Shown here: positions 1 through 64,000 of the stretch, in pieces
Layout of the letters: the number at the start of each line of letters is the position of its first letter
Position numbering within the stretch: the first letter of the stretch is position 1
Source: an uncultured Candidatus Saccharibacteria bacterium
Lineage (GTDB): Bacteria > Patescibacteriota > Minisyncoccia > Minisyncoccales > CAYJUL01
DNA: 64,000 nt
Assembly: GCA_964401295.1 (NCBI GenBank)
Contig: CAYNXX010000001.1
Location: 137,076 to 201,075 of the forward strand
Reading direction: 5' to 3'
Position numbers and translations under genes: made by a program
The notes under the pieces: generated by a model
What the model saw: only the letters and a program-made list of their open reading frames with translations
What the model was told of the DNA's origin: nothing
The model's database searches: none

Positions 1-1246
1 CAAACCCAATAATTACAGATCGCTGCATACCACCTGTTTTTGTCTTGACGGAAAAATTACGGAGATACAGATAAAAACCCGCGAAATGCATATTGAAGCT
101 GAAAATGGCATCGCGGCCCATTGGGCTTATAAAGAGGGGCTCGATTTGAAAAATAAAAAATTCGCCTGGGTTAAACAATTAATGGATTGGCAAAAAGAAA
201 TTTCCGGATCAAAAGAATTTTTGGAGCGCCTTAAAATAGATTTCTTTAAAAATAGAATTTTCGTCCTTACGCCCAAGGGAGATGTGATTGATCTGCCGGA
301 GGGTGCAACGCCAGTTGATTTTGCCTATAGCGTACATGGTGAAGTGGGCGAAAAATGCTCCGCCGCAAAAATCAATGGGAAAATCTCCACCTTAAACTCC
401 GAACTTCATAATGGCGATCTTGTTGAGATTATAACCGAGAGAAATAAAAAACCATCTAGGGACTGGTTGGAATTTGTAAAAACCGCAGCAGCAAGAACTA
501 AAATAAAGGAGTGGTTCAGAAAAGAATCTCGTCCAGAAAATCTTACAAGAGGTATAGCATTGCTGAATGAAACCTTCAGATCAATAAGGGGCATTTCTTT
601 TGCCAATATTGACCAACACAAAAAGGATAAACTGCTCAATATTTTCCACTACAGAGATCTTGATAGTTTGGCCGTAGCCGTGGGCCAAGGAGAAGTTTCT
701 CCGGGGGAAATTTTAAAATCTGTATTTGGAGAGCGCGATTTGTTGTCCCGGACTCCAAAAATAGAGCTTGCGCGCAATGAAAAAATCGCATCGGGCAAAG
801 CTGCCATAGTCCTAGCTGGCACAACCGGCATAGCAATCAAAATCGCAAAATGCTGCCTTCCTCAGCCGAATGAAAAAATAATGGCCTACATTTCAAAAAG
901 CAAACCGGCTTCAGTCCATAAAGAAAATTGTGTCAACTTTTTATCGGCAAAAGAAAAATGGCCTCAAAAAATTATAGAGGCCTCTTGGACGAAAAACGCT
1001 GCCAATGCGCCATATCTTACAACTCTCTCAATTCTTACCGAAGATAGAATTGGACTCCTGCGCGATATTACATCGCTGATAAGCTCAATGGATATAAATA
1101 TTGTCGGATGTTACACCCAACCAAAATCTGCCACTGATAAGGCAATCGTTAGATTAACTTTAGAGATAGACGGAATTAAAGAGTTAGAGCAGGTTTTTGA
1201 ACGGCTCAAAAGCGTAGATGGCCTATTGGAAATCAAAAAAATCTAA
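1..1246 (+). CDS. relA: GTP pyrophosphokinase / (p)ppGpp synthetase-hydrolase RelA/SpoT, 5'-truncated at the window edge (TGS and ACT C-terminal part present)
   Basis: The frame is open from base 2 upstream of the first ATG at 86. The translation reads YRSLHTT...EIQIRTREMH..AENGIAAHWAYKEG, which is the conserved RelA/SpoT synthetase-to-TGS junction. The C-terminal ACT-like region is present. Confidence 0.85.
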   Translation, partial: KPNNYRSLHTTCFCLDGKITEIQIKTREMHIEAENGIAAHWAYKEGLDLKNKKFAWVKQLMDWQKEISGSKEFLERLKIDFFKNRIFVLTPKGDVIDLPEGATPVDFAYSVHGEVGEKCSAAKINGKISTLNSELHNGDLVEIITERNKKPSRDWLEFVKTAAARTKIKEWFRKESRPENLTRGIALLNETFRSIRGISFANIDQHKKDKLLNIFHYRDLDSLAVAVGQGEVSPGEILKSVFGERDLLSRTPKIELARNEKIASGKAAIVLAGTTGIAIKIAKCCLPQPNEKIMAYISKSKPASVHKENCVNFLSAKEKWPQKIIEASWTKNAANAPYLTTLSILTEDRIGLLRDITSLISSMDINIVGCYTQPKSATDKAIVRLTLEIDGIKELEQVFERLKSVDGLLEIKKI

Positions 1247-2121
1247 GATTTAAGGCGCTGAAGCAAGTCATTTATCTCCTGTTTTGACTTAAAGGAAATG
1301 ATAAGCTTGGGCCTTCCGGCTTCTAAACCGAACTTCAAATTTTCAATCCCAAAAATCTCTTTTGCTTTCTGCTCAAAAGTTTTCAATTCCCCCAAAAGAG
1401 CAATATGCCTTTTCGGCGCGGTCCAAATCTGTAGTCTTTGGGCAAAGCGCTCTGCATCGCGCACACTCAATCCGTCTTTTTGTATTTTTGCGAAAACTAT
1501 TTTTTGCTGCCCGGAATCTCGAGCCATCAAAATAGCTCGGGCGTGACCCTCGCTGATTTTTCCTTCTTTGATTGAAAACCTAATTTCTTCAGGTAAAGAT
1601 AAAAGACGCATAGTATTGGCAATTGCTTCACGGCTCTTACCAACTAGTTTCGCGATACCTTTTTGATGAAAGCCGAATTCATCCTGTAGTCTTTTATAGG
1701 CCTCGGCGCGCTCCAACGGATTCAAATCCATTCTTTGTACATTTTCTACCAGAGACAATTCCAATTTTTGGCGCGGGTTGGCTTCGCGTATTATCACCGG
1801 CACGCGTGAAAAATTAGCCATCTTCGCGGCTAAAAGTCGACGTTCTCCGGCGATCAACTGATATTCTGTTTGTCCGGTTGCATTATTTTCAATCCTGCTC
1901 ACAACCAGTGGCTGCAAAATTCCATGAGTCCGGATTGATTCGGCTAGAGCATCCAAGGCCTCTTGGTCAAACTCACGCCGAGGCTGATAGGGATTCGCTT
2001 TTATCTTTTCTATCTCTATAGAAAAAACCGCTTCTTTCCTTGATTCCGGCACGGTTAAGCTTGCCGGTTCAGATTTTTTGGGGATTAATGACTCCATCCC
2101 CTTTCCAAATTGCTGTGGCAT
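1243..2121 (-). CDS. parB: Chromosome partitioning protein ParB (Spo0J)
   Basis: ParB box motifs (GERR...; HTH region LVENVQR) are present. It lies directly downstream of parA on the same strand. An alternative start at MESLIPKK is possible. Confidence 0.85.
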   Translation of the reverse strand: MPQQFGKGMESLIPKKSEPASLTVPESRKEAVFSIEIEKIKANPYQPRREFDQEALDALAESIRTHGILQPLVVSRIENNATGQTEYQLIAGERRLLAAKMANFSRVPVIIREANPRQKLELSLVENVQRMDLNPLERAEAYKRLQDEFGFHQKGIAKLVGKSREAIANTMRLLSLPEEIRFSIKEGKISEGHARAILMARDSGQQKIVFAKIQKDGLSVRDAERFAQRLQIWTAPKRHIALLGELKTFEQKAKEIFGIENLKFGLEAGRPKLIISFKSKQEINDLLQRLKS

Positions 2122-2127
2122 ATGATT

Positions 2128-2952
2128 TTATCCGGCGGGTTTTATTTCATAAGAATTTTGAGCCAAAGCATAACCTTCTCTTATTTTTTGCAGGTCAATC
2201 AATTCTTGGGCGATTTCTTTATAAGCTCGGGTGGCCAAGGACGCCGGCGCATAATGGAAAATAGTTTTGCCAGCCCGTGGCGCTTCGGCCAAAGCTACCG
2301 AACGCGGAATTACCGTACGAAAAACATAGCCTGGAAAATTTTTCCTGACCTCCTGCGCAACTTCTCTTGAAATCTTGTGGTGACTATTATACATCGTTAG
2401 CACTGCGCCGGCTATATTTAAATTGTGACCAAAATTATTTCTTATTAAACTTATCGTTGATAAAAGCTGGTTTAAACCTTCAAGCGCAAGGTATTCACAC
2501 TGCACCGGAACTAAAACATCGTTCGCCGCAGATAAAGCATTAATGGTCAAAAGTCCTAGACTCGGCGGAGAATCAATAAAAATAAAATCATAATCCTCGC
2601 TTATTTTTTCCAGAGTCTTGGCGAGTTTCGTTTCGCGCTCATGTACTGATACGAGTTCCACCTCCGCGCCGGCCAAATCCTGCGTTGAGGGCATAAGATC
2701 ATAGCCGAAAAACGGAGTCCTGCGTACCACGGCTCTCGGATTTACGTTGCCCAAAAGCGCATGATAGACGGAAATTGGAATATTTTTCGGATGAAAGCCC
2801 AAAGAATAAGTGGCATTGGCTTGGTGATCAAAATCAACCAGCAAAACTTTTTTCCCGAGCGACGCTAGAAAAACGGGCAGATTAACGCTTAAATTGGTCT
2901 TACCGACGCCTCCTTTATTGTTGCAAATCGCTATTATACGCGCCATTACCAA
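2128..2952 (-). CDS. parA: Chromosome partitioning ATPase ParA (Soj)
   Basis: Deviant Walker A motif KGGVGKT (IAICNNKGGVGKTN) is present. The parA-parB operon order is conserved. The true start is probably MARIIAI at 2946. Confidence 0.9.
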   Translation of the reverse strand: MVMARIIAICNNKGGVGKTNLSVNLPVFLASLGKKVLLVDFDHQANATYSLGFHPKNIPISVYHALLGNVNPRAVVRRTPFFGYDLMPSTQDLAGAEVELVSVHERETKLAKTLEKISEDYDFIFIDSPPSLGLLTINALSAANDVLVPVQCEYLALEGLNQLLSTISLIRNNFGHNLNIAGAVLTMYNSHHKISREVAQEVRKNFPGYVFRTVIPRSVALAEAPRAGKTIFHYAPASLATRAYKEIAQELIDLQKIREGYALAQNSYEIKPAG

Positions 2953-3013
2953 ACATTAACATAGCTTTATTTCATTTACAAATAGTCAATTTTTTGATAA
3001 AAAAAGTGATCGC

Positions 3014-3100
3014 GCCCGGGTGGCGAAACTGGCAGACGCACAGGACTCAAAATCCTGCGAGAGCAATCTCATGAGGGTTCAAGTCCCTCCCCGGGCACCA
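3014..3100 (+). tRNA. tRNA-Leu (anticodon CAA), class II with long variable arm, CCA encoded
   Basis: Acceptor GCCCGGG pairs with CCCGGGC. U8 is present. The D-arm GGCGAAACUGGCAGACGC is Leu-like. The anticodon stem is CAGGA/UCCUG with loop CUCAAAA. A long variable arm and T-arm GAGGGUUCAAGUCCCUC are present. The sequence ends A-CCA. Confidence 0.85.
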
Positions 3101-3132
3101 AAACTAACTTTGTCGGAAATGACTGCTCCGCG
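3095..3132 (+). repeat. Copy A of the 37-nt tRNA-3'-end-associated site (gcaccaaaactaactttgtcggaaAtgactgctccgc); one mismatch versus copies B and C
   Basis: Direct comparison with 45085-45121 (same orientation) and 46672-46708 (reverse complement). The single difference (A versus T) falls in the central AATT. Confidence 0.9.
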
Positions 3133-3275
3133 CGCCCCGATAAAAACTGCTAAAGATCTGTAAAAACATCGGCTCGAACCATATTTTGTAAAAGCAGGGG
3201 GGAATTTTTTTTAAAACTGAATACTTGATTCTAAAATCAACAACCTCGCTGATTTTTTGTTTCTGATACAAGCTA

Positions 3276-3303
3276 TTGACTTTTGTTTTGTGTATTATAT
3301 AAT
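3276..3303 (+). promoter_or_regulatory. Sigma70-like promoter (TTGACT, 16-nt spacer, TATAAT) for small ORF P1; a strong SD AAAGGAGG lies at 3335-3342
   Basis: Consensus hexamers were read directly from the sequence. The SD sits 6 nt before the ATG at 3349. Confidence 0.6.
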
Positions 3304-3348
3304 ATAACTGGCGCCTAAGAAAACGGGTGGCCAGAAAGGAGGATTGCT

Positions 3349-3663
3349 ATGGACCATAGCAACCTTGCAGGTCAGAAGTATTCCCACAGTCAATGTGTTC
3401 ACGGCAGGTGCCTTGACCACGGACCGGAGTGGGAAAACGTCGGTGAAGTGCGGCGCGAGCCCAATCCAGGAATCTTCGGTAAGAAGACCTCCGGGATGAA
3501 CCGTTGCTGCGGCAAGCCGATGACGCAGTACAAAGAAGTGCAGACGCAGCGGTGTCGTAAATGCGGACGTACCAAAGATCACATAACGAACTACCGCCTC
3601 GTATTCTGCCTCTGCTGCGGCTACCACTTCACCAAGTCCGGCAGCTCATTATTTACCCCCTAA
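3349..3663 (+). CDS. Small Cys-rich hypothetical protein P1 (104 aa, 10 Cys, CxxxxC / CC / CxxC / CxCC pattern); visibly GC-rich compared with the host
   Basis: The ORF has a consensus promoter, a strong RBS and an intrinsic terminator. Its G+C is visibly above the ~35-40% of flanking genes. It lies between the tRNA-Leu-associated repeat copy A and the hairpin motif m1. Confidence 0.6.
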   Translation: MDHSNLAGQKYSHSQCVHGRCLDHGPEWENVGEVRREPNPGIFGKKTSGMNRCCGKPMTQYKEVQTQRCRKCGRTKDHITNYRLVFCLCCGYHFTKSGSSLFTP

Positions 3664-3680
3664 TGGTCGAGATGTAACAA

Positions 3681-3722
3681 GGGGGTTGCGGGAGAAATCT
3701 CGCACCCCCTTTTTCTTTTTTT
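3681..3722 (+). terminator. Rho-independent terminator of P1 (GGGGGUUGCGGGA-GAAA-UCUCGCACCCCC, GNRA loop, followed by a U-run)
   Basis: The hairpin and T-run (TTTTTCTTTTTTT) were read directly from the sequence. Confidence 0.75.
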
Positions 3723-3782
3723 CGTTTTTGAAATTATCCGGTTCGCGGCGAAGCCACTCATTTTTTGTGGGAGTTTCCTCGC

Positions 3783-3816
3783 CGCTGTAGGCGGCGAAAT
3801 GCATTTGAACTATTTT
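3783..3816 (+). repeat. Motif m1: short GC hairpin (cgccgcTGTAGgcggcg) plus the tail aaatgcatttgaactattttaag. It is related to inverted motif m2 at 42868-42901.
   Basis: About 29 of 33 nt are identical to the reverse complement of 42868-42901, and the upstream hairpin is analogous. Both sit at the tRNA-distal end of a GC-rich islet. Confidence 0.6.
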
Positions 3817-3876
3817 AAGAATTGGGTACTACAAAGACGGGCAGAAAGCCCGTCTTTGTGACCGCTCAAATACTAG

Positions 3877-4404
3877 TTATTTAAACCGCCTGACAAGGCT
3901 TGGCGCAAAAGAAACAACCAACCATCCGCTCAAAATACCTATAACCGCTCCCCCTACAACATCTGTCGGCCAGTGGACGCCCACGAAAACGCGGGCTAAA
4001 GCTATTGCACTGCTGGCAAGCAAAAATGCAACGCCGGCTTTTTTGTTATAAAGATAGAAAACAGTTGAGAGCGCGAAATAAAAAGTGGCGTGGCCAGACG
4101 GAAAAGAATCATAAAGTGGTTCCCTACCGACGAGCGGAATGATATTTCCGTTAACAAACGGTCTTGGACGCGCGATAAAAAAACGTATAATCTCGGCAAC
4201 AATAAATCTTGAAAAAAATGCGGCAATTAATCCCTGCCATACCATCGGCCAGTATTTTTGGGCACGAAGCAAAAGAAAAATCGGTATGGTTAAAAGTAGT
4301 GCGTATCCCGCATATGTGGCGAAAAAAATAGCCACCGTGTCTAACCAGATATATTTCAATGTAAATCCGTTGATTAGCCTAAAAAGATATTGATCTATGG
4401 TCAT
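3877..4404 (-). CDS. PAP2-family phosphatase (undecaprenyl-diphosphatase / PgpB-like) membrane protein
   Basis: PAP2 signature motifs are present: RPRP, SFPSGHA and GVHWPTDV. Confidence 0.8.
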   Translation of the reverse strand: MTIDQYLFRLINGFTLKYIWLDTVAIFFATYAGYALLLTIPIFLLLRAQKYWPMVWQGLIAAFFSRFIVAEIIRFFIARPRPFVNGNIIPLVGREPLYDSFPSGHATFYFALSTVFYLYNKKAGVAFLLASSAIALARVFVGVHWPTDVVGGAVIGILSGWLVVSFAPSLVRRFK

Positions 4405-5561
4405 ATTTTTAGATTTCCATTAGCCTTTATTTTTTCTAGATAGGATTTTTTGCCAGCTTTTTGCGCGAAATATCCGGCTATTGCGGCCATAACTCCGTTA
4501 TCTGTGCAAAACTGCGCTTCGGGAGCAACAAAAGCAATATCTGGCGATTCGTTTTTCAATCTCTGTTCCAGTTGACGCCTTAATTCATTGTTGGCCGCAA
4601 CTCCGCCGCCGATTATCACCATCTTAGCATTATAATTTCTAGCCGCGCGGATTGTTTTTTTAACCAAAACGTCAATTATGGCCTGCTGAATTTCAGAGGC
4701 CATTGCCCAAATATAATTCTTGGACATTCTTATTTCCTCCGGCTGCGTTCGCCAATTATACAAAACTGCAGTTTTAAGTCCGGAAAAGCTAAAATCACAA
4801 TCCTGACTTTTGATCATCGGCCGCGGCAATTTAAGTTTCTCTTTATATTTATATTCGGCGCGTTTAGCCGCTTCTGCTATTGCCGGCCCTCCTGGATAAC
4901 CTAGTCCCAAAAGCCGCGCAGTTTTGTCAAAACATTCACCGGCCGAATCGTCCCTCGTCTCACCTATAATCTTATAGCTTCTCGGCTTTTTTGCCAAAAT
5001 CAGCATCGTATGTCCGCCCGACACAAGTAGGCAAATAAAAGGAAATTTATATGGCAGATCCGACAGATTAAGACAGCTCGTTAGAAGATGCGCCTCCAAA
5101 TGATTAACCGCAAAAATTGGTTTATTCCACCAAATTGCTAAAGTTTTCGCAAAATTTATGCCGGTCCAAAGCGCCGGCTCAAGCCCTGGACCATTGACTA
5201 CTGAAATTAAATCTATTCTTGGCACGCCATAATTTTTTAAAAACTTAACCGTACTGGCATAAAATTTTGGCTCTCTTCCCAATATTTTTTTAACTTTTTG
5301 ATTTTCGGATTGTAATTTTGACTTTTGATTTTTGGGTTTTGATTTTAACAATCCCGATAGACTCAAGGCCTTCTTTAATACCGGCACAAGATTGCGTTGA
5401 TGTTCTCTTTTCGCCAACATCGGCACAACACCGCCCCATCTCATGTGAATTTTCACCTGCGAAGAAACGATATCGGAAAGAATTTTAAAATTGTCGTTTT
5501 CTGAATCAACAATCGCTATTGCGGTTTCATCGCACGAAGTTTCAATGCCGAGTATTTTCAT
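4401..5561 (-). CDS. tsaD: tRNA N6-adenosine threonylcarbamoyltransferase TsaD (Kae1/Gcp family) with a lysine-rich insertion
   Basis: The N-terminus reads GIETSCDETAIAIV. The HxxH-type metal site and the C-terminal ASKAC fold are consistent with TsaD. Confidence 0.85.
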   Translation of the reverse strand: MKILGIETSCDETAIAIVDSENDNFKILSDIVSSQVKIHMRWGGVVPMLAKREHQRNLVPVLKKALSLSGLLKSKPKNQKSKLQSENQKVKKILGREPKFYASTVKFLKNYGVPRIDLISVVNGPGLEPALWTGINFAKTLAIWWNKPIFAVNHLEAHLLTSCLNLSDLPYKFPFICLLVSGGHTMLILAKKPRSYKIIGETRDDSAGECFDKTARLLGLGYPGGPAIAEAAKRAEYKYKEKLKLPRPMIKSQDCDFSFSGLKTAVLYNWRTQPEEIRMSKNYIWAMASEIQQAIIDVLVKKTIRAARNYNAKMVIIGGGVAANNELRRQLEQRLKNESPDIAFVAPEAQFCTDNGVMAAIAGYFAQKAGKKSYLEKIKANGNLKI

Positions 5562-5735
5562 GGCCTTAAAATTTTATATAAAAACTGATTAGATAGATCT
5601 TTTTGATGACTGACGCATCACTATTTTAAGAATTTTAATTTTATTTTCCGTGGTTAATTTTATTACTTTCATAAACTACCATGCCATATCTTAAAATAGT
5701 TAATCGGGTAGGCTAGTATACTATGGCAAATAAAT

Positions 5736-6677
5736 TTAATATTTATTGACGTGCTCCAGTGCCAATTTTACAGCGCCAATAACAGGTTCGCTGCGCGGCA
5801 AAACAAAATAAACTCTCCGTGCCACCTTTTTAATTTCAGCCTCAACCTCCTTTGTCACCCATTTTGAACGGAATAGTCCACCGCTTAAAACTACAGGAAA
5901 TTCCCTTTTATCTAAATTAAGTCTTTTAATAACAGTTAGGGCTGCCAGCGCAAGTTCATCGCCGGCCGAAATTAATATTTTTTTTGCCGCCTTATCGCCT
6001 CTTTTGGCGGATGCATCAACCAAATGTGAAAATGAGGCAACTTTCTCAACCAAATCCAAAGTGTATATCATTTCTGTAAGATCCTTAGCTTTTTTAACGC
6101 GCCATTTTTTGATAATCGCCATGCCCAATTTACTCTCCTTCTTGCGGCCGTCCAGCTCATGGCATAGCATTTGTAAAACTTTTTGACCGATCCAAAAAGC
6201 TGAACCCTGATCACCTAAAATATAATCCCAGCCGCCGGCAATCGCCTCGTTGTCGCCGCGCCAACCCATGGCAATCGATCCAGTGCCAGCTATGACAACC
6301 ACGCCGTCGCCACAATCGCTGCCGGATCTGAATGCGGCTTTTTGATCTCCTTCTACTGCAATAATTTCATGCAAATTCGCAAATTGCGGAAGCGCTTTTA
6401 AAAGATAACTTTTTATCGTCTCTCTTTTTTTTGTATTGCGCTCCAGAGAACCAGCAAGAGCTATATATATAGAGGCGATTTTATTTTTATTCATGCCGAT
6501 AGAAACTTTTTTTATCGCCGATTTTAAAACTTCGATTGTCTGATCATATCCAACTTTATTTGGATTAGAGGGGCCGAACAAGGTTCTTTTGATAATTTTT
6601 CCGGATGAATCAGCTAAAACGGCGATGGTTTTGGTGCCGCCGCCGTCTATGCCTATGACAAAATTTTTGCTTTTCAT
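5736..6677 (-). CDS. BadF/BadG/BcrA/BcrD-type ATPase (N-acetylglucosamine kinase-like)
   Basis: The N-terminus reads GIDGGGTKT. Acetate and sugar kinase / Hsp70 / actin fold motifs are present. Confidence 0.7.
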   Translation of the reverse strand: MKSKNFVIGIDGGGTKTIAVLADSSGKIIKRTLFGPSNPNKVGYDQTIEVLKSAIKKVSIGMNKNKIASIYIALAGSLERNTKKRETIKSYLLKALPQFANLHEIIAVEGDQKAAFRSGSDCGDGVVVIAGTGSIAMGWRGDNEAIAGGWDYILGDQGSAFWIGQKVLQMLCHELDGRKKESKLGMAIIKKWRVKKAKDLTEMIYTLDLVEKVASFSHLVDASAKRGDKAAKKILISAGDELALAALTVIKRLNLDKREFPVVLSGGLFRSKWVTKEVEAEIKKVARRVYFVLPRSEPVIGAVKLALEHVNKY

Positions 6678-6748
6678 ATATATTTTTATTATATTTTCTT
6701 TTTTTTATTATAAACAGATTAAAAAGCGGTCACAATGCCGCTTTTGTT

Positions 6749-7027
6749 TTAGCCGTAACTCGACTTATCATTTAGTGCAGTTTCGAAACGCTCCCGTTCA
6801 CTACCCATCCAATAGCCGAAAATTGCCATAAAATCTTTAAAGCAAGCGTCGCAAAGCTCAATATATCCTTCTATCTCTGGCTTAATAAAACCGTGGGCTA
6901 TTAAAGAAAAAAGTTGCCTTATATGACGCAAAATCCAACTCCAATAACCTTCTTTGCCGACAGTTTTTATTCTGTTGCCCGCGCCCCATTCGTTTATCCT
7001 TACCCCACAGCGCATGCAGTTTCTCAC
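6749..7027 (-). CDS. Small zinc-ribbon-like hypothetical protein (CMRCG...CDAC)
   Basis: The ORF overlaps the downstream gene start by 4 nt (operon-like). No recognisable family was found. Confidence 0.4.
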   Translation of the reverse strand: MRNCMRCGVRINEWGAGNRIKTVGKEGYWSWILRHIRQLFSLIAHGFIKPEIEGYIELCDACFKDFMAIFGYWMGSERERFETALNDKSSYG

Positions 7028-8304
7028 TTTTGCCTCCTTTGTTTTTTAAAATTTTTAAATTGCGAATAAAAAATGGTCTTGTCTTCTACCAAATCTTGCA
7101 CCATAGCATTCGGTCCAATAATACAATACGAACCAATAAGTGCACCGGGCATTAGACTTGCGCCGACTCCGATATGCGATTTTTTGCCGACAATGGCGCC
7201 CAAAGATGCAAGCTCGGTGTTTATTTTCCCTTTTTTAGAATAAGCTCTAACGATTCCTCTGTCAAACCTAACGTTTGCCGTAATCACGCCCGCACCGATT
7301 CTGCAGTCCGAGGAAAAAACCGAATCGCCGAAAAATCCAGAATGGCAATGGACATCATCGCCAAAAGAACTGCGCGCGATTTCGGCATTTGCGCCGATGA
7401 TGCATCTTTCTCCTACATCAACATAATCGCGCAAAAGCGTATTATTTCCAACAACCGTTCCTTTGCCTATATAAACCGGGCCCTTGATAACCGCATTTTC
7501 AAAAATCTTTACCTTCTCGCCGATGAAAACCTTTCCGCTTATGATTGCATTCGGTGCAACTTTCACACTTTTGGCGATAAAATATTTCAAATATTTATCA
7601 AACAGATATTTTTTAATTTCAGAAATGTGCCATGGATATTTTAAAGACGGGCTTTTTGTGCCTTTTTGCAATAACAGCGCTGCCAAATTATGATCTTTTG
7701 TATAGGCCGAGAGGGCTGCCTCAAAATCATATGCGCCGCGTTTAGTTTTTTTATAGACATCAAAAAATCCTGGCTCCAATAGATAAATACCCACTGCTCT
7801 TATTTTTGATGGTTCTTTCCCCGCTTTTGGCTTCTCAACAATCTCAGCAACCTTAGACCCTCTCATTTTTATTATTCCATAAAGCTCGGGTGTTTCCGTT
7901 TCTTGGCCAACGAGCAAGCCTGCGCCGCGCCTGGTAGGATATTTTTTCTTCATTTCCGAAATTATTTCTTCGGCATCTATTCTTGAGGCATTTAAAACAA
8001 AGAATGGACCGGAAAGCAGACTTTTTGCCTGCCATAGGGCATCACCCATACCCCTTGGCTCTTTTTGCGTGACGTAGTGTATCGCCGCGCCGGTCATCGG
8101 ATAATTTTTTATAACGGCTTCGATCTCTCTATTTTTTTCCTGCACGATAATAATATTTTTAATGCCGGCGCGTTTTAAAGCCGAAATTGTATAGTAAATT
8201 AAGGGCTTGCCCATTATTTTGAAAAGGACTTTTGACTGGAAATTTAGCGGCCAGAAGCGCGATGATTCGCCGCCAGCCAGGATTACCGCCGAAATATTTT
8301 TCAT
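7024..8304 (-). CDS. Sugar-1-phosphate nucleotidyltransferase with C-terminal left-handed beta-helix (hexapeptide repeats); GlmU/RmlA-like bifunctional architecture
   Basis: The N-terminus reads AVILAGGESSRFWPL, an NTP-transferase G-loop. The C-terminal half contains repeated [LIV]G-x4 hexapeptides. Confidence 0.75.
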   Translation of the reverse strand: MKNISAVILAGGESSRFWPLNFQSKVLFKIMGKPLIYYTISALKRAGIKNIIIVQEKNREIEAVIKNYPMTGAAIHYVTQKEPRGMGDALWQAKSLLSGPFFVLNASRIDAEEIISEMKKKYPTRRGAGLLVGQETETPELYGIIKMRGSKVAEIVEKPKAGKEPSKIRAVGIYLLEPGFFDVYKKTKRGAYDFEAALSAYTKDHNLAALLLQKGTKSPSLKYPWHISEIKKYLFDKYLKYFIAKSVKVAPNAIISGKVFIGEKVKIFENAVIKGPVYIGKGTVVGNNTLLRDYVDVGERCIIGANAEIARSSFGDDVHCHSGFFGDSVFSSDCRIGAGVITANVRFDRGIVRAYSKKGKINTELASLGAIVGKKSHIGVGASLMPGALIGSYCIIGPNAMVQDLVEDKTIFYSQFKNFKKQRRQK

Positions 8305-9242
8305 AAATGTATTTTAAGTAGTACTCTAGCTAATTTATCCGGATCGTGCCTGACAAAACCTGACTTGCTCAGAAAATTCCCTGCGATAATTTTGAAATTT
8401 TTTTCTTTGAAGTCTAACTTTTTCCATGAAACGAATTGCGCGCCCTGTTTTTCATATTGCTCAATGCGATTTTTAGAAGGTTTTTTGGTATTTAAAATTA
8501 TAGCATCCAAAACCTTTCCTCCCGCATATTTTTCTATAGCGCACACGAAATCTTTAGCAGTAAATCCGTTCGTTTCTCCAAATTTTGTCATTAAATTGCA
8601 GACGTAAACTTTTTTTGCCGGACTTTTACGAACAGCTTTCGCAATGCCATCAACCAAAAAATTTGGAATGATGCTTGAAAAAAGATCGCCTGGCCCTATG
8701 ACTATTAAATCGGCTTTGGCGATCGCCTGCAAAGCTTTTGGATTGGCCGGGCAGTAAGGACTCAACCAAACATCAACTATACGAAGCCATCCATCATGTT
8801 TGGGCACGTCTATATTCGTTTCGCCCTCAATTACGTTTTTATTTTCCAGCTTAGCGAAAAGTCTCGCGTTACCGAAGGTTGATGGAATAACCTCGCCTTT
8901 TACATCCAAAATCCTTTCCGTCTCATTAAGCGCTTTTTGCGGATCGCCATATATCCTAGAGAGTAGATAAATCAAAAGATTGCCAACTGTATGACCCGCA
9001 AACACTCCTTCAGTAAGTCTGAAATTTAAGGCAGTCGTATTTTTTTTAAAGCGCAAAAGCGCAGCAAGCGCCGGCCTTATAGATCCGGCTGGCAGTATAC
9101 CTCGTTCCCTCCGTAAAATACCCGTGGACCCACCATCATCGGCCATAGAAACAACCGCGGATAAATTAACCGGATAGTTTTTGAGACCCGTAAGAACAGT
9201 AAAAGTTCCTGTACCGCCACCGATGACTAAGATATTTTTCAT
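8301..9242 (-). CDS. YvcK / CofD-like (UPF0052) family protein; the start is uncertain (ORF open to 9317, likely start MKNILVIGGGTG at 9242)
   Basis: The motifs VIGGGTG...VVSMADDGGSTGILRRE are characteristic of the YvcK/CofD 2-phospho-L-lactate transferase-like family. Confidence 0.75.
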   Translation of the reverse strand: MKNILVIGGGTGTFTVLTGLKNYPVNLSAVVSMADDGGSTGILRRERGILPAGSIRPALAALLRFKKNTTALNFRLTEGVFAGHTVGNLLIYLLSRIYGDPQKALNETERILDVKGEVIPSTFGNARLFAKLENKNVIEGETNIDVPKHDGWLRIVDVWLSPYCPANPKALQAIAKADLIVIGPGDLFSSIIPNFLVDGIAKAVRKSPAKKVYVCNLMTKFGETNGFTAKDFVCAIEKYAGGKVLDAIILNTKKPSKNRIEQYEKQGAQFVSWKKLDFKEKNFKIIAGNFLSKSGFVRHDPDKLARVLLKIHL

Positions 9243-9269
9243 AAACCCATATATAATAATTTCCATTCC

Positions 9270-9298
9270 TTGACAGGCCACGTCATATTTGTTATTAT
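9270..9298 (+). promoter_or_regulatory. Near-consensus sigma70 promoter (TTGACA, 17-nt spacer, TATTAT) driving the P2 locus
   Basis: Read directly from the sequence. It is divergent from the yvcK-like start. Confidence 0.6.
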
Positions 9299-9332
9299 GG
9301 TCATATCCTTTTAACAATCATAGGGAGGTTAA

Positions 9333-9365
9333 ATGGTCACAAAAAAGAGGAACCATAACTCATGA
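9333..9365 (+). CDS. Leader uORF (MVTKKRNHNS, 10 codons) with a strong SD GGGAGG; its stop overlaps the P2 start (ATGA)
   Basis: GGGAGG lies 7 nt upstream of the ATG at 9333. The TGA at 9363-9365 overlaps the ATG at 9362-9364, an arrangement that suggests translational coupling. Confidence 0.4.
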   Translation: MVTKKRNHNS

Positions 9366-9673
9366 TGGGGAGGGAAATTACTCTCGGTATGTATTGCATG
9401 CGTTGCAGTGATATGCAAACCGTGTATGCGTATTTAAATTTAAATACCGAGGACGATAGCATTATAATCATAGTTGAACCCATAGGGGCGATAGATTTCC
9501 GGACCGGCGACGCCGGACTTACTGAATTTGTCCACCGTTGCGGTGGACCGGTCAAATTTATAAGCCCATATTTTTCTCTTAATACTAAGTGTAAACTGGT
9601 TCCTCAATCTCCGATTGGCATGCCATCGAATCCGCGGCAAAGAGAAGCTTCTCGCCGCGGTGTGGCCATTTGA
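9362..9673 (+). CDS. Small Cys/His-containing hypothetical protein P2 (103 aa; CMRC...HRCGG)
   Basis: The ORF sits in a monocistronic unit between a consensus promoter and a strong terminator. It is moderately GC-rich. The alternative reading of this unit as a ~400-nt ncRNA was considered and not supported. Confidence 0.5.
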   Translation: MMGREITLGMYCMRCSDMQTVYAYLNLNTEDDSIIIIVEPIGAIDFRTGDAGLTEFVHRCGGPVKFISPYFSLNTKCKLVPQSPIGMPSNPRQREASRRGVAI

Positions 9674-9678
9674 CGCAT

Positions 9679-9702
9679 AGGGGGTTAATCCCCCTTTTTT
9701 AT
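9679..9702 (+). terminator. Rho-independent terminator (AGGGGG-UUAAU-CCCCCU followed by a U-run), partly bidirectional with the glmS end
   Basis: Perfect 6-bp GC stem followed by TTTTTT. Confidence 0.8.
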
Positions 9703-9720
9703 TGCGGGACAATCGCGGTG

Positions 9721-11565
9721 CTATTCAACGGTGACACTTTTGGCCAGATTTCTCGGCTTATCCACATCACATCCACGGAGCACGCCTGTGTAATAAGCGA
9801 AAAGCTGTAGCGGAATAATGCTTAAAATCGGCGTCAGCATTTCAAGCGTTTTTGGAATATAAATAACGTCATCGGATATTTTTCCAATTTCATCGTTTCC
9901 TTCGCTGGCAATAGCAATAACTCTTCCATTGCGAGCTTTTATTTCCATAATGTTTGAAATCATTTTTTCGTAAACGCTGTCCGTGGGTGCAATGGCCAGC
10001 GTGGGAAAATTTTCATCTATCAGAGCTATCGGCCCATGTTTCATTTCTCCAGCACCATATCCTTCTGCGTGCACGTAAGAAATCTCTTTTAATTTTAGGG
10101 CCCCTTCCAGGGCTATGGGATAGTTATATTTGCGGCCGATGTACAACATATTATCAAATTTCGCATATTTTTGCGATATTGCCTCTATGTCTCTTGCTTC
10201 GTCCAGCACGGCTTTTATTTTTTGAGGCAGAAATTCCAATTCCTTCGCTATCTCTTCTATCTCCTCCCGATCAATTCTAGAGCGCTGTCTTGCGAAAAAC
10301 AGCGCGAGAAGCACAAATACGGCAATCTGGGAAAGAAATGTTTTTGTGGAAGCGACCCCAATTTCGGGACCGGCATAGTTATAAAGGCCAGCATCCGTTT
10401 CTCTTGCGATAGAAGACCCAATCACATTTACCAAACCAACGGTGAGTACCTTTTGTTTTTTAATGTTACGCAACGCTGCGAGCGCGTCTGCGGTTTCGCC
10501 CGACTGCGAAACCGTTAATAAACATGTATGCTTATCGAATACGGGTTTGCGATTGCGATACCGCAGCTCCGAACTATGCTCTACCTCGGTTGGCATTCCG
10601 CCGTACTCTTCAAGCATGTATTCGCCTACCAAAGAAGAATAATACGAAGAACCGGAGGCAGAAATAATCATGCGCTTAACTTTTCGCAATCGATCAAGCA
10701 CCGGCTCCAGTCCCCCAAAAACACCACGTTGCACCACCATGCGCAAACGCCCCCGCAGAGCGTTCTCTACAACTGATGGCGCCTCAAAAATCTCTTTGAG
10801 CATATAGTGAGAGAATCCCCCCCTGGACGCTTCCTCCCAATCCCAATCAAGCTCAAGGTGTTGCCTTTGAATTTGCTCCCCTGACGCAATGACGGATAGT
10901 GTAAATTTTTCAGGGGTTATCACGCCCATTTCTCCATCTTCAAGATAAACTACCTTTTTCGTATGCGGGACCACTGCGGCTGGATCGGAAGCCACAATAA
11001 ACCCTTCTTTTCCGATTCCGACTAAAAGGGGGCTTGATTTTTTAGCAATAACTAATTTTTCTGGATTTTCCTTTGCTAGAATCGCAAGGGCATACGTACC
11101 CTCTACCAAAGGAAGAGCCCGTACGATCGCTTGTTCAAGGCTATTATCAAAAAATTTTTCTATAAGATGACATAGCACTTCTGTATCTGTTTCTGAATAA
11201 AATTGGTGGCCTTCTTGTTCAAGGTTTTTTCTTAGAGATTTAAAATTTTCCACGATACCATTATGGACAAGATAGATATTTTTCCTGCAATCATAATGAG
11301 GATGGGCATTGGTTTCCGAAACTCCGCCATGGGTCGCCCAACGCGTATGTAAAATAAATGGGCAGCCAGCGAGAGGGGCTTTTAAAAATTTATCTTCCAG
11401 ATTTTTTATCTTACCAACAGCCCTAAGAAGCGAAACTTTCCCGAGGTTCTGATCTAAAACTGCCAAACCCGCTGAATCGTATCCGCGATACTCCAATCGC
11501 TTTAATGCCTCCAAGCCGAGAGAAACGTTTTTATTTTTACCGATGTAACCTACGATACCGCACAT
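9721..11565 (-). CDS. glmS: Glutamine--fructose-6-phosphate aminotransferase GlmS
   Basis: The N-terminus reads MCGIVGY (Ntn amidotransferase Cys2). Two SIS domains are present. Total length is 614 aa. Confidence 0.95.
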   Translation of the reverse strand: MCGIVGYIGKNKNVSLGLEALKRLEYRGYDSAGLAVLDQNLGKVSLLRAVGKIKNLEDKFLKAPLAGCPFILHTRWATHGGVSETNAHPHYDCRKNIYLVHNGIVENFKSLRKNLEQEGHQFYSETDTEVLCHLIEKFFDNSLEQAIVRALPLVEGTYALAILAKENPEKLVIAKKSSPLLVGIGKEGFIVASDPAAVVPHTKKVVYLEDGEMGVITPEKFTLSVIASGEQIQRQHLELDWDWEEASRGGFSHYMLKEIFEAPSVVENALRGRLRMVVQRGVFGGLEPVLDRLRKVKRMIISASGSSYYSSLVGEYMLEEYGGMPTEVEHSSELRYRNRKPVFDKHTCLLTVSQSGETADALAALRNIKKQKVLTVGLVNVIGSSIARETDAGLYNYAGPEIGVASTKTFLSQIAVFVLLALFFARQRSRIDREEIEEIAKELEFLPQKIKAVLDEARDIEAISQKYAKFDNMLYIGRKYNYPIALEGALKLKEISYVHAEGYGAGEMKHGPIALIDENFPTLAIAPTDSVYEKMISNIMEIKARNGRVIAIASEGNDEIGKISDDVIYIPKTLEMLTPILSIIPLQLFAYYTGVLRGCDVDKPRNLAKSVTVE

Positions 11566-11723
11566 ACGAAAACTCTATCATCTTTCCACAAAAATTAAAA
11601 GGTGCCTAGCTAAGTTATTTTAAAACTACGGGGCCGTTAAAATTATTGGGGACGGGTCTTATTGATTCGCTCATTAACCATTCTCGTAGAAATAAGGAAG
11701 TGCATTAGGGCAAAATATCTTGC

Positions 11724-14273
11724 TTACACGACAATATTCAGCAACCTACCACGAACAAAGATAATTTTTTTTATTTGTTTTTCAGCAATCCACTTTTGCA
11801 CGTGCGGAAGCGATAAGGCAATTTTCTTTGCTTCTTCTTCACTAATTCCAACCTGCACTTCTATCTTATCCCTTACCTTGCCGTTTATTTGGATAATAAG
11901 ATTTATCCTTTCCTCCGCAATCAATTTGGGATTGTGCTTCGGCCAAGGCTGAATATGCATAGAGCCATGCGCCACTGCAAACTTTTGCCACAATTCCTCG
12001 CTCATATGCGGCGCAAAGGGAGCTAGAAGCTTAAGGAAAATAATCAATTGCGATTTTGTTATCTCTTGCGGTCGTTCTTCAAAAGAGTTAAGTAAAACCA
12101 TCAGCGCGGAAATGGCCGTATTGTATTGCAAATTCTCTATATCTTCAGTAACCTTCTTGATGGTTTTATGAAGCAGCCTATTAACGAATAACGAATCTTT
12201 GGAGGATTTACGAATTCGTTTACTGGTAAGTGATTTGTCATTCTTTAATAAAAATACTCTCCGCACTCTCTCCAAAAATCTCGTAATCCCTCGTATACCG
12301 GTATCCTTGAAATCCCCGCCCTGCTCGAATGGACCTAGAAACATAAGATACATACGCAACGCATCGGCTCCGTATTTTTTAATGTATTCGTCCGGGTTAA
12401 CGACGTTGCCGCGCGATTTTGACATCTTAGCGCCATCTTTGATCAAAAGGCCGTGGGCGCGGAATTTCTTGAAGGGTTCTTCAAAATTTATCACTTTCCA
12501 ATCGTAAAATGCCATTGCCATAAATCTGACATAAAGCAAATGCAGCACTGCATGCTCGGCGCCGCCAATATACATATCAATAGGGCACCATTTTTGAACA
12601 AGCTGCGAAAATTTAGAATCTCCAATTTTTAAGTTCCAATTTTTAAACTTTATAAGATAGCCAAGATAATACCATGAAGAATCCAGAAAGGTGTCGGAAA
12701 CATCGGTTTCACGCCGCGCCCATGCCCTGCACCTCGGGCAGTGGACTTTGTAGAATTTTTCCACGGTTGCAAGCGGAGATTTATCGGTTCCGGTCGGACG
12801 AAAATTTTTAATATGGGGCAATTTAAGAGGAAGATCTTTTTCTGGAACGCTATACCAACCGGGCATACTTTTTTTCTCCCCGTAATCCAGCGAGGCGCAT
12901 TTTCCGCAAAAAATCATGGGTATCGGTGGACCCCAATAACGCTGGCGCGAAATTAACCAATCTCGCAAGCGGTAATTTGTTTGTTTTTTTCCGCCTACGA
13001 ATTTCGTGATTTCCAACTTAGCATCCTCATACCACAAATCGTTAAATTTATCGGAATTCATAAGCCTACCGCCAAATTCATAGCATCGTTTCCCTTGGTG
13101 GATTTCTTGTAAAATCTTCTGGGGATCTTCCGAGGAAACAACCCCAACTAATCGCATATGCTTCCCGGTTTTTTTATCAAATGGACTAATTACACAAATA
13201 ATCGGAAGTCTGAATTTATTTGCAAAATCAAAATCTCGCTGGTCGTGCGCTGGAACCGCCATGACCGCCCCAGTACCCACATCTCCAAGCACGTAATCAG
13301 CAATCCATATGGGTATCTCTTTTTTTGTCGCCGGATTCACGGCAATAATGCCTTTTAATTCTATGCCGTTCTTTTCTTTTTCTTCTATGGTTCTTTCTTC
13401 TAAAGATTTATAGGCCGCGTTCTTTATATAATCTTCAACTTCTTTTTTATTTGTGATTCCCGGCATTAAATTCGAAATCATTTTATGCTCTGGGGCTAAT
13501 ATCAAATAGGTTGCGCCGAAAAGCGTATCTGGGCGCGTAGTAAATACCTCTATTGAAAATTGAGAATTTGAAATCGGGAATTTTATTAATGCTCCCTCCG
13601 ATTTTCCAATCCAATTCCTCTGGGCAGTTTTTATCTTTTCTGGCCAGTCAATTTTATCCAAATTTTTCAGCAGGCGCTCGACGTAATCGGTAATCTTGAA
13701 AAACCACTGTTCAAGCTCCTTTCCGGCGACAACGCTACCACATCTTTCGCACTTTCCGCCGATGATCTGCTCGTCCGCCAAAACCGTTTTACAGCTAAAA
13801 CACCAATTAACCGAAGCTTTTTTTCTGTAGGCCAGGCCGCGCTTGAACATCTGTATGAAAATCCATTGCGTCCATTTGTAGTATTCCGGATCATACGTTT
13901 CAAGGCGCTCACGCCAAGCAAAACTATTGCCCATTGCTTCGAGTTGTTTATAAAATCTTTTTTCAGAGATTTTAGCCTGATGCGCGGGATGCTTTCTTAC
14001 TTTAATGGCATAATTTTCCGAGTGAATACCAAATCCATCAAGGCCTATCGGTTCAAAAACATCACAACCCTGCATCCTTTTCATGCGGCCGTATATATCG
14101 GCGCCGGTAAAAGCATACATATTGCCGACATGCAAACCCCCTGCCGAAGGATAGGGAAACATCATCAAATTATAAAAAGGCCTTTTAGCTTTTTTAAAAT
14201 TTGGCTCGTATAGTTTCTTTTTAAACCAGGCTTTTTGCCATTTTTTTTCTATTCTGGAATGATTATAATCCAT
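11724..14273 (-). CDS. leuS: Leucyl-tRNA synthetase
   Basis: HVGN (HIGH) motif, KMSKS motif and the LeuRS-specific CP1/zinc regions are present. Total length is 849 aa. Confidence 0.95.
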   Translation of the reverse strand: MDYNHSRIEKKWQKAWFKKKLYEPNFKKAKRPFYNLMMFPYPSAGGLHVGNMYAFTGADIYGRMKRMQGCDVFEPIGLDGFGIHSENYAIKVRKHPAHQAKISEKRFYKQLEAMGNSFAWRERLETYDPEYYKWTQWIFIQMFKRGLAYRKKASVNWCFSCKTVLADEQIIGGKCERCGSVVAGKELEQWFFKITDYVERLLKNLDKIDWPEKIKTAQRNWIGKSEGALIKFPISNSQFSIEVFTTRPDTLFGATYLILAPEHKMISNLMPGITNKKEVEDYIKNAAYKSLEERTIEEKEKNGIELKGIIAVNPATKKEIPIWIADYVLGDVGTGAVMAVPAHDQRDFDFANKFRLPIICVISPFDKKTGKHMRLVGVVSSEDPQKILQEIHQGKRCYEFGGRLMNSDKFNDLWYEDAKLEITKFVGGKKQTNYRLRDWLISRQRYWGPPIPMIFCGKCASLDYGEKKSMPGWYSVPEKDLPLKLPHIKNFRPTGTDKSPLATVEKFYKVHCPRCRAWARRETDVSDTFLDSSWYYLGYLIKFKNWNLKIGDSKFSQLVQKWCPIDMYIGGAEHAVLHLLYVRFMAMAFYDWKVINFEEPFKKFRAHGLLIKDGAKMSKSRGNVVNPDEYIKKYGADALRMYLMFLGPFEQGGDFKDTGIRGITRFLERVRRVFLLKNDKSLTSKRIRKSSKDSLFVNRLLHKTIKKVTEDIENLQYNTAISALMVLLNSFEERPQEITKSQLIIFLKLLAPFAPHMSEELWQKFAVAHGSMHIQPWPKHNPKLIAEERINLIIQINGKVRDKIEVQVGISEEEAKKIALSLPHVQKWIAEKQIKKIIFVRGRLLNIVV

Positions 14274-14318
14274 ATCATCTATGTTTAATTTAACATACTT
14301 AAATCCTGCGCTTTTGTT

Positions 14319-15131
14319 TTAAATGCGAAATAATGCTTTGGCATTGCGAGTTGCGATTTCCGCAAGCTCCATTGAGCTCAATCTTTTGATCGCCGCAATC
14401 TTTTCAGCGATATATTTTATATTAATAGGTTCATTACGACCCAGCAGGGGCGGCGGCGTCAAATCCGGCGCATCAGTTTCAAAAAGTATCTTATCCGCAG
14501 GTATTTTCTTGATTACTTCGTTAAGATCCAATTTAAAAATTATGCCGTTAAAACCCAAATAAAAACCCATCTCTAGAAACATCTTGGCCTCTGGCCAGCT
14601 ACCAGTAAAGCAGTGTAGCACACCCATGGGGATATGGTTTAAATACCGCAAAATCTCGATCAAATCTCTGTTGGCCATGCGGCAGTGCATTATCAGCGGC
14701 AAATTAAATTCCGCGGCAAGCTTTATGTGTTTTAAAAATAATTCTCTTTGCTCCTCTTTAAAACGTTCCAGTTTTATTTTTGTCTTTGGCTTCCAATAAT
14801 AATCAAGCCCAAATTCTCCTATCGCAACAACATTAGACTGACCGACGAGAATTCTATATTTTTCATAATCAAATTTTTCGGGTTGAAATTCGTTTTGCGA
14901 GGTTTGTTTTATTCTCGTAAAGCCGCTTTTGATATATGTAGGGTGAAGACCGATTGCGGAATAAACACCTTCGGAATATTTTTGAGCGAGCTCAACTGCG
15001 GCTTTACTTGTTGAATAATTATAGCCTGGGCTGATAAGCCAAACTTTTTCTTTTAGGGCGCGCGTGATTACATCGCCAACGTCATTCTTAAATGCCGGCG
15101 AGCCGAGGTGGGCGTGAGTATCAATAAACAT
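14319..15131 (-). CDS. tatD: TatD-family metal-dependent hydrolase/DNase
   Basis: The N-terminus reads MFIDTHAHL. TatD His/Asp metal ligands are present. It sits immediately after metG, a common metG-tatD linkage. The start was chosen at the internal M to avoid overlap. Confidence 0.85.
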   Translation of the reverse strand: MFIDTHAHLGSPAFKNDVGDVITRALKEKVWLISPGYNYSTSKAAVELAQKYSEGVYSAIGLHPTYIKSGFTRIKQTSQNEFQPEKFDYEKYRILVGQSNVVAIGEFGLDYYWKPKTKIKLERFKEEQRELFLKHIKLAAEFNLPLIMHCRMANRDLIEILRYLNHIPMGVLHCFTGSWPEAKMFLEMGFYLGFNGIIFKLDLNEVIKKIPADKILFETDAPDLTPPPLLGRNEPINIKYIAEKIAAIKRLSSMELAEIATRNAKALFRI

Positions 15132-15133
15132 GA

Positions 15134-16600
15134 TTATATCCTTGGAAAAAAGGGGTCGCCGCGCTGAGCTTTGAAATGCCATGCGGTAGCAGAAGAAGAT
15201 TCTATGCCTAGGTGCCAGAATATTTTTTCCGAGGTCTGGGGCATAAAAGGACCAAGCATACTTGCAATATGCGCTAGAAGAAACAGTAACTCCTTTATAG
15301 TTTCGTCATTGCCTTTTTCCCAGGGTTTTTTTTCATCTATTTGCTTATCGCACCGGCTTATCAAATCCCAAATGGCCTCAAGGGCCTTATTGAATTTAAA
15401 TTCATCGAGCTCTTTTTTGTATTCTTTCCATACTCTTTCGACGGATCGCAAAGTTTGCGCAGTTGGTTTTATTTCGGAATTCTTCAAACCGATTTTTTCG
15501 GCCATAGCCGTAACTCTTGCTACCAAATTGCCTAGCCCCGAAGCTAAATCAGAATTATAGCGCTTTATAAATTTTTTTTCTGTGTAGTCGCCATCTCCAG
15601 TCGGCGGTATTTCTCTTAAAAGGTAATAGCGCACGGGATCGGCTCCGTATTTTTTGATCAATTCAAAAGGATCAATCACATTGCCTATGGTTTTTGACAT
15701 TTTTTGGCCGCCGACGGTGATTAGTCCGTGCACCATCAAAGATTTCGGCAATTCCAAGCCCAAAGAAAAAAGCATAGCCGGCCAGATTATCGCGTGGAAA
15801 CGCAAAATATCTTTCCCAAGGCAATGAATGTCAGCTGGCCAAAATTTCTTGAACTTATCTCTATTTTCGGCGAAGCCCAGAGCCGAAATATAATTGGTAA
15901 GCGCGTCGCACCAGACGTACATTGTCTGGGTTGTGTCATCTGGAACCGGAATTCCCCATTTCAGATCTGCGGCCGGCCTCGAAAAGCTAATGTTCTCCAA
16001 GCCTGCGGCGACAAAACTCAGCATTTCCCTACGCCTGCCCTCGGGAATGATTTTTATTTTGTTTTTCTCAATCGCGTCTTTTATTTTTTTTGAGTATCTT
16101 GTCAGTCTAAAAAAATAATTTTCTTCGTCTATTTTTTCTGGTTCCGACAAATGCAAAATGCATTTTCCATTTTTCAAATCTTTTGAGGTTATAAACGCCT
16201 CATGCCCTACGCAATAAACTCCGCTGTATTTCTTTTTATATATATCGCCATTCTTTTTAAGCATCAACCATACTTTTTGCGCCGCGGGCCAATGCCGCTT
16301 TTGGTCTGTGGTACGGATAAAATCGTTGGTGGAAATATTTAGCGCCCCGAGCAGATTTCTGAATTTGTAAGATATTTCCTCCGTGAATCGCTCGGGGGTC
16401 TTACCTTGTTTTTGGGCAGCTTTGGCGTTCTTGGCACCATGCTCATCCGTGCCGGTTAAAAAGAAAACTTCCTCGCCCAAAAGACGGTGATATCTTGCCA
16501 AAACATCCGCCTGAACCAACTCCAGCGCAAAGCCCAAATGCGGAGGGGCATTTGTGTAGGGAAGGCTTGTCGTGATATAAAACTTATTGGAATTAGTCAT
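15134..16600 (-). CDS. metG: Methionyl-tRNA synthetase (short form, without C-terminal tRNA-binding domain)
   Basis: The N-terminus reads TTSLPYTNAPPHLGFA (HIGH-type). The KMSKT motif is present. Confidence 0.95.
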   Translation of the reverse strand: MTNSNKFYITTSLPYTNAPPHLGFALELVQADVLARYHRLLGEEVFFLTGTDEHGAKNAKAAQKQGKTPERFTEEISYKFRNLLGALNISTNDFIRTTDQKRHWPAAQKVWLMLKKNGDIYKKKYSGVYCVGHEAFITSKDLKNGKCILHLSEPEKIDEENYFFRLTRYSKKIKDAIEKNKIKIIPEGRRREMLSFVAAGLENISFSRPAADLKWGIPVPDDTTQTMYVWCDALTNYISALGFAENRDKFKKFWPADIHCLGKDILRFHAIIWPAMLFSLGLELPKSLMVHGLITVGGQKMSKTIGNVIDPFELIKKYGADPVRYYLLREIPPTGDGDYTEKKFIKRYNSDLASGLGNLVARVTAMAEKIGLKNSEIKPTAQTLRSVERVWKEYKKELDEFKFNKALEAIWDLISRCDKQIDEKKPWEKGNDETIKELLFLLAHIASMLGPFMPQTSEKIFWHLGIESSSATAWHFKAQRGDPFFPRI

Positions 16601-16636
16601 AATAGGAATTATTACAGATTAATGTAACATAGATCC

Positions 16637-17104
16637 GTGATTTTAACACCCCATTTTATTTTCGGCGCACTCCTCGGCCATTTGATTCCGAATAAACTCT
16701 TGGCTCTGGCTGTCGCATTTTTGAGCCATTATGTTTTAGATGCAGTGCCGCACTGGGATTACGATGTTAAAAATCTAAAAGCTAAAAGATGGTTTTCTTC
16801 CGTGGGCGAGCTGGCTGAAGTAACTTTGGATTTTATTGGCGGATTTTTTATTGTTTTATGGCTGGGAGCCTGGCTAGACTTAAGAAATATTTTATGGATT
16901 TTAGCTTCGGGTTTTGCCGCGATTCTGCCGGATTTTTTAACATTTCTAATGATCCTTAATCCGGAAAACAAATTATTAAAAAGTCACCATTGGTTTCATG
17001 GCAAAAAAATCCACTGGTTTAAAAATAAAAATAATTCATTATTGTTTAATATCTCAAGTCAAATTTTAATTATCTTGCTTGCCATTGCTCTAATGCAAAG
17101 ATAA
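16637..17104 (+). CDS. Membrane protein, possibly a DUF457/YdjM-like membrane-bound metal-dependent hydrolase; GTG start
   Basis: Four to five hydrophobic helices with conserved His/Asp residues (HYVLDAVPHWDY). Confidence 0.4.
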   Translation: MILTPHFIFGALLGHLIPNKLLALAVAFLSHYVLDAVPHWDYDVKNLKAKRWFSSVGELAEVTLDFIGGFFIVLWLGAWLDLRNILWILASGFAAILPDFLTFLMILNPENKLLKSHHWFHGKKIHWFKNKNNSLLFNISSQILIILLAIALMQR

Positions 17105-17106
17105 AG

Positions 17107-17778
17107 TTAATTCCGCCGCATTATCACCGTGTATTCTCCACGAAGTGGATCTTTTTTTACCTTATCTACAATATCGCGCATAATACCCCTATAAATAGTT
17201 TCAAAGCGCTTGGTCAGTTCCCGACAAACCACAACTTCCGAATCCGAGTTTACGGCCTTTATCTCTTCCAGAGTTTTTATAATTCTATATGGAGATTCAT
17301 AAAAAATAACTGGGTATTTTGAATCAATAATTTCTTTGATAAATTTGCTCCGGTTTTTCTTTCGTGGCAAAAAACCAAAAAATAAAAACCTAGCCATCGG
17401 AAAACCAGCAATTGATGCCGCACTTGTGAGCGCGCTCGGCCCGGGTATCGATATAATTTCCACCTGCGGCGTAATTTTAGAAATATAATCTACCAGCCGA
17501 TTGCCCGGGTCCGAAATTCCAGGCGTGCCGGCATCAGAAACCAAAGCCAGATTTCTGCCGGTTTTTAATAATTCTGCGATTTGGACGGCCTTGTTTAATT
17601 TAGAATGCTGATGATAAGAGATCGTCGGTTTTTTGATGCGATAATTTGCAAGCAATTTTTGAGTGACTCGCGTGTCTTCACATAAGATTAAATCAACCAT
17701 TTTCAATGTTTCCAGAGCACGAAGGCTGATGTCTTTTAAATTGCCTATGGGCGTTGCTACGATATAAAACTTGGGCAT
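17107..17778 (-). CDS. rsmI: 16S rRNA (cytidine1402-2'-O)-methyltransferase RsmI
   Basis: Tetrapyrrole-methylase fold. The N-terminus reads YIVATPIGNLKDISLRALETL...LCEDTR. The ORF is open to 17835, but the likely start is MPKFYIV. Confidence 0.85.
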   Translation of the reverse strand: MPKFYIVATPIGNLKDISLRALETLKMVDLILCEDTRVTQKLLANYRIKKPTISYHQHSKLNKAVQIAELLKTGRNLALVSDAGTPGISDPGNRLVDYISKITPQVEIISIPGPSALTSAASIAGFPMARFLFFGFLPRKKNRSKFIKEIIDSKYPVIFYESPYRIIKTLEEIKAVNSDSEVVVCRELTKRFETIYRGIMRDIVDKVKKDPLRGEYTVIMRRN

Positions 17779-17782
17779 TTGA

Positions 17783-18799
17783 TTATCTAGTATCGGCGCG
17801 CTGGCGTCGCAAAAAATCATGTAAAAACTCGGCAATCATACCTATCATTGGCACAACTAAAATTGCGCCGAGTGCGCCCCATAATTTTCCTCCCACGGCC
17901 AAAGCCAGCAAAACAAGTGCTGGCGAAATATCAACCATTTTTTTGGTGATGGCGGGAGTAAGAATATTGCTTTCCACTTGTTGGATTAATGTAAAAGCGG
18001 CCAGCACGACAAAGGCCATCACTGGCGAATCTAAACCAATAACCACTAAAAGCAAGAAGGCTGTAGTCAGTGGACCAACTATCGGAACGAAATTAGATAG
18101 ACCTGCGACCAAAGCTAGGGTTATGGGATAACGTACGTCGAAAAGTAAAAATGTTATGTACGATAAAATGCCGACGAACAGCGAAGCGATTATCCGCGTA
18201 AAAAACCAGCCGGTAACCCGTCGCTCAGCCCGGCGCCACAAAGATAAAATGCGCTCTTCGTATTCTCCGGGGAAAATAACCAGCAGGGTCTTTTCGATTG
18301 AGTTTACCTCCATGGACAAAAAGAAGGCCACGCTGATAATGAAAAGGGTAGAAAATAATCCGCCAAAAACTACGAATAAGGTACTGAATACATTTGAAGA
18401 AATCTGCTCAACTGTAGATTGGATAATGGTTACGAATGTCTGCGTGTTGCTGAAGGCTTGTATGCCGACCTGACTTAAAATCGGAGAAATCTGCCCGAAA
18501 TATTTTGGAAACGATTGAGAAAAAGCTCTTATCTCGCTAATAAACACCGTAGCGACGTAATATATAAAAAGGGCTAGCAAGCCAAAAATCGCGACATAAA
18601 CGAAAACGACTGACAAAACCCGCGGGATACGCCTTTTATGGAGAAAATCTATAATTGGGTTGAACAGCAAAGAAATTATAAGGGCAAAAACAAACCAAAC
18701 AACGATCTCGCGGACAAGATATAAAACGTAAAGCACAAAAATCGCGATTAATATTTTTATAATCGCCGACCAAGATATGTCCAAAGTGTTTTCTCGCAT
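17783..18799 (-). CDS. AI-2E family transporter (PerM/UPF0118)
   Basis: Eight TM helices with the AI-2E family pattern. Confidence 0.75.
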   Translation of the reverse strand: MRENTLDISWSAIIKILIAIFVLYVLYLVREIVVWFVFALIISLLFNPIIDFLHKRRIPRVLSVVFVYVAIFGLLALFIYYVATVFISEIRAFSQSFPKYFGQISPILSQVGIQAFSNTQTFVTIIQSTVEQISSNVFSTLFVVFGGLFSTLFIISVAFFLSMEVNSIEKTLLVIFPGEYEERILSLWRRAERRVTGWFFTRIIASLFVGILSYITFLLFDVRYPITLALVAGLSNFVPIVGPLTTAFLLLVVIGLDSPVMAFVVLAAFTLIQQVESNILTPAITKKMVDISPALVLLALAVGGKLWGALGAILVVPMIGMIAEFLHDFLRRQRADTR

Positions 18800-18805
18800 T
18801 TTAAA

Positions 18806-20071
18806 TTAAAGCCTTAAAAGCGGATCGAACTCTCTTTTGTCTTCAAAGGGACCTACAATCGCAAGATTAAGTTTATTGGGCTTAAAAATATCTTTTGCTA
18901 CATGCCGGATGTCACCCGCGCTAACTTTTTTAATTTTTTTATAAATCTCATCCGGAGTTAAAATTTGACGCTCAAGCAAATCCTGCATCCCATAGAAAGA
19001 CGCTTTGGCGTCAGAAGACTCAAGGGACAATGCCATAGTTCCGACCAAGTAATCTTTTGCCTTTTTCAATTCTTTTAATGGGGTTGGTTTTTGCGCTATC
19101 TTTTTATATTCGCGCGAAATCGTGGTAATTGCCCTGCCCACGCTTTTGTTTTCAATGCCGGCTTGCGAAACGAAATATCCCGTGTCCGGATCCAACTCCA
19201 CAGAACTTCTTATATAATAAGCAATGCCTAGTTTTTCTCTGACCTCTATAAATAGTCTCGAGCTCATCATTCCGCCCAGGATCACGCTTAAAAGCTCCAG
19301 CGCATATTTTGCCGGATGCGAAAGATTATAACCCCTGACGCCGAGACATATATGAGATTGATCGGTTTTCCTCGTGTGTAGCAAAAGTTCCGGCTGGCTT
19401 TGCTTTTCGACGACTACTGCCTTTGGTCGGAACTCGCCATCTCGTACAGCCGAAAAATAGTGCTTTGCTTTTTTTATGGCCAAGCTCTGTTTGAAATTTC
19501 CGGCCAGGCACACAATAGTATTTTTTGCCACATACTGGCTTTTCATATAATCGGCCAGTTGTTTTCGTGTAACGTTGGCGACGCTTTCTTTCGTTCCGGC
19601 TACCGGCCAGCCAATCGGCTGATTGCCATAAAGAACCTGCTGCCATAATTCCTGTACATAAGACATCGGGTTATCATAATACATGTTTATTTCTTCCATA
19701 ATAACTCCGCGCTCTTTTTGGATTTCTTTTTCCGGCAAAAGACTGTTAATGAAAATATCTGCCACCCAGTCAAGCGCGATGTCAAAATATTCCGCCTTCA
19801 CCTTAGCCCAATAGCCAGTGTATTCTTGGCCGGTAAAGGCATTATAGACTCCGCCGACCCTATCCAACGTCTCGGCTATCTCAACTTTATCCGGTCTCTT
19901 TTTCGTCCCTTTAAAAAACATGTGTTCCAAAAAATGAGATGAACCGTTAAACTTTTTTTCTTCATATTTTGAACCAGTTCCAACTAAAACCAAAACCGTA
20001 GCAGCCTGCGTGCTTTTTTGGGGAACTGTGATAATCCTTAAACCGCTTTTGAGAATGGTTTTTTTGAACAT
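18806..20071 (-). CDS. M16-family zinc peptidase (insulinase-like), active-type subunit
   Basis: The inverted zinc motif HxxEH is present (HFLEHMFFKGT). Confidence 0.85.
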   Translation of the reverse strand: MFKKTILKSGLRIITVPQKSTQAATVLVLVGTGSKYEEKKFNGSSHFLEHMFFKGTKKRPDKVEIAETLDRVGGVYNAFTGQEYTGYWAKVKAEYFDIALDWVADIFINSLLPEKEIQKERGVIMEEINMYYDNPMSYVQELWQQVLYGNQPIGWPVAGTKESVANVTRKQLADYMKSQYVAKNTIVCLAGNFKQSLAIKKAKHYFSAVRDGEFRPKAVVVEKQSQPELLLHTRKTDQSHICLGVRGYNLSHPAKYALELLSVILGGMMSSRLFIEVREKLGIAYYIRSSVELDPDTGYFVSQAGIENKSVGRAITTISREYKKIAQKPTPLKELKKAKDYLVGTMALSLESSDAKASFYGMQDLLERQILTPDEIYKKIKKVSAGDIRHVAKDIFKPNKLNLAIVGPFEDKREFDPLLRL

Positions 20072-20273
20072 CTTTGGGAGTACATATTCGGAACCATGTA
20101 CTCCTAAAATTATAACTTAAATCCGTGAAATATAAAAGCGAATTCCAGCGGCTATTATTTTACTGACCGTTTGCTACTTGATTGGAAAAAACATTATCTA
20201 AATATAAATCTCTGCTTCCCGGTAGAAAAAATTTCATTACTAACTCTTTGTTTTATTTATTATGAATTCTTGT

Positions 20274-21599
20274 TTAACCTAATGAATTTGTCAACTTTTT
20301 AAACAGTTCATCTATTTTTTCTCTTTTCTGCTCCATCGTGTCTCTATAACGTACTGTAGCCGTGTCGTCTTTCAAGCTTTGATGATCAATTGTTATACAA
20401 TACGGCGTTCCTATTTCGTCCTGCCTACGATACCTACGACCTATTGTACCAACCTCATCATACTGACACATAAAATTGTTTTTTAATACGCTGTGTACTT
20501 CTTTGGCTTTTGAGACCAGTTCCGCATTATTTTTGACCAACGGCAAAATAGCCGCACGGATGGGTGCAATTTTTTTATTTAAATGTAAAACTATTTCTTT
20601 TTCTTTTGCCGATTCGGTGGTTTTTGTTCTGCCGCCTCTTATCTCTTCATAAGCATCAAGCAAGAGCGCGAGTATTAAGCGGTCAATGCCCAAAGTTGGC
20701 TCAATAACATACGGAGTAAATCTTTTGCCAATCTCCTCGTCAAAGTATCGCAAATCTTGCCCAGAAAACTGGGAGTGCCGAGATAAATCATAATCCGTCC
20801 GGTTCGCAACACCCGCCAACTCTGCCCACCCGAAGGGAAAATGATACTCAATGTCAATAGTGCGCTTAGAATAATGAGCTAAATCTTTTTTGGCGTGCTC
20901 TTTGCGCTGCAGATTTTCTTTTTTCAGACCCAAATCCAAAAAGAACGTTTCCCATGCCTCCAGCCACTCATCGAATGCTTTTTCATCTTGTCCAGGCTTC
21001 ACGAAATATTCTATCTCCGCAATGTCAAACTCGCGCGAGCGAAAAGTGAAGTTGCCCGTAGTGATTTCATTGCGAAAACAACGTCCGATTTGGGCAATGC
21101 CCAGCGGCAATTTCTGGCGCATGGATTCCTGGACAAGTTTAAAATCCTCGAACATTGATTGTGCGGTTTCGGGCCTCAAATAAGCCGCGCCGGCTTGATC
21201 TTCCACCGGACCCAAAAATGTTTTAAACATCAGATTAAACCGCCGCGGCGCGGTAAATTCTTTGCCTCCGCAAAATGGACATTTACCGTCCCTTAAATGG
21301 TCTTGCCTAAATCTAGCGTGGCACTTTTTGCATTCAACCAAGGCATCGCTGAAGCTAGCTATATGCCCAGAAGCCTCCCAGGTTTTAGGATGCATAATAA
21401 CGGTCCCGTCAATTAAAAAAACGTTGTCGCGCTCCTGCACGAATTTCTTAATCCATTCCGCCTTTATATTATTTTTCATCAATACCCCGAGCGGCCCGTA
21501 ATCCCAGAGAGCTTCTATGCCTCCGTAGATCCCAGAAGTCTGAAAAATAAAACCGCGGCGTTTGGCAAGAGAAGTAATTTTATCCATTAGGTTTTCCAT
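20274..21599 (-). CDS. glyQS: Glycyl-tRNA synthetase (class II, alpha2 GlyQS type)
   Basis: Class II motifs 1-3 and a C-terminal anticodon-binding domain are present. Total length is 441 aa. Confidence 0.9.
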   Translation of the reverse strand: MENLMDKITSLAKRRGFIFQTSGIYGGIEALWDYGPLGVLMKNNIKAEWIKKFVQERDNVFLIDGTVIMHPKTWEASGHIASFSDALVECKKCHARFRQDHLRDGKCPFCGGKEFTAPRRFNLMFKTFLGPVEDQAGAAYLRPETAQSMFEDFKLVQESMRQKLPLGIAQIGRCFRNEITTGNFTFRSREFDIAEIEYFVKPGQDEKAFDEWLEAWETFFLDLGLKKENLQRKEHAKKDLAHYSKRTIDIEYHFPFGWAELAGVANRTDYDLSRHSQFSGQDLRYFDEEIGKRFTPYVIEPTLGIDRLILALLLDAYEEIRGGRTKTTESAKEKEIVLHLNKKIAPIRAAILPLVKNNAELVSKAKEVHSVLKNNFMCQYDEVGTIGRRYRRQDEIGTPYCITIDHQSLKDDTATVRYRDTMEQKREKIDELFKKLTNSLG

Positions 21600-21609
21600 A
21601 AATACAAAC

Positions 21610-23268
21610 CTATCTGATTAAGCCACTATTGTTTGACAGCGAAGAATCATCCGGCAATGTTGTGTCTATTGTTGCGCTCGTATCGTAAGCGACCTCGGCT
21701 CCAGACCAGCTATCCGCGCCCAAAAGACGGGCTGCAGAAATTAATGGCATGGTCTTACCTAAGTCTGAAGATTCTGGTTTTAACATTATCTGAAAAGCTA
21801 TTGACGGACCAAGGTCGGTCGCGCTGCCTGCGCGCACACTGCCCACATCCCATAAAAGCTCGTCTGTTGAAGCCTCAACGACCAGCTTTGCATCTTGCGG
21901 AAAAGTCTTTCCGACAAGCGAAACTTTTGGCGGCAATGCTGCTCTTATCGAAACACTACCAAGGTCACTATAAGATGGTTTTATCCTCCAAACTACGGTA
22001 TAAGTTGTACTTTGGCCAACCTGTGGCGGAATCGGGCCGGAGTTACCGAAAATATTATCAGTATAATAAACCGATTGAGTCAAAACTGGCTTGGCCTGAA
22101 TTTTTGTTTCAAACTGCTGGCGCGTCTGAGAAAGAACAACGGTATCTTTGACTGATGGATTTTTATCCCCGGTCATTAAAGCGGATTCGTTTTTAAGATT
22201 AATCCAGAATTCAACGCTGCCTTCTTCTCCCGAATTCAAAAATTTTAGCTTAGGAACTCTCTGCGAATCCCAAATTATTGAATTGTCGCCCGATTGAAAT
22301 TGCCCGTCTTCGGTTTTGACGCTTGAAAGATCAAATGGGTAGCCGTCAAGACGAACCACTAAAAATAAATTGTCGAAATAATTTTCTCCGACATTGCGGA
22401 AGGTTACCTGGTAATGCAGAACGTCTCCGGGATTAGCTATGTAATTATCTGTGCCGTTAATCGTCTGGGAAATAAGCAGATCGGGTTGGGATATAGATAT
22501 GGCCTTCTCTATTTCTTTCAACAAAACGAATTCTCCATCAACCCATACGCCGAGCTGGGCTTTAAAATCTTTCTCCTGCGATAAGTCTCCTGTCAAAGAA
22601 CCACTGATATTAACGCTTCCTCCTTGTCTGCCGTTTAAAAGACCGATGTCCCATTCATTATTTTCTATGCCGCGCGGTTTGCTTCCAGAAAACTGAAAGC
22701 CCGACGGATATTGCATTAAAAGTCTTACTCCGGAAACCGGATAGTTGCCGGTAGAAGAATAATTCACCGTGAAAGACATAGGCTTCGCGTTCTCTGCCCG
22801 CGAAGGCAATACTAAATCCAAATTTAGCGGCACGGATGAAATAAGCGTTGTTGCGCTGGTTTTTGATTCGTATTTTGCTTTAAGATTTTTGGGGCTGTAG
22901 CTTATCGTCACCTTTGCAACCTGTGCCTGGTTTTCCGCTCCAAACAATCTTGCTTTGAACGTTTCGGTTCTTTCTTGGCCCGGGTATATATCATCAAGTT
23001 TCTTTGCGAAAATCTTACCTGAATCGGCCTCCGGGAAGGAACGACTAGGATATTCAAAAAGCAATTTTACATCTTCAAGCGCCACGTTTCCGTTGTTTTT
23101 ATACTTAACTACATACTCAATCCCGTCAAAAGCCTGAACTTTATCCGGCGCCAAAAGCTCAAGCTTTAAAACGTCCTTGGAATAAACATTTCTCTGGTAA
23201 TACCAAAGGCCAGCCAGGCTGATGGCTAGAGCCAATGCAATTAAAACAAGGCTAATTTTTATTTTCAT
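21610..23268 (-). CDS. Secreted/cell-surface protein with an N-terminal signal/TM and ~4 tandem ~110-aa CARDB/DUF11-like beta-sandwich repeats
   Basis: An N-terminal hydrophobic segment is present. Four modules recur, each with a '...Y.V.....G......V.L...' pattern. Confidence 0.5.
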   Translation of the reverse strand: MKIKISLVLIALALAISLAGLWYYQRNVYSKDVLKLELLAPDKVQAFDGIEYVVKYKNNGNVALEDVKLLFEYPSRSFPEADSGKIFAKKLDDIYPGQERTETFKARLFGAENQAQVAKVTISYSPKNLKAKYESKTSATTLISSVPLNLDLVLPSRAENAKPMSFTVNYSSTGNYPVSGVRLLMQYPSGFQFSGSKPRGIENNEWDIGLLNGRQGGSVNISGSLTGDLSQEKDFKAQLGVWVDGEFVLLKEIEKAISISQPDLLISQTINGTDNYIANPGDVLHYQVTFRNVGENYFDNLFLVVRLDGYPFDLSSVKTEDGQFQSGDNSIIWDSQRVPKLKFLNSGEEGSVEFWINLKNESALMTGDKNPSVKDTVVLSQTRQQFETKIQAKPVLTQSVYYTDNIFGNSGPIPPQVGQSTTYTVVWRIKPSYSDLGSVSIRAALPPKVSLVGKTFPQDAKLVVEASTDELLWDVGSVRAGSATDLGPSIAFQIMLKPESSDLGKTMPLISAARLLGADSWSGAEVAYDTSATIDTTLPDDSSLSNNSGLIR

Positions 23269-24005
23269 TAAATATAGTTTGCTATTGGTTTAATTTGCCG
23301 AAAGTAACCTTCCAAAATTTTGTTTAGATTTATCGCAGCTGAATTTTCTATTTTTATTTTTATAATCTCTTCCCAAGGCCTTGCAAAGATCAGACGTAAT
23401 ATTTTAACTTCATCCGGCCTTATGGGTATTTTATCGTTTTTTGCACCCCTTGGAAAACAATGTGTGCAAACAATCCCTCCGCTGCCAAAACAAAAGGCTA
23501 ATTTACCAGGGATTAATTTTTTGTCGCATAAAATGCAAGCTGAAAGATCGGGTTTATAACCAATATGACCGGCAAAATTCCAAAGGCAATAAAGATAAAA
23601 TGGCAATAATTTATTATCGTCTAAGCTATCGCTATCAAGAGTCGCAAGCATATTTCTAAACGCCTGGAACGCTTCCGGATCCCTCTCCTCTTCTTTCAGG
23701 ACAGCATTGATCATATCGGCCATTTTATACGCGATTTTCAATCTCGCAGACTCAGCATGCAACTTCTCAAATTTATCCAAGACCAATGCATCCGTCAACG
23801 TCTTCCTGCCGCGTCCCTCAATAAATGCAATTTCGGAAAGATATAATAAGTCAATCCCAGAACGAAGTTTAGAGGAAATTTTTCTTATTCCCTTAGCCGC
23901 TATAAAAACTTTTCCGAAATTTTTCGTCAAAACTGTAAAAAGCTGATCGGCTTCGCCGATGTCTTTTTTATTTAAAATGATGCCTAAAGAACGGTGATGA
24001 GTAAA
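23268..24005 (-). CDS. recO: DNA repair protein RecO
   Basis: N-terminal OB-fold (GIILNKKDIGEADQL). C-terminal Cys4 zinc motif CILCDKK...CTHCF. The ORF is open to 24062. Confidence 0.8.
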   Translation of the reverse strand, partial: FTHHRSLGIILNKKDIGEADQLFTVLTKNFGKVFIAAKGIRKISSKLRSGIDLLYLSEIAFIEGRGRKTLTDALVLDKFEKLHAESARLKIAYKMADMINAVLKEEERDPEAFQAFRNMLATLDSDSLDDNKLLPFYLYCLWNFAGHIGYKPDLSACILCDKKLIPGKLAFCFGSGGIVCTHCFPRGAKNDKIPIRPDEVKILRLIFARPWEEIIKIKIENSAAINLNKILEGYFRQIKPIANYI

Positions 24006-24021
24006 CATTGATCGAATGAAA

Positions 24022-27000
24022 TTATATCTTTTGGATACCAAGACGCAACGGCTTGCCATCAACTTTTATCTCTTTGGCTTTTGGATATTTTTTAAAAACG
24101 AGGTCCTTTGCTCGCGTTTCCTGCAGGATTGTTTTTTTGTTTTTGGCGATAATATCCAAAAGCCTGTCTTGGCCTTCGCAAAATATAATTATTGAGTGTT
24201 TCGGTTTAAGACCGGCTCTTTTACGCTCTTCCTGCAGAGTTCTGATAACCTCTCTTATCATGCCTTCTTCTTTAAGCTCTGGCGTAATTTCCGTATCAAG
24301 CGAAAAAGTTTTTCCAAAAATTATATTTTTGACATTTACTTCATCTTTAATAAGTTCCAGCAATTTTTTCTTTTTCTGCAATTCTCTCTGCGCTATCGCA
24401 AGCTCTTTCAACGGCTGCCTCACTTTAATGCCGGCTCTGGCTCTTGCCGCCAGCGCCGCGGCGACGATATCGCGCGCCAAATCCATATCTTTTTCCAATT
24501 CTTGGCTTAATAAGCTTTTCGCAAGCACAGGCCATTTTTCCAGATGCAAACTTTCTTTATATCTGCCTTTTTTTTGGGTGATACGAAGATAAATATCTTC
24601 GGAAATAAATGGCACGAATGGAGCGCAAAGCCTGCAAACGTCGCGCAAGACAGATGCCAACACCGAACATGCAACCTTAGAATCTTTATCTTTTTCTTTT
24701 TTTTGCAAACGGCGCCTTGATCTTCTAATATACCACTGGGACAAATCTTCAATGACAAAATTTTCCAGAGTTCTTGCGGCCTGCATAATATCGTAATTAT
24801 CCAAGCTCGCTGTTACATTTTTTATAGTCGTTTGAAGCTTTGAAAGTATCCACGAATCCAAAACTCCAAGATCTTTTACGGGCGGATTTTTTGTATACTC
24901 TTGCGAATAAGTATCAAAAAATATATAACAATTCCACAGGATTAAAATAAATTTTTTGAACGCTAAATCTATATCTGATTCTTTGAAAAGCTTCGCCTCT
25001 CCCGGCTGGTTAACAGTGTAAAAATACCACCTTACTGCGTCGGCCCCATATTTATCCAACACAGCCCAAGGATTTACGGCATTGCCTTTAGACTTTGACA
25101 TTTTTTCTCCCCTTTCGTCCAAAACATGGCCTAGGGAAATAACGTTTTCATACGGCGCGCTAAATCCTAGTGCGCTTGAAATGGCAAGTAGTGTGTAAAA
25201 CCAGCCCCGCGTCTGGTCTACAGCCTCGGAAATATAATCGGCTGGGAATAATTCTGGCGGATTTAATTTCCGATTTTTGCGCTCACCGACATGCGCGAAT
25301 GGCCAATGACCTTGCGCAAATGGCATTGCTCCGGAATCAAACCAGACATCGCTAACATCTTTAACCCTCTTCATAATCCTGCCGCACTTTTGGCAATAAA
25401 ATTTTACTTCATCAATATATGGGCGGTGCGGATCAAATTGACCTTTTTCATCTAGGGGCACTTTTTTATATTCTACCTTGCGGATTTCTCCAGTACGCGG
25501 CCCGCCGACATTCTGTTTTATTTTCAAGATCCTTTCATCGCTCAAGCCAGCCAGCGTATTTGTAAGCAGCCAAAGCGGATCGCCGTGGCTGACAATCAAA
25601 ATTTTTGAATTTTTATGTTTTTTTTCTATGGAGTCAAGAGCATCAAATACTCTTTTTCTACATTGGCCGTAATTCTCTCCCCCGGCCGGTTTTTTATCAT
25701 AAAACCTATCGAGCTTGAGCGGAAAATCTTGATAAAATCTTTCTTTTGTGCCACCGTGATACCCGCCCAAATTGATATCCCTTAATCTTCGATCAAAAAC
25801 TATTTTAACTCCACCCAGCTCTTTGGAAACTATTTTTGCGCTCTGACGTGTGCGCATAACGTCCGAAGCGTAAATTATGCTTATTTTTTCCTTTTTGAGT
25901 TTCTGCGCGCATTTTCTGATTTGCTTCTCACCCTCTTTGGTCAAAAATACTGGCTCTTTTTCTGGCCACGGATACATAAAAGCTGTTTTTTTTGTCTGAT
26001 ATTCGGTCTGGCCATGACGTATTACATAATATTCATTGGTTGAAAATTTTTTTGAAAATAAATCCTGCTTGGATCCTATTGCGCATACATCTTTGCACTC
26101 AGTGCACTGCCAAAGCGGTAAGGGCGTACCCCAATATCTTTCGCGCGAAAAAGCCCAATCTTTTACTTCTTTAAGCCATTCGCCGAACCTACCTTCTTTA
26201 AGATGCTCCGGAATCCATTTTATTTGTTTGTTATTTTCCAGCAGCCGATCTTTTATCGCTGTTATTTTCACGAACCACGACTCTTTGGCGTAATACAAAA
26301 GCGGCGAGGCGCAACGCCAACAGAAAGGATAATCATGTTCGTATATTTCTTCCCCAAAAAGCAAACCGCGTTTTTTCAAATCTTCTTTAATTAGTTTATC
26401 TGCATCTTTGACAAACAATCCATTCCAGGTATAACCGGGGGTTATCATTTTTCCCTGGCCATCAACGGTCAATAAAATCGGCGCGCTATCGGCATATTTT
26501 TTGACCGCTTCCATATCTTCCTCTCCGAAAGCCGGCGCTATATGAACTAACCCGGTACCCTCATCTTTTGATATAAAATTGCCGGCAATTAAACTATATG
26601 GCTTGAAGTTGGAATCCGAAACGATTGAACCGACATAGAAAGGTTCATATTCCAAACCCAATAACTTTTTGCCATTTATTTCCTGAATAATTTCGCAGTC
26701 TTCTCCTAAAATGTTTAACCTATTCTTGGCTAAAATAAAATTATCATTGCCCTTTTTTGCTTTTACGTAAATAAACTCTGGGTTTACAGCTATGGCAATA
26801 TTGCCAGGCAGCGTCCATGGAGTTGTGGTCCAAACTAAAAGATAGTCATTTTTTTTACCTTTTATCCTAAATTTTATATATATTGCCGGCTCTTTTATTT
26901 TTTTGTATCCGAGTGCTACTTCGTGGCTTGAAAGAGAAGTTCCGCACCGCGGGCAATAGGGCACGACCTTAAAATCTTTGCGCAAAAGTCCTTTTTCCCA

Positions 27001-27480
27001 AACTCTTTTTATGATCCACCATAAAGTTTCAATATAATCGGCTTCGTATGTCACGTATGGATGTTCCATGTCTAGCCAAAAGCCGATTCTTGCAGTTAAT
27101 TTTTCCCATTCTTTTTTATAAAGCCAAACTGATTGTCTGCATTTTTTATTAAATCTGGCAATGCCATATTTTTCTATATCTTTTTTATTTTTTAGACCAA
27201 GTTCCTTTTCTATCTCAAGCTCTACTGGCAGACCATGCGTATCCCAACCGGCCTTGCGCAAAACGCGAAACCCCCGCATGGTTTTATAACGGCATATAAT
27301 ATCTTTATAGACCCTAGCCTCTACGTGATGTATTCCGGGCCGGGCGTTGGCGGTCGGTGGACCCTCATAAAAGACAAAGTCGCGGGCTCTGGCTCGCTGT
27401 TTCACGCTTTTCTCAAAAATCTTGTTTTTCTTCCAATATTTCAGTATTTTTTGTTCTTGTTTTGGGAAATTTATTTCCAT
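24022..27480 (-). CDS. ileS: Isoleucyl-tRNA synthetase (type 2) carrying an inserted histidine-phosphatase (PGAM-like) domain
   Basis: HH/HVEARV, KMSKS and anticodon-binding regions are present. Total length is 1152 aa, longer than usual. Residues ~476-680 contain RHGQTE ... SHG, the histidine phosphatase signature. They lie between LWQCTECK and the conserved HRPYIDEV...CGRIMKRV...VWFDSG segment. Confidence 0.9.
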   Translation of the reverse strand: MEINFPKQEQKILKYWKKNKIFEKSVKQRARARDFVFYEGPPTANARPGIHHVEARVYKDIICRYKTMRGFRVLRKAGWDTHGLPVELEIEKELGLKNKKDIEKYGIARFNKKCRQSVWLYKKEWEKLTARIGFWLDMEHPYVTYEADYIETLWWIIKRVWEKGLLRKDFKVVPYCPRCGTSLSSHEVALGYKKIKEPAIYIKFRIKGKKNDYLLVWTTTPWTLPGNIAIAVNPEFIYVKAKKGNDNFILAKNRLNILGEDCEIIQEINGKKLLGLEYEPFYVGSIVSDSNFKPYSLIAGNFISKDEGTGLVHIAPAFGEEDMEAVKKYADSAPILLTVDGQGKMITPGYTWNGLFVKDADKLIKEDLKKRGLLFGEEIYEHDYPFCWRCASPLLYYAKESWFVKITAIKDRLLENNKQIKWIPEHLKEGRFGEWLKEVKDWAFSRERYWGTPLPLWQCTECKDVCAIGSKQDLFSKKFSTNEYYVIRHGQTEYQTKKTAFMYPWPEKEPVFLTKEGEKQIRKCAQKLKKEKISIIYASDVMRTRQSAKIVSKELGGVKIVFDRRLRDINLGGYHGGTKERFYQDFPLKLDRFYDKKPAGGENYGQCRKRVFDALDSIEKKHKNSKILIVSHGDPLWLLTNTLAGLSDERILKIKQNVGGPRTGEIRKVEYKKVPLDEKGQFDPHRPYIDEVKFYCQKCGRIMKRVKDVSDVWFDSGAMPFAQGHWPFAHVGERKNRKLNPPELFPADYISEAVDQTRGWFYTLLAISSALGFSAPYENVISLGHVLDERGEKMSKSKGNAVNPWAVLDKYGADAVRWYFYTVNQPGEAKLFKESDIDLAFKKFILILWNCYIFFDTYSQEYTKNPPVKDLGVLDSWILSKLQTTIKNVTASLDNYDIMQAARTLENFVIEDLSQWYIRRSRRRLQKKEKDKDSKVACSVLASVLRDVCRLCAPFVPFISEDIYLRITQKKGRYKESLHLEKWPVLAKSLLSQELEKDMDLARDIVAAALAARARAGIKVRQPLKELAIAQRELQKKKKLLELIKDEVNVKNIIFGKTFSLDTEITPELKEEGMIREVIRTLQEERKRAGLKPKHSIIIFCEGQDRLLDIIAKNKKTILQETRAKDLVFKKYPKAKEIKVDGKPLRLGIQKI

Positions 27481-27523
27481 TGCTATTTAATAATGTATCA
27501 CTTTTGTGCTTAATTTTCAATGA

Positions 27524-27550
27524 AAAACCCGACAATGTCGGGTTTTATTT
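27524..27550. terminator. Bidirectional rho-independent terminator (AAACCCGAC-AAU-GUCGGGUUU, A-run / U-run)
   Basis: Perfect inverted repeat flanked by an A-run and a T-run. It lies between the ileS start and the FMN-reductase end. Confidence 0.6.
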
Positions 27551-28213
27551 CCAAAATCTTTTTTTATTTGCCCCAGCGCGGCGCAAAATCTCTATTTGAG
27601 CAAGGACATTTTGCGCTAACGCTTCAAGACGCCCCGATGTGCCATCAAGTTCTTTACTAATAGACGGAACAAATTTTAATATAAGTTTTTCGACGGGACC
27701 CAAGCGGTTTAGCGTATTTGAAATCAAACCGCAATTTATCCTTCCGTATGGCGGAACAATCACACCCATATCAAGCAACGCGGCGCACAGCGTATTGCCC
27801 ACGCCGCCCTCTTCAAAGCCGTAATTCACGATAAGACCTGCAACCTTACCCTCAAGCAAGGCTTCTTCTTCAAGAATGTTAAACTTTTCAAAAAGAGCTA
27901 CGGTAAGGGAACACGGCATGCGCCAGTGTACAGAAGTTGAAAGTATAAAGCCGTCAGCGCCAAGCAAAATATCGTAAAGCGCGACGGTATCTCGGTTTAC
28001 ATATGGCGGATTCGCCAAGCGCTGAAATTTTTTTGCGGCGTATTCCTTTTTTGGAAATATATCCAAGTCTATAAGATGCAAAAGTGATGTTTTTGCTCCG
28101 TGTTTTTTTACGAAGGAAAGGGTTTTCTTGAGATTAACCGCGGCGGGGCCATCTTTCGCAAGAGAACCATTAATCCCCACTATAATGGGTGTCGATTGGT
28201 CGTCTTCTCCCAT
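27545..28213 (-). CDS. NAD(P)H-dependent FMN reductase / flavodoxin-like fold oxidoreductase
   Basis: The N-terminus reads IIVGINGSL, an FMN_red family pattern. Confidence 0.6.
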   Translation of the reverse strand: MGEDDQSTPIIVGINGSLAKDGPAAVNLKKTLSFVKKHGAKTSLLHLIDLDIFPKKEYAAKKFQRLANPPYVNRDTVALYDILLGADGFILSTSVHWRMPCSLTVALFEKFNILEEEALLEGKVAGLIVNYGFEEGGVGNTLCAALLDMGVIVPPYGRINCGLISNTLNRLGPVEKLILKFVPSISKELDGTSGRLEALAQNVLAQIEILRRAGANKKRFWK

Positions 28214-28214
28214 G

Positions 28215-28532
28215 TCAAATTTTGCCCGCGGCTTTTAGATATTGACCGGCATTTAACAAGACAACAAACCAATAAATTGTGGCGGCCATGGCAAGCGCAA
28301 GGGTCACTTCGCGTTCTTTTTGCGGAGAGGACTTGCTGGCAAAATAAATTGTGGCGCCGACAACGGCAGCCTTAACGGCGATAACCCTTCCCCATTGTCT
28401 TTTCTCAACCAATCCCGCAAAAAATGGATTGGCCTCGTGTATTTTATCTGGAAATCTTTCTTTGGCCCAAAAAGTAGTTAGAAAATCAAAAACATGACCC
28501 AGGATGCACAAAGTAAGAAGCCTTTTCTTCAT
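28215..28532 (-). CDS. Small membrane protein, hypothetical
   Basis: Two to three predicted TM helices. No recognised family. Confidence 0.4.
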   Translation of the reverse strand: MKKRLLTLCILGHVFDFLTTFWAKERFPDKIHEANPFFAGLVEKRQWGRVIAVKAAVVGATIYFASKSSPQKEREVTLALAMAATIYWFVVLLNAGQYLKAAGKI

Positions 28533-28609
28533 TCAGCGCCTCCGATTTTTAATGAACGTTTTCGGGCTGATAATATAATATAGCAATATAGCGCAGGAAA
28601 ATGCAATGG

Positions 28610-30271
28610 CTACATTTTTTCCGGCGCGGAAATGCACATCGCCATTAGGGCATTTTCAAGAGTTATTTTTGCCGCCAAAAGCAAAGCCAAACGTGCACCT
28701 TCAAGGTTTTTATCTTCGCTTATCACCCGGCAATCTCTGTAGAATTGATGAAAAACAGTTGCCACATCAATAGCATATTGCGCCAAACTTTGAACTTGAT
28801 AAGTCTCTGCCGTAGCCTCAATGATTTCAGGAAAACGTATAAGTTGTTTTATTAAGGCTAGTTCGCTGGGATGTATTAATAATTTTAAATCTTGGCTTGC
28901 AATTTTAAACTTTAATTTTTTCTTACCGAGGCGTACCCCCGAGGCATGCCTTCCCCGGACTGAAACTAGTCTTGGGCCGGGAATTTTGAATTTATTTATA
29001 ATGCTGCAGATTCTAGCGTGGGCATATTGCACATAATAGACCGGATTTTTTTCGGATTGTTCTTTCGCCAAATCAAGATCAAAATTAAGATGGTTGCCAT
29101 AGTTTCTCGTCAAAAAGAAAAATCTTGTCGCATCAGGGCCGATTTCATCCAGCAATTCTTCAGTTGTGACGTAGCTACCCGCGACTCTTTTAGACATCTT
29201 AAGTTCTTTGCCGCCTTCCATAAGTTTTACAAGCTGCATAATGATTGGTTCGACCTGGTCGCGTTTATATCCTAAAGCTTCGGCAGCGGCTTTAAGGCGA
29301 TTGATATAGCCATGATGTTCAGCTCCCAAAAAAATTATTAATCGGCTAAATCCTCTTTTAAATTTATTGTCAAGATAAGCTATCTCTGAAAGAAAATATG
29401 TGTTGCCGAGCTTCCTTTCTTCGGTCACTTTCTTTAATACCCTGTCTTTGTCGTCGCCGAACTGCGAAGAAAGAAACCATAGGGTTCCATCTTCTTCCTT
29501 AATGAAATTTTTGCGACGCAATTCTGCCAATAACTTTTCTATCGCGTCTCCTTTATATAAATCGCTCTCGTATGACCAGACATCGTAAGTAATTCCCATT
29601 TTCGCGACAGTGTTTTTTATTTCACCAACAATAAAAGTAACTGCTTTTTTAACGTCTCTCTCTCCGTTTTTTCTTAATTCTTCCACGTATTCGTTTTTGT
29701 ATAGCGGCTCTTTTTCCGGATCCAAAGATTGTTCAAGGAAAAAAATTTGTCTTCCCATGTCATTCACGTAATATTCTTTTGTGACATCGAAATGAGCAAG
29801 TTTTAGAACCCTCGCCAGTACATCTCCACAAAAACCGCCGCGGGCATTGCCTACGTGCAAAGGACCCGTAGGATTAGCTGATATGAATTCCAGATTAATT
29901 TTTTTATTATTGCCGATATCGCTCTCTCCGAATCTGTCTTTTGCTTTCAATATCTCATTAACTTGTTTATGCAAATACTCTTTTGAAAGGAAAAAGTTTA
30001 TGAATCCGGGACCAGCGATTTCAATTTTTTTAAAAAGACTTTTATTTTTTATTTTATCGTATATTATCTTGGCCACATCAGCCGGATTTTTGCCGGTAGT
30101 TTTACCGAGATGTAAAGCAACCGGCGTGGAATAATCGCCGTTTTGCGGATCCTCCGGGCGCTCAATGAATATCTCAGACAGAACTGATATATTAAAGACG
30201 CCTTCTTGCTGAAGACTATCTAAGATTTCTTTTATTAATTTTTCTATTTTCTTCTTCGTGGTCATATCCAT
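28610..30271 (-). CDS. argS: Arginyl-tRNA synthetase
   Basis: The HIGH-region reads ANPTGPLHVGNARGG. The MSKR-type motif and the DALR anticodon-binding domain are present. Confidence 0.95.
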   Translation of the reverse strand: MDMTTKKKIEKLIKEILDSLQQEGVFNISVLSEIFIERPEDPQNGDYSTPVALHLGKTTGKNPADVAKIIYDKIKNKSLFKKIEIAGPGFINFFLSKEYLHKQVNEILKAKDRFGESDIGNNKKINLEFISANPTGPLHVGNARGGFCGDVLARVLKLAHFDVTKEYYVNDMGRQIFFLEQSLDPEKEPLYKNEYVEELRKNGERDVKKAVTFIVGEIKNTVAKMGITYDVWSYESDLYKGDAIEKLLAELRRKNFIKEEDGTLWFLSSQFGDDKDRVLKKVTEERKLGNTYFLSEIAYLDNKFKRGFSRLIIFLGAEHHGYINRLKAAAEALGYKRDQVEPIIMQLVKLMEGGKELKMSKRVAGSYVTTEELLDEIGPDATRFFFLTRNYGNHLNFDLDLAKEQSEKNPVYYVQYAHARICSIINKFKIPGPRLVSVRGRHASGVRLGKKKLKFKIASQDLKLLIHPSELALIKQLIRFPEIIEATAETYQVQSLAQYAIDVATVFHQFYRDCRVISEDKNLEGARLALLLAAKITLENALMAMCISAPEKM

Positions 30272-30299
30272 CCAAACACGTAGATGGCATCATTTTCAG

Positions 30300-30605
30300 T
30301 CTAAAATTATATTGGAAAAATTAAAAGAGGCCGATGGCCTCGTTTGGGCTTAAACTCATTCGTCAGGAAAGAAAGAAGACAAGGAGTCTTTGTAATTCTC
30401 CGGGAGAAAGACTTTAGCCGGAAGAATTAAAACTTGGTATCTCCTTCCACTCCACTGCGCGGCTACACCGCACGAAATAGTTCTAATCCTACTGACTCTA
30501 CGAATCATCCAGATATAGCATTGCGCTATTTATCATCACCGTAATCCGTGATGGTTCATGAATTATGGTGAGGGGGCATGGGATTGCGCGTGAGGGCGAC
30601 TTTTA
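30300..30605 (-). promoter_or_regulatory. Long structured argS leader with an intrinsic terminator/attenuator hairpin (GAGGCC-AUC-GGCCUC + UUUU) ~75 nt upstream of the start; possible T-box-like element
   Basis: A 334-nt untranslated gap precedes argS. The hairpin plus T-run sits just before the RBS on the minus strand. A weak T-box-like GGUGUAGCCGCGC matches the consensus GGUGGUACCGCGG at 9 of 13 positions. Confidence 0.3.
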
Positions 30606-31181
30606 TTACACAATCCCATACCCTTGGGAGCAAAGCTCCTTGATAACCCAGGTTTCGACTTCATCCCAATTAACGGCGCGCCAAGTGGGGCGCTGGAAGA
30701 GGGAGACCTTGCCCGCAAGCTCCTCCACAAGCTCGCTCGTTAATTCGGCGTGGACGTACTTCTCCATGCGAGGGTCCTCGTACCATAGCTCCCGGAAAAG
30801 GTTTATGAACCTTTGGTCGCACGACGAGCAGGTAACTGCGAGGAGCTTCTTCTTGCCGCTCGGCTCTACCTTCCACGACGCCCAGAAACAGTCGGACACG
30901 TTGCAGCCGCAGAGAGTGCACTTCTTGATCTTGGAGCGGTATAGATCTACCATACCTTCCAAGACAAGCTTCGTGTGACTCGTGCAGTACCAGTCTTCCT
31001 CCACTCTCCAGTCCGCCCCATCAGGACATGGCTTGTTCGGTGGAAAGGTGCGGAAACTGTCGCCGAAGAAACAGTCGAGGTATAGCTTCCTCTGTTCGGC
31101 TTCGGTCCTGCGCCGGATTATAAGTCTAAACTGCTGCCTGCATCGCTCGACCAACGGTTGAATTTCTTGCGCTGTAGTCAT
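30606..31181 (-). CDS. Cys-rich hypothetical protein P3 (191 aa), GC-rich, very strong RBS (AAAGGAGGUGA)
   Basis: Eleven Cys in CxxC/CSSC-type pairs. G+C is clearly above the host. The consensus SD was read from the sequence. It lies between argS and smpB. Confidence 0.6.
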   Translation of the reverse strand: MTTAQEIQPLVERCRQQFRLIIRRRTEAEQRKLYLDCFFGDSFRTFPPNKPCPDGADWRVEEDWYCTSHTKLVLEGMVDLYRSKIKKCTLCGCNVSDCFWASWKVEPSGKKKLLAVTCSSCDQRFINLFRELWYEDPRMEKYVHAELTSELVEELAGKVSLFQRPTWRAVNWDEVETWVIKELCSQGYGIV

Positions 31182-31387
31182 TTATTATCACCTCCTTTGA
31201 AACGCCCTCTATTAAGATTATATCATACATATTAAATTATGTCAAGCAACATACCTCACAATTCTAAGCGTTACTGATGTATGTTAGCCTTAGAATTGGA
31301 ATAACTTCAGAAAGTTTTAACTCTGTAATCGCAATGGAAGTATGATAAGATGAATTAGCAGATTAAAATAATTTATCAACTAAGAAT

Positions 31388-31837
31388 ATGCCCGTCCTGG
31401 CCGAAAATAAAAAAGCCCGCTTCAACTACGAAGTACTGGAATCGTTTGAAGCCGGTATCGTTTTGAAGGGCCAAGAAGTAAAATCAATAAAATCGGGGGG
31501 TATCGCCCTTGCCGGCTCTTATGTTGTTGCCCGCGGCGGCGAAATATGGTTCGTGGGCGCTAATATTCCGCCCTACCAGCCCAAAAATACAACGGCAAAC
31601 TACGATCCCCAGCGGCCGAGAAAATTACTTTTAAAGAAAGAGGAAATAAAGTATTTATTTGGCAGATCCCAGCAGCGAGGCTTGACTTTGGTACCATTAA
31701 GGTTATATACTAAGCAGGGCAGAATAAAATTGGAATTCGGGATCGCCAGACACAAAAAGAAATTCGGAAAAAAACAAACCATTCAAAAAAGGCAGACGCA
31801 AAGAGAAATAGAAAGAGAGCTAAAAACGCGGGGATGA
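31388..31837 (+). CDS. smpB: SsrA-binding protein SmpB
   Basis: The N-terminus reads KKARFNYEVLESFEAGIVLKGQEVKS. Total length is 149 aa. Confidence 0.95.
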   Translation: MPVLAENKKARFNYEVLESFEAGIVLKGQEVKSIKSGGIALAGSYVVARGGEIWFVGANIPPYQPKNTTANYDPQRPRKLLLKKEEIKYLFGRSQQRGLTLVPLRLYTKQGRIKLEFGIARHKKKFGKKQTIQKRQTQREIERELKTRG

Positions 31838-32173
31838 CACAGTTTCGATAGAAGAACTTTTTAAAACATGCGGGCCGAGGCCGATCAAAGCCTCGTTAAA
31901 ATTTGATCAACTAAATAAGTGCCAACTTATTTAACCAACCAGCTTACGCTTTAGCATAAGCCATTTGAAATAATAGATTCTCGATAATTATTTCGGGTGC
32001 AAACCAATCGAGATCGGCGGTTTCTTTGATCTGGAGCGCTGCCGAAAACAACAGATCAAGATGGCGGGCGTTTCGTCCGCTTTCAAGTCCGCCATTTTCC
32101 AAAGTGGACTACACTCGTAGAACTGTTTTAAAAAACATTCTAGACGCGGGGGCAGAACCCGCCATCTCCACCA
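31830..32173 (+). ncRNA. ssrA: tmRNA (ssrA), ~344 nt; tag ORF GCC...TAA encodes (A)NLFNQPAYALA
   Basis: The 5' end GGGGAUGACACAGUUUCGAUAG resembles the E. coli GGGGCUGAUUCUGGAUUCGACGG. It forms a perfect 7-bp acceptor stem with the 3' end ...CAUCUCC-A-CCA, including a G3:U70 pair. A tRNA-like 3' arm GACGCGGGGGCAGAACCCGCC is present. The tag reading frame runs 31921-31959 and ends ...YALA-TAA. The RNA starts within the smpB stop codon. Confidence 0.8.
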
Positions 32174-32192
32174 TCACCAAAACAATAATAAT

Positions 32193-32702
32193 TTGCCAAA
32201 CCGTCCATTAGTGAACAATCAAATAAGGGCGCGGGAAGTAAGAGTGATTGATGCCGAAGGCAAGCAATTAGGAATACTGGACATCCAAGATGCGCTACGC
32301 GTGGCACGCGAGCGCAATTTAGATTTAATACAAGTTACCGAGAATGTTGAACCGCCGGTCTGCAAAATAATGGATTACGGGAAATATCTTTATCAGGAAG
32401 AAAAGAAAAGAAAAATGGCCAAGCCCCAAAAGGGTGGCGAACTAAAAACGATACGCCTAACATTCAATATCTCGGTGCACGATCTGGAAGTGAGAGCGAA
32501 TCGGGCGGAAAAATTCCTGAAAGAAGGCAACAAAGTATTGCTTGAAATGCGGCTCCGTGGCAGAGAAAAAACTCTTCAGAACTTCGCCAAAGAAAAATTT
32601 GCCAAATTTCTTGAAATTATCGGCCGACGACTACAATATAAAATAGAAAGGGAATTAAAGGGCGAGCCAAGAGGGCTTGCGATGATAATAGCCAAACAAT
32701 AA
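32193..32702 (+). CDS. infC: Translation initiation factor IF-3 (non-ATG TTG start)
   Basis: The translation reads IRAREVRVIDAEGKQLGI...ELKTIRLTFNI. The infC-rpmI-rplT order is conserved. Confidence 0.9.
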   Translation: MPNRPLVNNQIRAREVRVIDAEGKQLGILDIQDALRVARERNLDLIQVTENVEPPVCKIMDYGKYLYQEEKKRKMAKPQKGGELKTIRLTFNISVHDLEVRANRAEKFLKEGNKVLLEMRLRGREKTLQNFAKEKFAKFLEIIGRRLQYKIERELKGEPRGLAMIIAKQ

Positions 32703-32729
32703 TCCCCGCGCTGAACTAGCTTTAATACC

Positions 32730-32912
32730 ATGAAAACTAGAAAATCAATAACCAAAAGGTTCAAAATTACGAGAAGCGGCAAGGTTATGCGCCGACTTAC
32801 GGGCCAAGACCATTATTTGGCTAAAAAATCTGGGAAAAGAAGGCGCGCAAGCCGCAAATGGATAGAAATATCCAAGGCTGAGGCGAAAAAAATTAAACAG
32901 CTAATCGGTTAA
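32730..32912 (+). CDS. rpmI: 50S ribosomal protein L35
   Basis: 60-aa basic protein. The N-terminus reads MKTRKSITKRFKITRSGKV. Confidence 0.9.
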   Translation: MKTRKSITKRFKITRSGKVMRRLTGQDHYLAKKSGKRRRASRKWIEISKAEAKKIKQLIG

Positions 32913-32916
32913 TACT

Positions 32917-33264
32917 ATGACTAGGGTTAAACGAGGGAAAATTGCCCATAAGCGCAGGAAACACGTGCTTCAACATGCGAAAGGTTTTCGCTGGGGCAGA
33001 AAATCAAAATATAGAGCCGCGAAAGAAGCCTTGATGCACGGCTGGACGCATGCTTTCCGCGGCAGAAAAGAAAAAAAACGCACATTCCGCAGGTTATGGA
33101 ACGTACAGATTAACGCGGCGGCGCGCGAAAACAGTTTGACGTATGGAAAATTCATTAATCTGCTCAAGAAAAACAAGATCGCGCTGGACAGAAAAGTTTT
33201 GGCCCAACTCGCCATAGAACATCCTGAAATTTTTAACAAGATCGTAGAAGTCGCCAAAAAATAA
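32917..33264 (+). CDS. rplT: 50S ribosomal protein L20
   Basis: The N-terminus reads MTRVKRGKIAHKRRKHVL...GFRWGRKS. Confidence 0.95.
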   Translation: MTRVKRGKIAHKRRKHVLQHAKGFRWGRKSKYRAAKEALMHGWTHAFRGRKEKKRTFRRLWNVQINAAARENSLTYGKFINLLKKNKIALDRKVLAQLAIEHPEIFNKIVEVAKK

Positions 33265-33429
33265 ATCCCGCTGGCGGCGCATCATCGAGATTTAATTTTG
33301 TGTGATTTTATGCTTTGTGGCCTGGATTAGGAATTATTATTCCACAACAAACCTGCATTTTTGTATCGCCTGCTGAATATCTGTAGGCATTATAGAACTC
33401 GGATGGCATCATAATCAAAATCTTTAACT

Positions 33430-33846
33430 TTAACGAGACAGCAAAACGTTGTTCGCCTCGGTTAAAAGCTTTTTTGCATTTTTAAATGTAAGCTGGTTTT
33501 TGGCGGCAGAATACGGTAACCACTTATAAGCAGTATGCTCAAAAGAAAGTTTTACATTCCTGTGCTTGGTCTCGGCTAAATAAAAAACAACAATTTTCAT
33601 AATCGTTTTGCGCTTGCTTCTGAAAAAGTATCTTATCTGCTTTCTGAAACCGGGTACGAATTGAAGATCTTTAATCTCCGTTTCTTCCTCTGTTTCACGC
33701 CGCACCGTATCTTTTTCACTCTCCCCCTTTTCCACATGCCCTTTAGGGAAATCCCAATGTCCGGCGCCATAGTGCAAAAGCAAGTATCTCGCCGCGTTTT
33801 TCTCTTTTTTGAAAACTATTGCTCCAGCAGATTTTTCTATCGGCAT
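33430..33846 (-). CDS. NUDIX hydrolase
   Basis: The Nudix box GHVEKGESEKDTVRRETEEETEI is present. Confidence 0.85.
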   Translation of the reverse strand: MPIEKSAGAIVFKKEKNAARYLLLHYGAGHWDFPKGHVEKGESEKDTVRRETEEETEIKDLQFVPGFRKQIRYFFRSKRKTIMKIVVFYLAETKHRNVKLSFEHTAYKWLPYSAAKNQLTFKNAKKLLTEANNVLLSR

Positions 33847-33848
33847 AT

Positions 33849-35561
33849 TTATTTAAAATATTCAAAGATTTTTTCTATAGGCCGGGCATTGATGATATCT
33901 TTTTTCTCGGCCCAGCCGCGACGGGCCTGGGCCACGCCAAATTCCATGTAGCGCAACTGATCTTTACGATGAGTATCGGTATTGATAACCATCTTAACGC
34001 CAAGCTCTTTGGCGCGCCTTATGTTTTGATCGTTTAAGTCCAGCCGTTCTGGACATGCGTCTATCTCAAGAATTGTGCCGGTTTGTTTTGCAACTTTTAG
34101 GATTTTTTCGAAATCAATCTGATATTCGTCTCTTTTTTTAAGAATTCTGCCCGTCGGGTGGGCGATTATATCCACATTTGGATTTTTCATCGCTTTAATA
34201 ATGCGTTCTGTCATGTGCATTTTGGACATTTTCATCGTTGAATGCACACCGGCTATCGCATAATCAAGTTGGGCAAGGGTTTTATCGGAAATATCTATTG
34301 AACCATCATTCATTATATTTGCCTCGCAACCTTTTAGCACGCGGAATCCTTTTAATTTTTTATTCAGGATATCAATTCTCCCATTTCTTTTTTCCAGTTT
34401 TTTTTCATCCAATCCGTGTTCAATTTTCAAAAATTTTGTGTGATCGGAAATACCTATGTATTCATATCCGAGCGCCTGACCTGCTTTTGCCAGCTCCTCA
34501 ATCGAATTCATTCCTCCATCCCAAGAAGAATGAACATGTAAATCTCCCTTGATATCGCCGTAATCAATTAATTGCGGCAATTTTCCAGCCAATGCAGCCT
34601 CAATTTCGCCATGCTCTTCGCGGATTTCCGGCGGAATCCATGGTAAACCGATGGCTTTATAAACTTTTTCTTCCGTATTGGCAGCTACCTTTTTTTTGCC
34701 GCGGAAAACTCCGTATTCGCTGAGCTTCAAACCTTTTTCTATGGCCAATTTTCTAGTAGCAATATTATGCTCTTTGGAACCGGTAAAATACTGCAGCGCC
34801 GCGCCATAACTTTTTTCCGGCAGAACCCTTATATCCATATCAAACCCGTCTTTTGTTTTCACTGAAGACTTCGTAGCCCCCTTGCCCCATATCTTTACTA
34901 TGCCCGGCATGGAAATAAAAAAATCCATAACAGTCGCCGGATGGTCGCTGATTACCAAAAAATCAACGTCGCCGATTGTCTCTTTGCGCCGGCGCAAAGA
35001 TCCGGCAACATCCACTCTTTTAACAAATTTTAGACTTTTCAATTTTTCCTCAACCTCGCGCGCATACGGCAAAATCTCACCGAGCAAAAATCTTCCATGA
35101 CTTCTTTTTAAAAACTCTATGCCCTGCAAAATATTTTTTTCGGTTTTCTTGCCAAATCCTTCAAGCGGCGAGATTTTATGCGTCTTGGCGGCCTTTTCAA
35201 GATCTTTAAGGTTGATGATGCCAAGTTTTTGGTAAAGAATTTTTGCTTTCTTGGGACCCATGCCCTCCACGGCGATTATTTCCTCCAGATTAAGCGGCAT
35301 TCTTTTTTTAAAATGTTCGTGGTATTCTATTTTTCCGGTTTTGAGATATTCTTCTATTTTTTCTGCAATGCTTTTTCCTACTCCCGGTACGGCTTCAACC
35401 GCCCCAATCCCGCCTTTTTTATAAACACTCTCTATATTCCCTTCCAAGCCCTCAAGGGTCATAGCCGCGCGCCGATAGGCATAGGGCTTGAAGGCTACGC
35501 CGTCCATCTCAAGGTAGTCAGCGATCTCGTAAAAAATTTTGGCAAGCTCCTGATTTTTCAT
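33849..35561 (-). CDS. polX: DNA polymerase X family protein with C-terminal PHP phosphoesterase domain (bacterial PolX)
   Basis: N-terminal HhH/Pol-beta palm motifs and a C-terminal PHP domain (HVHSSWDGG...). Total length is 570 aa. Confidence 0.85.
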   Translation of the reverse strand: MKNQELAKIFYEIADYLEMDGVAFKPYAYRRAAMTLEGLEGNIESVYKKGGIGAVEAVPGVGKSIAEKIEEYLKTGKIEYHEHFKKRMPLNLEEIIAVEGMGPKKAKILYQKLGIINLKDLEKAAKTHKISPLEGFGKKTEKNILQGIEFLKRSHGRFLLGEILPYAREVEEKLKSLKFVKRVDVAGSLRRRKETIGDVDFLVISDHPATVMDFFISMPGIVKIWGKGATKSSVKTKDGFDMDIRVLPEKSYGAALQYFTGSKEHNIATRKLAIEKGLKLSEYGVFRGKKKVAANTEEKVYKAIGLPWIPPEIREEHGEIEAALAGKLPQLIDYGDIKGDLHVHSSWDGGMNSIEELAKAGQALGYEYIGISDHTKFLKIEHGLDEKKLEKRNGRIDILNKKLKGFRVLKGCEANIMNDGSIDISDKTLAQLDYAIAGVHSTMKMSKMHMTERIIKAMKNPNVDIIAHPTGRILKKRDEYQIDFEKILKVAKQTGTILEIDACPERLDLNDQNIRRAKELGVKMVINTDTHRKDQLRYMEFGVAQARRGWAEKKDIINARPIEKIFEYFK

Positions 35562-36253
35562 AGACTAGGCCCTTTCGGCATGAGATATGCTTTATCTTTC
35601 TGGGTTTTTGGTAAAAGATCCTCGCTAATCAAGAAGCACAGAAACATGACTATTATACCGCTTGCGCTGACTATAATAAAAAGCGGCGTAAAGCCTATTG
35701 TTTTGGCAACAATTCCTCCTATTATGCCGGCGAATCCCGTGCCCATGCCGACCGCCGAACTGTCAAAACTCCAGCTTAAAGCTTCCTTTTCCTTGTCTAT
35801 ATGACGAGTAAAAATTCCCGACCAGGATGGAATAACCAATGCCATGCCAAAAGCCTGCAAAAGTTGCAAAATATATATGTGCCACGATAAATAAGAAAAG
35901 ATAAATCCTATAGGAACGATGGTAGTTAAAAACGTACCGGAAATAAGGGCATAATAATCGTCTTTCTCGCCATGATCAGCATCCAAATACTTGGCAATTG
36001 GAATTTGTAGAATTGACTTTGCCAGCCAATAAATTCCTATCGCTATGCCGACCACTTGTACATCTCCGCCCTGGATTTTATCGGCCACAAAAATTGCTAA
36101 AACCGGCATGACCAAACCCCAGCCGAAATTAAAAAACAAGTCGTAAGTTATAAGTGTTTTTATGACCCTGTTTAGAGGAATAAATTTATCTATGACAGTA
36201 TACCTGGACATATTAATCCATTTTAAAATTACTGCGAAGATAATCAAGCGCAT
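35558..36253 (-). CDS. MFS-like 6-TM membrane transporter protein
   Basis: A hydrophobic helix pattern with a GxxxG-rich profile. It could be a half-size or partial MFS. Confidence 0.4.
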   Translation of the reverse strand: MRLIIFAVILKWINMSRYTVIDKFIPLNRVIKTLITYDLFFNFGWGLVMPVLAIFVADKIQGGDVQVVGIAIGIYWLAKSILQIPIAKYLDADHGEKDDYYALISGTFLTTIVPIGFIFSYLSWHIYILQLLQAFGMALVIPSWSGIFTRHIDKEKEALSWSFDSSAVGMGTGFAGIIGGIVAKTIGFTPLFIIVSASGIIVMFLCFLISEDLLPKTQKDKAYLMPKGPSL

Positions 36254-36320
36254 GCACTTGATTGTTTGAGATAAAAGATGTAGTATTGACCGTAGCTCTC
36301 TTACAACTTAGGGGGATATA

Positions 36321-37607
36321 ATGAAAATTCTTTCACTGGTTTTGGACAATGGACTTACAGTATTTATGGTTCCAATGGACGGTACTAAAAAATTAAGCGC
36401 GATGTTTACTGTTAAAGCGGGCTTTAGATATGAGACCAAACGAAATGTGGGCGTCTCGCATTTCATTGAACATATGGCCTTTAAGGGCACCGGGCGCCGG
36501 CCAACGCCCATAGACATTGCGCGGGAAGCCGATAATATCGGCGGTACCATCAATGCCTCAACGGACGTTGATCTAATTTCCTACTTCCTGACTGTTCCGG
36601 CAAGACATGCGGAAGTTGCCTGCGACCTACTCGGCGATATTGTCGCGAATCCTTCCCTAAATCCTGCCGAGATTGAACTGGCAAAAGGGCCCATAAGCGA
36701 AGAAGTCATGGGATACCGCATTGATTCCTGGACAAAAATGGACCTAATAGTTCTTCCGGCGCTTCTTTTCCCCGACAAGCCGGCTGGAAGATTCGTCAGC
36801 GCAGCAGATATAGAAAAAATAGACGCGGCCACGCTACGCGCTTATATGCAAAAACACTTTTTTGGCGCAAACGCAGTCTTGTGTTTCGCAGGACAAATTC
36901 CAAATCCTGCTGCATTTTTTGAAATCATAAAATGTCCGTTCGGCGTATTCCCCGCTGGAAAAAGCAACCAGTCCGCCATGGAATTTAACGTCACAAATGG
37001 GCAAAAAGACATTCGCCTGCGCCTGCTTCGGGCAAAACCGAATGATCCGTTTTTGGTCTTGATGAAGATAAAAGCATACACGATCAACCATCCAAATAAA
37101 TGGATTATCTATGTTTTAAATGCCATTCTCGGAGGAAGCCTCAGTTCCCGGCTTTTTAGCGAACTGCGCGAGCGGCGCGGTCTATCCTACTATGCGCAGA
37201 GCCAATTTGAATACAAAGCTGGTTTTGGCATTCTTTCCATTACTGCGGACTTGGATCCAAAACGCTGGAAAGAAGGCTTGGAAATTATTTCAAGCCAGCT
37301 TAGCTTGTTACGCGATATGCCCGTGAGCGCCGAAGAACTCTCGCGAGCAAAAGAAATGCTATGGAGCGCAACAGAAATGCGACTGGAAGAACCCGAGTTT
37401 GTAGCAGAAAGTATAGCTTTCGAGTGGGGCCTTACCGGAAAGGTCAGAGAATTCACCAGAATTCGGCAAGGAATAAAATCCGTAACCGCTTCCGACATCC
37501 AACTAGCGGCACAAGAATTATTCTGCAAGGATAATATCTGTTTGGCCATTACCGGCCCTAAGCGAAACGAAAAGGAAGAGATTATCAACGTCTTTTCAAA
37601 TTTGTAA
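36321..37607 (+). CDS. M16-family zinc peptidase (second copy)
   Basis: The inverted zinc motif HFIEHMAFKGT is present. Confidence 0.85.
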   Translation: MKILSLVLDNGLTVFMVPMDGTKKLSAMFTVKAGFRYETKRNVGVSHFIEHMAFKGTGRRPTPIDIAREADNIGGTINASTDVDLISYFLTVPARHAEVACDLLGDIVANPSLNPAEIELAKGPISEEVMGYRIDSWTKMDLIVLPALLFPDKPAGRFVSAADIEKIDAATLRAYMQKHFFGANAVLCFAGQIPNPAAFFEIIKCPFGVFPAGKSNQSAMEFNVTNGQKDIRLRLLRAKPNDPFLVLMKIKAYTINHPNKWIIYVLNAILGGSLSSRLFSELRERRGLSYYAQSQFEYKAGFGILSITADLDPKRWKEGLEIISSQLSLLRDMPVSAEELSRAKEMLWSATEMRLEEPEFVAESIAFEWGLTGKVREFTRIRQGIKSVTASDIQLAAQELFCKDNICLAITGPKRNEKEEIINVFSNL

Positions 37608-37659
37608 ACTCAAATCCCGCGCATGCGGGATTTTTTGCAAACCGAAAAATTAAATAATC

Positions 37660-38022
37660 TCAACAAGTTATATGAAACAATCCTATAATTTTTTCCTGCC
37701 GCCCTTCTTCCTCTAGGGAATCTTCATTTCTGATGTTAAAAGTTTTGGTGGCTTCTTCTGTTTTATCAATAAAAATTTTTATCCCCCTCGTTTGCAAAAT
37801 TTCAACAACATCCGGCATGACTTCCGCGTTTCCGTCTTCGCCCGTACCGATGACTATAACCTCGGGTTTTTGTTCAAGCGCCATTTCAATATCTTCAACG
37901 TCAATAATATGGTTCTTGGCGCGCTGCCACGGCAAAACTTCGCCTGCCCAGCGAACCTCAACATCGTAATCATAAATTTTATTGTTAATGATTATGCGGC
38001 CGTATTTATATCCATCAATCAT
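37660..38022 (-). CDS. Mth938-like (DUF498) domain protein
   Basis: ~120 aa with an ...VIVIGTG... core typical of the Mth938 fold. Confidence 0.5.
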   Translation of the reverse strand: MIDGYKYGRIIINNKIYDYDVEVRWAGEVLPWQRAKNHIIDVEDIEMALEQKPEVIVIGTGEDGNAEVMPDVVEILQTRGIKIFIDKTEEATKTFNIRNEDSLEEEGRQEKIIGLFHITC

Positions 38023-38025
38023 GTT

Positions 38026-39270
38026 TTAAAATAATGATTTTTGCGATAGGGTTTGTTCTTCTTCGTCCGCGGAAATTTTTATTTTGCCGTATACGCCGTC
38101 GTAACCTGGCTCAATTGAGATCTTGCCTTCTCGGACCGCCATAATTCCTTCTGCGATTTGTGGAATAGTTGCGGAGCGCAACTGATCTACCGCGGCATCA
38201 ACCAAAATATTAAACTCGTTGCCTGCGGATTTAATTAATTTTTGGTATTCAATTTCAACCTGCTTTGATGCGATCCCGAGGCCCATTGCATCGGCAATTA
38301 TTTCTTCCAGCGGCACCAAACTTTTAAAAGGAATCGCATTGGGAGGTTGAAACCCCGCTGGTCGATCGGCTAATTCTTCAACGCGGTTTAAAACTCCGAT
38401 GGTTAGAGGCCTTTTGCATTTTGGACAAATATTTTTGTATTTCTTAGATCCTTCTGGGGCTAGGCTAATATTACAGAGGCGATGGCCATCGTAATGATAT
38501 TTTCCTTCTTCGGGGAAAAATTCAATAGTGTATAAAAATTTTGGCGAATGCTTCTCCTTTATAGCGTTGGTTATATCGGCATAGTTCAATTCGGCGTCAA
38601 ATACATTAGCTTCCCTGCCGATACGCCGAGCTGAATGGGAATCGCTATTGGAAATAAGAGTAATGTCGTCCAGCTGCGATAGACGCCAGTTCATAGCCGG
38701 ATCGGAGGAAAGACCAGTCTCAATAGCGTATATATATTTTGAATATTCATCAAAACAATCTTCAATAGAATCAAATCCGGATTTGGAACCGAAAACGCTA
38801 AACCAAGGCGTCCAAGCATGGCATGGAACAACCATGCACCGTTCATCCGCACCAAGGACTATTTTTAATGCTTCCTTGGCATCAAGTCCCAAAATTGGCC
38901 GGCCATCCGCTCTTATATTCCCCATCCAGCCAAGCTGCGTATTTATTTTTTCCGCCGCATCAAATGATGGGGCAAAGATTAATAAGTGAATCTTACGAAC
39001 TCTATCTTTTTTGGAATATATGCAGCTGATTTCAACGGTTAAAATAAAACGCGTCTCCGACGCTGAATTTTTTAGCTTAAAGAGACCTGCCTCCGCGGGC
39101 TCCAATTTTTCTTTTAATTCTTGGAGCCATTCCGGATGCGTAAAATCTCCCGTGCCGAGAACTGTTATTCCCTTTATGCGCGCCCATTTATCCAATTCTT
39201 CCGTATTCATATCCTTACTCGTCGCCCGAGAATACCTTGAATGGATATGAAAATCGGCGATAATTCTCAT
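38026..39270 (-). CDS. PHP-domain protein with C-terminal Cys4 zinc ribbon, endonuclease Q (EndoQ)-like; ORF open to 39345
   Basis: N-terminal ADFHIHSRYSRA (PHP His cluster). C-terminal CPKCKRPLTIGVLNRVEEL zinc ribbon. Size (~415-439 aa) and architecture match archaeal/bacterial EndoQ. Confidence 0.45.
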   Translation of the reverse strand: MRIIADFHIHSRYSRATSKDMNTEELDKWARIKGITVLGTGDFTHPEWLQELKEKLEPAEAGLFKLKNSASETRFILTVEISCIYSKKDRVRKIHLLIFAPSFDAAEKINTQLGWMGNIRADGRPILGLDAKEALKIVLGADERCMVVPCHAWTPWFSVFGSKSGFDSIEDCFDEYSKYIYAIETGLSSDPAMNWRLSQLDDITLISNSDSHSARRIGREANVFDAELNYADITNAIKEKHSPKFLYTIEFFPEEGKYHYDGHRLCNISLAPEGSKKYKNICPKCKRPLTIGVLNRVEELADRPAGFQPPNAIPFKSLVPLEEIIADAMGLGIASKQVEIEYQKLIKSAGNEFNILVDAAVDQLRSATIPQIAEGIMAVREGKISIEPGYDGVYGKIKISADEEEQTLSQKSLF

Positions 39271-39614
39271 TATTTCAAAAGTTTCGTCCCAATGCCGGCT
39301 ATCTGTCCTCCGCCAATAAGCACCAATCCGGCAAATATTGACCAAGCTGTAAGGTTAAAAAATTTAATCGAGGAATCCATTGGTAAAATCTGTTTGAGTT
39401 GTTCCTGTAAAACACTTGAAACGGCCTCCTGTGTTAATTCCTGGACATTTTTAGGTTCGGATGCTGATTTTTGCGCATTTGGTGTTTTAAAGGTAAAAAT
39501 CTGCGGAGGATTTTTTTGCGCGGTGAATATTTGAAAACTTGCATAAAGCACCCAGGCAATGATTAATATTCCCGCTATGACCAAAAACCAGCCGATAATT
39601 CTTTTTATATCCAT
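39270..39614 (-). CDS. Small membrane protein (N-terminal TM; likely start MDIKRII)
   Basis: Its stop abuts the start of the downstream EndoQ-like gene. One to two TM helices. Confidence 0.35.
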   Translation of the reverse strand: MDIKRIIGWFLVIAGILIIAWVLYASFQIFTAQKNPPQIFTFKTPNAQKSASEPKNVQELTQEAVSSVLQEQLKQILPMDSSIKFFNLTAWSIFAGLVLIGGGQIAGIGTKLLK

Positions 39615-39924
39615 AAACGGCCGTAGATTTCGTTTAAAGTTTTGGCAGAGTCGCAAGTAGCGATCCAACCGCCAAAGCCATAACGAAAAGAATGAAGAGC
39701 CAATCAAATTTGCTCATAGGCCTTGTATCTTCTGTTCTTTTAACGTCTTGCGCCATTTTCTAATAATACAGAAATCGACAAGAAGATGTCAACCCTTTAT
39801 GGTCCCAACGTGCTCGTTTGTATCGTAGATGCCGTAAAACAATGCGCCATTAGCGGAGCCCTTCATGGATTGTGGCATGCCAATTACCAGCCACATTAGA
39901 CGGACTCTGGTGACTAATACAAAA

Positions 39925-40209
39925 CTAATTCGTGCTAAAAACTTCGTACCTTCCAGAAACCTTTTGCCATTTAATTTCAACCTTGGAAACTTTTGCGGTT
40001 ATCGGTCCCCTTTTACACCACACAATAAATTTTTCCAGCTCGTTTTTGGGACCTTCGGCTAAAATCGTCACAGATCCATCTTGTTCATTTTTAGCCCAAC
40101 CGACAAGACCAAAAAAATCCGCTACTTTTTTCGCATTTTCGCGAAAAAATACCCCCTGAACTCGTCCATAAATTTTTATAATTGCGCATTTTTTATTTTC
40201 CGTTTCCAT
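39925..40209 (-). CDS. acyP: Acylphosphatase
   Basis: The motif VQGVFFR and the following GWAKN are classic acylphosphatase signatures. Confidence 0.85.
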   Translation of the reverse strand: METENKKCAIIKIYGRVQGVFFRENAKKVADFFGLVGWAKNEQDGSVTILAEGPKNELEKFIVWCKRGPITAKVSKVEIKWQKVSGRYEVFSTN

Positions 40210-40256
40210 GATAAATTTTGGCTTAAACCTATTTTTATTTGATGCCAGCCGGCTTT

Positions 40257-41396
40257 TTAAATATAATAGTAAAAAATGTAGATTATAGCCCCAGCAATCA
40301 ATAGAGATGTCAAACCGTAAAGTAAGGGGGAAGGCACGGTTAAAGAATATTCAGGCGTCCTATCGCCCATTTTTTTTGCTTTCTGGAAAATTAAAATAAC
40401 GGCTATGCTTTCCACGGCAACCACAAGCGCGCCCAGCAAACCGACCAAGGAAATAAAACTACGGAGGCCAGCCAGATAAAAGACAAGCGGCAGTGCCGTT
40501 ACAATAAAAGATGCCAGCGGTTTTGACAGTTTATAGTCATAAACCAGGATGTTTTTCAAATAGATGCCGATTATCAAAAACGAATCGGCTATTGTTATAA
40601 CCGCCGCTAAAAGTCCTATAAAAATAATTTTAAAACCGAATATTTTAGTCAGTCCGGCAAGAGCGTCCTGCGTTGTGCCCTTTCCCGAAATCCCGACAAT
40701 CGCCGCAGAGAATAAAAGATAAATCAGAAAAATTATAATAAAAGATAAAATTATTGCCTTTTTATAGCTTAATAATTCTTCGTCTGTTTTTAATATTTCT
40801 CCAACTTCCGGAATTGCCGCAAGGCCGGAAAAAGCGAAAAGAATAACACCGTACGGCAAAATCAGATTTGATGCGTTATATAAAATAAAATTTTGAAGAG
40901 AAATCTGTGGTATTGCAAATAAAAATATTGCGACAACAATAATCAAAAACGCCGCATTTGAAAATAATTCCAGCGGAGCTACAATTTTGATGCCAATAAA
41001 AATAAGCAGGCTTAAAACCAGCCAAAAAATTAAACCAAGATAAAAAGAACCGATGGCTGTCCAGGGCGTAATTAAAATATTCAAAAAATCTCCGGCCAAA
41101 ATTATATAAGCAAGCAGGGTGCCCCCACCTAAAAAACTTGAAATTGTAATCAAACTCTTACCCCAGCGGCCTATATATTTCTCGGCGTAACCAACCAAGC
41201 GGTGTGTATCTTTTGTGCGTAAAATGATTTCTCCAAATAGCAAATTCAGCAAGAGCGTTACTCCTCCCAAAATCAAAAAATAAAAAAGCGCCGGAATGAT
41301 GCCGCTTTTTGAAACGACATAAGGCAGACCGAAAATCCCGGCTCCAATCGTCATGCCGACGATTATTGATACGGCGAATAATAAATTCTTGGCCAT
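40257..41396 (-). CDS. Amino acid permease-like transporter (aromatic/hydroxy amino acid permease family-like, ~11 TM)
   Basis: The N-terminus reads GAGIFGLPYVV. A multi-TM profile follows. Confidence 0.55.
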   Translation of the reverse strand: MAKNLLFAVSIIVGMTIGAGIFGLPYVVSKSGIIPALFYFLILGGVTLLLNLLFGEIILRTKDTHRLVGYAEKYIGRWGKSLITISSFLGGGTLLAYIILAGDFLNILITPWTAIGSFYLGLIFWLVLSLLIFIGIKIVAPLELFSNAAFLIIVVAIFLFAIPQISLQNFILYNASNLILPYGVILFAFSGLAAIPEVGEILKTDEELLSYKKAIILSFIIIFLIYLLFSAAIVGISGKGTTQDALAGLTKIFGFKIIFIGLLAAVITIADSFLIIGIYLKNILVYDYKLSKPLASFIVTALPLVFYLAGLRSFISLVGLLGALVVAVESIAVILIFQKAKKMGDRTPEYSLTVPSPLLYGLTSLLIAGAIIYIFYYYI

Positions 41397-41402
41397 CGGA
41401 AC

Positions 41403-41894
41403 TCAAGCATCATGTTTTGCGATTCCAAAAATCTTTTTTTCAAATCTGCGGAACAAAAACAAAATTAAAAGTGAGAGCACTGAAGAAAAAGTTGCAATGG
41501 TATAAAAACCTAATCCGACTGCCGCGCCCACGCCAGCTGTAACCCATAATCCAGCAGCGGTTGTTAAACCCTCAACATGCTCCTGCCTGAAAATTATCAG
41601 ACCCGAACCTAAAAATCCTATACCCAAAACTATCTGACCAATGACGCGCGAGGGATCAAAACCAGAACGCGAATAATCTAGACCAAGTCCTCCGGCTTCG
41701 CGCACAAACGATTGCAAAGATTGAAATCCGATGATTGTAAATAGCGCCGAACCGAGGCAGACAAGCATGTACGTTCTTAGACCGGCTTCTTTTTTCTTCC
41801 ATTCCCTTTCTAAGCCTACAACTCCCCCCAAGATCATTGCTAAGATCAGTTGAAACATCGTTTGCAATTGAGGATTGGCTGTCAAATAACTCAT
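41403..41894 (-). CDS. MgtC/SapB family membrane protein
   Basis: The MgtC N-terminal pattern LILAMILGGVVGLEREWKKKEAGLRT is present. Confidence 0.8.
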   Translation of the reverse strand: MSYLTANPQLQTMFQLILAMILGGVVGLEREWKKKEAGLRTYMLVCLGSALFTIIGFQSLQSFVREAGGLGLDYSRSGFDPSRVIGQIVLGIGFLGSGLIIFRQEHVEGLTTAAGLWVTAGVGAAVGLGFYTIATFSSVLSLLILFLFRRFEKKIFGIAKHDA

Positions 41895-41958
41895 ATAAAA
41901 ATAAAAATTAATACCAAAATCCGGATGCCAGATTCATGATATTTTTGTGCCGTGCAAT

Positions 41959-42219
41959 TTATACTTTGTAAACCCTGTAGTCCGGTCTGACTTTTTGATC
42001 AACCTTAAGGCCGATGGATTCTCCGGGCTTGGCCGATTCCACTTTCTTGTGATCCACTTCCATGGACTCAATGGTTTGTATAAAATCGGTTTCGCCGCCC
42101 ACTAGACGTATGCGCTCGCCAACGTTCAGTTTTTTTGAAAGCTCCAAAACTGCCACGCCGATGTTCGCAAAATAATGTGTTACTTTGCCAATTAATTCTC
42201 CTTGTATTTCTTCCGGCAT
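41959..42219 (-). CDS. Hypothetical small protein (86 aa)
   Basis: ORF only. It is slightly GC-richer than the host and may belong to the islet. Confidence 0.3.
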   Translation of the reverse strand: MPEEIQGELIGKVTHYFANIGVAVLELSKKLNVGERIRLVGGETDFIQTIESMEVDHKKVESAKPGESIGLKVDQKVRPDYRVYKV

Positions 42220-42292
42220 GATAAATAAATTACTTATTATACGACCTTTAACTGATTTTTATTATATCATCTTTGAAATAATTAAAAAGGAG

Positions 42293-42544
42293 CTAGTCGC
42301 TCCTTCTGCCATTCTTTGATTTGAATATTGCATACGCAATATTTAGCGTAGCTTTGTAGTCTTCTTTAGAAAGGCGCAGCTGCTCTTGATGGTACAGTCT
42401 CGCACCATCTTCTCGTACGGCGCCGCACTTTACTATTCTACCATTCCTCTCTATAAACGAGATGGATAGCGGGGGTATCGAAATAACCACCATCTGAACT
42501 TTTTGATTTATTCTTTCAACGCGGGTAACTTTAATCTGCGACAA
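42293..42544 (-). CDS. Hypothetical small protein (83 aa)
   Basis: ORF only. An SD-like ggagg lies upstream. Confidence 0.3.
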   Translation of the reverse strand: MSQIKVTRVERINQKVQMVVISIPPLSISFIERNGRIVKCGAVREDGARLYHQEQLRLSKEDYKATLNIAYAIFKSKNGRRSD

Positions 42545-42867
42545 CTCTGCCTCCTTTCATTATTTGCTAACTGCCACGAAATGGCATGGCAGATCGAAAT
42601 CCTCCGCGGGGCTATGAAAACATGCTTGCCCAGGGCGTTTGGGTCGGAAAATTCTTTGACAAGATATTTGCGTCATGCCAGTTATAATTCCTCAGACCGC
42701 CGAAGCTGACGGTGATTCGACCATAGTCAACAGCAACAAAAAACATTTTGTACCTCTTTTTTAAGCTACAACCTGTTAAATATACCAGATTTTATCTTGA
42801 AAGTCAAGAATAAAGACCTGTGCGACGCGCTGGGCTTAAAATATGGCGCAGAATGCTTGAAATAATT

Positions 42868-42901
42868 CGAATGCATTTCGCCGCCGCAAACGGCGGCGAA
42901 A
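42868..42901 (-). repeat. Motif m2: inverted copy of m1 (hairpin cgccgcCGTTTGCggcggcg plus tail aaatgcattcgaattatttcaag)
   Basis: The reverse complement aligns to 3783-3816. It is adjacent to the P4 terminator hairpin at ~42907-42935 (GCGGAAG...CUUCCGC + UUUUU on the minus strand). Confidence 0.6.
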
Positions 42902-42946
42902 CAGAAAAAGCGGAAGTCGAACGGCTTCCGCTAGTCTATAGCAGGG

Positions 42947-43639
42947 TTATTTCTTCTTAACGACCATCTGAAAATCCAGCAAGTCTTTCCCAAGCGTAGC
43001 ATCATTGCGCTTGAGCATGATTTCTTGATAGCCTATCAACTTTCCTGTTTCGTCAACTACCTCCACTAGTCGTGTGTAGTATGGAGCATTATAGCAATCA
43101 CCGCTTTTAAGAATCTGTTCTGCCTCGTAAGCAGTATTGACTCGCCGTTTGTACTCGTCCTTGATATCCTCAAAGACGCCACTAACGCCGATTTCAAGAT
43201 ATTCGGTTTTGTACGAGGCTGAGGTCAATGCCTCAACGGTAAAGTCATACAACCAATAGCGCAATTCTTGCGCCCAATCGCCATTCGCAACTTTCAATTG
43301 AGGAACGCGCTGAATTAATCGGGTAAAGGCATAATTGAACTCCCCGACATACGCTCCCTCATAGTTATACTTAGCACCGACTTCGTAAATTGCTTTTGCA
43401 AGATTCGCTTCACTTGAATCGGCCTCAGATCCCCTAACGACAAAACGAAGACATTGCGCAACTTTGAGGAAAACAGATTTGTAAAATGGAATGGGTGATG
43501 AGCTGCTGTCTATAATGATGGAGTGAAGATGTTGCGCAACTTTGAGGAAAACAGATTTGTAAACCTTAAGGAGCGATAGATTGCTATTTACCCTCGCTAC
43601 AATATCGGCCACAAGCCGCTCTACTGCGGCATCAAGCAC
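42947..43639 (-). CDS. Hypothetical protein P4 (230 aa) with an internal in-frame 81-nt tandem duplication (KSVFLKVAQ..., twice); GC-rich islet cargo
   Basis: The 32-nt strings at 43455-43487 and 43536-43568 are nearly identical. No recognisable domain was found. The start is GTG, with an AGGAGG ~59 nt upstream. Confidence 0.45.
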   Translation of the reverse strand: MLDAAVERLVADIVARVNSNLSLLKVYKSVFLKVAQHLHSIIIDSSSSPIPFYKSVFLKVAQCLRFVVRGSEADSSEANLAKAIYEVGAKYNYEGAYVGEFNYAFTRLIQRVPQLKVANGDWAQELRYWLYDFTVEALTSASYKTEYLEIGVSGVFEDIKDEYKRRVNTAYEAEQILKSGDCYNAPYYTRLVEVVDETGKLIGYQEIMLKRNDATLGKDLLDFQMVVKKK

Positions 43640-44010
43640 TTCGCGATCCGTAGACTTGCCATCAGTCTTTTTGCTTGGTACGTATGGCGTGTTGATAACC
43701 TCCTATTTTAAAGTAGCTATTTGCTAATTGCAAGTTAGCAAAGTGAATTAAGTATATCAATGGGTCGATGGGGTGGGTATAGTATTAAATAAAATTATAA
43801 AAAACTCTTTCGCAAAATGAGACAGCCAGCTGTTTTTTCACCCAAACTACCTTATGATTTAGTTGCCGAGGGACGGCGCGGGAAAGATGGATCGGGGAAG
43901 AATGCCCGTGCCGTCTCGCTTCCGAAAGTTTACGCTGACGGTTGCGAAAACAAATATAAGTAAAGAGTGATGAAAGGATTTGTTTTCACGATGATTATCC
44001 TTTGATATTT

Positions 44011-44060
44011 TAAGAAAATAGAAAGCGCCTTGCGGGTTAATTCGTTCTTCGCGAATTCCG
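44011..44060 (-). terminator. Long nested hairpin (AGCGCCUUGCGG...CCGCAAGGCGCU, 12-bp stem) followed by a U-rich tract on the minus strand; terminator of the HAD pseudogene
   Basis: The inverted repeat was read directly from the sequence. The T-rich run follows on the minus strand. Confidence 0.5.
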
Positions 44061-44098
44061 CAAGGCGCTTGTAGACGAAGCGAAGTTCATCATCATTG

Positions 44099-44800
44099 CT
44101 AGCTGAGGTTCTTGATCGGGGTGGAAACATCGATCTCTCGCCAGTCGAAAAAGATGCGACAAATGCCCGCATCAACTAGCGCGCCTATTGTGATGCCACG
44201 AATCACAACCGGCATCCCAATAGCCTTGGAACCAGCGGCGAGCGCGGCTTTCACGCCCGGTGGCGAATCCTCGAAAACAAGCTGCTCATGGGGATCAATC
44301 TCCATAATTGAGGCAGTTTTCAAGAACACATCCGGCGCCGGTTTTGGGTTCGCGACGTGCTCACGGAGCACAATGTTGCGCTGACCAAAAAGTACCATGA
44401 GACCAGATCGCTCAAGAAGCGTTATCGCGTACTTCTTAGGCGTGAGCGATCCGATTGCGAACTTAAGGCCAAGATTACGCACCTCTCTGAAGAAATCTAA
44501 GAATCCGACGCGGGGCTCGATTGGCATCTCCGCAAGTAGACGTTCGTAGTGAAATTTGTTGCGAGCCAAGATGTCATCGACAGATAAACGATTGCGTGTG
44601 TCGGGATCCAAAAGATCCCGGATATCCTCGCATACCTTTTCGTCAGGTCCACCGATGAAGTGAGGAAGCTTGCTATAGGCTTCGTCGAGCGAGATCCTAA
44701 GTCCTAATTCGCTTGCGACGGCGAGATGTCCGTTATGGTGAGCGACCTCGACATCAACAACAGTGCCTTAGAGATCAAAGGCGATTCCACGAATAGGCAT
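44099..44800 (-). pseudogene. HAD-superfamily hydrolase (beta-phosphoglucomutase-like) interrupted by an in-frame TAA inside the catalytic DxDGT motif (MPIRGIAFDL*GTVVD)
   Basis: The ATG at 44800 gives MPIRGIAFDL, then TAA at 44768-44770. The same frame then continues GTVVD...DSPPGVKAALAAG to 44099. Motifs II-IV are intact. Confidence 0.7.
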
Positions 44801-45084
44801 TACCCATCTCCTTCTTTCTGGATTTTAACTGTCAAGGAACGATCATATAATAACAGAGTTGAATTTAAATGTAAATAGTTAACAAAACAGAGTCCGTAAG
44901 AAATTCTGCGATAAAATCATATGAAATTTTTCTTATCAGTTCTAAAAACCGTCGGCGCAAACTTTTGGGGGCAACGACAGTGCGGGAATTTGCCTCCCCT
45001 CGCCCCCTGTCTTTCCCACCAGAGCGGTTTGGGATTTTACGAAATGCCGCATCAAAAAAGGTTCGCGCGAAATGTATAATTACA

Positions 45085-45156
45085 GCACCAAAACTAACTT
45101 TGTCGGAATTGACTGCTCCGCTTTTGTTTTTGCCGTAAAATCCCAGAGTTCGCCCC
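45085..45156 (+). repeat. Left terminal inverted repeat (copy B, 72 nt) of the recombinase module
   Basis: Nucleotides 1-36 are identical to the reverse complement of 46673-46708. Nucleotides 37-72 match the reverse complement of 46591-46626 with one mismatch. Confidence 0.9.
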
Positions 45157-45165
45157 AATAACCAT

Positions 45166-46769
45166 ATGAAAGAGCTCAAACCAAAAACTCAATGCATTCT
45201 CTATGCTCGGAAATCAACCGAGGAGGATGATAAGCAAGTGATGAGCATAGAAGCTCAACTGTTTGAATTGCGCGAATTTGCCGAGCGAGAACGCATTGAG
45301 ATAATCCGTGAGTTCACGGAAGCGGAAAGCGCAAAGAAACCCGGACGAGAGGAATTTGCCAAAATGCTTTCCTTAATTGAAATAAGCAAAAAGCCGCTCG
45401 GCATTTTGGCATGGCACCCCGATCGTCTCGCCCGCAATAGCGTGGACGGCGGCAGAATCATTTATCTCGTGGACACCGGAGCTATTGCTTCTTTGCGCTT
45501 TCCGCAATTTTGGTTTGAGCCAACTCCGCAAGGGAAATTCATGTTGCAAGTGGCGTTCGGGCAATCAAAGTATTTCTCGGATAACTTGGTTGAAAATGTG
45601 AAGCGCGGTATCCGCCAAAAACTCAGCCGCGGCGAATGGCTGACGCTCGCTCCTTTGGGATATGTGAACAACTACAAAATACGGAACATTGACCCGCACC
45701 CTACTTACGCAAAAGTCATCAAGCGAGCGTTTGAAGAGTACGCCACGGGAAAATATACGCTCGTCGGTTTAGCGGAGTTTTTAGCGGGGCATGGCGTTGT
45801 TCAGAAAAAAGGAACGCCACTTGCAAAAGTTTCCGTCGTGAAAATGCTTACTAACCGAGCATATCTAGGATTTGTAAAATTTCATGGCGAATACCACGAC
45901 GGAAACTTTGAGCCGATTCTTTCCCCGACACTGTTTGAAGCAGTACAGAAAGTATTGAAAAGCAAGCAAAGACCGCGCAAACAGAAAGAGCGATACGATT
46001 TCCCTTTTACGCAGTTTGCGCGGTGCGGCGAGTGCGGAAATATGATTACGGCGCAGTATGCCACCAATCGCTGGGGCACGCGCTATACTTACTACCGTTG
46101 CACCAAGAAAAGCGGGCATTGTAGCCAGCCGTATCTTTCCGCCGATACGCTCGCCGCCCAAGCGCAAACCCTGTTTCAATCAGTGTCGCTTCCTCTCGCG
46201 GAAATTGAGGTTATGGAAAAGCAGATTGACACACGGGAGAAAGAAGAAATTTCCGCGAGAGGAGATGTTGCCCAAAATCTTAAAGCAAAACTCAAGAGGC
46301 GCAGGAGAAGCTAGGCCGGCTTGTCTCGCTCTATTTGGACGACGACATCGAACGAGAACTCTATCTCACAAAGAAAGACGCGCTCCTTCGCCAAAAAGCC
46401 AAGCTGGAAGAAAGTTTGGGAGATTTTGGGCAACAGGGAAAGAATCAGCTCGAACCCTTGCGGAGTTTCGTTTTGTCCTTGAGAGAAGCGGAAAAAGTGG
46501 CGCAAACAAAAAATCACGCCGACTGGCGCAACTTTTTCCGTTCGCTCGGCTCTAACCCCGAGATCAAGGATAAAACGCTTTCAATCAACTGGGGCGAACT
46601 CTGGGATTTTACGGCGAAAACAAAAGCGGATTTTGCCCTGCGGAGCGAGCCGTCCGCCGCGCGGACGGCGAGCGGAGCAGTCAATTCCGACAAAGTTAGT
46701 TTTGGTGCGCCTACGAGGATTCGAACCCCGATCTCGAGCTCCGGAAGCTCGTGTTCTATCCATTAAACT
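45166..46769 (+). pseudogene. Large serine recombinase (resolvase/invertase N-domain, recombinase domain, zinc ribbon, coiled-coil) with a -1 frameshift near 46294-46296
   Basis: The N-terminus reads CILYARKSTEEDDKQ...SIEAQ, containing the catalytic Ser. The C4 zinc ribbon reads CGECGNMITAQY...YYRCTKK. Frame 1 ends ...KAKLKRRRRS* at 46314. The coiled-coil continues in frame 0 (..KEAQEKLGRLVSLYLDDDIERELYL...). Restoring one A in 'ctcaagag' joins the two. Combined length is ~534 aa. Confidence 0.75.
46591..46708 (-). repeat. Right terminal inverted repeat (copy C) with a 46-nt GC-rich palindromic insertion (GCCGUCCG-CCGCG-CGGACGGC)
   Basis: See copy B. The outer end begins at the GCACCA 3' end of tRNA-Arg. 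Confidence 0.9.
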
Positions 46770-46777
46770 ATGGGCGC
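46703..46777 (-). tRNA. tRNA-Arg (anticodon CCG), CCA encoded
   Basis: The reverse complement is GCGCCCAUAGUUUAAUGGAUAGAACACGAGCUUCCGGAGCUCGAGAUCGGGGUUCGAAUCCUCGUAGGCGCACCA. The fold is a cloverleaf with anticodon loop UUCCGGA and a T-loop UUCGAAU. There is one C:A mismatch in the acceptor stem. Confidence 0.8.
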
Positions 46778-46792
46778 AGGATAATTTTTATA

Positions 46793-47482
46793 TTATTTTT
46801 CAGCGACGAAATAAAAGTTTTGTCGGCTGCCGGTTTGGCTGCGGATTGTTCCGATTTGCCTCATTTTAAATCCGGCGCTCTTTGCCAACCAGTTTAATTC
46901 AATTTTTGTGAAGCAGTGATAATAACGATTTGTTTTATCTGACCAAGGTTCCCAGATGTCTCCAAAATCCAATTTTGAAAATCCAAATATTTTTAAAATC
47001 CCGAATTTAATTCTTAAATATATCTCCTTTAGCCAACAGAATTTCCAAACCGTAACAATTAAAAGCCCGCCGGATTTTAAAACTCTTTTCGCTTCCAGTA
47101 AAAATTGTTTTCTGAATTCATTTGATGGAATATGATGTAAAACCGCAATGCTGTAAATTTTATCAAACTGGTTCTCTGAAAATAGTAATTTTAAAGATTC
47201 GCTTGTTTTAAATTCGTATTCGGGATATTTTTTTTTAGCGATTTCGACCAATTTTTCTGAAGTATCTACGCCAATATAAGAAATTTTTCTATTTTTCAAA
47301 AATTCAATCAATCTTCCATTGCCGCAGCCCAAATCCAAAACATTGTCGCCCGGCAACGCATAATCCATAAGAGGTCCAAGTTCCAACCAAGGCTTTTCTC
47401 TTGTCCTTGAAAAATCTTCGGCAATCAGGTTATAATCCTCTCTGACCCTATTTAAAAGGTAGTCTGCGTAATTTTTATCCAT
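46793..47482 (-). CDS. Class I SAM-dependent methyltransferase (likely start MDKNYADYL)
   Basis: The SAM-binding motif reads VLDLGCGNGRL. The ORF is open to 47581. Confidence 0.75.
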   Translation of the reverse strand: MDKNYADYLLNRVREDYNLIAEDFSRTREKPWLELGPLMDYALPGDNVLDLGCGNGRLIEFLKNRKISYIGVDTSEKLVEIAKKKYPEYEFKTSESLKLLFSENQFDKIYSIAVLHHIPSNEFRKQFLLEAKRVLKSGGLLIVTVWKFCWLKEIYLRIKFGILKIFGFSKLDFGDIWEPWSDKTNRYYHCFTKIELNWLAKSAGFKMRQIGTIRSQTGSRQNFYFVAEK

Positions 47483-49091
47483 GACGATTGCGGAGTTTAC
47501 AATTAAAGAATTAATGAAGGGCGAAGCGCGCGAAGCGCGGAACCTTGCCGCCATTAAGAGAAAGGCGGCCAAAAAATACAAAATGCCCTGTCCGAAAAAC
47601 TCAAAACTACTCCAAGCATATCACGACTTGGTGCTAAATAAAAACATGATTGCAGATAAAAATTTGGAGCTGCTTTTGCGCAAAAGAAAGGTAAGATCAC
47701 TTTCGGGAGTGGCCGTAGTTTCTATCCTTACAAGGCCATATCCATGCGGCGGAAGGTGCATTTACTGTCCAACGCAATCAGGCGTGCCTAAAAGTTATTT
47801 AGACGGCGAACCTGCTGTAATGAGAGCTTTATCGCATAATTATGATCCTAAGGAGCAAATACTATCCCGAATAAAAACATTGGAAGCCAACGGCCACCCA
47901 ACCGACAAAATAGATTTAAGGATTATCGGCGGAACGTGGTCTTATAATCCAAGACGCTACCAATCCTGGTTTATTAAAAAGTGCTTTGAGGCCGTGAATG
48001 AACTTAGTAGAATCAGAAATCCGAAAAATGCTAATCTTAACCGTCTTCAAACTTTAAACGAAAAAGCCAAATACAGAATTGTAGGCATAAATGTTGAAAC
48101 AAGGCCTGATTATATAAACCGGGGGGAAATAGTACGCATGCGAAAACTCGGCATAACGCAAATAGAACTCGGCGTGCAAAGCGTATATGAAGATGTGCTG
48201 AAATTAAACCGGCGAGGCCATGGCGTAGATACGGTTATCAATACCACAAAACTTTTAAAAGATGCTGGATTCAAAATTTGCTATCACATAATGTCTAATC
48301 TCCCAGGATCAACTCCGAAAAAAGACATTAAAACATTCGAAGAAATTTTTTTCAATCCCGATTTCCAACCGGACCATATTAAAATATATCCCTGCGCTCT
48401 GGTAAAAGAAGCTCCTCTTTATTGGCTGAAAGATAAAATCGGCTACCGCCCATATTCGGCAAAAAAACTCGTCGCCATTATAAAAGAGGGTAAAAAATAT
48501 ATCCCTTATTATTGCCGCATACAGCGCGTTATCAGAGACATACCGGCAACATACATCATTGAAGGCGGAACTGCGATTTCAAACCTAAGACAAGTCGTAA
48601 GTGATGAAATGAAAAAAGAAGGGTCAAGATGCCGGTGTATACGCTGCCGAGAAGTAAAAGAAAATTACGACGCGGGCGAAAAGATATATCTCTTCCGCCA
48701 GGACTATGAAGCGTCCGACGGCAGGGAAATTTTCCTAAGTTTTGAAAATAAAAACAGGACGAAATTGCTCAGCTTGCTTCGACTGCGCATCCCTTCTTAT
48801 ATTTTTTGCAAAAAAAATAAATCTCTCTTCACGACGCTGAAAAATTCCGCCTTTATACGCGAAATACATACTTATGGCCAACTGCAGCCATTAACTGCTG
48901 CGGCGCTCCACAAAAACTCGCCGCAACATAAAGGCCTTGGGAAACAATTGATGCGAGAGGCCGAAAAAATAACACTTAGCTTCGGACTGCAAAAAATTGC
49001 AGTTATTTCAGCTGTCGGCACAAGAGAATATTACAGAAAATTCGGATACCAACTCCAAAATACTTACATGATAAAAAATTTACGCAATTAA
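47481..49091 (+). CDS. elp3: Elp3-like radical-SAM/GNAT tRNA modification enzyme (tRNA uridine(34) acetyltransferase homolog)
   Basis: The radical-SAM motif reads CGGRCIYC. The C-terminal GNAT motif reads QHKGLGKQLMREAE. Total length is 536 aa. Confidence 0.8.
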   Translation: MTIAEFTIKELMKGEAREARNLAAIKRKAAKKYKMPCPKNSKLLQAYHDLVLNKNMIADKNLELLLRKRKVRSLSGVAVVSILTRPYPCGGRCIYCPTQSGVPKSYLDGEPAVMRALSHNYDPKEQILSRIKTLEANGHPTDKIDLRIIGGTWSYNPRRYQSWFIKKCFEAVNELSRIRNPKNANLNRLQTLNEKAKYRIVGINVETRPDYINRGEIVRMRKLGITQIELGVQSVYEDVLKLNRRGHGVDTVINTTKLLKDAGFKICYHIMSNLPGSTPKKDIKTFEEIFFNPDFQPDHIKIYPCALVKEAPLYWLKDKIGYRPYSAKKLVAIIKEGKKYIPYYCRIQRVIRDIPATYIIEGGTAISNLRQVVSDEMKKEGSRCRCIRCREVKENYDAGEKIYLFRQDYEASDGREIFLSFENKNRTKLLSLLRLRIPSYIFCKKNKSLFTTLKNSAFIREIHTYGQLQPLTAAALHKNSPQHKGLGKQLMREAEKITLSFGLQKIAVISAVGTREYYRKFGYQLQNTYMIKNLRN

Positions 49092-49219
49092 CAATCTCGC
49101 ATTTTTTTATCTTTTCTTTTAAGTGTTTCTTGATATTTTCTGAAAATAAAGCGTTCAGGAGTTCTGTAGGCCAATTTTCCCTTTTTCGCCCGTTTAGATG
49201 AGTAATTTTTCACAATAGG

Positions 49220-50164
49220 TTAGATACGCGAAACGCGGATGAATCCGGAACATGGTACAATTTCTATGCCAGCCTTTTCTAGTTCATCTGCCAAAAGATT
49301 CATACCTATCGAATCCGAAGACATATGGCCGGCGATAACCACGTTTAAATGCGCGGCCTCGGCCTCTTTTTTGTGCTCTTCCGAAACATGCATGCCGACA
49401 ACTGTGCCGATGCCAGCCTGAACCATTTTTTCGAAAAGGCGCGGCGATCCTTCCGTTCCGCCGGTAACTTCTGTAAGTGCGATTTTGCCACATCTTGAAT
49501 CTTCTGAGCCGACGAAAATCCTAGGGCCGGCTGCGTTTTTCATCGCTTCGCGGTATTCTGGAATATCCCTTAAAATTTTCATTAAATCGCTTATATATTC
49601 TGGGTTAGCTGCTTCTATCGTTTTTCTCAAAAAATTAGCCGCAAGATTATCGGAACTGGTATGCAGGCACATCAAATTGAACCCGAGAAGTCTGGCTGCG
49701 TCCACGGTGCGGCCATGATTCCTTGCATTGATTCCACGCGCCACTTCCGAAATACGCTCACGCATCAGACCTTCGGCAATATTTATCGGAACGCCATACT
49801 GGTTTAAAACATCGCACTGAAGTTCCATAACTTCGTGTAAAGCGGCGAGGGCCCTTCCGAGCGGATGATGAGAAATAATCAAATCTATATCACCTAGCTC
49901 TTTGGCGACTAAGACTTCGGCTGGATCAATGTCTATTCCGATTAAAACTTTTTTAACCGGCGCATCCGAAACCACATTTAATATTCGTGTGTCAGAATAC
50001 GGATTGGTCAGCGATTCCTCATCAAATTCTAATTTTTCGGCATCAGACATTTTTTTAAATTTAGCTTTCCGGCGTTCCAAAATTTTCTCTATGCGCGCGG
50101 GCAATCTAAAATCCGCCTGTATGCCCTTTTCAATCGCCAGTTGATAGATATCATGTGTATTCAT
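49220..50164 (-). CDS. Nif3-like dinuclear metal center protein (YqfO/YbgI family)
   Basis: The motif DLIISHHP is characteristic of the NIF3 family. Confidence 0.7.
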   Translation of the reverse strand: MNTHDIYQLAIEKGIQADFRLPARIEKILERRKAKFKKMSDAEKLEFDEESLTNPYSDTRILNVVSDAPVKKVLIGIDIDPAEVLVAKELGDIDLIISHHPLGRALAALHEVMELQCDVLNQYGVPINIAEGLMRERISEVARGINARNHGRTVDAARLLGFNLMCLHTSSDNLAANFLRKTIEAANPEYISDLMKILRDIPEYREAMKNAAGPRIFVGSEDSRCGKIALTEVTGGTEGSPRLFEKMVQAGIGTVVGMHVSEEHKKEAEAAHLNVVIAGHMSSDSIGMNLLADELEKAGIEIVPCSGFIRVSRI

Positions 50165-50318
50165 GTTATTTTTTGATAAATTTTTGATAAAGCTCGTTGA
50201 TCAACTTTTTTTGCTCTTTTACGTCTAAAATTTCCCGCTTAATGCGGGCTTTTTCTTTGCGGATAAATTTTTTGAGACCTCTCGGAAGTCCGCTTTTGCT
50301 CATACTTATTGCCTAATT

Positions 50319-51776
50319 TTACTCGCCTTTGATTACTGCCAGCGGAACAAGCCTTGCCACCTTCCTTGCTAACCCTGCATTATGCACCACGTCCACAACT
50401 GCGTCAATGTCTTTATAAGCTATCGGCGCTTCTTCTGCAATGCCGCGCATTGACCAGCATTTAATAAGTATATTTTTCCTGCCAAGCTGTCTTATTACTT
50501 CTTGACCCGTAATTGCCCGCATTGCGGCGTGGCGCGACATCGCGCGACCGGCGCCATGACAAACCGTATGCCAGGCTTGTTTTGACTCCGCAGTACCGGC
50601 AAACACGTAAGAAACTGTGCCCATGGACCCTGGAATTAAAACCGGCTGGCCGGTTTTTTGGTAGTGGCCGCCAAGTTCCGGATGGCCGGGAGGAAAAGCC
50701 CGCGTCGCGCCCTTTCGGTGCACACAAAGCTTCATTTTTTTGCCGTTAACTTCGTAGTCTTCTATTTTCGCAATATTATGAGCGACATCGTAAAGGAGTT
50801 CAAGCTTATCACCTTTTCCCAAAACCGACTCCCAAGCTTTTCTGGTGTGATGGGTAATCATATGGCGGTTGGCCCAGGCAAAGTTGGCCGCTGCGCACAT
50901 GGCGCCGAAAAATCTCTGGCCCTCTGGTGATGTAAACGGCACGCAGGCAAGTTCGGCGTCTGGAATTTTAATGCGGTACTTTGACATCGCGCTCATCATA
51001 ATTTTCAGATAATCCGTGCAGTTTTGATGGCCGCAGCCGCGCGATCCGGTATGAATCATCACCACAACCTGATTTTGGAACAGCCCAAACTCTTTTGCGG
51101 TTTCTTCATCTAAAATCTGTTCCACTTTCTGTATCTCCAGAAAGTGATTTCCTGAACCTAATGTGCCGACTTGATTCGCCCCGCGTTTTTTTGCGTGTTC
51201 CGATACCGCGGAGCTATCTGCCTCGGCTAATCTTCCGCCGGCTTCGCAATTTTCCGCGTCATCGTCATTTCCATAGCCAAGTTCAATAAGCTTGGGTATT
51301 CCACCGTCTAAAATCTGATTTATTTGGGCCATGCTCATTTTCGTCCGATGCCCACGCCCCAAGCCAGATGGAACTTCTTTTTGCACAATACTAGCTATTT
51401 TATCCAAATGGGATTTTATTTCTTCGGCGGTATGACTAGACTTTAATAATCTTACGCCACAATTCTGATCATATCCTATTCCCCCAGGAGAGATCACTCC
51501 GGTAGCGGCATCGGTGGCTGCTACTCCGCCTATAGGAAAGCCGTAGCCTTCGTGCATATCAGGCATGGCAATACTGTAATTAACAATTCCGGCTAGCGTT
51601 GCGACATTTACCAATTGTTCCAGCGATCTATCTTTAAAAGATTCTTCCAACATTTTTTCCGAAATATAAGCCCTCGCCGGAACAAGCATATCCGGCCTGA
51701 ACGAGGATGGGATTTCCCAAATCCATTCCGAAATCTTTTTAAAATCTTTTTTTATAAGCATGCTTTTATATATCAA
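50319..51776 (-). CDS. rtcB: RNA-splicing ligase RtcB (3'-phosphate/5'-hydroxyl RNA ligase)
   Basis: Conserved motifs GYGFPIGGV, NCGVRLL and HGAGR are present. Total length is 485 aa. Confidence 0.9.
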   Translation of the reverse strand: MIYKSMLIKKDFKKISEWIWEIPSSFRPDMLVPARAYISEKMLEESFKDRSLEQLVNVATLAGIVNYSIAMPDMHEGYGFPIGGVAATDAATGVISPGGIGYDQNCGVRLLKSSHTAEEIKSHLDKIASIVQKEVPSGLGRGHRTKMSMAQINQILDGGIPKLIELGYGNDDDAENCEAGGRLAEADSSAVSEHAKKRGANQVGTLGSGNHFLEIQKVEQILDEETAKEFGLFQNQVVVMIHTGSRGCGHQNCTDYLKIMMSAMSKYRIKIPDAELACVPFTSPEGQRFFGAMCAAANFAWANRHMITHHTRKAWESVLGKGDKLELLYDVAHNIAKIEDYEVNGKKMKLCVHRKGATRAFPPGHPELGGHYQKTGQPVLIPGSMGTVSYVFAGTAESKQAWHTVCHGAGRAMSRHAAMRAITGQEVIRQLGRKNILIKCWSMRGIAEEAPIAYKDIDAVVDVVHNAGLARKVARLVPLAVIKGE

Positions 51777-52173
51777 AAACTATATCAGCCTCCCAATGGT
51801 CAGCGACCTCTAGGATTTTAAGGCCGTGGTAAGTAACCGCTTTTATTTCTCCTCCGAACTCGTTGACTTTATAGCCCGAGACTTGCGCTTCCAATCTTGT
51901 ATCGCTAAATTTTAAAAATTTAGCGCAGATATATACTTCCCAATGCGTTTGCGCCAGATAATTGACCTCGCCTAAAAAATCAACTAAAAGCGCGTTTATA
52001 TCAGGAGAAATTATTTTTATTTTTCTTACCGCCATTTGACCACCCTTTTCTTTTTTTGTTTTCAAAACAGCCATCATGCCAAGCATTGCATTCAAAAAAA
52101 GGTCTTGTTTTGCTTTTCCGAAAACCTTTATTTTCGCGTCGGCTGTATGTTCTAAAATCTCGTATTTTTTCAT
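51766..52173 (-). CDS. Archease (RtcB activator)
   Basis: The N-terminus reads YEILEHTADAKIKVFG. It lies immediately upstream of rtcB and overlaps it. Confidence 0.85.
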   Translation of the reverse strand: MKKYEILEHTADAKIKVFGKAKQDLFLNAMLGMMAVLKTKKEKGGQMAVRKIKIISPDINALLVDFLGEVNYLAQTHWEVYICAKFLKFSDTRLEAQVSGYKVNEFGGEIKAVTYHGLKILEVADHWEADIVFDI

Positions 52174-52246
52174 ATATCTTTATTTTATAACGTAGCGGGG
52201 ATATACAATAGTAGTGCTAAGATTTTAATGGGGTTATAATTAAATT

Positions 52247-53365
52247 ATGGATATCGGCATTCCAAAAGAAATAAAAAGCGGCGAATATCGCATCGCTTTC
52301 GCGCCAGAGGGAATCGCTGCCTTAGTTAAGGCCGGCCATAAAGTAATCATTGAAGATGGGGCCGGCGAGGGCAGTGGATTTAAAAACTCGGATTACGTTC
52401 GATACGGAGCGAAAATCGCAGGCGAAGCCGAAGATGTCTGGCGATCGTCTTTAATAATCAAAGTCAAAGAGCCTCAATATAAAGAATATAAAATGCTTAT
52501 GCCGGGCCAAACTCTGTTTAGCTATCTACACCTTGCGGCATCGCCAGGGTTGGTAAGAATCCTTTGCAAAAAAAGAATAACCGCCATTGATTATGCTACC
52601 GTGCAAACGCCTGATGGATTTTTACCGCTTCTAAAGCCGATGAGCGAAGTCGCGGGAAAATTATCCGTGCAAATAGGGGCAAGGTTATTAGAAAGAGGTA
52701 GAGGGGGAAGGGGAATTTTAATTGGGGGGACTTCTGCTGTGCCTCCGGCCACTGTTTTGATTCTCGGCGGAGGAACTGTCGGTTCAAACGCGGCCGCAAT
52801 TGCCCTCGGCATGGGGGCGAAAGTCATTTTGTTTGAAAAAAATGCCGGCAAAATGCAACAGCTTAAAAAAATATTCCGCAGATTCCACAGAAATTTCAGC
52901 GTCATACCTGTCTCTCCCGTAAAAATAGAAAAATTTCTGCCGATAACCGATTTGCTCATCGGCGCGATTCTGATACCCGGAGCCAAAGCGCCAAAAATAA
53001 TCAACAAGGGTCATGTCCAAAAAATGCCTACAGGTTCGGCTATTGTGGATGTCGCAATCGATCAAGGAGGATGCATAGAAACATCCCATGCGACAACCCA
53101 TAAAAATCCGCTGTTCGTAAAATATGGAGTTTTGCATTATTGTGTGACCAACATACCAAGTTTAGTATCGCGAACATCAACCATTGCGCTCACAAATGCA
53201 ACTCTGCCGTATGTTTTAGAGCTTGCCAGCACGCCGATTGCAAAAATCGCCAAGCAAAACTCTACCCTAGCCAATGGTATAAACATTTATAATGGAAAAA
53301 TAACCCATCGAGGTTTGGCCGAATCGCTTGGACTTCGCTATTTTACATTGACTGATTTATTATAA
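52247..53365 (+). CDS. ald: Alanine dehydrogenase
   Basis: The N-terminus reads IGIPKEIK.GE.R. The Rossmann motif reads VLILGGGTVGSNAA. Total length is 372 aa. Confidence 0.85.
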   Translation: MDIGIPKEIKSGEYRIAFAPEGIAALVKAGHKVIIEDGAGEGSGFKNSDYVRYGAKIAGEAEDVWRSSLIIKVKEPQYKEYKMLMPGQTLFSYLHLAASPGLVRILCKKRITAIDYATVQTPDGFLPLLKPMSEVAGKLSVQIGARLLERGRGGRGILIGGTSAVPPATVLILGGGTVGSNAAAIALGMGAKVILFEKNAGKMQQLKKIFRRFHRNFSVIPVSPVKIEKFLPITDLLIGAILIPGAKAPKIINKGHVQKMPTGSAIVDVAIDQGGCIETSHATTHKNPLFVKYGVLHYCVTNIPSLVSRTSTIALTNATLPYVLELASTPIAKIAKQNSTLANGINIYNGKITHRGLAESLGLRYFTLTDLL

Positions 53366-53496
53366 CTACATTTTACGGCATATTTTAAAAATAAATCCGA
53401 TTTGTTTGATTTTTAGGCAACTACTATGTTCATATGACACTGCGCGGACATGCATCAAAAATTCCATAATTTCGAATCAAAAGACGCTGGGTCAAA

Positions 53497-53523
53497 AAAA
53501 AGAGGCAGGTGCCTCTTTTATCT
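53497..53523. terminator. Bidirectional terminator (AAAAAAAAGAGGCAGGUGCCUCUUUUA) between convergent ald and the meaB-like gene
   Basis: A GC stem flanked by an A-run and a U-run. Confidence 0.6.
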
Positions 53524-54240
53524 TTGAAGTGCGGATTTAAGATCTATGATTCCTTCCGCGGTTATTGAATTTACTTTTATTATTTTAGGATGCGCACTGA
53601 ACGATAACTCCACAAACGCAGCCTCAGTCCCCGGTAAATCCGATTTATTAAGAACAATTACATCGGCGACTTCAAGTACTCCAGCTTTCATAAATTGAAT
53701 TCCATCTCCCAGACCGGGCATCAAGACCAAAACGAGTTTATCTACTGCATTTTTTATTCCAGTGTCTTCCTGGCCGACGCCGATCGTTTCTATTATCACG
53801 ACCCGGATGCCTAAAAGTTCCAGTGCTTTAATAATAAGCGGTGTTGCCTGAATTACTCCATGACAATGCGAACGCATGGCGAAACTGCGTATGAAAACTT
53901 GTTTATCGGCGCAATGTTCCTGCATCCTGACTCTATCGCCTAAAACCGCTCCGCCGCTTAGAGAACTTACCGGATCCATAGTCAGGACTCCGACTCCAAA
54001 ACCATCTTGCCTGAATGTTTTAATCAGCCGGTTAATCAATGTGCTTTTCCCCACGCCGCCTGGACCAGTAATGCCAATTACCAATGTTTCTTTTTCGCGG
54101 CCCCCTAGCTTTGTAATCGCTTTTCTTGCGCCTTGGTGACCGCGCTCCAAAAGCGTAATCAATTTTGCCGCGGCATGACGGTCGCCATTTCTCGTCAACT
54201 CAACTAGATTTTTTGCGGAAATTCGTTTAGTGCCAGCCAT
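53518..54240 (-). CDS. MeaB/ArgK-family G3E GTPase (ORF open to 54399; start chosen at MAGTKRIS)
   Basis: The P-loop reads GITGPGGVGKST. The VLTMDPVSSLSGGAVLGDRVRM and ETIGVGQ motifs are present. Confidence 0.8.
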   Translation of the reverse strand: MAGTKRISAKNLVELTRNGDRHAAAKLITLLERGHQGARKAITKLGGREKETLVIGITGPGGVGKSTLINRLIKTFRQDGFGVGVLTMDPVSSLSGGAVLGDRVRMQEHCADKQVFIRSFAMRSHCHGVIQATPLIIKALELLGIRVVIIETIGVGQEDTGIKNAVDKLVLVLMPGLGDGIQFMKAGVLEVADVIVLNKSDLPGTEAAFVELSFSAHPKIIKVNSITAEGIIDLKSALQR

Positions 54241-54250
54241 TTTCTTCTCC

Positions 54251-55834
54251 TTATAGCGGAGCGAAACCGCGGCGCAGCGTATTCTCGCTAAGGGTTTTTT
54301 GGTACATAAAGCGCAGAAGATAATCTCGACTTCCGGCCTTGGAACCAGTGCCGGAAAATTTCCAGCCGCCGAAAGGCTGACGCGAAACGAAGGCACCAAT
54401 AATTTTTCGGTTTATGTAAAAATTGCCGACGTTGCATTCTTTTTTTGCGCATTCTATATGGCTCGGTAGACGCGAATAAAGCCCACCGGTCAGCGCGTAT
54501 TCAGAATCGTTAAAAATCTCAAGTGCCTGATCGAAACTTTCGGCTTTTATAATCGCAAGCACCGGACCGAAAATTTCTTCCTTAGCGATGCGCGCATTTT
54601 GATCGACATCGGTGAAGATTACCGGTGGATGATAATATCCACGCTCGGCCAGCCCCGCTGGCAGATTGCCAAAATATGCCAAGATCCCTTCGCTTTTTCC
54701 GATTTCAACATATTCTTTTACTTTTTCCAGAGCTTTATCGTCAATCAGTGGGCCCAAAAATACGGATGGATCTTCTGGCGATCCGATTTTCAGGCTTCGC
54801 GCAGCTTCAATCAAACGGGCGAGAAATACATCGTGAACATTGCCAACAGTAATAACAACGCTGCAGGCCGAACACTTCTGACCCTGGGCGCTAAGCCATG
54901 ATTCTTTTACCCCGCGCACCGCTTCGTCCAAATCCGCATCGCTATCAATAATAATCCTATCCTTTCCTCCGAACTCGCCTACAAGTATTTCCTTAAAACC
55001 GTATTCGCATGGATTTTCAGCGCAGACTTTTTGGAGCCGCAAACCGGTTTCTTTTGATCCGGTAATGGCAATGCCAATAATCTTGCTGTGCGCCGCAAGC
55101 GCCTCGCCAACTTCTGAACCAGAACCTGGAATGAAATTCAATACTCCCGACGGCAAACCGGCCTCGCAGAAAATTTCCGCGATTTTATATCCGGAAATTG
55201 CGGCAAGTGAAGCTGGCTTGAACACAACTGTGTTTCCTGTAACTATTGGCGCCGAAACCATTCCGACATTGATTGAAAACGGGAAATTCCACGTGCCGAA
55301 AACGGCTACTACACCCCTCGGAACATACCATGTTTTATTATTTTCTCCAGGAATGTCTTTAGTGATTCTCGCGGATCCAAATTCAAGCATCCGCCTGGCA
55401 TAAAATTCTAGAAAGTCTACGGCCTCGGCGATATCGCCATCAGCCTCCTGCCAACTTTTTCCGACTTCAAAAATTATCCAGGCTATAAGCTCAAGACGAC
55501 GCCTTCGCATTATCTCGGCGGCACGCAAGAGACATCGCGCTCTTTCTTTATAGGGCGTTTTTTTCCACGCATCCCATGCATTATAAGCTGCATAGCAAGC
55601 CGTATCCACCATTTGCGAATTTGCGCTTGAAACAAAACCTGCTACCTCGCGAAAATTTGATGGATTGCGCGAAATAATACTTTTTGAAAGAAACATGTAC
55701 TGGCCATTTATAATCAGGGGGTAATTCCTTCCGAGCTTTTGTCTAACTGTCGTGAGCGCCTGAACCATTCTTTTTTGATTTTTCTTGCTCGACCAATCTA
55801 TCAGGGGTTCGTTTTTAAATGTTCTCATTTCCAT
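54251..55834 (-). CDS. rocA: 1-pyrroline-5-carboxylate dehydrogenase (RocA/PruA-type aldehyde dehydrogenase)
   Basis: ALDH catalytic Cys/Glu are present. The P5CDH signature EADGDIAEAVDFLEFYAR is present. It is adjacent to proline dehydrogenase. Confidence 0.8.
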   Translation of the reverse strand: MEMRTFKNEPLIDWSSKKNQKRMVQALTTVRQKLGRNYPLIINGQYMFLSKSIISRNPSNFREVAGFVSSANSQMVDTACYAAYNAWDAWKKTPYKERARCLLRAAEIMRRRRLELIAWIIFEVGKSWQEADGDIAEAVDFLEFYARRMLEFGSARITKDIPGENNKTWYVPRGVVAVFGTWNFPFSINVGMVSAPIVTGNTVVFKPASLAAISGYKIAEIFCEAGLPSGVLNFIPGSGSEVGEALAAHSKIIGIAITGSKETGLRLQKVCAENPCEYGFKEILVGEFGGKDRIIIDSDADLDEAVRGVKESWLSAQGQKCSACSVVITVGNVHDVFLARLIEAARSLKIGSPEDPSVFLGPLIDDKALEKVKEYVEIGKSEGILAYFGNLPAGLAERGYYHPPVIFTDVDQNARIAKEEIFGPVLAIIKAESFDQALEIFNDSEYALTGGLYSRLPSHIECAKKECNVGNFYINRKIIGAFVSRQPFGGWKFSGTGSKAGSRDYLLRFMYQKTLSENTLRRGFAPL

Positions 55835-55852
55835 TTATCCCTCCTGCGTGCA

Positions 55853-57103
55853 TTAGCGTTGGGCAAAAAATGCTGAGCTTGTCTGCGAGGTATTTTCTAA
55901 AAGGCGCCGCGCAAGATAGCTCATGCCCTCAACCATATTACCGATGCCTATATATACTCTTAATGGAAAACCCATTTCGGCTATTGGTCTAATTAGTGGA
56001 TGGCCAAGGCCGTAAAGAACTTGGATCTCTAGGGCATCTTTGGGCAAACGTAATTCTTGAACTTTTGCCATTGCATACGCTAGAGAATCAATGTTGTGGC
56101 TGCCCACTGAAGTTTTAATCAGGGGATAAGCCGCAAGGGCCAGATCAATATTTCTTTTAAAGCTTTCGTTGGTCAGTTCCTGTTTTTCGTAAACCGGAAT
56201 TGGCCAAATTTTTTGCTTTGCCATAATCACTTCATAATCCCAATAAGCACCCTTCACGAGGCGGATTCCAAAAGAACCACATTCTTCTGCAATACTAATT
56301 ACCCGACCAAGTACTTTCTCTGAATCTTTAAGATATGTCTGGAGGGCTATGGTCAAGTCAATGAAGCCGTGAAAACTCGTAACAGCTTGCTTAAAAATTT
56401 GCAGCGTTAGGTCGCGAAAATAATATTGCTCCATATCAACGGTTATCCTGCCGTGGAGTGGCGCGATGGCAGAACAAATATCGTCGAGTCTGGCCAAAAC
56501 CGCGTCCGATGAATCTTTGGCGGCAAGGGGATCAAACTGAGAATAGAGAGAAGATAGCTTCAAAGACAAATCTATTTCAAAACCAAGACTACCGAGCATT
56601 CTTGTCAAAGAAACATATTTTTCCTTGTAGCATTCGGCCTCGGCTTCGCTTAATACCGCCTCTCCGAGGATATCCAGCGAATGTTTTACGCCAAGACCTT
56701 GTAAGTCTGTCAGACATTTTTTAAGCTCTGATTTTTCCGGCTGCACCATAAACTGGCTAGCTATGAAGTTTACCAATTTTCTAGCAGATGTTGCCGTTAT
56801 CTTGCTAAGGGGCGACTTACCTATCATCGAGGAAGAACCCTTTGCGCAGCAAAAATACTCAAACGCATGTCGATAGATTGCCTCGTCGGCTAAGAGAGCT
56901 GGAAAAACGTCAACAAACTGAAGCGTTTGCATTCTAAGTTTTGGATTGCGCATCAATCTTTTCATTACCAACTGCCGCCACCAATAAATAGTGGTCAATG
57001 CCCTAGTTTCTTTTCCGACAAGACTATAGAGGTCTGATTTAATCGCTTCCTGGATTTGCTGAATTCCCATTAGCATCCTCTTTGTCAATGTGCATCTTGG
57101 CAT
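55853..57103 (-). CDS. Proline dehydrogenase (PutA-type PRODH catalytic domain, monofunctional)
   Basis: The PRODH TIM-barrel pattern VKGAYWDYE...LYGLG is present. It lies upstream of P5CDH. Confidence 0.8.
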   Translation of the reverse strand: MPRCTLTKRMLMGIQQIQEAIKSDLYSLVGKETRALTTIYWWRQLVMKRLMRNPKLRMQTLQFVDVFPALLADEAIYRHAFEYFCCAKGSSSMIGKSPLSKITATSARKLVNFIASQFMVQPEKSELKKCLTDLQGLGVKHSLDILGEAVLSEAEAECYKEKYVSLTRMLGSLGFEIDLSLKLSSLYSQFDPLAAKDSSDAVLARLDDICSAIAPLHGRITVDMEQYYFRDLTLQIFKQAVTSFHGFIDLTIALQTYLKDSEKVLGRVISIAEECGSFGIRLVKGAYWDYEVIMAKQKIWPIPVYEKQELTNESFKRNIDLALAAYPLIKTSVGSHNIDSLAYAMAKVQELRLPKDALEIQVLYGLGHPLIRPIAEMGFPLRVYIGIGNMVEGMSYLARRLLENTSQTSSAFFAQR

Positions 57104-57138
57104 CTTATACCCCGATCTTAAGGGCTGTCAAATAAAAA

Positions 57139-57165
57139 GCGGCGCCGCTTAGCGCCGCTTTTTAT
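57139..57165. terminator. Bidirectional terminator (GCGGCGCCGCUUAGCGCCGC + U-run) overlapping the 3' end of the Mur-ligase gene
   Basis: Read directly from the sequence. An A-run precedes it and a T-run follows. Confidence 0.6.
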
Positions 57166-58492
57166 TTATAATCCGCATTTCCTCTAAAACTATTTTTCTA
57201 TCATCCCATGGAATTTTTTTGCCGCGGGCCAAACACATCCACGGTTCAGAACCCTTACCAGTGATAATGACCATATCGCCTTTCCTAGCAACGGCCAAAG
57301 CTTTACGTATAGCCTCTCTGCGATCAAGAATTTTGAAAATCGAAGGTCGGAAATTGGAAATTCCAGATTCTATCTGAGAAATAATTCGGTGCGGATCTTC
57401 ATCATAAGGATCTTCGTCGGTAAGAATTATGCGATCGCAATTTCGAGCTGCTATTTTACCCATCTCTGGCCTTTTCCATTTATCCCTTCCCCCTCCGGCC
57501 GAACCCAATATGCAAATTAATTTTGAGCGCCGACTGGTTTGTAGATCCCGCATGGCTTGATAAACCTTGATTAAAGCATCCGGCGTATGGGCATAATCAA
57601 CCACAACCTTGAAGAGTTTTGTAGTAACGATTTCCATTCTACCTGGAACGCTGTGCATATTTTGTATAGACTTTTTAATTGTCGAAAGATCTATACCCTG
57701 TGACAAGGCTATACAGGTGGCGGCTAAAAAATTATAAAGATTAAATCTTCCGAAAAGAGGAAGGATGGTTTTTTCTCCATTGATTTGAAGCTGAAAACCC
57801 CTTGGCGAAGATTTATATTTATCGATTTCTATTATTTTTATAGGCTTCTCTATTTTCACAGATTTTTTGCCGGTTTTTATTCGGTAACCATATTTCTCAT
57901 CTGCATGAAAATTAAAAAAATAATTCGCATTTTCATCGTCAAAATTAACCACGAAAACTTTTGGAATCGCAATCCCAAAAAAATTTTTAGGACGATTGAT
58001 TTTTAATTTTTTAAAAAGTTCTCCCTTGGCCGCTCTGTATTCGTTAAAACCGCCATGGCTTTCTATGTGTTCTGGCGTCAGATTGGTTAACGCCGCTACG
58101 TCAAACTCAATAAAGCGGTGTCTTTGCTGTTTTATGCCCTCGGAAGTAACTTCCAAAACCGCATATTTGCAGCCAGCGTCAACCGCTTCTTTTAAAAATC
58201 TCTGTAGGCCAATGCGGCCAGGCATAGTCATCTTAAGCAGATTCGGACGTTCTTTCGCGCCGATTTTAAAACGCACGGAGGATGCTGATGCTGTTTTAAA
58301 ACCGGCTTCTTCAAAAATGCTGTGGCACATATCAACTACTGTTGACTTGCCGTTGGTACCGGTTACAGCCACAACTATCAATTTTTTGGATGGAAAACCG
58401 TACAAAAAAGCACCCAAAGCAGGCCAACATAAATAGTAAAAATCCAGCAGAAAATCCGGGACGAATTTACGCAAAATATTTTTCACTCCCAT
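57149..58492 (-). CDS. Mur ligase family protein (MurE-like)
   Basis: The P-loop reads VTGTNGKST. The DYAHTPD and TDEDPY C-domain motifs are present. Total length is 447 aa. Confidence 0.7.
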   Translation of the reverse strand: MGVKNILRKFVPDFLLDFYYLCWPALGAFLYGFPSKKLIVVAVTGTNGKSTVVDMCHSIFEEAGFKTASASSVRFKIGAKERPNLLKMTMPGRIGLQRFLKEAVDAGCKYAVLEVTSEGIKQQRHRFIEFDVAALTNLTPEHIESHGGFNEYRAAKGELFKKLKINRPKNFFGIAIPKVFVVNFDDENANYFFNFHADEKYGYRIKTGKKSVKIEKPIKIIEIDKYKSSPRGFQLQINGEKTILPLFGRFNLYNFLAATCIALSQGIDLSTIKKSIQNMHSVPGRMEIVTTKLFKVVVDYAHTPDALIKVYQAMRDLQTSRRSKLICILGSAGGGRDKWKRPEMGKIAARNCDRIILTDEDPYDEDPHRIISQIESGISNFRPSIFKILDRREAIRKALAVARKGDMVIITGKGSEPWMCLARGKKIPWDDRKIVLEEMRIINKKRR

Positions 58493-58583
58493 ACAAGATT
58501 AACTATCATATTTATTTAAAATATAAAGACTAGGGCCGAAAATAAAAACCCAGCTGCGGCAAAGGGCCTGACATATTATCTGA

Positions 58584-59165
58584 TTAGCGCTGGCTGGATT
58601 GCCGTCCCAATATTCTTAATGCTTCTTTGATTTTTTTATCGGTATCTTTTATTTCCGGCGCGACCTTGGCAAGAGCGTTTTTGGCATCTTCGCGGCTAAA
58701 GCCTAAAGAGACAAGTGCGTCAAATGCCTCATCGTGTTCGCGTGCCAAGGGAACGACTTTAAGTTCTTGTATCCTCCCTGTTATTTCGAGAATTATTTTC
58801 TGCATTTTTTTCTTTCCTATCCCTTTTATTTCTCCCAACAGTTTTTCCGGATCTTTTTCTATTATTTCTTTGAGTTTTGCCAGCGAACCAAACGAAGACA
58901 GAATTAAGGCGGTTTTGGGACCGATGCCGGAAATATTATTTAAAACATCAAATAACTCAAGCTCTTCTGGCCTCAAAAACCCGTATAATTCAATGGCGTC
59001 CTCCCGGAGATAAAGCCGCGTGTAAACCTTGAGTGTCAGGTCGGTTTTTGATAATCTTAAAAGAGTTTTTCCAGATAAAAAAATTTTATATCCTATGTCA
59101 TGCACATCCAAAATGATAAAGTCTTCGCCACGAAAAATAATATTGCCGCTAAGATAAGAGATCAT
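58584..59165 (-). CDS. ruvA: Holliday junction DNA helicase subunit RuvA
   Basis: The N-terminal OB fold reads MISYLSG. The HhH motifs ISGIGPKTA are present. Total length is 193 aa. Confidence 0.9.
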   Translation of the reverse strand: MISYLSGNIIFRGEDFIILDVHDIGYKIFLSGKTLLRLSKTDLTLKVYTRLYLREDAIELYGFLRPEELELFDVLNNISGIGPKTALILSSFGSLAKLKEIIEKDPEKLLGEIKGIGKKKMQKIILEITGRIQELKVVPLAREHDEAFDALVSLGFSREDAKNALAKVAPEIKDTDKKIKEALRILGRQSSQR

Positions 59166-59182
59166 TATTTTAATATAGCATA

Positions 59183-61159
59183 ATGAAAATTTTTAGCTTA
59201 GTTTCAAGATTTAAACCTGCTGGCGACCAGCCAGAAGCCATTTCCAAGCTTGTCGAAAATCTGACATCCGGAACAAAATACCAGATGCTTTTGGGCGTAA
59301 CCGGCAGTGGTAAAACTTTTACCATAGCCAACGTTATAGCAAAAACAAAACTTATGACCCTAATCATTGAACCCAATAAAACTCTAGCTGCGCAGATATA
59401 TGAGGAATTACTGGATTTTTTCCCGAAAGATAGAGTGCATTATTTTGTTTCTTATTATGATTACTATCAACCGGAGGCTTATATCCCGCATATGGATACA
59501 TATATAGAAAAAGACGCGAAAATCAATGATGCCATAGACCAACTGCGGCATGCCGCGACCTCCGATGTTCTCTCGGCGCCGAACACCATTATAGTCGCGT
59601 CTGTTTCGTGTATTTATGGCATCGGCGATCCGGAAACTTATAAAGGCGTAAGCTTGGATCTTAAAACTGGCGAAGCGATATCCCGACGCGAACTGATTTC
59701 GCGCTTAGTAGGCCTGCAGTATAGCCGCAACGACTATACGCCGGCGCGCAGCGAATTTCGGCTGCGCGGCGACACGGTTGAAATCTGGCTACCATACGGA
59801 ACGGAAAAAATAAGCGTGGTTTTCTTGGGCAATAAAATTTATGAAATAAAACGCCTGCCCCTTCCTTTCAAAAACCAAAATCCTAGAATGCAAAAACAAA
59901 ACTTACAAAAGATTAAAATTTTCCCTGCAAAACATTTCGTAACAAGGCAAGAAAAACTTGCTGTGGCCATTCAAAATATAAGAACCGAACTTGCCGAACG
60001 TATCAAAGAATTGAAAAATTCTGGTAAACTCCTTGAGGCCGAAAGGGTTACTCACCGGACCAATTACGACCTTGAGCTGCTTGAGGAATCCGGTTATTGC
60101 CCTGGAATAGAAAATTATTCCAGACATCTTTCTTTTAGAAAACCGGGCCGGCCTCCTTATACATTGATTGATTATTTTCCGAAAAATTTCCTGACCGTCA
60201 TTGATGAATCGCATGTGACAATTCCGCAGATCCAAGCCATGGCTAGCGGCGAACGCAAAAGAAAAGAAGCGCTGATTAATTTTGGTTTTCGCCTACCGTC
60301 CGCAATAGACAACAGGCCTCTTACCCTTCAGGAATTCGAAAAAAAGATCAGCCGGACTATCTACGTTTCTGCGACTCCGGGCGTATATGAATGGGGAAAG
60401 ACGGGCCAAGGCGGCATAATCCAGCAACTTATCAGGCCAACGGGCATTATTGATCCAGTGATAAAAATACGGCCGGCCAAAAACCAGATAAAAAATCTAC
60501 TGGACGAAATACGCGCCAGGACAGAAAAGAAAGAGAGAGTTCTTGTTTTAACCCTTACAAAACGCCTAGCCGAAGATATGGCCGAACATCTGGCGCGGGA
60601 GAAAATCAAGGTTCACTGGATGCATTCGGAAATAAAAACTCTTTTGCGTCCGGAAATTTTAACAGACCTGAGGAAAGGGAAAGTTGACGTTTTGGTCGGG
60701 GTAAATTTGTTGCGCGAAGGGTTGGATTTGCCCGAAGTCTCGTTGGTGGCGATTCTTGATGCCGACAAAGAGGGTTTTTTACGCAATGAAACGACTTTAA
60801 TCCAAGCCATGGGCAGAACCGCAAGACATATAGACGGATCGGTGATTTTATACGCTGACAAAATGACCTCTTCTATGGAAAGCGCGATAATAGAGGTTAA
60901 CCGCAGAAGGAAAATACAAAAAGCATACAACAAAACTCACAAAATCATTCCGAAGCCTATAATAAAAGAGGTTCGCAGCAAACAACTTCGCGATGAACGC
61001 GCCATAAAAACAGAATTCTGGCGCATTCAAGATATAAAATCTTTGGAAAGAGAAATTGCCGTCGCGGCAGGCAATCTTGATTTTGAGCGGGCGGCGCGCC
61101 TCCGCGATTTGATAAATAACTTTAAAAATGATAAACAGAAAAAATATGGCAATAACTAA
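59183..61159 (+). CDS. uvrB: Excinuclease ABC subunit B
   Basis: The Walker A reads GVTGSGKTFT. Helicase motifs and the C-terminal UVR domain ARLRDLI are present. Total length is 658 aa. Confidence 0.95.
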   Translation: MKIFSLVSRFKPAGDQPEAISKLVENLTSGTKYQMLLGVTGSGKTFTIANVIAKTKLMTLIIEPNKTLAAQIYEELLDFFPKDRVHYFVSYYDYYQPEAYIPHMDTYIEKDAKINDAIDQLRHAATSDVLSAPNTIIVASVSCIYGIGDPETYKGVSLDLKTGEAISRRELISRLVGLQYSRNDYTPARSEFRLRGDTVEIWLPYGTEKISVVFLGNKIYEIKRLPLPFKNQNPRMQKQNLQKIKIFPAKHFVTRQEKLAVAIQNIRTELAERIKELKNSGKLLEAERVTHRTNYDLELLEESGYCPGIENYSRHLSFRKPGRPPYTLIDYFPKNFLTVIDESHVTIPQIQAMASGERKRKEALINFGFRLPSAIDNRPLTLQEFEKKISRTIYVSATPGVYEWGKTGQGGIIQQLIRPTGIIDPVIKIRPAKNQIKNLLDEIRARTEKKERVLVLTLTKRLAEDMAEHLAREKIKVHWMHSEIKTLLRPEILTDLRKGKVDVLVGVNLLREGLDLPEVSLVAILDADKEGFLRNETTLIQAMGRTARHIDGSVILYADKMTSSMESAIIEVNRRRKIQKAYNKTHKIIPKPIIKEVRSKQLRDERAIKTEFWRIQDIKSLEREIAVAAGNLDFERAARLRDLINNFKNDKQKKYGNN

Positions 61160-61406
61160 TTCCGCGAAAAAAGCTCTGCGCCGGTCATTGCGCAGGAAAG
61201 AAACTAACGCAGCGCATAAAAACAGGGTTAGAAAAATCACTAAGCAATTGCGCACACTCATCGCCCAACAAAAAAAAGAAGAGGCTAAAAAGCTTTTGCC
61301 TCAATTTTTTAGTTTGGTGGATAAAGCGGCCAAGGTCGGAGTTATAAAAAAGGGCGCGGCGGCGAGAAAGAAATCTAGAGTATCGGTTCTTCTGGCCAAA
61401 ATTTAG
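61146..61406 (+). CDS. rpsT: 30S ribosomal protein S20 (ORF open from 61128; overlaps the uvrB end)
   Basis: Basic protein. The translation reads NSAKKALRRSLRRKETNAAHKNRVR. Confidence 0.85.
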   Translation: MAITNSAKKALRRSLRRKETNAAHKNRVRKITKQLRTLIAQQKKEEAKKLLPQFFSLVDKAAKVGVIKKGAAARKKSRVSVLLAKI

Positions 61407-62330
61407 CTATATTCCTGATATCAAAAAATCTATTGCCGTGGCCGGTTCGAGATCTCCATTTTTTATTTTTAGATCTGCTTCAAATAATTTATGGTAGAAT
61501 TTTTTCAATTCTTCCAATTGAAACCCTTGCGCCTGATCTATGATTTTACGAAGAACATAAGGATGAAGACTTGTTTCTTTCGCAATCCTTGGGCTGATTG
61601 TGCCACGTTCTTGTAAATCTTTAACTAGAATAAGATTTCTAAACTGAAAGGCGAGCATAGACAAAAGATAAGCTGCATTCTCTCCCCGCAAAATAAAATC
61701 ACGCAGGATTTCTATGGCCCTGCTTTTATTTTTCGTGCCTATAGCATCCAAGGCTTCGAATATGACGAACTGCGCGCTGGGCCAGCACAGCGAAACAACA
61801 TCTTTTAGCCCTATTTTCGCACCGTTGCCCCAAGCCGCTATTTTTTTAATCTCATTCTCCAGTAGCCACAAATCATTATAATTATTAGCCAAATAAGCAA
61901 GTGCCTGTGCATCTATTTGCGTTCCGTAGCGCTTGAACTCATTCGTAACAAATGCATAAACCGCGCTCTTGCTGGGCTGTTTAAACTCTTGTATCTTGGC
62001 GGTTTTTTTCAAGAATAAAAATAATTTATCTTTTTTGTTTGGATTTCCTTCTTCAAAAAAAACCGCGGAATCACGCAAAGACAACCACATGTCTTCATTT
62101 TGCAATGCGAAAGATTTAAAAACTGGGGCGCTTAGGGCATTTAAAAAAACAAACAGCCGTTTTTTATATAATAACGGTTGCTGGCTTAATTCCTCGTTGA
62201 GCGCTGCTACATTGTCATTCCGGCAATCAAAATTTTTGATTGCCGTATCTACTTGGGCATATTTATTGACGATCTCGCGCAGCTTCCTTTTCGCAAAATA
62301 AATATTGTCTCCATAAATGAAAAACAGCAT
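61407..62330 (-). CDS. holA: DNA polymerase III delta subunit
   Basis: ~307 aa. N-terminal FIYGDN... and a typical delta clamp-loader fold pattern. Confidence 0.65.
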   Translation of the reverse strand: MLFFIYGDNIYFAKRKLREIVNKYAQVDTAIKNFDCRNDNVAALNEELSQQPLLYKKRLFVFLNALSAPVFKSFALQNEDMWLSLRDSAVFFEEGNPNKKDKLFLFLKKTAKIQEFKQPSKSAVYAFVTNEFKRYGTQIDAQALAYLANNYNDLWLLENEIKKIAAWGNGAKIGLKDVVSLCWPSAQFVIFEALDAIGTKNKSRAIEILRDFILRGENAAYLLSMLAFQFRNLILVKDLQERGTISPRIAKETSLHPYVLRKIIDQAQGFQLEELKKFYHKLFEADLKIKNGDLEPATAIDFLISGI

Positions 62331-62334
62331 GATT

Positions 62335-62703
62335 CTATTTTAAAATGGATTTTATTTTTGCGATGATTTCGCTCGGAGTAAAGTTAGCTTTAACTAAATA
62401 ATCAACGGCTCCTAATTTTATCCCGTGCTCAATCTCGTCTTTTTGGCCCAAATTTGAAAGAATAATTACCGGCATAGAAGCTAAAAGGGGGTCTTCTTTA
62501 AATTTCGTTAATACTTCGAATCCGTCAAGTATCGGCAGAATTAAATCGAGTAAAACCGCATCGAACTTTTCTTCTTTGGCTTTTTTTAGACACTCTTCTC
62601 CGTCAACCGCTTCTATGATTTCAAAACCCTCTTTAAGTAATTTCTTTCCGATAAGTTCTCGTAAAAAACCGTCGTCCTCAACTAAAAGTATTTTTATGGG
62701 CAC
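62335..62703 (-). CDS. Single-domain response regulator receiver (CheY-like)
   Basis: Phospho-acceptor Asp in LLDLILP. Acidic pair in VEDD. Conserved K in the YLVK region. Confidence 0.85.
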   Translation of the reverse strand: MPIKILLVEDDGFLRELIGKKLLKEGFEIIEAVDGEECLKKAKEEKFDAVLLDLILPILDGFEVLTKFKEDPLLASMPVIILSNLGQKDEIEHGIKLGAVDYLVKANFTPSEIIAKIKSILK

Positions 62704-62717
62704 ATTATTAGATTATT

Positions 62718-63089
62718 TTATTTGCCAATTGCCGTGGCCACCCTGTTTGCGATCTCATGCAGGCCAATTTCCGTTTTGACAAACCAATCTTTAACGCCTA
62801 GCTCCATAGCCTTATCCAAAATAGCCTGATCCACAGAATTAATTATTGCAATAATCGGTATCCGACGCAAGATCAAATCTTCAGATATCTCTTCCAAAAT
62901 AATAAATGCATCTATGCTTTTTAAATCAAGATCCAACAGCAACAAATCTGGTTTTATCTCATGGGCCAGAATCAATGCGTCTTTACCCTCTCCGCTAGTA
63001 AAAACATCGTATCCTACTTGCGACAATTTATTATTTAATAAGCTGCGGATTGTAATATCTTCCTCTATTATTAAAATCTTAAGCATCAT
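62718..63089 (-). CDS. Single-domain response regulator receiver (second copy)
   Basis: The phospho-acceptor reads LLLLDLDLK. Receiver fold. Confidence 0.8.
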   Translation of the reverse strand: MMLKILIIEEDITIRSLLNNKLSQVGYDVFTSGEGKDALILAHEIKPDLLLLDLDLKSIDAFIILEEISEDLILRRIPIIAIINSVDQAILDKAMELGVKDWFVKTEIGLHEIANRVATAIGK

Positions 63090-63987
63090 CTCTTATTTTT
63101 GGCAAGAAAAATTTAAAGGCCGAACCTTTATTTTCTTGAGAAGTAAACTGTATCCTACCACCGTGAGCTTCTATTATTTTTTTGGATATGTAAAGTCCTA
63201 AACCCGTGCCTTCAGTTTCCATAAGTAAAGCGTTTGACCCCCTGAAAAACCTCTCGAAAATCCTATCCTGTTCTTTCGACAATATACCTATGCCGGTATC
63301 TTTTACTTCGCACTCCACACCATTAATAGCGGGCTTTAAGGAAACCGTCACTTGTCCGCCTTTTGGTGTATAGCGCAATGCATTGTCAAGGATATTCGAA
63401 ATGGCAAGTTGTATTTTTTCGGCATCTATTTTTATTTTCGGCAAGGCTTCTTGCGGTTTGATAAGGCCTAATTTTATCCCCTTGCGTCTGGCCTCGTCTA
63501 CGAGAGAATCAATCGCCGACTCAACGATAGCGCTGATATCTGTAGTGGTCGGATTGTAAAGATATTCTCCACCCTCTATGCGCGTTATCTCCAATAAATC
63601 ATTTATCAGGCGAATCATTCGCTCGTTGCTCAAATATCCTTTCTGCAACCATTTAGTCTGCTCCCTGGTGACTGGACCAACATCTCCTTCTAAGATCATT
63701 TTAAAAATCCACTTAGTTGCTGAAAGCGGCGTTCTTAGCTGATGAGTAATAAGAGAAACGAATTCTGTTTTAGTCCTTTCACTTAATTTCTCATGACTTA
63801 CATCTTGTAAAATCAAAACCGATCCGACTCTTTTTTTTGTAAATCCTGACAAAACCTCGGTGATCTTAACCACCAGTTTTTCTTTTAGGGTTAGATCTGT
63901 ACCCTGTGGCTCAGGGTTCAATTCCAGCAGAGAAACCAGTTTATTGAATATATCCTTGCCCTCGATTTTTGCAATCGGCTTACCCAC
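63079..63987 (-). CDS. Sensor histidine kinase (HisKA and HATPase_c domains); the N-terminus may extend beyond the window
   Basis: The H-box reads ITHQLRTPL. N, G1 and G2 boxes (DNALRYT, DTGIGI, GTGLGL) are present. Confidence 0.8.
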   Translation of the reverse strand: MGKPIAKIEGKDIFNKLVSLLELNPEPQGTDLTLKEKLVVKITEVLSGFTKKRVGSVLILQDVSHEKLSERTKTEFVSLITHQLRTPLSATKWIFKMILEGDVGPVTREQTKWLQKGYLSNERMIRLINDLLEITRIEGGEYLYNPTTTDISAIVESAIDSLVDEARRKGIKLGLIKPQEALPKIKIDAEKIQLAISNILDNALRYTPKGGQVTVSLKPAINGVECEVKDTGIGILSKEQDRIFERFFRGSNALLMETEGTGLGLYISKKIIEAHGGRIQFTSQENKGSAFKFFLPKIRDDA

Positions 63988-64000
63988 AAAATCTTTGGAT

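Follow-up and report, generated by a model that had tools for sequence, protein, structure and literature searches.

Copies of a 37-nt sequence at tRNA 3' ends and beside a large serine recombinase gene in Patescibacteria: putative attachment sites of small integrative elements

In the stretch of DNA analysed here (64 kb in length, hereafter the window), one short sequence occurs at the 3' ends of two different tRNA genes and again upstream of a recombinase gene. We wondered if these copies are sites on which the recombinase acts and what kind of rearrangement they would serve, integration or inversion. The three copies described in an earlier note on this DNA were found again at their positions. 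The 31-nt core AAACTAACTTTGTCGGAA(A/T)TGACTGCTCCGC, hereafter the 31-mer, is located at 3101-3131 (plus strand, one mismatch), 45091-45121 (plus strand) and 46672-46702 (minus strand), the chance expectation being 0 matches (100 dinucleotide shuffles). Preceded by GCACCA, it makes up the 37-nt copies A (3095-3131, plus strand), B (45085-45121, plus strand) and C (46672-46708, minus strand). Since tRNA-Leu ends at 3100 and tRNA-Arg on the minus strand has its 3' end at 46703, copies A and C start with the final six bases of a tRNA. The repeated sequence exceeds 37 nt. The inverted repeat flanking the recombinase gene consists of a left arm at 45085-45157 and a right arm at 46590-46708, the latter with an extra 40-nt hairpin segment (46631-46670) that is absent from the left arm. 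Similarity of copy A to its relatives likewise reaches beyond the 37-mer, up to ~3134.

After repair of a frameshift, the gene between the two arms encodes a protein with an N-terminal catalytic resolvase domain (PF00239, E = 4.5e-20), followed in its C-terminal part by Recombinase (PF07508, E = 4.3e-13) and zinc ribbon (PF13408, E = 1.9e-9) domains. In an alignment of 17 members, residues Y13, R15 and S17 of the YARKS motif are invariant, and so are the CxxC...C cysteines of the zinc ribbon. By these domains, the enzyme is a large serine recombinase (serine integrase). Proteins of the family are ~515-550 aa long. Among solved structures, the match is confined to the catalytic domain of 3guv and is otherwise remote. 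In the alignment, E, K and L abound around residues 340-440, a region that may form a coiled coil.

The repaired protein has thousands of matches among serine recombinases. The best 120 of these are 57-92% identical, the window recombinase being 92% identical to P0001, and all named sources among the best 120 are Parcubacteria-type bacteria. At least 561 relatives are present in one-genome-per-species data, and 80 loci were fetched and compared. More than one copy was detected in several genomes. Besides, there is a paralogous recombinase family of 39-45% identity with the same layout (L036, L051, L065, L068). Many homologs reside on contigs of just 1.7-2 kb. Patescibacteria (CPR bacteria) very commonly carry elements of this family. 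No description of the family was found in the literature searched, coverage of which is incomplete, and a prior description is possible. Since no relative was found among IMG/VR viral contigs, a phage origin was rejected.

Starting from the tRNA, segments follow each other in an order that is constant in ~200 related loci: T-Y, R, Y'-X', cargo, X-F. Here T stands for the 3' part of the tRNA, R for the recombinase gene (in antisense), F for the native trailer of the tRNA, while Y/Y' and X'/X are two inverted repeats. Such loci appear to represent small integrative elements of ~3-9 kb. With a probability of roughly three in four, as judged from sequence comparison, we read the family as small tRNA-end elements of this layout that are moved by R. 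As the earlier note had proposed, the 31-mer sites belong with the neighbouring large serine recombinase and mark recombination at tRNA 3' ends. In 65 of the 80 genome loci, an antisense tRNA 3' end is found ~+1540 from the recombinase ATG, and tRNAs docked in this way are of nine types (Leu, Ala, Glu, Arg, Tyr, Val, Phe, Ser and Lys).

The Y/Y' repeat was detected in 70 of 72 evaluable loci and has a median length of 130 nt; identity between its arms is 100% in 37 loci and at least 97% in 53. Of the two arms, the left one (~-123 to +7) comprises the recombinase 5'UTR or leader together with the ATG, and the right arm (~+1413 to the tRNA end) the final ~43 recombinase codons. In C-terminal tails of relatives, the alignment shows a translation of the 31-mer in reverse complement (..NSDKVSFGA..), followed by one of antisense tRNA. 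Read in reverse complement, the leader encodes the conserved protein motif SINWGELWDF.

Just outside the left Y arm lies the conserved X segment, which contains GTTCG(C/A)GCAAA..TATAAT. The X'/X repeat was found in 28 of the 42 loci with enough upstream DNA, its second copy being inverted and located 1.1-7 kb further upstream. It is 150-370 nt long, with the exception of L057 (87 nt), and mostly 100% identical. Gene conversion is our default guess for why arms of 130-370 nt stay identical. Enclosed between the X copies are unrelated genes, for example those for solute symporters, AdoMet synthetase, SF1 helicase-nuclease, AAA_15 ATPase, C5 methylase fused to RadC, RhuM, ART-PolyVal and peptidases. 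Nearly always, cargo genes and recombinase are encoded on opposite strands. Replication or transfer genes were absent from the cargo sampled. Elements with R genes 91-96% identical at the DNA level have no cargo in common. Among cargo of 26 elements, no gene is conserved and none suggests itself as a directionality factor; a small factor that escaped recognition, or one located elsewhere, is possible. Recombinase modules in opposite orientation were seen in L018 (compared with the syntenic L012), L039, L058, L011 and L042; these may be short-read assembly errors across the 130-nt repeat.

At which point would the sequences be exchanged? The earlier note had suggested a crossover in the central AATT of the 31-mer and had suspected that the A/T mismatch could disable copy A. 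Junctions were compared in 22 loci with X'/X repeats, and the T-Y junction was recovered in 16 of these. The T-Y, X-Y and X-F junctions have only a 4-8-nt core in common, N-C-(A/G)-C, which corresponds to tRNA nt 71-72, the discriminator and C74. This core reads GCAC in Leu-type, TCAC in Glu, CCAC in Ala and CCGC in Ser tRNAs. Its first base follows tRNA class, with G for Leu, Arg, Tyr and others, T for Glu and C for Ala and Ser. When X-Y is paired with T-Y, identity begins sharply at GCAC, TCAC, CCAC or CCGC in 41 of 53 pairs, and flanks past the core agree just at random level. In the 22 loci, F mostly opens with a terminator-like hairpin.

Because all junction types share the core at the tRNA end, the crossover is to be sought there and not in AATT: each of them breaks at N-C-(A/G)-C, ~23-25 nt away. 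As to the mismatch, both variants occur beside intact recombinases (A in 45 and T in 93 of 138 metagenomic sites, among the matches listed); the variable base is ~25 nt from the core and agrees between paired arms in 16 of 18 cases. The mismatch of copy A represents a common natural variant and does not inactivate the site. Both the junction analysis and the variant counts led us to reject AATT as the crossover. The junction pattern looks like the expected trace of site-specific exchange at the tRNA end, and unlike that of a transposon or a tyrosine-integrase island.

The two kinds of arms differ in spacing of the GTTCG motif. In tRNA arms, it corresponds to the T-loop and is 18 nt away from the core (35 of 35 loci); X arms have it at a distance of 24 nt (32 of 35). 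The same spacing holds in the metagenome set. Serine integrases recognise attP and attB by the same motifs, which are placed ~5 bp further out in attP. Since GTTCG is further out in X, X would be the P-type and tRNA the B-type arm, and the motif itself may be bound by the recombinase. TATAAT lies 6-12 nt from the core, and X arms of relatives read TCGAAA-N17-TATAAT. A consensus promoter scan missed the X-arm TATAAT of the window because of the weak -35 element there. X and Y in the window display a dyad symmetry, TTCGCGCAAAGT-N23-ACTTTGTCGGAA, which is not significant across the family (10.9 matches vs 10.6 +/- 0.2).

According to this layout, the following features form the element at tRNA-Arg:

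42852-42902, minus strand: inverted X-type arm of paralogous kind (matches to L068 and L179)
42947-44611, minus strand: cargo, i.e. DUF6899 protein (42947-43639) and HAD-family hydrolase (44099-44611) (Pfam)
45047-45084, plus strand: X arm, candidate attP-type left arm, GGTTCGCGCGAAATGTATAATTACA (conserved in relatives)
45085-45157, plus strand: copy B and remaining left Y arm, X-Y junction and recombinase 5' leader (without 40 nt of the right arm)
45166-46766, plus strand: large serine recombinase gene, frameshifted (Pfam Resolvase, Recombinase and Zn_ribbon_recom)
46590-46708, minus strand: right Y arm with copy C (46672-46708) and the 40-nt hairpin segment (46631-46670)
46703-46777, minus strand: tRNA-Arg(CCG), converging on the recombinase gene, with the T arm of copy C (ARAGORN, Rfam)

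The 37-mer is best understood as part of an attachment site, made up of the core and ~33 nt from the proximal end of the Y arm. Copy C would be the attL-like tRNA-Arg-Y junction of the docked element, and copy B an internal, attP-like X-Y site that also holds the putative recombinase promoter and leader. In the X arm at 45047-45084, GTTCG is located 24 nt before the core, and the TATAAT box is directed into Y and the recombinase gene. The open frame of the latter continues via the right Y arm into antisense tRNA-Arg; comparison with five relatives places its 1-nt deletion at ~46291-46296. As in relatives, recombinase and cargo genes are on opposite strands, and GC content is elevated over the cargo. 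The distal, attR-like end is probably represented by 42852-42902, the boundary at 42852 being set solely by an 80% inverted match to the paralog-type arm at 3773-3823. The element would thus span 42852-46708 and be composite and decaying. Its degraded state is evident from the frameshift, the 40-nt arm deletion and the mismatched X arms.

Copy A had been paired in the earlier note with copy C at tRNA-Arg. In our analysis, it appears instead as the left, tRNA-Leu-Y junction of a separate, decayed element (3095-~3830), composed as follows:

3014-3100, plus strand: tRNA-Leu(CAA), the 3' end of which is the T (attB-type) arm of copy A (ARAGORN, Rfam)
3095-3134, plus strand: copy A, tRNA-Leu-Y junction (match to relatives until 3134)
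3142-3197, plus strand: remnant of inverted distal X-type arm of a paralogous element (matches to L068, L127 and L090)
3349-3666, plus strand: Cys-rich ORF of 105 codons with promoter-like and terminator-like flanks (seen in the sequence)
3726-3829, plus strand: proximal X-type arm, GTTTGAAC..TAAGAAT (81-84% match to X arms of L068, L127 and L090)
3833-3857, plus strand: terminator-like hairpin, AAAGACGGGC-N-GCCCGTCTTT (seen in the sequence)

The T-loop GTTCA of tRNA-Leu precedes the core GCAC by 18 nt, like in other docked tRNAs. Copy A consists of this core (3095-3098) and ~36 nt of the Y arm, cut off at the base of the first hairpin in Y. The copy belongs to the same type as 16 shortened T-Y sites among the metagenomic matches listed and can be regarded as an attL remnant or a solo docking site. 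The segment 3142-3197 matches L068 2618-2674 (minus strand) at 93% and holds, as read by translation, a fragment of a recombinase 3' end (..KNIGSNHIL, then stop). The 105-codon ORF has no Pfam match, and its position suggests that it is residual cargo. The arm at 3726-3829 closes with core-like GTAC at 3826-3829, a point fixed by alignment with L068, which reads ..AAGAATGGA followed by GCAC; the arm would represent the attR-like X-F junction. The hairpin at 3833-3857 is probably the native trailer (F) of tRNA-Leu, since F in relatives usually starts with such a hairpin. Altogether, this element is ~0.73 kb long and has lost its recombinase module. Among the fetched loci, there was no empty site for the tRNA-Arg or tRNA-Leu of the window. 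We also considered whether copies A and B might be direct repeats at the ends of a 42-kb island. This was rejected because housekeeping genes lie inside and B is an internal X-Y site; the 39 kb separating the two elements encode IleRS, LeuRS, ArgRS, GlmS, PolX and tmRNA.

We wondered if the 31-mer follows tRNA genes elsewhere, as the earlier note's proposal implies. Metagenomes scanned with AACTTNNNCGGAAWTGACTGCTCCGC yielded at least 120 contigs with 138 sites. Among the matches listed, 71 of the 138 sites directly follow a tRNA 3' end, in line with that proposal, and ~35 come after X-type arms. The tRNAs concerned are Leu (five anticodons), Arg (three), Lys, Val, Met, Tyr, Ile and Gly, so that in the matches listed the Y subtype of the window follows tRNAs of 8 amino-acid types and 14 anticodons. 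Inspected tRNA arms end with ..GCAC, mostly with GCACCA. At all 34 T-Y sites that have a recombinase match alongside, the recombinase is antisense. Where a tRNA-linked site offers enough sequence, the Y arm is complete in 39 cases and shortened as in copy A in the other 16; the minimum stub length is uninformative, as the pattern could detect stubs of at least 36 nt only. Several shortened sites (L087, L187, L200 and copy A) join Y(36) to the distal portion of an inverted X arm, which means that the recombinase module was deleted.

Some of these stubs seem to have been used again. Two contigs, L105 and L112, read tRNA-Leu(GAG) joined to Y(40)F, and L163 from another sample reads ..AATTACA joined to Y(40)F, with 7 nt of X before the contig end. 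Up to the core, L105 and L163 agree at every position for 1944 nt (100% identity), as does L112 for all 471 nt of flank present. These contigs represent the empty and the occupied allele of one site. X is joined to an old Y stub in L022, L082 and L191 too, and in tandem arrays (L183, L127, L065) a newer element is found between the tRNA and an older element. Taken together, the alleles, the junctions of X with old Y and the arrays suggest that a tRNA-Y junction stays a usable target. To our knowledge, recombination between attP and attL is not a reaction of canonical serine integrases. Junctions of X with old Y and tandem arrays need something like attP x attL recombination.

It could be argued that the mobile unit is smaller and consists of Y, recombinase and Y' only, i.e. 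of an IS-like cassette with 130-nt terminal inverted repeats and a circle in which Y' and Y form a palindrome. X', cargo and X would then be a non-autonomous cassette, and cassettes would be inserted one at a time at the tRNA end in an array-like manner. This would account for the near-perfect inverted repeat that every module possesses, for neighbours abutting at a shared core, for the cargo-free 67-nt X'X palindrome of L051 and for cargo turnover independent of the recombinase. Homologs on 1.7-2 kb contigs, numerous as they are, lend it no independent support, since such contigs can be attributed to assembler collapse of the 130-nt inverted repeat. What makes this explanation improbable is the fixed order, with the recombinase module always adjacent to the tRNA and cargo always distal. 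Moreover, the X arm with TATAAT is always upstream of Y, even without a second X within 10 kb, and among ~200 loci there is neither a tRNA joined to X' nor a tRNA, Y, R, Y' series joined to F. Far less credit still is due to the 31-nt sequence being a host tRNA trailer, processing signal or terminator that the recombinase merely adjoins, an outcome which the earlier note itself had named as speaking against its proposal. Two copies do immediately follow a tRNA CCA, and hairpins of the full Y arm could terminate tRNA transcripts. However, only one of ~70 undocked tRNAs in the 80 loci is followed by the core, namely tRNA-Leu of the window, and the same sequence comes after X arms, which are not tRNAs, at 35 or more sites. 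It also forms the recombinase leader and, when reverse-complemented, the final codons of the recombinase gene. Folds of the Y arm are about as stable as those of shuffled sequence (z = -0.1 to -1.1), for which reason a structured RNA trailer or leader formed by this arm was rejected as well. The trailer explanation is thus largely refuted.

The other function proposed in the earlier note, inversion, fares worse than integration. The recombinase might flip its 1.6-kb module, so that expression alternates between the element promoter and read-through from the tRNA, and blocks of the chromosome might be inverted too. Sites flanking the recombinase are indeed inverted, both orientations of the module occur (L018 compared with syntenic L012; L039, with X on the far side), and L011 and L042 have tRNAs on both sides, as after inversion between two tRNA sites. 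Yet the standard orientation is found at 34 of 34 metagenomic T-Y sites among the matches listed and in ~65 of 70 genome loci, and the few flipped modules could stem from misassembly. By itself, inversion also fails to explain the many tRNA targets, empty and occupied alleles, tandem arrays and cargo. We therefore regard it as quite unlikely to be what the sites serve, somewhat more so than the separate recombinase cassette. Inversion of the 43.6-kb block through copies A and C, in particular, finds no evidence, because both copies are attL-type, the recombinase is frameshifted and the skew is not reversed: GC skew is negative throughout the window, across both boundaries, with no reversal at 3.1 or 46.7 kb. 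A recent inversion of the 3.1-46.7 kb block was rejected on the same ground of skew.

If the family indeed consists of integrative tRNA-end elements, R would cut and rejoin DNA at a dinucleotide within the core, probably nt 71-72, given that the first core base co-varies between X arm and tRNA. X-Y would serve as attP, and the tRNA end with its native trailer, or with a left-over Y stub, as attB; integration would yield T-Y (attL) and X-F (attR). The internal inverted X-Y would be a second attP, carrying also the promoter and leader of R. Resolvases repress their own gene at res. As promoter and leader lie inside the internal X-Y, bound recombinase could likewise autoregulate its own gene. The distal X copy would aim the same promoter at host DNA downstream of the interrupted tRNA. 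In L065, the putative promoter of the distal X faces the next tRNA of an operon.

More tentatively, and with less than even odds, the elements could be a self-contained gene-capture platform of ultra-small bacteria that works without a directionality factor. The enzyme would discriminate mainly by a single half-site, the T-arm or the X arm with its GTTCG shifted by 6 bp, and could integrate, excise, invert or stack modules at almost any tRNA matching the core. The internal attP would be operator and promoter of the recombinase gene, long X repeats would permit swaps of cargo cassettes between elements, and left-over tRNA-Y stubs such as copy A would be landing pads.

The family was compared with serine integrases (phiC31, Bxb1, A118/LI integrase, TP901-1), CcrAB of SCCmec and TnpX/TndX. 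Common features are the Resolvase domain with the YxRxS serine, followed by Recombinase and zinc ribbon domains, and a short core at junctions in the absence of long direct repeats. In LI integrase, the zinc-ribbon-domain motif is reportedly shifted by ~5 bp between attP and attB; similarly, the outer motif of our attP-type arm is ~6 bp further from the centre than that of the attB-type arm. Unlike serine integrases, the family targets 3' ends of many different tRNA genes, and its elements would contain a second, inverted attP that coincides with the putative recombinase promoter and leader. Other differences are 130-370-nt repeats kept identical, no conserved directionality-factor candidate in the cargo of 26 elements and a tRNA-Y junction that seems reusable as a target. 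With tRNA islands of tyrosine integrases (P4-like, Islander-type), the elements share insertion at tRNA 3' ends, accessory and defence cargo and a tandem pile-up of elements and remnants at the same tRNA. In contrast to these islands, the enzyme is a serine recombinase, the tRNA 3' segment is not directly repeated apart from the 4-8-nt core, and the junction is at nt 71-74, the tRNA body never being duplicated. Identity with such islands was rejected on account of the serine enzyme and of ends that lack a direct repeat of a tRNA segment.

A recombinase gene in or near a segment bounded by its own inverted sites is also typical of Hin, Gin, Cin, Pin and the yeast 2-micron plasmid (Flp/FRT). If circular, the elements would resemble the 2-micron plasmid in having two unique segments split by two inverted site-bearing repeats; no circle was seen. 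However, Flp is a tyrosine recombinase and its system does not integrate into tRNA genes; the same absence of tRNA integration applies to serine invertases, small enzymes with a C-terminal HTH that need an enhancer with Fis. Inverted sites are present in our family as in small serine invertases. Identity with Hin/Gin was rejected, since proteins of ~515-550 aa with Recombinase and zinc ribbon domains stand against ~190 aa, a C-terminal HTH and 26-bp inverted sites. IS607-type recombinases have an N-terminal DNA-binding domain, a C-terminal catalytic domain and low target specificity. In our family, the catalytic domain is N-terminal and targets are tRNA 3' ends, and identity with this type was rejected too. 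Filamentous phages phiRSM of Ralstonia are said to integrate at the 3' end of tRNA-Ser by means of a small resolvase-like serine recombinase. They thus share with our elements a serine recombinase whose attB is at a tRNA 3' end, and differ in the small enzyme devoid of Recombinase and zinc ribbon domains, the phage context, the single tRNA and the lack of inverted-repeat modules. The family is best described as serine-integrase elements with an unusual double inverted-repeat layout.

Tycheposons of Prochlorococcus are small cargo elements in streamlined genomes, with integrase types tied to tRNA genes (bioRxiv 10.1101/2020.12.28.424599). They are the nearest ecological analogue of our elements. 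They mostly employ tyrosine recombinases, a large serine recombinase being used by 27 of 937 (bioRxiv 10.1101/2020.12.28.424599), and often carry replication genes, whereas none occur in cargo sampled here. A double inverted-repeat layout is not described for tycheposons in the passages considered (bioRxiv 10.1101/2020.12.28.424599).

Mobile elements of Patescibacteria/CPR are poorly described, and the present family may be among their main vehicles of accessory genes, of which the cargo sampled includes transporters, AdoMet synthetase, defence-like nucleases, ATPases and methylases. It would constitute a natural set of large serine recombinases which recognise a universal landmark, namely T-loop and acceptor end of the tRNA, and whose choice of target is apparently tuned by the core dinucleotide. 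Integration might be reversed without an accessory factor, which, together with target tuning, would be of interest for genome-engineering tools. For annotation, the family offers an explanation of recurrent contig breaks and of 1.7-2 kb orphan contigs in CPR assemblies.

The C-terminal part of the recombinase contains a conserved motif, SINWGELWDFT, and the DNA encoding it, once reverse-complemented, is identical to the gene's own 5' leader with its start codon. In the window, the two complementary segments belong to the recombinase gene of the element integrated at tRNA-Arg; they occupy the same positions in L001-L080, the fetched genome loci with related large serine recombinases:

46590-46630 versus 45117-45157: leader/C-terminus complementarity

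Since the leader mirrors the C-terminal codons, leader and protein sequence are under mutual constraint, and the recombinase mRNA, judged from its sequence, could pair end to end and so mask its own ATG.

Cargo turns over far more rapidly than the recombinase changes, since completely unrelated cargo is found beside recombinase genes that are 91-96% identical and have similar arms (L028, L033, L037 and L040; L065/L066; L015/L022). In L051, a 67-nt palindrome at 3926-3992, formed by an X arm (one of the inverted repeats that otherwise bound the cargo) fused to its own inverse, lies at the expected cargo position beside a paralogous recombinase whose docking site is tRNA-Ser; by its structure, this locus resembles an element whose cargo slot is empty.

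In several genomes, roughly 1 Mb in size, the recombinase is present in two or three copies located at different tRNAs (L011, L041 and L049, all from one MAG; L010/L061; L068/L071; L043/L070). In some loci, CCA is absent from the native tRNA gene. At the L004 junctions, the flank F, the native trailer of the tRNA, begins GCAC/ATAAT, and CCA is brought by the inserted Y arm, one of the repeats around the recombinase gene (GCAC/CATAAG). Integration thus alters genomic encoding of the tRNA 3' CCA. A mini-remnant, tRNA-Leu/Y(52)-X(22)/F, is present in the metagenome locus L121 (site 2650, minus strand); its deletion spans from CGCGC in Y to CGCGC in X, and both half-sites remain, back to back.

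Around the tRNA-Arg element (window 42000-48000), GC content is up to 0.45 and GC skew is approximately zero, versus about 0.41 and -0.1 elsewhere, a shift that fits foreign origin of this element. Its cargo includes an ORF with a DUF6899 match, inside which two direct repeats, 77% identical, are located 78 nt apart:

43447-43512 and 43525-43590: 66-nt direct repeats

Two further genes were observed in the window:

24022-27480 (-): class I aminoacyl-tRNA synthetase (Ile/Val type) with His_Phos_1 domain
31830-32173 (+): tmRNA gene (Rfam RF00023, 108 bits)

The tmRNA gene is detected by the Rfam match only and is not among ARAGORN calls for the window. In the synthetase, the His_Phos_1 (histidine-phosphatase) domain is inserted at residues 484-656, where it splits the catalytic domain in two.

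Follow-up and report, generated by a model that had tools for sequence, protein, structure and literature searches.

We consider it likely that the two islets adjoining the tRNA-Leu(CAA) and tRNA-Arg(CCG) genes in the 64-kb stretch of DNA analyzed here (the window) are insertions by a family of miniature integrative elements, found across the CPR and driven by a large serine recombinase (LSR). The anatomy of these elements, their distribution, their variable flanks, their occurrence in both orientations and their empty sites could be read directly from genomes and metagenomes; the recombination steps themselves are inferred. The autonomous unit is the recombinase module of roughly 1.7 to 1.9 kb, not the whole 3.8 kb of the tRNA-Arg islet. 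A first-pass annotation of this DNA had proposed a mobile-element family at tRNA 3′ ends, and the proposal stands: the ends are shared and oriented, forms with and without the recombinase exist, and in 22 of 29 genome matches the 24-nt core of the end sequence directly follows a tRNA CCA (Leu with four anticodons, Arg, Ile, Val, and Tyr).

Anatomy of the tRNA-Leu and tRNA-Arg islets

The features are listed below by window coordinates and strand; loci elsewhere carry L or P numbers.

3014-3100 (+), tRNA-Leu(CAA), called by ARAGORN and Rfam; its last 6 nt, GCACCA (3095-3100), are the shared core of the junction
3101-3134 (+), outer arm of a family-1 inverted repeat, standing alone and 34 nt long (the 31-nt site plus GCG), attL-type, ending where the hairpin of the repeat would begin
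3140-3200 (+), relic module: 26 nt from the very 3′ end of a family-2 recombinase gene (3162-3187, AAAAACATCGGCTCGAACCATATTTT), then 5′UTR-like sequence
3276-3303 (+), P1 promoter: TTGACT, 16-nt spacer, TATAAT, matching sigma-70 at 11 of 12 positions
3349-3663 (+), P1, a 104-aa Cys/His-rich cargo protein with 44 homologues at 55-100% identity
3687-3712 (+), intrinsic terminator of P1, conserved in L031 and L032
3727-3778 (+), inner part of the m module: remnant of motif GAATTTGCCGCCAAAGAAAAACTTGAAATTGTCAAAG (recombinase codons about 28-40), then hairpin 1 (CGCGGCGAAGCC...), from a 21-module alignment and a motif scan
3779-3832 (+), m1: hairpin 2 (3779-3797) and pseudo-tRNA arm GAAATGCATTTGAACTATTTTAAGAATTGGGTACTAC; attR-type distal end, then host DNA
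42845-42902 (-), m2: hairpin and pseudo-tRNA arm ending in ...CATTCTGCGCC(A); distal end of the tRNA-Arg islet, direct to tRNA-Arg
42947-43639 (-), cargo ORF of 230 aa, DUF6899 (PF21840, E = 2.3e-9), with an internal 66-nt direct repeat; terminator at 42909-42932
44099-44800 (-), HAD-family hydrolase pseudogene with an in-frame stop in the DxD motif (FDL*GT); promoter at 44875-44847
45047-45090 (+), family-1 pseudo-tRNA 3′ end and promoter piece (GGTTCGCGCGAAATGTATAATTACA + GCACCA), homologous to m, inverted relative to tRNA-Arg
45091-45157 (+), left inverted repeat and recombinase 5′UTR; the hairpin segment is deleted in this copy
45166-46702 (+), large serine recombinase gene, frameshifted; Resolvase, Recombinase, and Zn_ribbon_recom domains (Pfam)
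46590-46702 (-), right inverted repeat, attL-type arm, with a 40-nt GC hairpin insertion at 46631-46670
46703-46777 (-), tRNA-Arg(CCG), called by ARAGORN and Rfam; its 3′ GCACCA (46703-46708) also makes up the outermost 6 nt of the inverted repeat

The end architecture described in the first-pass annotation could be traced at both tRNAs. All parts of the order it gave at tRNA-Leu (a 31-nt site, P1 with its own signals, and motif m1) were located, and the mirror-image arrangement at tRNA-Arg was recovered, with site and m both present and each m in the same orientation relative to its tRNA. A repeat comparison of the two islets found no further common repeat besides site and m. Both tRNAs were called complete, and the element begins at the base after CCA.

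The 31-nt site (AAACTAACTTTGTCGGAAWTGACTGCTCCGC), said to lie at both tRNAs, has three copies in the window with at most one mismatch, at 3101-3131 (+), 45091-45121 (+), and 46672-46702 (-), against no match in any of 100 shuffled sequences. Two of the three start at the base following a tRNA CCA, and the third, upstream of the recombinase, adjoins no tRNA. The site is merely the outer end of a 100- to 145-nt inverted repeat (IR) that brackets the LSR gene. A recombinase flanked by terminal inverted repeats had also been noted; the repeats are there, with arms longer than previously seen (45085-45157 versus 46590-46708), and both arms contain GCACCA, the tRNA 3′ end. The IR hairpin is maintained by compensatory changes on both strands, and the 3 to 5 nt between CCA and the invariant TAACTTTGTCGG differ from junction to junction. 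Truncation at ~31 to 38 nt, as in the arm of the tRNA-Leu islet, recurs in L015, L024, L026, L028, and L042. By eye, the pseudo-tRNA arm and the IR arm have no convincing dyad symmetry, and the GC-rich hairpin region that precedes the recombinase promoter matched no known RNA family in Rfam at the gathering threshold, at which only tRNAs and a tmRNA were found in the window and six loci.

Motif m was likewise correctly recognized as a pair of matching end motifs: 3773-3823 and 42852-42902 form a 51-nt inverted repeat with 80% identity, and the 25-nt core of m occurs twice in the window versus 0 times expected. Motif m is one variant of a class of pseudo-tRNA 3′ ends, T(ps), which carry a T-loop-like TTCGA, a -10-like box, and a terminal ...GCACCA. 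A T(ps) is found in one of two places: immediately external to the left IR copy, or bordering host DNA at the distal end of an islet, which is where m lies in the window. There m has a GCACCA-like end in direct orientation, degenerate in both window copies (GGGTACTAC, CTGCGCCA); it represents a pseudo-tRNA arm conserved in the element and is no copy of the host tRNA. The family-1 pseudo-tRNA piece at 45047-45090 is conserved in L004, L008, L010, L018, L027, and L072 and, together with the left IR, is an attP-like site. In the recombinase-proximal T(ps), the -10-like box lies, as judged by eye, within promoter-like sequence facing the recombinase gene.

The cargo differs between the islets. P1 does possess the promoter, Shine-Dalgarno sequence (GGAGG), and terminator of its own that had been ascribed to it. 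Its homologues share invariant residues C21, H24, C54, C69, C72, C87, C89, and C90; it had no match in Pfam or PHROG, and a Foldseek search of the PDB with an AlphaFold2 model of moderate quality (pLDDT 72.6) returned nothing below E = 1. Look-ups for proteins identical to P1 and to the window recombinase gave no match; the one contig retrieved was a 3.3-kb Logan contig that ends at the site, in which the gene caller had picked an ORF antisense to P1. In the tRNA-Arg islet, the in-frame stop within DxD bears out the earlier designation of the HAD gene as a pseudogene. The claim that the tRNA-Leu islet is GC rich held only in part. A compositional scan placed the tRNA-Arg islet (GC 0.471) above all 3.86-kb background windows; the tRNA-Leu islet is only moderately enriched (0.468 versus a background of 0.417, in the top 5.7% of windows), and P1 alone is clearly so (0.546, top 0.5%).

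The tRNA-Leu islet is a recombinase-less cassette composed of a 34-nt arm, recombinase-gene relics, the conserved gene P1, and m1. The 26-nt relic is an exact match to L040 4689-4714, within the L040 recombinase, and the relic module is also present in L031, L045, L052, and at L040 3049-3074. Recombinase-gene fragments lie both beside the site and beside m, and no single rearrangement was found that derives their origin. The tRNA-Arg islet comprises a frameshifted, probably dead recombinase unit (45047-46708) adjoining tRNA-Arg and, beyond it, older cargo with m2 at its end. The first-pass interpretation of a larger element and its miniature derivative is supported insofar as forms with and without the recombinase exist, but the tRNA-Leu islet is not a direct deletion derivative of the tRNA-Arg islet.

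Both islets are probably composites from successive insertions, since the native partner of m, as seen in L040 and L046, is the IR of family 2, a sister family of recombinases. This bears on whether site and m are the two ends of one element at all. They could instead record two independent insertions per tRNA, with an older family-2-type cassette ending in m and a later family-1 unit placed between cassette and tRNA, the unit at tRNA-Leu having since been deleted to 34 nt. Such a history has a real chance of being correct, though we lean away from it. Besides the joining of m to family-2 IRs, it can account for the family-1 distal arm in L072 and L008, which is another T(ps) variant, for the 34-nt family-1 arm at tRNA-Leu, which passes directly into a family-2 recombinase 3′ relic, for the two types in tandem in L015, and for P1 cassettes without a family-1 site in L031 and L032. 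The junction of m with a family-1 IR, which would be the predicted attP for the window combination, was not found; only m with a family-2 IR was seen. Yet the family-1 site is paired with m in an unrelated metagenome locus as well (L042), and m pairs with several kinds of proximal arm and therefore behaves as a general distal arm. Two separate insertions would in any case alter only the history of the islets, neither the family nor the mechanism. The two window copies are probably decayed, and they may be immobile scars, because the recombinase is frameshifted, the pseudo-CCA end of m1 is degenerate, and the tRNA-Leu arm is truncated.

The recombinase module and its occurrence in other genomes

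As judged from its translation, the window recombinase is an LSR. The N-terminal catalytic domain (PF00239, E = 4.5e-20) spans residues 11-158 and includes the active-site serine motif, YARKS, and it is followed by PF07508 (E = 4.3e-13) and PF13408 (E = 1.9e-9). The protein matched the PHROG 95 integrase (E = 3.5e-67) and, distantly (E about 1e-7), the PDB structures 3guv, 9dxh (SPbeta), and 4kis (A118). It is 87% identical, in two frames, to an intact 537-aa protein in L018; the frame changes near 46284-46293, where a missing single base would explain the frameshift. The last ~110 nt of the continuing frame lie inside the right IR, and the frame runs on into antisense tRNA. The window protein fails the criterion for an intact full-length LSR, which includes the C-terminal coiled-coil region, and homologues elsewhere are intact. 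The 1.9-kb unit has no second ORF, and no directionality factor was seen in the element. A small XRE-type HTH gene lies near the element in L008, L018, and L065.

The recombinase family comprises 6862 proteins at E < 1e-40, many on contigs of just 1.7 to 1.9 kb, and a single cluster at 90% identity has at least five different flank types. One identical recombinase at different insertion sites was ruled out as an interpretation of P0249 and P0254, which are the same locus from different samples. Searches beyond the window, suggested by the first-pass annotation, showed that both end sequences recur. The site core was found in 29 GTDB species, mostly CPR, with many matches at contig ends, and the m module in about 19 metagenome loci; in several of these it follows a tRNA at a distance of 0.4 to 1.4 kb, directly oriented and with cargo that changes from locus to locus. 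In L039, L045, L049, L054, and L042, m stands at the islet end, direct to the tRNA, with varying cargo; in L040 and L046 it directly adjoins GCACCA-IR, an attP-like arrangement. The complete architecture of T(ps), IR, recombinase, IR, and tRNA is intact in L018, L027, L040, and L065, the last with arms that start exactly at the TCACCA of tRNA-Glu, and the element of L062 does not adjoin a tRNA. The tmRNA was rejected as a third integration site in the window; infC directly follows it, without an islet. Both motifs had 0 matches in IMG/VR, so nothing points to phage.

Several loci appear to capture other states of the element. When aligned to L008, the two ends of L072 are adjacent and colinear, which fits a circle with two inverted attP-like sites; L008 itself has this T(ps) next to other DNA, an attR configuration. 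L072 is consistent with a 1.9-kb circle, on the evidence of a single contig with an end overlap of only about 6 nt. Compared with L018 and L072, L073 has the recombinase segment flipped, and in L006 and P0184 the tRNA lies on the recombinase 5′ side; the two orientations come from separate loci, not from a single population. No insertion is present at the orthologous tRNA-Leu(CAA) loci of two relatives, L060 and L061, so the empty site sought in relatives was found. This comparison rests on distant relatives (TsaD 58 to 63% identical), because the collection contains no close sister genome (best TsaD match, 63%), and the region between tRNA-Leu and PAP2 is variable anyway. The four junctions are consistent with attL (tRNA-GCACCA-IR), attP (pseudo-tRNA-GCACCA-IR), attR (pseudo-tRNA-GCACCA-like-host), and attB (empty tRNA-Leu), the crossover being inferred from the sequences.

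These junctions also bear on whether the pseudo-tRNA piece belongs to the element. If only the unit from IR to IR were mobile, as in an insertion sequence, its ends would join into a perfectly palindromic attP, and the pseudo-tRNA piece would be target DNA, the B′ arm of a palindromic attB. LSR attP and attB sites are quasi-palindromic by nature, the IRs of L065 are 100% identical over 131 nt, many contigs measure 1.7 to 1.9 kb, and CCGACAAAGT-TA-ACTTTGTCGG, read from alignments, would form a perfect palindrome. We nevertheless regard this as improbable: the pseudo-tRNA piece stands beside the left IR in all cases seen, in four recombinase subfamilies and with any tRNA opposite; by eye, it also contains promoter-like sequence facing the recombinase gene; a left IR joined to ordinary host DNA was never seen; and sites of the same polarity arranged head to head should invert, not excise. 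The suggestion that site, hairpin, and m are native CPR tRNA trailers, terminators, or processing signals is largely refuted and retains almost no credibility, for although a hairpin and U-rich stretch after a tRNA resemble a terminator and the site occurs at both window tRNAs, near-identical arms of ~120 nt follow different tRNAs in distant CPR lineages, orthologous tRNA-Leu(CAA) loci lack the site, one copy lies upstream of the recombinase and apart from any tRNA, contigs break at the repeat, m occurs just twice in 64 kb, and no Rfam family was matched.

A model for integration at tRNA 3′ ends

In the mobile-element reading that we prefer, the autonomous unit consists of the recombinase gene between two long IRs, with either a real tRNA 3′ end or a T(ps) outside each. 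On a circular form, T(ps)-GCACCA-IR would act as attP and recombine with the end of a tRNA gene, the attB. The variable 3 to 5 nt after CCA suggest that crossover would take place within or just after GCACCA, yielding attL (tRNA-GCACCA-IR) and attR (T(ps)-GCACCA-like-host) and leaving the tRNA intact. The internal, inverted attP-like site might additionally let the recombinase segment flip. Since T(ps) mimics a tRNA end, attP would resemble attL, and attR would resemble attB; for this reason the reaction may be reversible without a directionality factor, an inference only. Recombination was nowhere observed directly, and read-level data on excision, circles, or inversion are lacking for this organism, so that all of these steps are inferred. 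LSR att sites normally have a common core of just 2 bp. The 6-nt shared core and arms of 100+ nt seen here are atypical for an LSR.

A more far-reaching model, which we put forward only as speculation and think rather doubtful, is that of a self-contained platform for gene capture at tRNA ends. Here attP would equal attL and attB would equal attR, making integration and excision one reaction without a directionality factor; flip-flop of the recombinase between inverted attP-like sites would set its expression; and recombinase-less cassettes such as the P1 islet would be mobilized in trans from one tRNA to another and across distant CPR lineages. In function this would amount to a cassette economy like that of integrons, but with a serine recombinase as its basis.

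CPR bacteria (Patescibacteria) are ultra-small and have tiny genomes, and their gene exchange is little understood. If the reading of these islets as LSR-driven insertions is true, a 1.9-kb element would give a concrete means by which genes move and variable tRNA-adjacent regions arise in the CPR, with near-identical arms across many lineages and small promoter-bearing cargo genes left behind at intact tRNAs. It would also explain the frequent contig breaks at tRNAs in CPR assemblies, and the variable C-terminal tails of annotated "recombinase family proteins" would be read-through into antisense tRNA. An LSR that recognizes tRNA-end-like DNA at many targets, possibly reversibly and without a directionality factor, would provide a comparison for studies of LSR mechanism and for genome-engineering tools.

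Relation to known mobile elements

The first-pass annotation had called the mechanism undescribed. The chemistry is that of ordinary LSR recombination, but the architecture and the family do appear to be undescribed; no published description of the element family was found in the literature.

Like MITEs and integron cassettes, the recombinase-less islets retain both end arms around one or a few small genes, and one distal arm accompanies many different cargos; their mobilization in trans is only proposed, not demonstrated. The two ends differ here, whereas those of a MITE are alike, and in contrast to integron cassettes the cargo has its own promoter (P1), the recombinase is a serine enzyme with no tyrosine IntI, and an attC-like imperfect palindrome confined to one end is lacking. 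Serine transposons of the IS607/Tn4451 type have low target specificity, a short dinucleotide target, and no long terminal inverted repeats, unlike the present elements, with tRNA 3′ ends in 22 of 29 matches and IRs of 100 to 145 nt. The invertases Hin, Gin, Cin, and Pin resemble the module in having the recombinase gene in or near a segment bounded by inverted sites, with both orientations in nature. Unlike the enzyme described here, an LSR of about 520 aa, they belong to the small serine recombinases, have a C-terminal HTH domain and rely on a Fis-dependent enhancer; they switch host or phage gene expression without being mobile alone, whereas the present module itself is proposed to be mobile.

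Tycheposons and other tRNA-anchored islands share with these elements the insertion beside a tRNA that stays intact and the cargo genes, tandem accretion, and degraded remnants; the GCACCA-like distal end may be a counterpart of their partial tRNA sequence. Tycheposons use mostly tyrosine recombinases, each specific for one tRNA (910 of 937 elements; Hackl et al., bioRxiv 10.1101/2020.12.28.424599), exceed the present elements by kilobases, and frequently include replication genes. The elements described here have a serine recombinase and near-identical arms after tRNAs of at least five isotypes (Leu, Arg, Ile, Val, and Tyr), and the repeat at their distal end is a conserved pseudo-tRNA arm that belongs to the element instead of being copied from the host tRNA.

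The closest parallels in domain content are the LSR integrases and transposases (phiC31, Bxb1, A118, and SPbeta SprA/YokA; TnpX of Tn4451 and TndX of Tn5397), which likewise combine resolvase catalytic, recombinase, and zinc ribbon domains. As in those systems, hybrid att sites with inverted-repeat arms, here inferred from the junctions, bound the elements, and a circular form is plausible. The differences lie in the size of the element, only about 1.9 kb with no directionality factor seen, and in its sites. Instead of a protein-coding gene or a degenerate site, these elements target the universal tRNA 3′ end, at many tRNA genes; the sites have a common core of 6 nt and near-perfect arms of 100 to 145 nt; one attP arm mimics a tRNA 3′ end and bears what looks, by eye, like a promoter; and a second, inverted attP-like site brackets the recombinase gene.

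Two tRNA-anchored islets and their shared ends

The first-pass annotation had proposed that two tRNA genes carry insertions of one mobile-element family with common end motifs; the observation holds up, and the analysis both supports its interpretation and extends it. ARAGORN located two tRNA genes in the window. A 31-nt site (AAACTAACTTTGTCGGAAWTGACTGCTCCGC) occurs three times with at most one mismatch, and shuffled window sequences gave zero matches to it. Motif m is a 51-nt inverted pair of 80% identity (copies m1 and m2), whose 25-nt core occurs exactly twice where none is expected.

Window features
3014-3100, + strand: tRNA-Leu(CAA)
3101-3131, + strand: 31-nt site, copy 1
3349-3663, + strand: P1, a Cys/His-rich ORF
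3773-3823: m1
42852-42902: m2, inverted relative to m1
42947-43639, - strand: DUF6899 cargo ORF (domain match)
45091-45121, + strand: 31-nt site, copy 2
46672-46702, - strand: 31-nt site, copy 3
46703-46777, - strand: tRNA-Arg(CCG)

As claimed, both islets lie at tRNA 3' ends and are equally oriented: site copies 1 and 3 start immediately after the tRNA CCA, and m1 and m2 have identical orientation, each relative to its own tRNA. A repeat search of the whole window, which served in place of the suggested dot-plot, listed only the site and m as common to the two islets. The description "GC-rich" suits P1 (GC 0.546, top 0.5%) and the Arg islet (0.471, exceeding every 3.86-kb window) against a background of 0.417, but the Leu islet overall only moderately (0.468, top 5.7% of windows). 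The tmRNA gene at 31830-32173 (Rfam, 108 bits), a classic integration site, has no islet; infC follows at once.

Outward from its tRNA, the Leu islet consists of GCACCA, a 34-nt arm (3101-3134), a 26-nt relic (3162-3187) matching exactly the last bases of a family-2 recombinase gene, 5'UTR-like sequence, P1, a recombinase-codon motif remnant with hairpin 1, hairpin 2 with m1, and host DNA. The same cut of the arm at 34 nt arose independently at five other loci (L015, L024, L026, L028, and L042) and could reflect either a minimal arm or a site at the hairpin base that is prone to deletion. P1 does have its own signals: the promoter at 3276-3303 matches at 11 of 12 positions, the Shine-Dalgarno sequence is GGAGG, and the terminator spans 3687-3704. 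With 44 homologues (55-100% identity), P1 is a real, conserved gene, and the pattern of its invariant Cys and His residues suggests two zinc sites. In L031 and L032 it also stands beside a tRNA 3' end, in relics of the same element class with other arms. Pfam, PHROG, and a fold search with the predicted structure against the PDB assigned no family or fold, and we treat P1 as cargo of unknown function. In the public annotation of the matching Logan contig, the gene called here is a 110-aa ORF antisense to P1 (L030 2826-3158; window 3295-3627, - strand), a call that is probably wrong because P1 is the conserved gene.

The Arg islet, read likewise, comprises GCACCA, a right inverted repeat (IR), an antisense, frameshifted recombinase gene, a left IR, an inverted pseudo-tRNA 3' end (T(ps), 45047-45090), a disrupted HAD-family gene and the DUF6899 ORF, m2 in direct orientation, and host DNA. 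The recombinase ORF (45166-46314) encodes Resolvase, Recombinase, and Zn_ribbon_recom, the domain trio of a large serine recombinase (LSR); its match to PHROG 95 ("integrase") has E = 3.5e-67, and the SPbeta and A118 integrases match it distantly. Relative to an intact 537-aa homologue in L018 (87% identical), its reading switches frame from about 46284, and the enzyme is therefore probably dead; one missing base would explain the shift. The flanking inverted repeat noticed earlier proved longer than first seen (45085-45157 versus 46590-46708). Both arms contain GCACCA, the final six tRNA bases, only the right arm has a 40-nt GC hairpin, and the continuing recombinase frame crosses that arm into the antisense tRNA. 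The HAD-family gene (44099-44809, - strand; promoter match 10/12 at 44875-44847) reads MPIRGIAFDL*GTVV; its sole visible defect is at the second Asp of the catalytic DxD motif, where a TAA stop stands, and this could reflect a pseudogene or a sequencing error. Within the DUF6899 ORF, a 66-nt direct repeat (43447-43512 and 43525-43590, 77% identical, core GCGCAACTTTGAGGAAAACAGATTTGTAAA) is an internal duplication of coding sequence.

The Arg islet had been regarded as a larger element and the Leu islet as its miniature derivative. One islet does bear a recombinase and the other does not, but both are probably composites of successive insertions, since m is native to recombinase/IR family 2, the site to family 1, and L015 has both types in tandem. 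L042 carries the same pairing of site and m, so the combination is not unique to the window genome. There (3580-3860, - strand), a second, partial tRNA 3' end (GTTCGAGTCCTAGTAGGGGCACCA) about 190 nt downstream of a complete tRNA-Lys directly precedes the family-1 site, suggesting that a different kind of insertion had earlier taken place between them. Both copies in the window have probably decayed. Recombinase-gene fragments next to the site and m arms remain unexplained and are one of the main uncertainties in this reading of the islets.

Spread and anatomy of the element

An exact scan with a 24-nt site core matched 29 GTDB species genomes spread over many CPR groups (Parcubacteria lineages, Microgenomates, Saccharibacteria, Berkelbacteria, Peregrinibacteria, WWE3, and Doudnabacteria), bearing out the notion of a mobile-element family; IMG/VR gave no match to the core. 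In 22 of the 29 the site directly follows a tRNA CCA, mostly of Leu (four anticodons) and also of Arg, Ile, Val, and Tyr. Three matches are "uncultured Gammaproteobacteria" MAG contigs (L012, L013, and L025) with the element beside tRNA-Arg or tRNA-Leu, reflecting either mis-binned CPR sequence or a wider host range. Many matches lie <100 nt from the end of the stored stretch, several of these being contig ends, as expected of an assembly-breaking repeat. Conservation extends well beyond 31 nt, through an 8-bp GC hairpin and about 60 nt ending in GAGTTCGCCCCA, after which comes the 3' end or the start codon of the recombinase. The stem has two versions, GCGCGGCG/CGCCGCGC and GCGCGGGC/GCCCGCGC, differing at two positions on both strands, and the loops are of several kinds; at this position the window's right arm has another hairpin.

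The complete unit follows one plan in L018 and L027 (family 1), L040 and L022 (family 2, recombinase 47% identical to family 1; left end of L022 cut by the contig), L065, and L062: a pseudo-tRNA 3' end, left IR, recombinase gene, right IR, and a convergent tRNA (lacking in L062). The 131-nt arms of L065 are 100% identical and start precisely with the TCACCA that ends its tRNA-Glu. Outside the left IR, members of one family share a conserved piece, which in family 1 is GGTTCGCGCGAAGTGTATAATTACA followed by GCACCA; this piece, T(ps), has a T-loop-like TTCG, a -10 box facing the recombinase (promoter-like by eye), and an acceptor-plus-CCA-like end. Just upstream of this promoter piece lie 200-350 nt of GC-rich non-coding sequence with multiple hairpins (L018 960-1320; L027; L024; L008 4880-5060; L065 860-1000; L062 4570-4840), conserved within subfamilies and without an Rfam match; a small XRE-type HTH gene lies just past it in L008, L018, and L065. 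The L062 unit (4863-6546; 145-nt IR at 99%, no adjoining tRNA) neighbors a reverse transcriptase (RVT_1), a DinB-like polymerase, and a helicase, and may sit inside another mobile element.

The concern that m is merely a generic terminator was not borne out. Scanning metagenomes with the m core gave 22 loci, about 19 of them true, and all the true ones have in common a module of about 150 nt: GAATTTGCCGCCAAAGAAAAACTTGAAATTGTCAAAG, two hairpins, then GAAATGCATTCGAACTATTTTAAGAATACAGCACCA. Family-2 recombinase genes contain GAATTTGCCGCCAAAGAAAAACTTGAAATTGTCAAAG too, at codons ~28-40. In L040 and L046 the family-2 IR comes directly after m, followed in L040 by the recombinase, and m is thus the family-2 counterpart of the family-1 T(ps), an element arm. 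Elsewhere (L039/L041, L045/L052, L049, L054, and L042) m and a tRNA are in direct orientation, with m 0.4-1.4 kb downstream; the intervening cargo differs at each locus, and the sequence beyond m, unrelated between loci, is taken as host DNA.

Inferred junctions, excision, and inversion

Four kinds of junction can be interpreted as attachment sites.

Junctions and their interpretation
tRNA-GCACCA-IR: attL (many loci)
T(ps)-GCACCA-IR: attP (L040, L046, L072, window 45047-45157)
T(ps)-GCACCA-like-host: attR (m loci, window m1 and m2)
tRNA-CCA-unrelated DNA: attB (L060, L061)

The putative attB comes from the two nearest relatives findable (TsaD only 58-63% identical). Both keep the ParB-ParA / tRNA-Leu(CAA) ... 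PAP2-TsaD neighborhood, and their tRNA-Leu(CAA) loci have no site, P1, or m, providing the empty site sought. That of L060 (9236-9250, - strand) reads CCAATACTTTAACTTTAAT and has AACTTT in common with the element arm (CCAAAACTAACTTTGTC), which may be chance or a recombinase preference downstream of CCA. The 1948-nt contig L072 has T(ps)-GCACCA-IR at both recombinase ends, mutually inverted, and its right and left ends are adjacent and colinear on a contiguous stretch of L008; this fits a circle of about 1.9 kb or a tandem repeat, and the dependence of the circle on a single contig is one of the main uncertainties. L008 has that same distal T(ps) linked to other DNA and a tRNA-Leu linked to an IR remnant, which we read as the integrated form. 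Between CCA and the invariant TAACTTTGTCGG lie 3-5 nt that differ by junction (AAAC, AATG, CAAC, CAAT, or GAAC), and we infer that they are the likely crossover zone.

The recombinase family numbers 6862 proteins at E < 1e-40. Annotated lengths range from ~370 to 650 aa (P0165-P0298), partly because ORFs read past the right IR and partly because some entries are truncated. C-terminal tails differ by read-through into antisense tRNA or pseudo-tRNA, and some N-termini are likewise extended through the left IR; these ends are probably not real protein sequence. Among the best 120 homologues, at least 55 end in an antisense-tRNA peptide and at least 8 in an antisense-T(ps) peptide. One 90%-identity cluster has at least 5 different flanks, and many contigs are just 1.7-1.9 kb, as expected of a collapsed multi-copy unit. 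Together these features are taken as signs of recent mobility.

One and the same T(ps)-plus-GC-rich flank abuts the recombinase 3' end in L073 and the 5' end in L018, and the segment is therefore flipped between them. The same T(ps) piece is on the 5' side in L072 and the window, and a tRNA is on that side in L006 and P0184. Serine recombinases invert DNA between head-to-head sites of equal polarity. Two such sites bracketing the recombinase segment would recombine to invert it, and by the same rule excision would have to join the tRNA-proximal junction with the distal T(ps) junction. No recombination has been observed directly, which is one of the main uncertainties and bears on the attachment-site reading and these steps.

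Relation to described elements

The mechanism had been called undescribed. It is not a new kind: the enzyme belongs to the LSRs, and the design as a whole follows that of tRNA-anchored integrative islands. No published description of this element family was found in the literature searched, a limited scope that gives absence of evidence only. The nearest described concept found is the tycheposon; tycheposons are much larger, mostly use tyrosine recombinases, and are each tied to one tRNA (bioRxiv 10.1101/2020.12.28.424599). Compared with described LSR elements, this family targets many tRNA isotypes, its attP arm mimics a tRNA end and includes, by eye, promoter-like sequence, and its unit is only 1.9 kb. 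In further contrast to those elements, IRs of 100-145 nt bracket the recombinase gene and make it invertible, and the family includes a population of recombinase-less cassettes with varied cargo.

Follow-up and report, generated by a model that had tools for sequence, protein, structure and literature searches.

Genomes of the CPR bacteria are tiny, many of their genes have no known function, and few mobile elements have been described from them. Among the closest described counterparts of the locus analyzed here is the cargo ('morons') found in integrative elements and prophages inserted at tRNA 3' ends. The locus, an open reading frame (ORF) designated P1 in a window of 64,000 nt (the whole stretch of DNA that was analyzed), resembles this cargo: one gene, equipped with a promoter and terminator of its own, deviates in composition and lies in a variable neighborhood, with an adjoining tRNA gene and flanking repeats. 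It differs from such cargo in the size of the unit (only 0.45–0.75 kb), in having no integrase or phage genes nearby and in that the tRNA 3' end is clearly duplicated at one P1 locus only. Compared with a phage moron, P1 has the promoter, the terminator and the composition but not the location in a phage genome, and compared with an integrative element at a tRNA, it has the 3' adjacency (12 of 24 loci) but no element-encoded recombinase. The features of the locus, together with related sequences elsewhere in the window and a gene for a large serine recombinase (LSR), are as follows.

3014..3100, forward strand: tRNA-Leu(CAA) gene (ARAGORN, Rfam RF00005), directly upstream of the cassette and on the same strand
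3095..3131, forward strand: last 6 nt of the tRNA and the '31-nt site' (GCACCA AAACTAACTTTGTCGGAAATGACTGCTCCGC), from a repeat search and a three-copy alignment
3113..3215, forward strand: left flank ('family B leader'), homologous to the LSR-gene segment core-hairpin-AAAAC.GC.AAAGAACC
3233..3259, forward strand: weak copy of a conserved upstream hairpin and T-run (AAGAAACGGCAGAGATGCCGATTTTTTG in other loci), from DNA alignments and a motif scan
3276..3303, forward strand: sigma-70-type promoter, TTGACT-16-TATAAT, 11 of 12 matches
3295..3627, reverse strand: antisense ORF of 110 aa, a by-product and not a gene
3308..3334, forward strand: predicted leader hairpin 1, CUGGCGCC-UAAGAAAAC-GGGUGGCCAG (RNAalifold)
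3335..3342, forward strand: Shine-Dalgarno (SD) sequence AAAGGAGG, 6 nt from its last base to the ATG
3339..3366, forward strand: predicted leader hairpin 2, with the AUG enclosed, GAGGA-UUGCUAUG-GAC-CAUAGCAA-CCUU
3349..3663, forward strand: P1 ORF, ATG start, 104 aa
3681..3726, forward strand: intrinsic terminator, a 14-bp nested stem with a GAAA loop and a T-run, compensatory changes at several stem pairs
3730..3832, forward strand: right flank, a degenerate 'X element' (GAAATTATC, GC hairpins, GAAATGCATTTGAACTATTTTAAGAAT, GGGTACTA), from a repeat search and alignment with the X elements of other genomes
42852-42902, reverse strand: second copy of the X element
45085-45121, forward strand, and 46671-46708, reverse strand: further copies of the '31-nt site', bracketing the LSR gene
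45166-46314: LSR gene, Pfam-confirmed, beside a tRNA-Arg gene

The conservation of the ORF across independent loci confirms that it is real, and the anomalous composition first reported for it is borne out by a G+C of 0.546 (top 0.6% of 315-nt windows) and a third-position G+C (GC3) of 0.68, which lies 4 sd over the mean for the ORFs of the window (0.426, sd 0.061). The preliminary description had set an ORF of roughly 55% G+C against a background of roughly 37%; the former value stands (54.6%) but the latter does not (42.1% for the window), and the ten cysteines counted there are nine (C16, C21, C53, C54, C69, C72, C87, C89 and C90). Codons of the form NNC and NNG are strongly favored, with ATC, TTC, TAC and AAG nearly the sole choices, and across loci the G+C of the ORF ranges from 0.49 to 0.60 in hosts of 0.35–0.54. 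Another Cys-rich, GC-rich ORF in the window (30606-31181) was considered as possible kin and bears no relation to P1; no relatives of it were found.

The promoter, SD and GNRA-loop terminator of the preliminary description are present as described and conserved across loci, and this conservation across independent loci is the strongest evidence that the signals are not due to chance; sites scoring 11 of 12 against the promoter consensus number seven on both strands of the window, compared with 2.0 in block shuffles. The -35 and -10 elements are kept across loci, and the combination of promoter, leader, ORF and terminator is kept in the great majority of the aligned independent loci, several distant members included, with one distant member (L151) being without promoter and leader hairpin. 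The terminator stem at 3681..3709 joins GGGGG/CCCCC to GCGGGA-GAAA-UCUCGC ahead of the T-run, and its GNRA tetraloop, GAAA, is replaced by GUAA in L015. Within the leader, hairpin 1 has 94.6% of cells paired over 19 sequences and is seen in most of the 19 single-sequence minimum free energy folds. Hairpin 2 takes its 3' arm from codons 2 to 5 (MDHSN), and CCUU at 3363-3366 is the pairing partner of the SD's 3' half. It carries compensatory changes at 7 of 12 pairs, has 92.5% of cells paired and a score reached by none of 500 shuffles (slid controls, 25–50%), and it persists in L017, where the start codon is GUG, and in L015, L018 and L025, where the sequence differs. No Rfam family matched the leader.

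Signals 'engineered for high expression', as was first proposed, is therefore too simple a description, since a conserved, covarying hairpin covers the AUG and part of the SD and suggests expression that is gated and not simply high. The predicted structure points to post-transcriptional gating of P1 translation. Such a stable, covarying helix over the AUG and the 3' half of the SD, with a strong promoter upstream, is comparable to RNA thermometers, IS10 fold-back inhibition and the mRNAs of type I toxins. As the predicted transcription start, near 3310, is upstream of the helix, the device would not be directed against read-through only; the separate hairpin at 3233..3259 probably insulates the cassette from read-through of the tRNA gene.

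The preliminary description of a small Cys-rich protein is likewise supported, and its Cys/His pattern is that of a zinc ribbon. An N-terminal C-x-H-x2-C-x2-H motif is combined with a C-terminal CxxCGR...CxCC zinc ribbon, and relatives down to 30% identity retain C-x-H-x2-C-x2-H...CC...CxxCGR...CxCC; two CxxC-type knuckles on beta-hairpins are present, with C69, C72, C87 and C90 invariant. The structure search that had been proposed, performed with AlphaFold2, Foldseek and hhalign, returned no match to a known fold. The AlphaFold2 model is all-beta (pLDDT 73.6), with strands at residues 56-69 and 75-86 (pLDDT 85–91), and Foldseek found nothing for it in the PDB and BFVD libraries, nor did P1 match any Pfam, NCBIfam, PHROG, PADLOC or Rfam model. 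Judged from its motifs the protein probably binds zinc, and it is most probably a nucleic-acid-binding all-beta zinc-ribbon protein. An HNH nuclease, prompted by the motif 'DH.PEWEN', was dropped because the model is all-beta and has no second CxxCH element, and domain fusion offered no route to function, as the longer P1 members have no recognizable extra domain.

The family is rare, with 19 loci in 185,579 species genomes and 44, later 94, clusters among 5.8 billion, and its 188 representatives at 50% identity are a minimum for the number of clusters. It is known from the CPR only: the labels are candidate-phylum (CPR) or Patescibacteria/Minisyncoccota barring four records (one 'Nitrososphaera' partial, one 'Gammaproteobacteria' and two labelled only 'bacterium'). 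A phage origin was rejected, as no relative was present among 2.9 million viral contigs (IMG/VR). Full-text literature searches returned nothing on the P1 family or on CPR serine recombinase cassettes.

The neighbors of P1 are housekeeping genes, and the promoter-to-terminator unit recurs amid gene neighborhoods that are unrelated from locus to locus. The cassette is enriched beside tRNA genes. At the 12 tRNA-adjacent loci, a same-strand tRNA gene ends no more than 350 nt upstream of the ATG, and 8 different anticodons are represented. Between about -215 and +420 the non-coding flanks show the same degree of conservation as the ORF, and dS between the P1 of the window and most loci, which carry differing candidate-phylum labels, is only 0.4–0.7. 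The varied neighborhoods, the tRNA adjacency, the conserved flanks and the unsaturated synonymous sites agree with the early suggestion of a foreign, element-borne unit, and there is evidence that single genes, each packaged from promoter to terminator and placed beside a tRNA gene, move among CPR lineages that are distantly related. It should be noted that the low dS and high GC3 could also stem from selection on codon usage or mRNA structure and not from recent transfer. Repeats around the unit include a 49-nt direct repeat on each side of P1 in L002, a 16-nt repeat at the P1 locus of L001 and, in L015, 15 of the 16 nt of a tRNA-Arg 3' end repeated directly after the terminator; L015 is alone in the latter, as none of nine further loci beside tRNA genes has such a repeat. 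The search for an empty site found none, and the only two further contigs found for this organism both carry P1.

The 31-nt site, to which attention had been drawn at the outset, was a productive lead, in that the same site also brackets the LSR gene of the window (Pfam family Resolvase/Recombinase/Zn_ribbon_recom), where the repeats match the 38-nt tRNA-Leu junction at 36 of 37 nt. The left flank was aligned both to the 5' coding sequences of recombinase genes and to the sequence left of P1 and of other cargo, which established its homology; the exact motif lies at 3162-3188, and the LSR-like segment is followed by AAAAACATCGGCTCGAACCATATTTTG and then by a G-run/A-T tract. About half of the P1 loci have flanks that match the LSR gene 5' region and related repeats, and in 13 of 24 a scan for LSR and X-element flank motifs found none of those tested. 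At least 120 metagenome contigs contain the flank core TGCCGCCAAAGAAAAAYTKGAAATTGT. Of the 80 core loci that were read, 34 have an LSR homologue, in which the core lies at LSR codons 38-47, and the left flank of P1 runs on as LSR sequence to about codon 52. The invariance of the core in LSR genes is partly an artefact of finding the loci by exact-pattern search, and distant LSR paralogues, including the LSR of the window, have diverged at this position. Other cargo genes are framed by the same leader and core as P1, which itself is found in only 2 of the 80 core-bearing loci, and this cargo includes membrane or secreted proteins. A beta-propeller cargo is likewise found in only 2 of the 80, and the slots therefore hold diverse genes and not one partner. 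No recombinase gene was found within 4–8 kb of P1 in 30 loci, and with no LSR homologue in the P1 loci the cassette, if mobile, must be non-autonomous.

Several other explanations for P1 can be weighed against this evidence, and two of them concern the nature of the product. A non-coding RNA was suspected at first because the region is GC-rich, adjoins a tRNA gene and has its own promoter and terminator; the ORF would then be incidental to RNase P RNA or another large structured RNA, as the independence of its G+C from that of the host, the several open frames and a transcript that folds better than shuffles (z = -4.65) might suggest. The P1 ORF codes for protein, however, and is not a misread RNA. 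Aligned loci differ by means of 0.23, 0.21 and 0.36 at codon positions 1, 2 and 3, the median dN/dS is 0.26, synonymous codons vary at invariant Cys, Gly and Arg residues (all four at G73, six at R74), and the frame is kept in distant relatives, with the Cys/His pattern intact at 30–46% identity, where the DNA has diverged. Covariation is limited to the leader and terminator (pairs within the ORF are invariant or altered on one side only in RNAalifold), and a search of Rfam 15 gave no hit that passed the gathering thresholds and no relevant one up to E = 10, such that an RNA in place of the ORF body is refuted and this explanation as a whole is scarcely credible; the main explanation retains a regulatory RNA role for the leader. 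The antisense ORF was rejected as a gene, as the codon positions vary in the manner expected of the sense strand only, and its frame is open in most loci because TTA, CTA and TCA are absent from the sense ORF. A zinc-binding ribosomal protein paralogue (uS14 type Z, or eL37/eS29-like) is brought to mind by the top PDB sequence matches, all uS14 or eS29 (best E = 0.0024 over 30 residues), and by the name 'ribosomal protein L37E' on the JGI record of one family member. P1 shares with uS14 type Z, eL37 and TnpB/Cas12f (TNB domain) a CxxCG(R) knuckle, 11–14 residues and a second CxxC knuckle on a beta-hairpin, but it adds an N-terminal CxHxxCxxH-PEWE module and a CC pair and fails every family threshold for these ribbons. 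NCBIfam scores of 9.7 and 10 bits fall far below the cut-offs of NF005974 (77) and NF004424 (54), hhalign gives a probability of 25.8% over 36 columns (uS14 type Z is 61 aa long), and the PDB profile match is restricted to residues 67-96. The alignment covers the CxxCGR...C..C knuckles alone, nothing in these proteins corresponds to the first 60 residues of P1, and Foldseek lifts no ribosomal protein over noise. Similar weak matches to the Cas12f/TnpB zinc ribbon identify the signal as that of a generic zinc ribbon; the housekeeping zinc-ribbon or ribosomal paralogue against which the preliminary description had cautioned thus comes down to a local motif, and a ribosomal paralogue is largely refuted and very improbable.

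The remaining alternatives accept the zinc-ribbon protein and differ in its role. P1 could be a CPR housekeeping gene that is inherited vertically and expressed at a high level, where GC3 reflects translational selection, the flanks are ordinary regulatory DNA and tRNA adjacency is a clustering of strongly transcribed loci. The near-consensus promoter and SD, the strong NNC/NNG preference and the occurrence of some distant members in operons, without cassette signals and with ordinary GC3 (e.g., L151), are consistent with such a gene, but its rarity, the complete absence of synteny, flanks that share homology with a recombinase gene and with repeats found around unrelated cargo, and a sequestered AUG, which is not expected under constitutive expression, make it unlikely. 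The flanks could also imply an accessory factor of the LSR, for directionality or site choice, carried on satellite cassettes that share the LSR sites. Known directionality factors of serine integrases are small, unrelated proteins, and P1 is small, has a modeled fold of a nucleic-acid-binding type, is embedded in sequence common to LSR elements and shares the window with an LSR gene, each beside the same 38-nt site. Against this, P1 is never adjacent to an LSR gene, the core loci hold P1 twice and LSR 34 times, the same slots hold membrane or secreted cargo, and LSR-type flanks are missing from many P1 loci, all of which render an accessory role improbable. Similarly poor prospects attend a toxin-like, anti-defence or addiction protein that would be translationally silent until triggered, of which the toxin-like and anti-defence forms were among the candidates originally put forward. 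A strong promoter with a sequestered SD/AUG does recall type I systems, in which toxin mRNAs are kept silent in this manner, and P1 stands alone as cargo and deviates in composition. But PADLOC and PHROGs are empty, with just 10 bits to the Cas12f zinc ribbon, the viral contigs lack the gene, the protein has no hydrophobic segment, no conserved partner gene adjoins it and the antisense ORF is a by-product of codon usage.

The explanation that best accommodates these observations, to which we assign a probability of roughly 0.55, is that P1 is protein-coding cargo that moves horizontally among Patescibacteria as a self-sufficient, LSR-linked cassette with a translation-gated zinc-ribbon product. 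The cassette would bring its own promoter, structured leader, ORF and terminator to its usual site, the stretch directly 3' of a tRNA gene, a type of site also used by CPR LSR elements. In the subfamily of the window, the cassette lies within repeats homologous to the LSR gene 5' region, its upstream leader and the non-coding X elements, and it may be mobilized in trans by an LSR, now or formerly, or may have originated by recombination with an LSR element. The strong promoter would then produce an mRNA with the AUG and part of the SD locked in the conserved hairpin, and translation would require the hairpin to open, for example through temperature, a factor or, if P1 is autoregulated, the absence of P1. 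A more speculative extension, and a doubtful one, would place P1 cassettes as non-autonomous modules of an undescribed CPR cassette-exchange system with LSR, in which P1 acts as a conditional zinc-ribbon regulator. In this exchange system the LSR would bear the recombination core inside its own 5' coding sequence, the X elements, as pseudo-tRNA ends beside tRNA genes, would be landing pads, and single-gene cassettes (P1, beta-propeller and membrane proteins) would be swapped into and out of slots, with the locked start codon making P1 a conditionally expressed regulator spread by cassettes.

The analysis adds a CPR-only protein family of at least 188 clusters with a clear zinc-ribbon signature and a well-supported cis-regulatory RNA predicted to lock the start codon, and the cassette flanks point to a serine recombinase subfamily whose reading frame contains the cassette-border repeat. 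Should this border repeat be a recombination site, it would represent a simple natural gene-swapping system, and as serine recombinases are sought for genome engineering, the sites are directly testable. To our knowledge, no known system has such a core both inside a recombinase frame and in non-coding repeats, with the literature search covering CPR serine recombinases. What P1 shares with LSR elements is flanking sequence homologous to an LSR subfamily, in both its 5' coding region and the leader upstream of it, along with the 38-nt site, which follows tRNA-Leu beside P1 and brackets the LSR beside tRNA-Arg; unlike LSR elements, P1 cassettes carry no recombinase, and the sites are candidate recombination sites on the basis of their sequence. 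Integron cassettes offer the remaining comparison. P1 differs from these in having its own promoter and in its association with a serine enzyme in place of the IntI tyrosine recombinase, and neither an attC consensus nor arrays of more than one cassette were seen; what it has in common with integron cassettes are small single-gene units, a diverse cargo and hairpin-containing repeated sites in a common framework.

The open reading frame P1 encodes a 104-aa Cys/His-rich protein and sits within a compact cassette composed of a promoter, structured leader, ORF and terminator.

3014-3100, + strand: tRNA-Leu(CAA), directly before the P1 cassette
3276-3303, + strand: promoter TTGACT-16-TATAAT upstream of P1
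3308-3334, + strand: leader hairpin 1 (the 5' hairpin), recurring across aligned P1 loci
3335-3342, + strand: Shine-Dalgarno sequence (SD) AAAGGAGG, with a 6-nt gap from its last base to the P1 ATG
3339-3366, + strand: leader hairpin 2, also recurring across aligned P1 loci
3349-3663, + strand: P1, ATG start, 104 codons
3681-3726, + strand: terminator 3' of the P1 stop codon: 14-bp nested stem capped by a GAAA loop and followed by an extended T-run
3295-3627, - strand: antisense ORF of 110 aa, fully overlapping P1

The preliminary description of this locus is confirmed as an observation and partly supported in its interpretation. The promoter, strong SD and GNRA-loop terminator are all present, and the proposed G+C of ~55% was computed as 54.6%, within the top 0.6% of 315-nt windows. 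The GC3 of P1 is 0.68, against 0.426 ± 0.061 for the ORFs of the window. Two figures required correction: the window measures 42.1% G+C rather than the ~37% given for the genome, and the protein has 9 cysteines rather than 10. Promoter-like sites with at least 11/12 matches number 7 in the window (both strands), compared to 2.0 in shuffled sequence.

A second compositional outlier occurs elsewhere in the window.

30606-31181, - strand: 191-aa Cys-rich ORF, GC3 0.70
~31245-31217, - strand: promoter TTGACA-17-TATAAT, the only perfect promoter in the window, with SD AAAGGAGG
31830-32173, + strand: ordinary tmRNA gene, scoring 108 bits in Rfam and following directly on smpB (31388-31837); not called by ARAGORN

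This ORF, located between argS and smpB/tmRNA, is unrelated to P1 and had no relative but itself among 5.8 billion proteins.

The P1 region was first suspected to be a structured RNA because it is GC-rich, lies 3' of a tRNA gene and folds well (z = -4.65). Rfam returned no match for the region, even at E = 10, and comparative coding data ruled out an RNA in place of the ORF, favouring a protein. The protein database contains 44 ORFs of ~100 aa with 55-78% identity to P1, and the reading frame is intact in 19/19 loci from a one-genome-per-species scan. In the codon alignment, mean pairwise differences are 0.23 (position 1), 0.21 (position 2) and 0.36 (position 3), and the median dN/dS is 0.26. 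Invariant residues are reached through varied codons: G73 is encoded by GGA, GGC, GGG and GGT, R74 by six codons, and the cysteines by both TGC and TGT. Relatives at 30-46% identity retain the pattern C16-x-H18-x2-C21-x2-H24-x-P26-x-W28 ... C54 ... C69-x2-C72-G-R ... C87-x-C89-C90. Covariation detected by RNAalifold falls in the leader and terminator, with none in the ORF body. Sequence comparison decides for a locus that encodes a protein and not an RNA.

The antisense frame is open in 13/20 loci because the sense ORF avoids TTA, CTA and TCA codons, which are absent from P1 despite the AT-rich host. As a gene the 110-aa antisense ORF was rejected, as its codon-position variation runs the wrong way round. 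A 110-aa antisense product is called at the P1 position on a Logan contig, and gene callers may be annotating the wrong strand at P1.

Clustered at 50% identity, the relatives recovered by an exhaustive profile search form 188 clusters, with 123 lying below 1e-10. Members are almost always 85-125 aa in length, and the longer ones have no recognisable added domain. Records with names are 'hypothetical protein' plus candidate-phylum labels (Taylorbacteria, Nealsonbacteria, Portnoybacteria, Moranbacteria, Wildermuthbacteria, Daviesbacteria, Yanofskybacteria, Minisyncoccota, Patescibacteria and 'Saccharibacteria'); the exceptions are a 'Nitrososphaera' partial, a MAG labelled 'Gammaproteobacteria' and two records given simply as 'bacterium'. 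Pfam, NCBIfam, PHROGs and PADLOC gave no significant match. The AlphaFold2 model (35 sequences) is all-beta with a mean pLDDT of 73.6, and residues 51-90 (pLDDT 85-91) form two long hairpins bearing CxxC knuckles, a predicted zinc ribbon. Foldseek of this model against the PDB and BFVD libraries returned nothing significant.

A ribosomal paralogue would be consistent with the profile search of PDB sequences, in which uS14 and eS29 rank top (best E = 0.0024), and one JGI record in the family is named 'ribosomal protein L37E'. This match spans only CxxCGR-x11-LCxxC, curated uS14 models score 10 bits (cut-offs 54 and 77), hhalign against uS14 gives 26% probability, and comparably faint matches occur to the Cas12f/TnpB zinc ribbon. 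Because the match is local, the scores are sub-threshold and Cas12f/TnpB matches similarly faintly, the paralogue was rejected in favour of a new zinc-ribbon family which is uncharacterised and known only from CPR (Patescibacteria). A nucleic-acid-binding role is considered most likely for P1 given the predicted fold class, the invariant Cys/His residues and the faint similarity to zinc ribbons that bind RNA and DNA. The toxin or anti-defence protein also proposed has no support, with PADLOC lacking a significant match.

Conservation at the DNA level extends beyond the ORF, as the -35, -10, two hairpins, SD and terminator recur, including in several distant members. In hairpin 2, UUGCUAUG base-pairs with CAUAGCAA, as does GAGG with CCUU, and the resulting ~12-bp helix encloses the start codon and the SD's 3' half; codons 2-5 (MDHSN) make up its 3' arm. 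Across 19 leader sequences, 93.3% of cells are paired and 8 pairs have compensatory changes, 7 of them in hairpin 2; the score was reached by 0/500 shuffles, and a shift of the partner by 1-3 columns lowers pairing to 25-50%. In one locus (L017) AUG has become GUG and the pairing partner changed along with it, and in three others (L015, L018, L025) different sequences maintain the helix. Single-sequence minimum-energy folds contain hairpin 2 in 19/19 cases and hairpin 1 in most. The suggestion that these signals were engineered for high expression stands in part: transcription is probably strong, but simple high expression does not fit an AUG and part of the SD held in a covarying helix, which suggests that translation is gated by the leader. 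The covarying leader points strongly to post-transcriptional control, for which autoregulation by P1 is plausible; temperature or a trans factor are also possible triggers.

The 5' arm and loop of hairpin 1 (3311-3324) read GGCGCCTAAGAAAAC, and GGCACCTAAGAAAAC in most loci. By eye this resembles both the core of the recombinase, GCCGCCAAAGAAAAAC, and the junction at the tRNA end, GGGCACCAAAACTAAC; the likeness could be chance or the relic of a site.

Several features suggest a foreign, element-borne P1. The G+C of the ORF is 49-60% across hosts of 35-54%. Between the window's locus and most others, which are labelled as different candidate phyla, synonymous sites have diverged by only 0.4-0.7. 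In some loci the non-coding flanks are as conserved as the ORF across approximately -215 to +420, counted from the ATG. Gene neighbourhoods share nothing: ParA with its tRNA and PAP2 flank P1 in the window, and elsewhere the neighbours are L19 plus a tRNA on one side and a copper ATPase on the other, sugar-metabolism genes, DsbD, a sigma factor or RF-1. In 12/24 loci with enough upstream sequence, the ATG is preceded by a same-strand tRNA (Leu-CAA, Leu-GAG, Lys-UUU, Phe, Arg-GCG, Arg-UCG or Gly-CCC) whose end lies 80-280 nt away; a rough, uncomputed estimate of chance adjacency is a few per cent of loci. In L002 a 49-nt direct repeat (94% identical) lies either side of P1. In L015, a copy of the tRNA-Arg(UCG) 3' end, matching at 15/16 nt, follows the terminator directly (3906-3921, 4360-4375), so that the two bracket a 0.45-kb promoter-ORF-terminator unit; nine other tRNA-adjacent loci have no such repeat. 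Viral contigs contained no P1. Deviant G+C, varied neighbours and tRNA adjacency favour the element-borne reading, set against no empty site found for the cassette. The compact cassette that carries P1 beside tRNA genes is probably mobile.

A large serine recombinase (LSR) gene occurs in the same window.

3095-3131, + strand: 38-nt sequence, the tRNA-Leu end plus the '31-nt site', recurring at 45085 (+) and 46671-46708 (-)
42852-42902, - strand: second X-element tail copy, 80% identical to 3773-3823
42947-43639, - strand: 230-aa DUF6899 ORF, with the X-element tail just downstream
45085-45157 and 46590-46708: 73-nt inverted repeats bracketing the LSR gene, the second with a 46-nt insert
45166-46314: LSR gene with Resolvase, Recombinase and Zn_ribbon_recom domains
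46335-46766: 143-aa ORF in another frame near the LSR gene
46703-46777, - strand: tRNA-Arg(CCG), adjoining the right 73-nt repeat

The '31-nt site' mentioned in the preliminary description also brackets this LSR gene. The copies at 45085 and 46671-46708, the latter directly after tRNA-Arg, are inner parts of the 73-nt repeats, 100% identical to each other and matching the tRNA-Leu copy at 36/37 nt. Each 73-nt repeat opens with GCACCA, the final 6 nt of a tRNA. The 143-aa ORF may be the C-terminal part of the LSR, implying a frameshift or split gene.

In other genomes the P1 right flank opens with a 27-mer core, TGCCGCCAAAGAAAAACTTGAAATTGT. An exact metagenome scan found it on at least 120 contigs, with 80 loci read; exact-pattern searching inflates its invariance, and distant LSR paralogues differ at that place. 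Homologues of the window's LSR occur at 34 of the 80, with the core inside the reading frame at codons 38-47 (...ELKEF|AAKEKLEIV...), and in this subfamily a covarying hairpin comes next; P1 is present in 2. The remainder are non-coding X elements (core, GC hairpins, then GAAATGCGTTCGGACTAATTCAAGAATACTGCAC(CA)), most of them close to tRNA genes. An extended core, (AAAGAATT)TGCCGCCAAAGAAAAACTTGAAATTGT, spans 27-36 nt (e.g., L028:271, L036:2873 and L047:3906 among the metagenome loci L027-L106). To the left of P1, the window and L001, L002 and L005 carry LSR sequence to ~codon 52 (AKTAKEP) and then switch to the leader AAAAACATCGGCTCGAACCATATTTT...AATTTTTAATCATAAA, and in L007, L011 and L014 that flank instead combines a tRNA trailer with the stretch upstream of an LSR gene. 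Such LSR/X-type flanks occur in only 11/24 P1 loci.

Other genes occupy comparable positions. A 373-376-aa membrane-anchored beta-propeller-like protein lies between two direct cores in L049 (reverse complement, 128-1450), and in L097 (11290-12860) its gene follows an LSR gene truncated at codon 52, immediately 3' of tRNA-Gly. Its leader is that of the P1 cassettes. Diverse membrane or secreted protein genes lie divergently upstream of intact LSR genes, framed by leader and core. Truncated LSR genes also occur, some missing the sequence 5' of the core and others consisting of a 5' fragment that stops shortly past it. The DUF6899 ORF, which contains two 66-nt repeats (43447-43590), may mark another cargo slot. 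The core could be a recombination site within the enzyme's own gene, and we infer tRNA-proximal cargo slots tied to the recombinase, P1 being one cargo. Against this reading, the P1 loci have no LSR gene within 4-8 kb, fewer than half of them show the LSR/X-type flanks, the core's invariance is inflated by the search, and no recombination event at the core was seen. P1 could serve the recombinase as an accessory factor, but the two are not co-localised.

By itself P1 is of moderate interest, which would be greater if the recombinase-linked framework is an active exchange system. The repeat arrangement of L015, seen in that locus alone, is what insertion at a tRNA 3' end classically produces. 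Among known kinds of gene, we rate P1 as a cargo gene of integrative elements.
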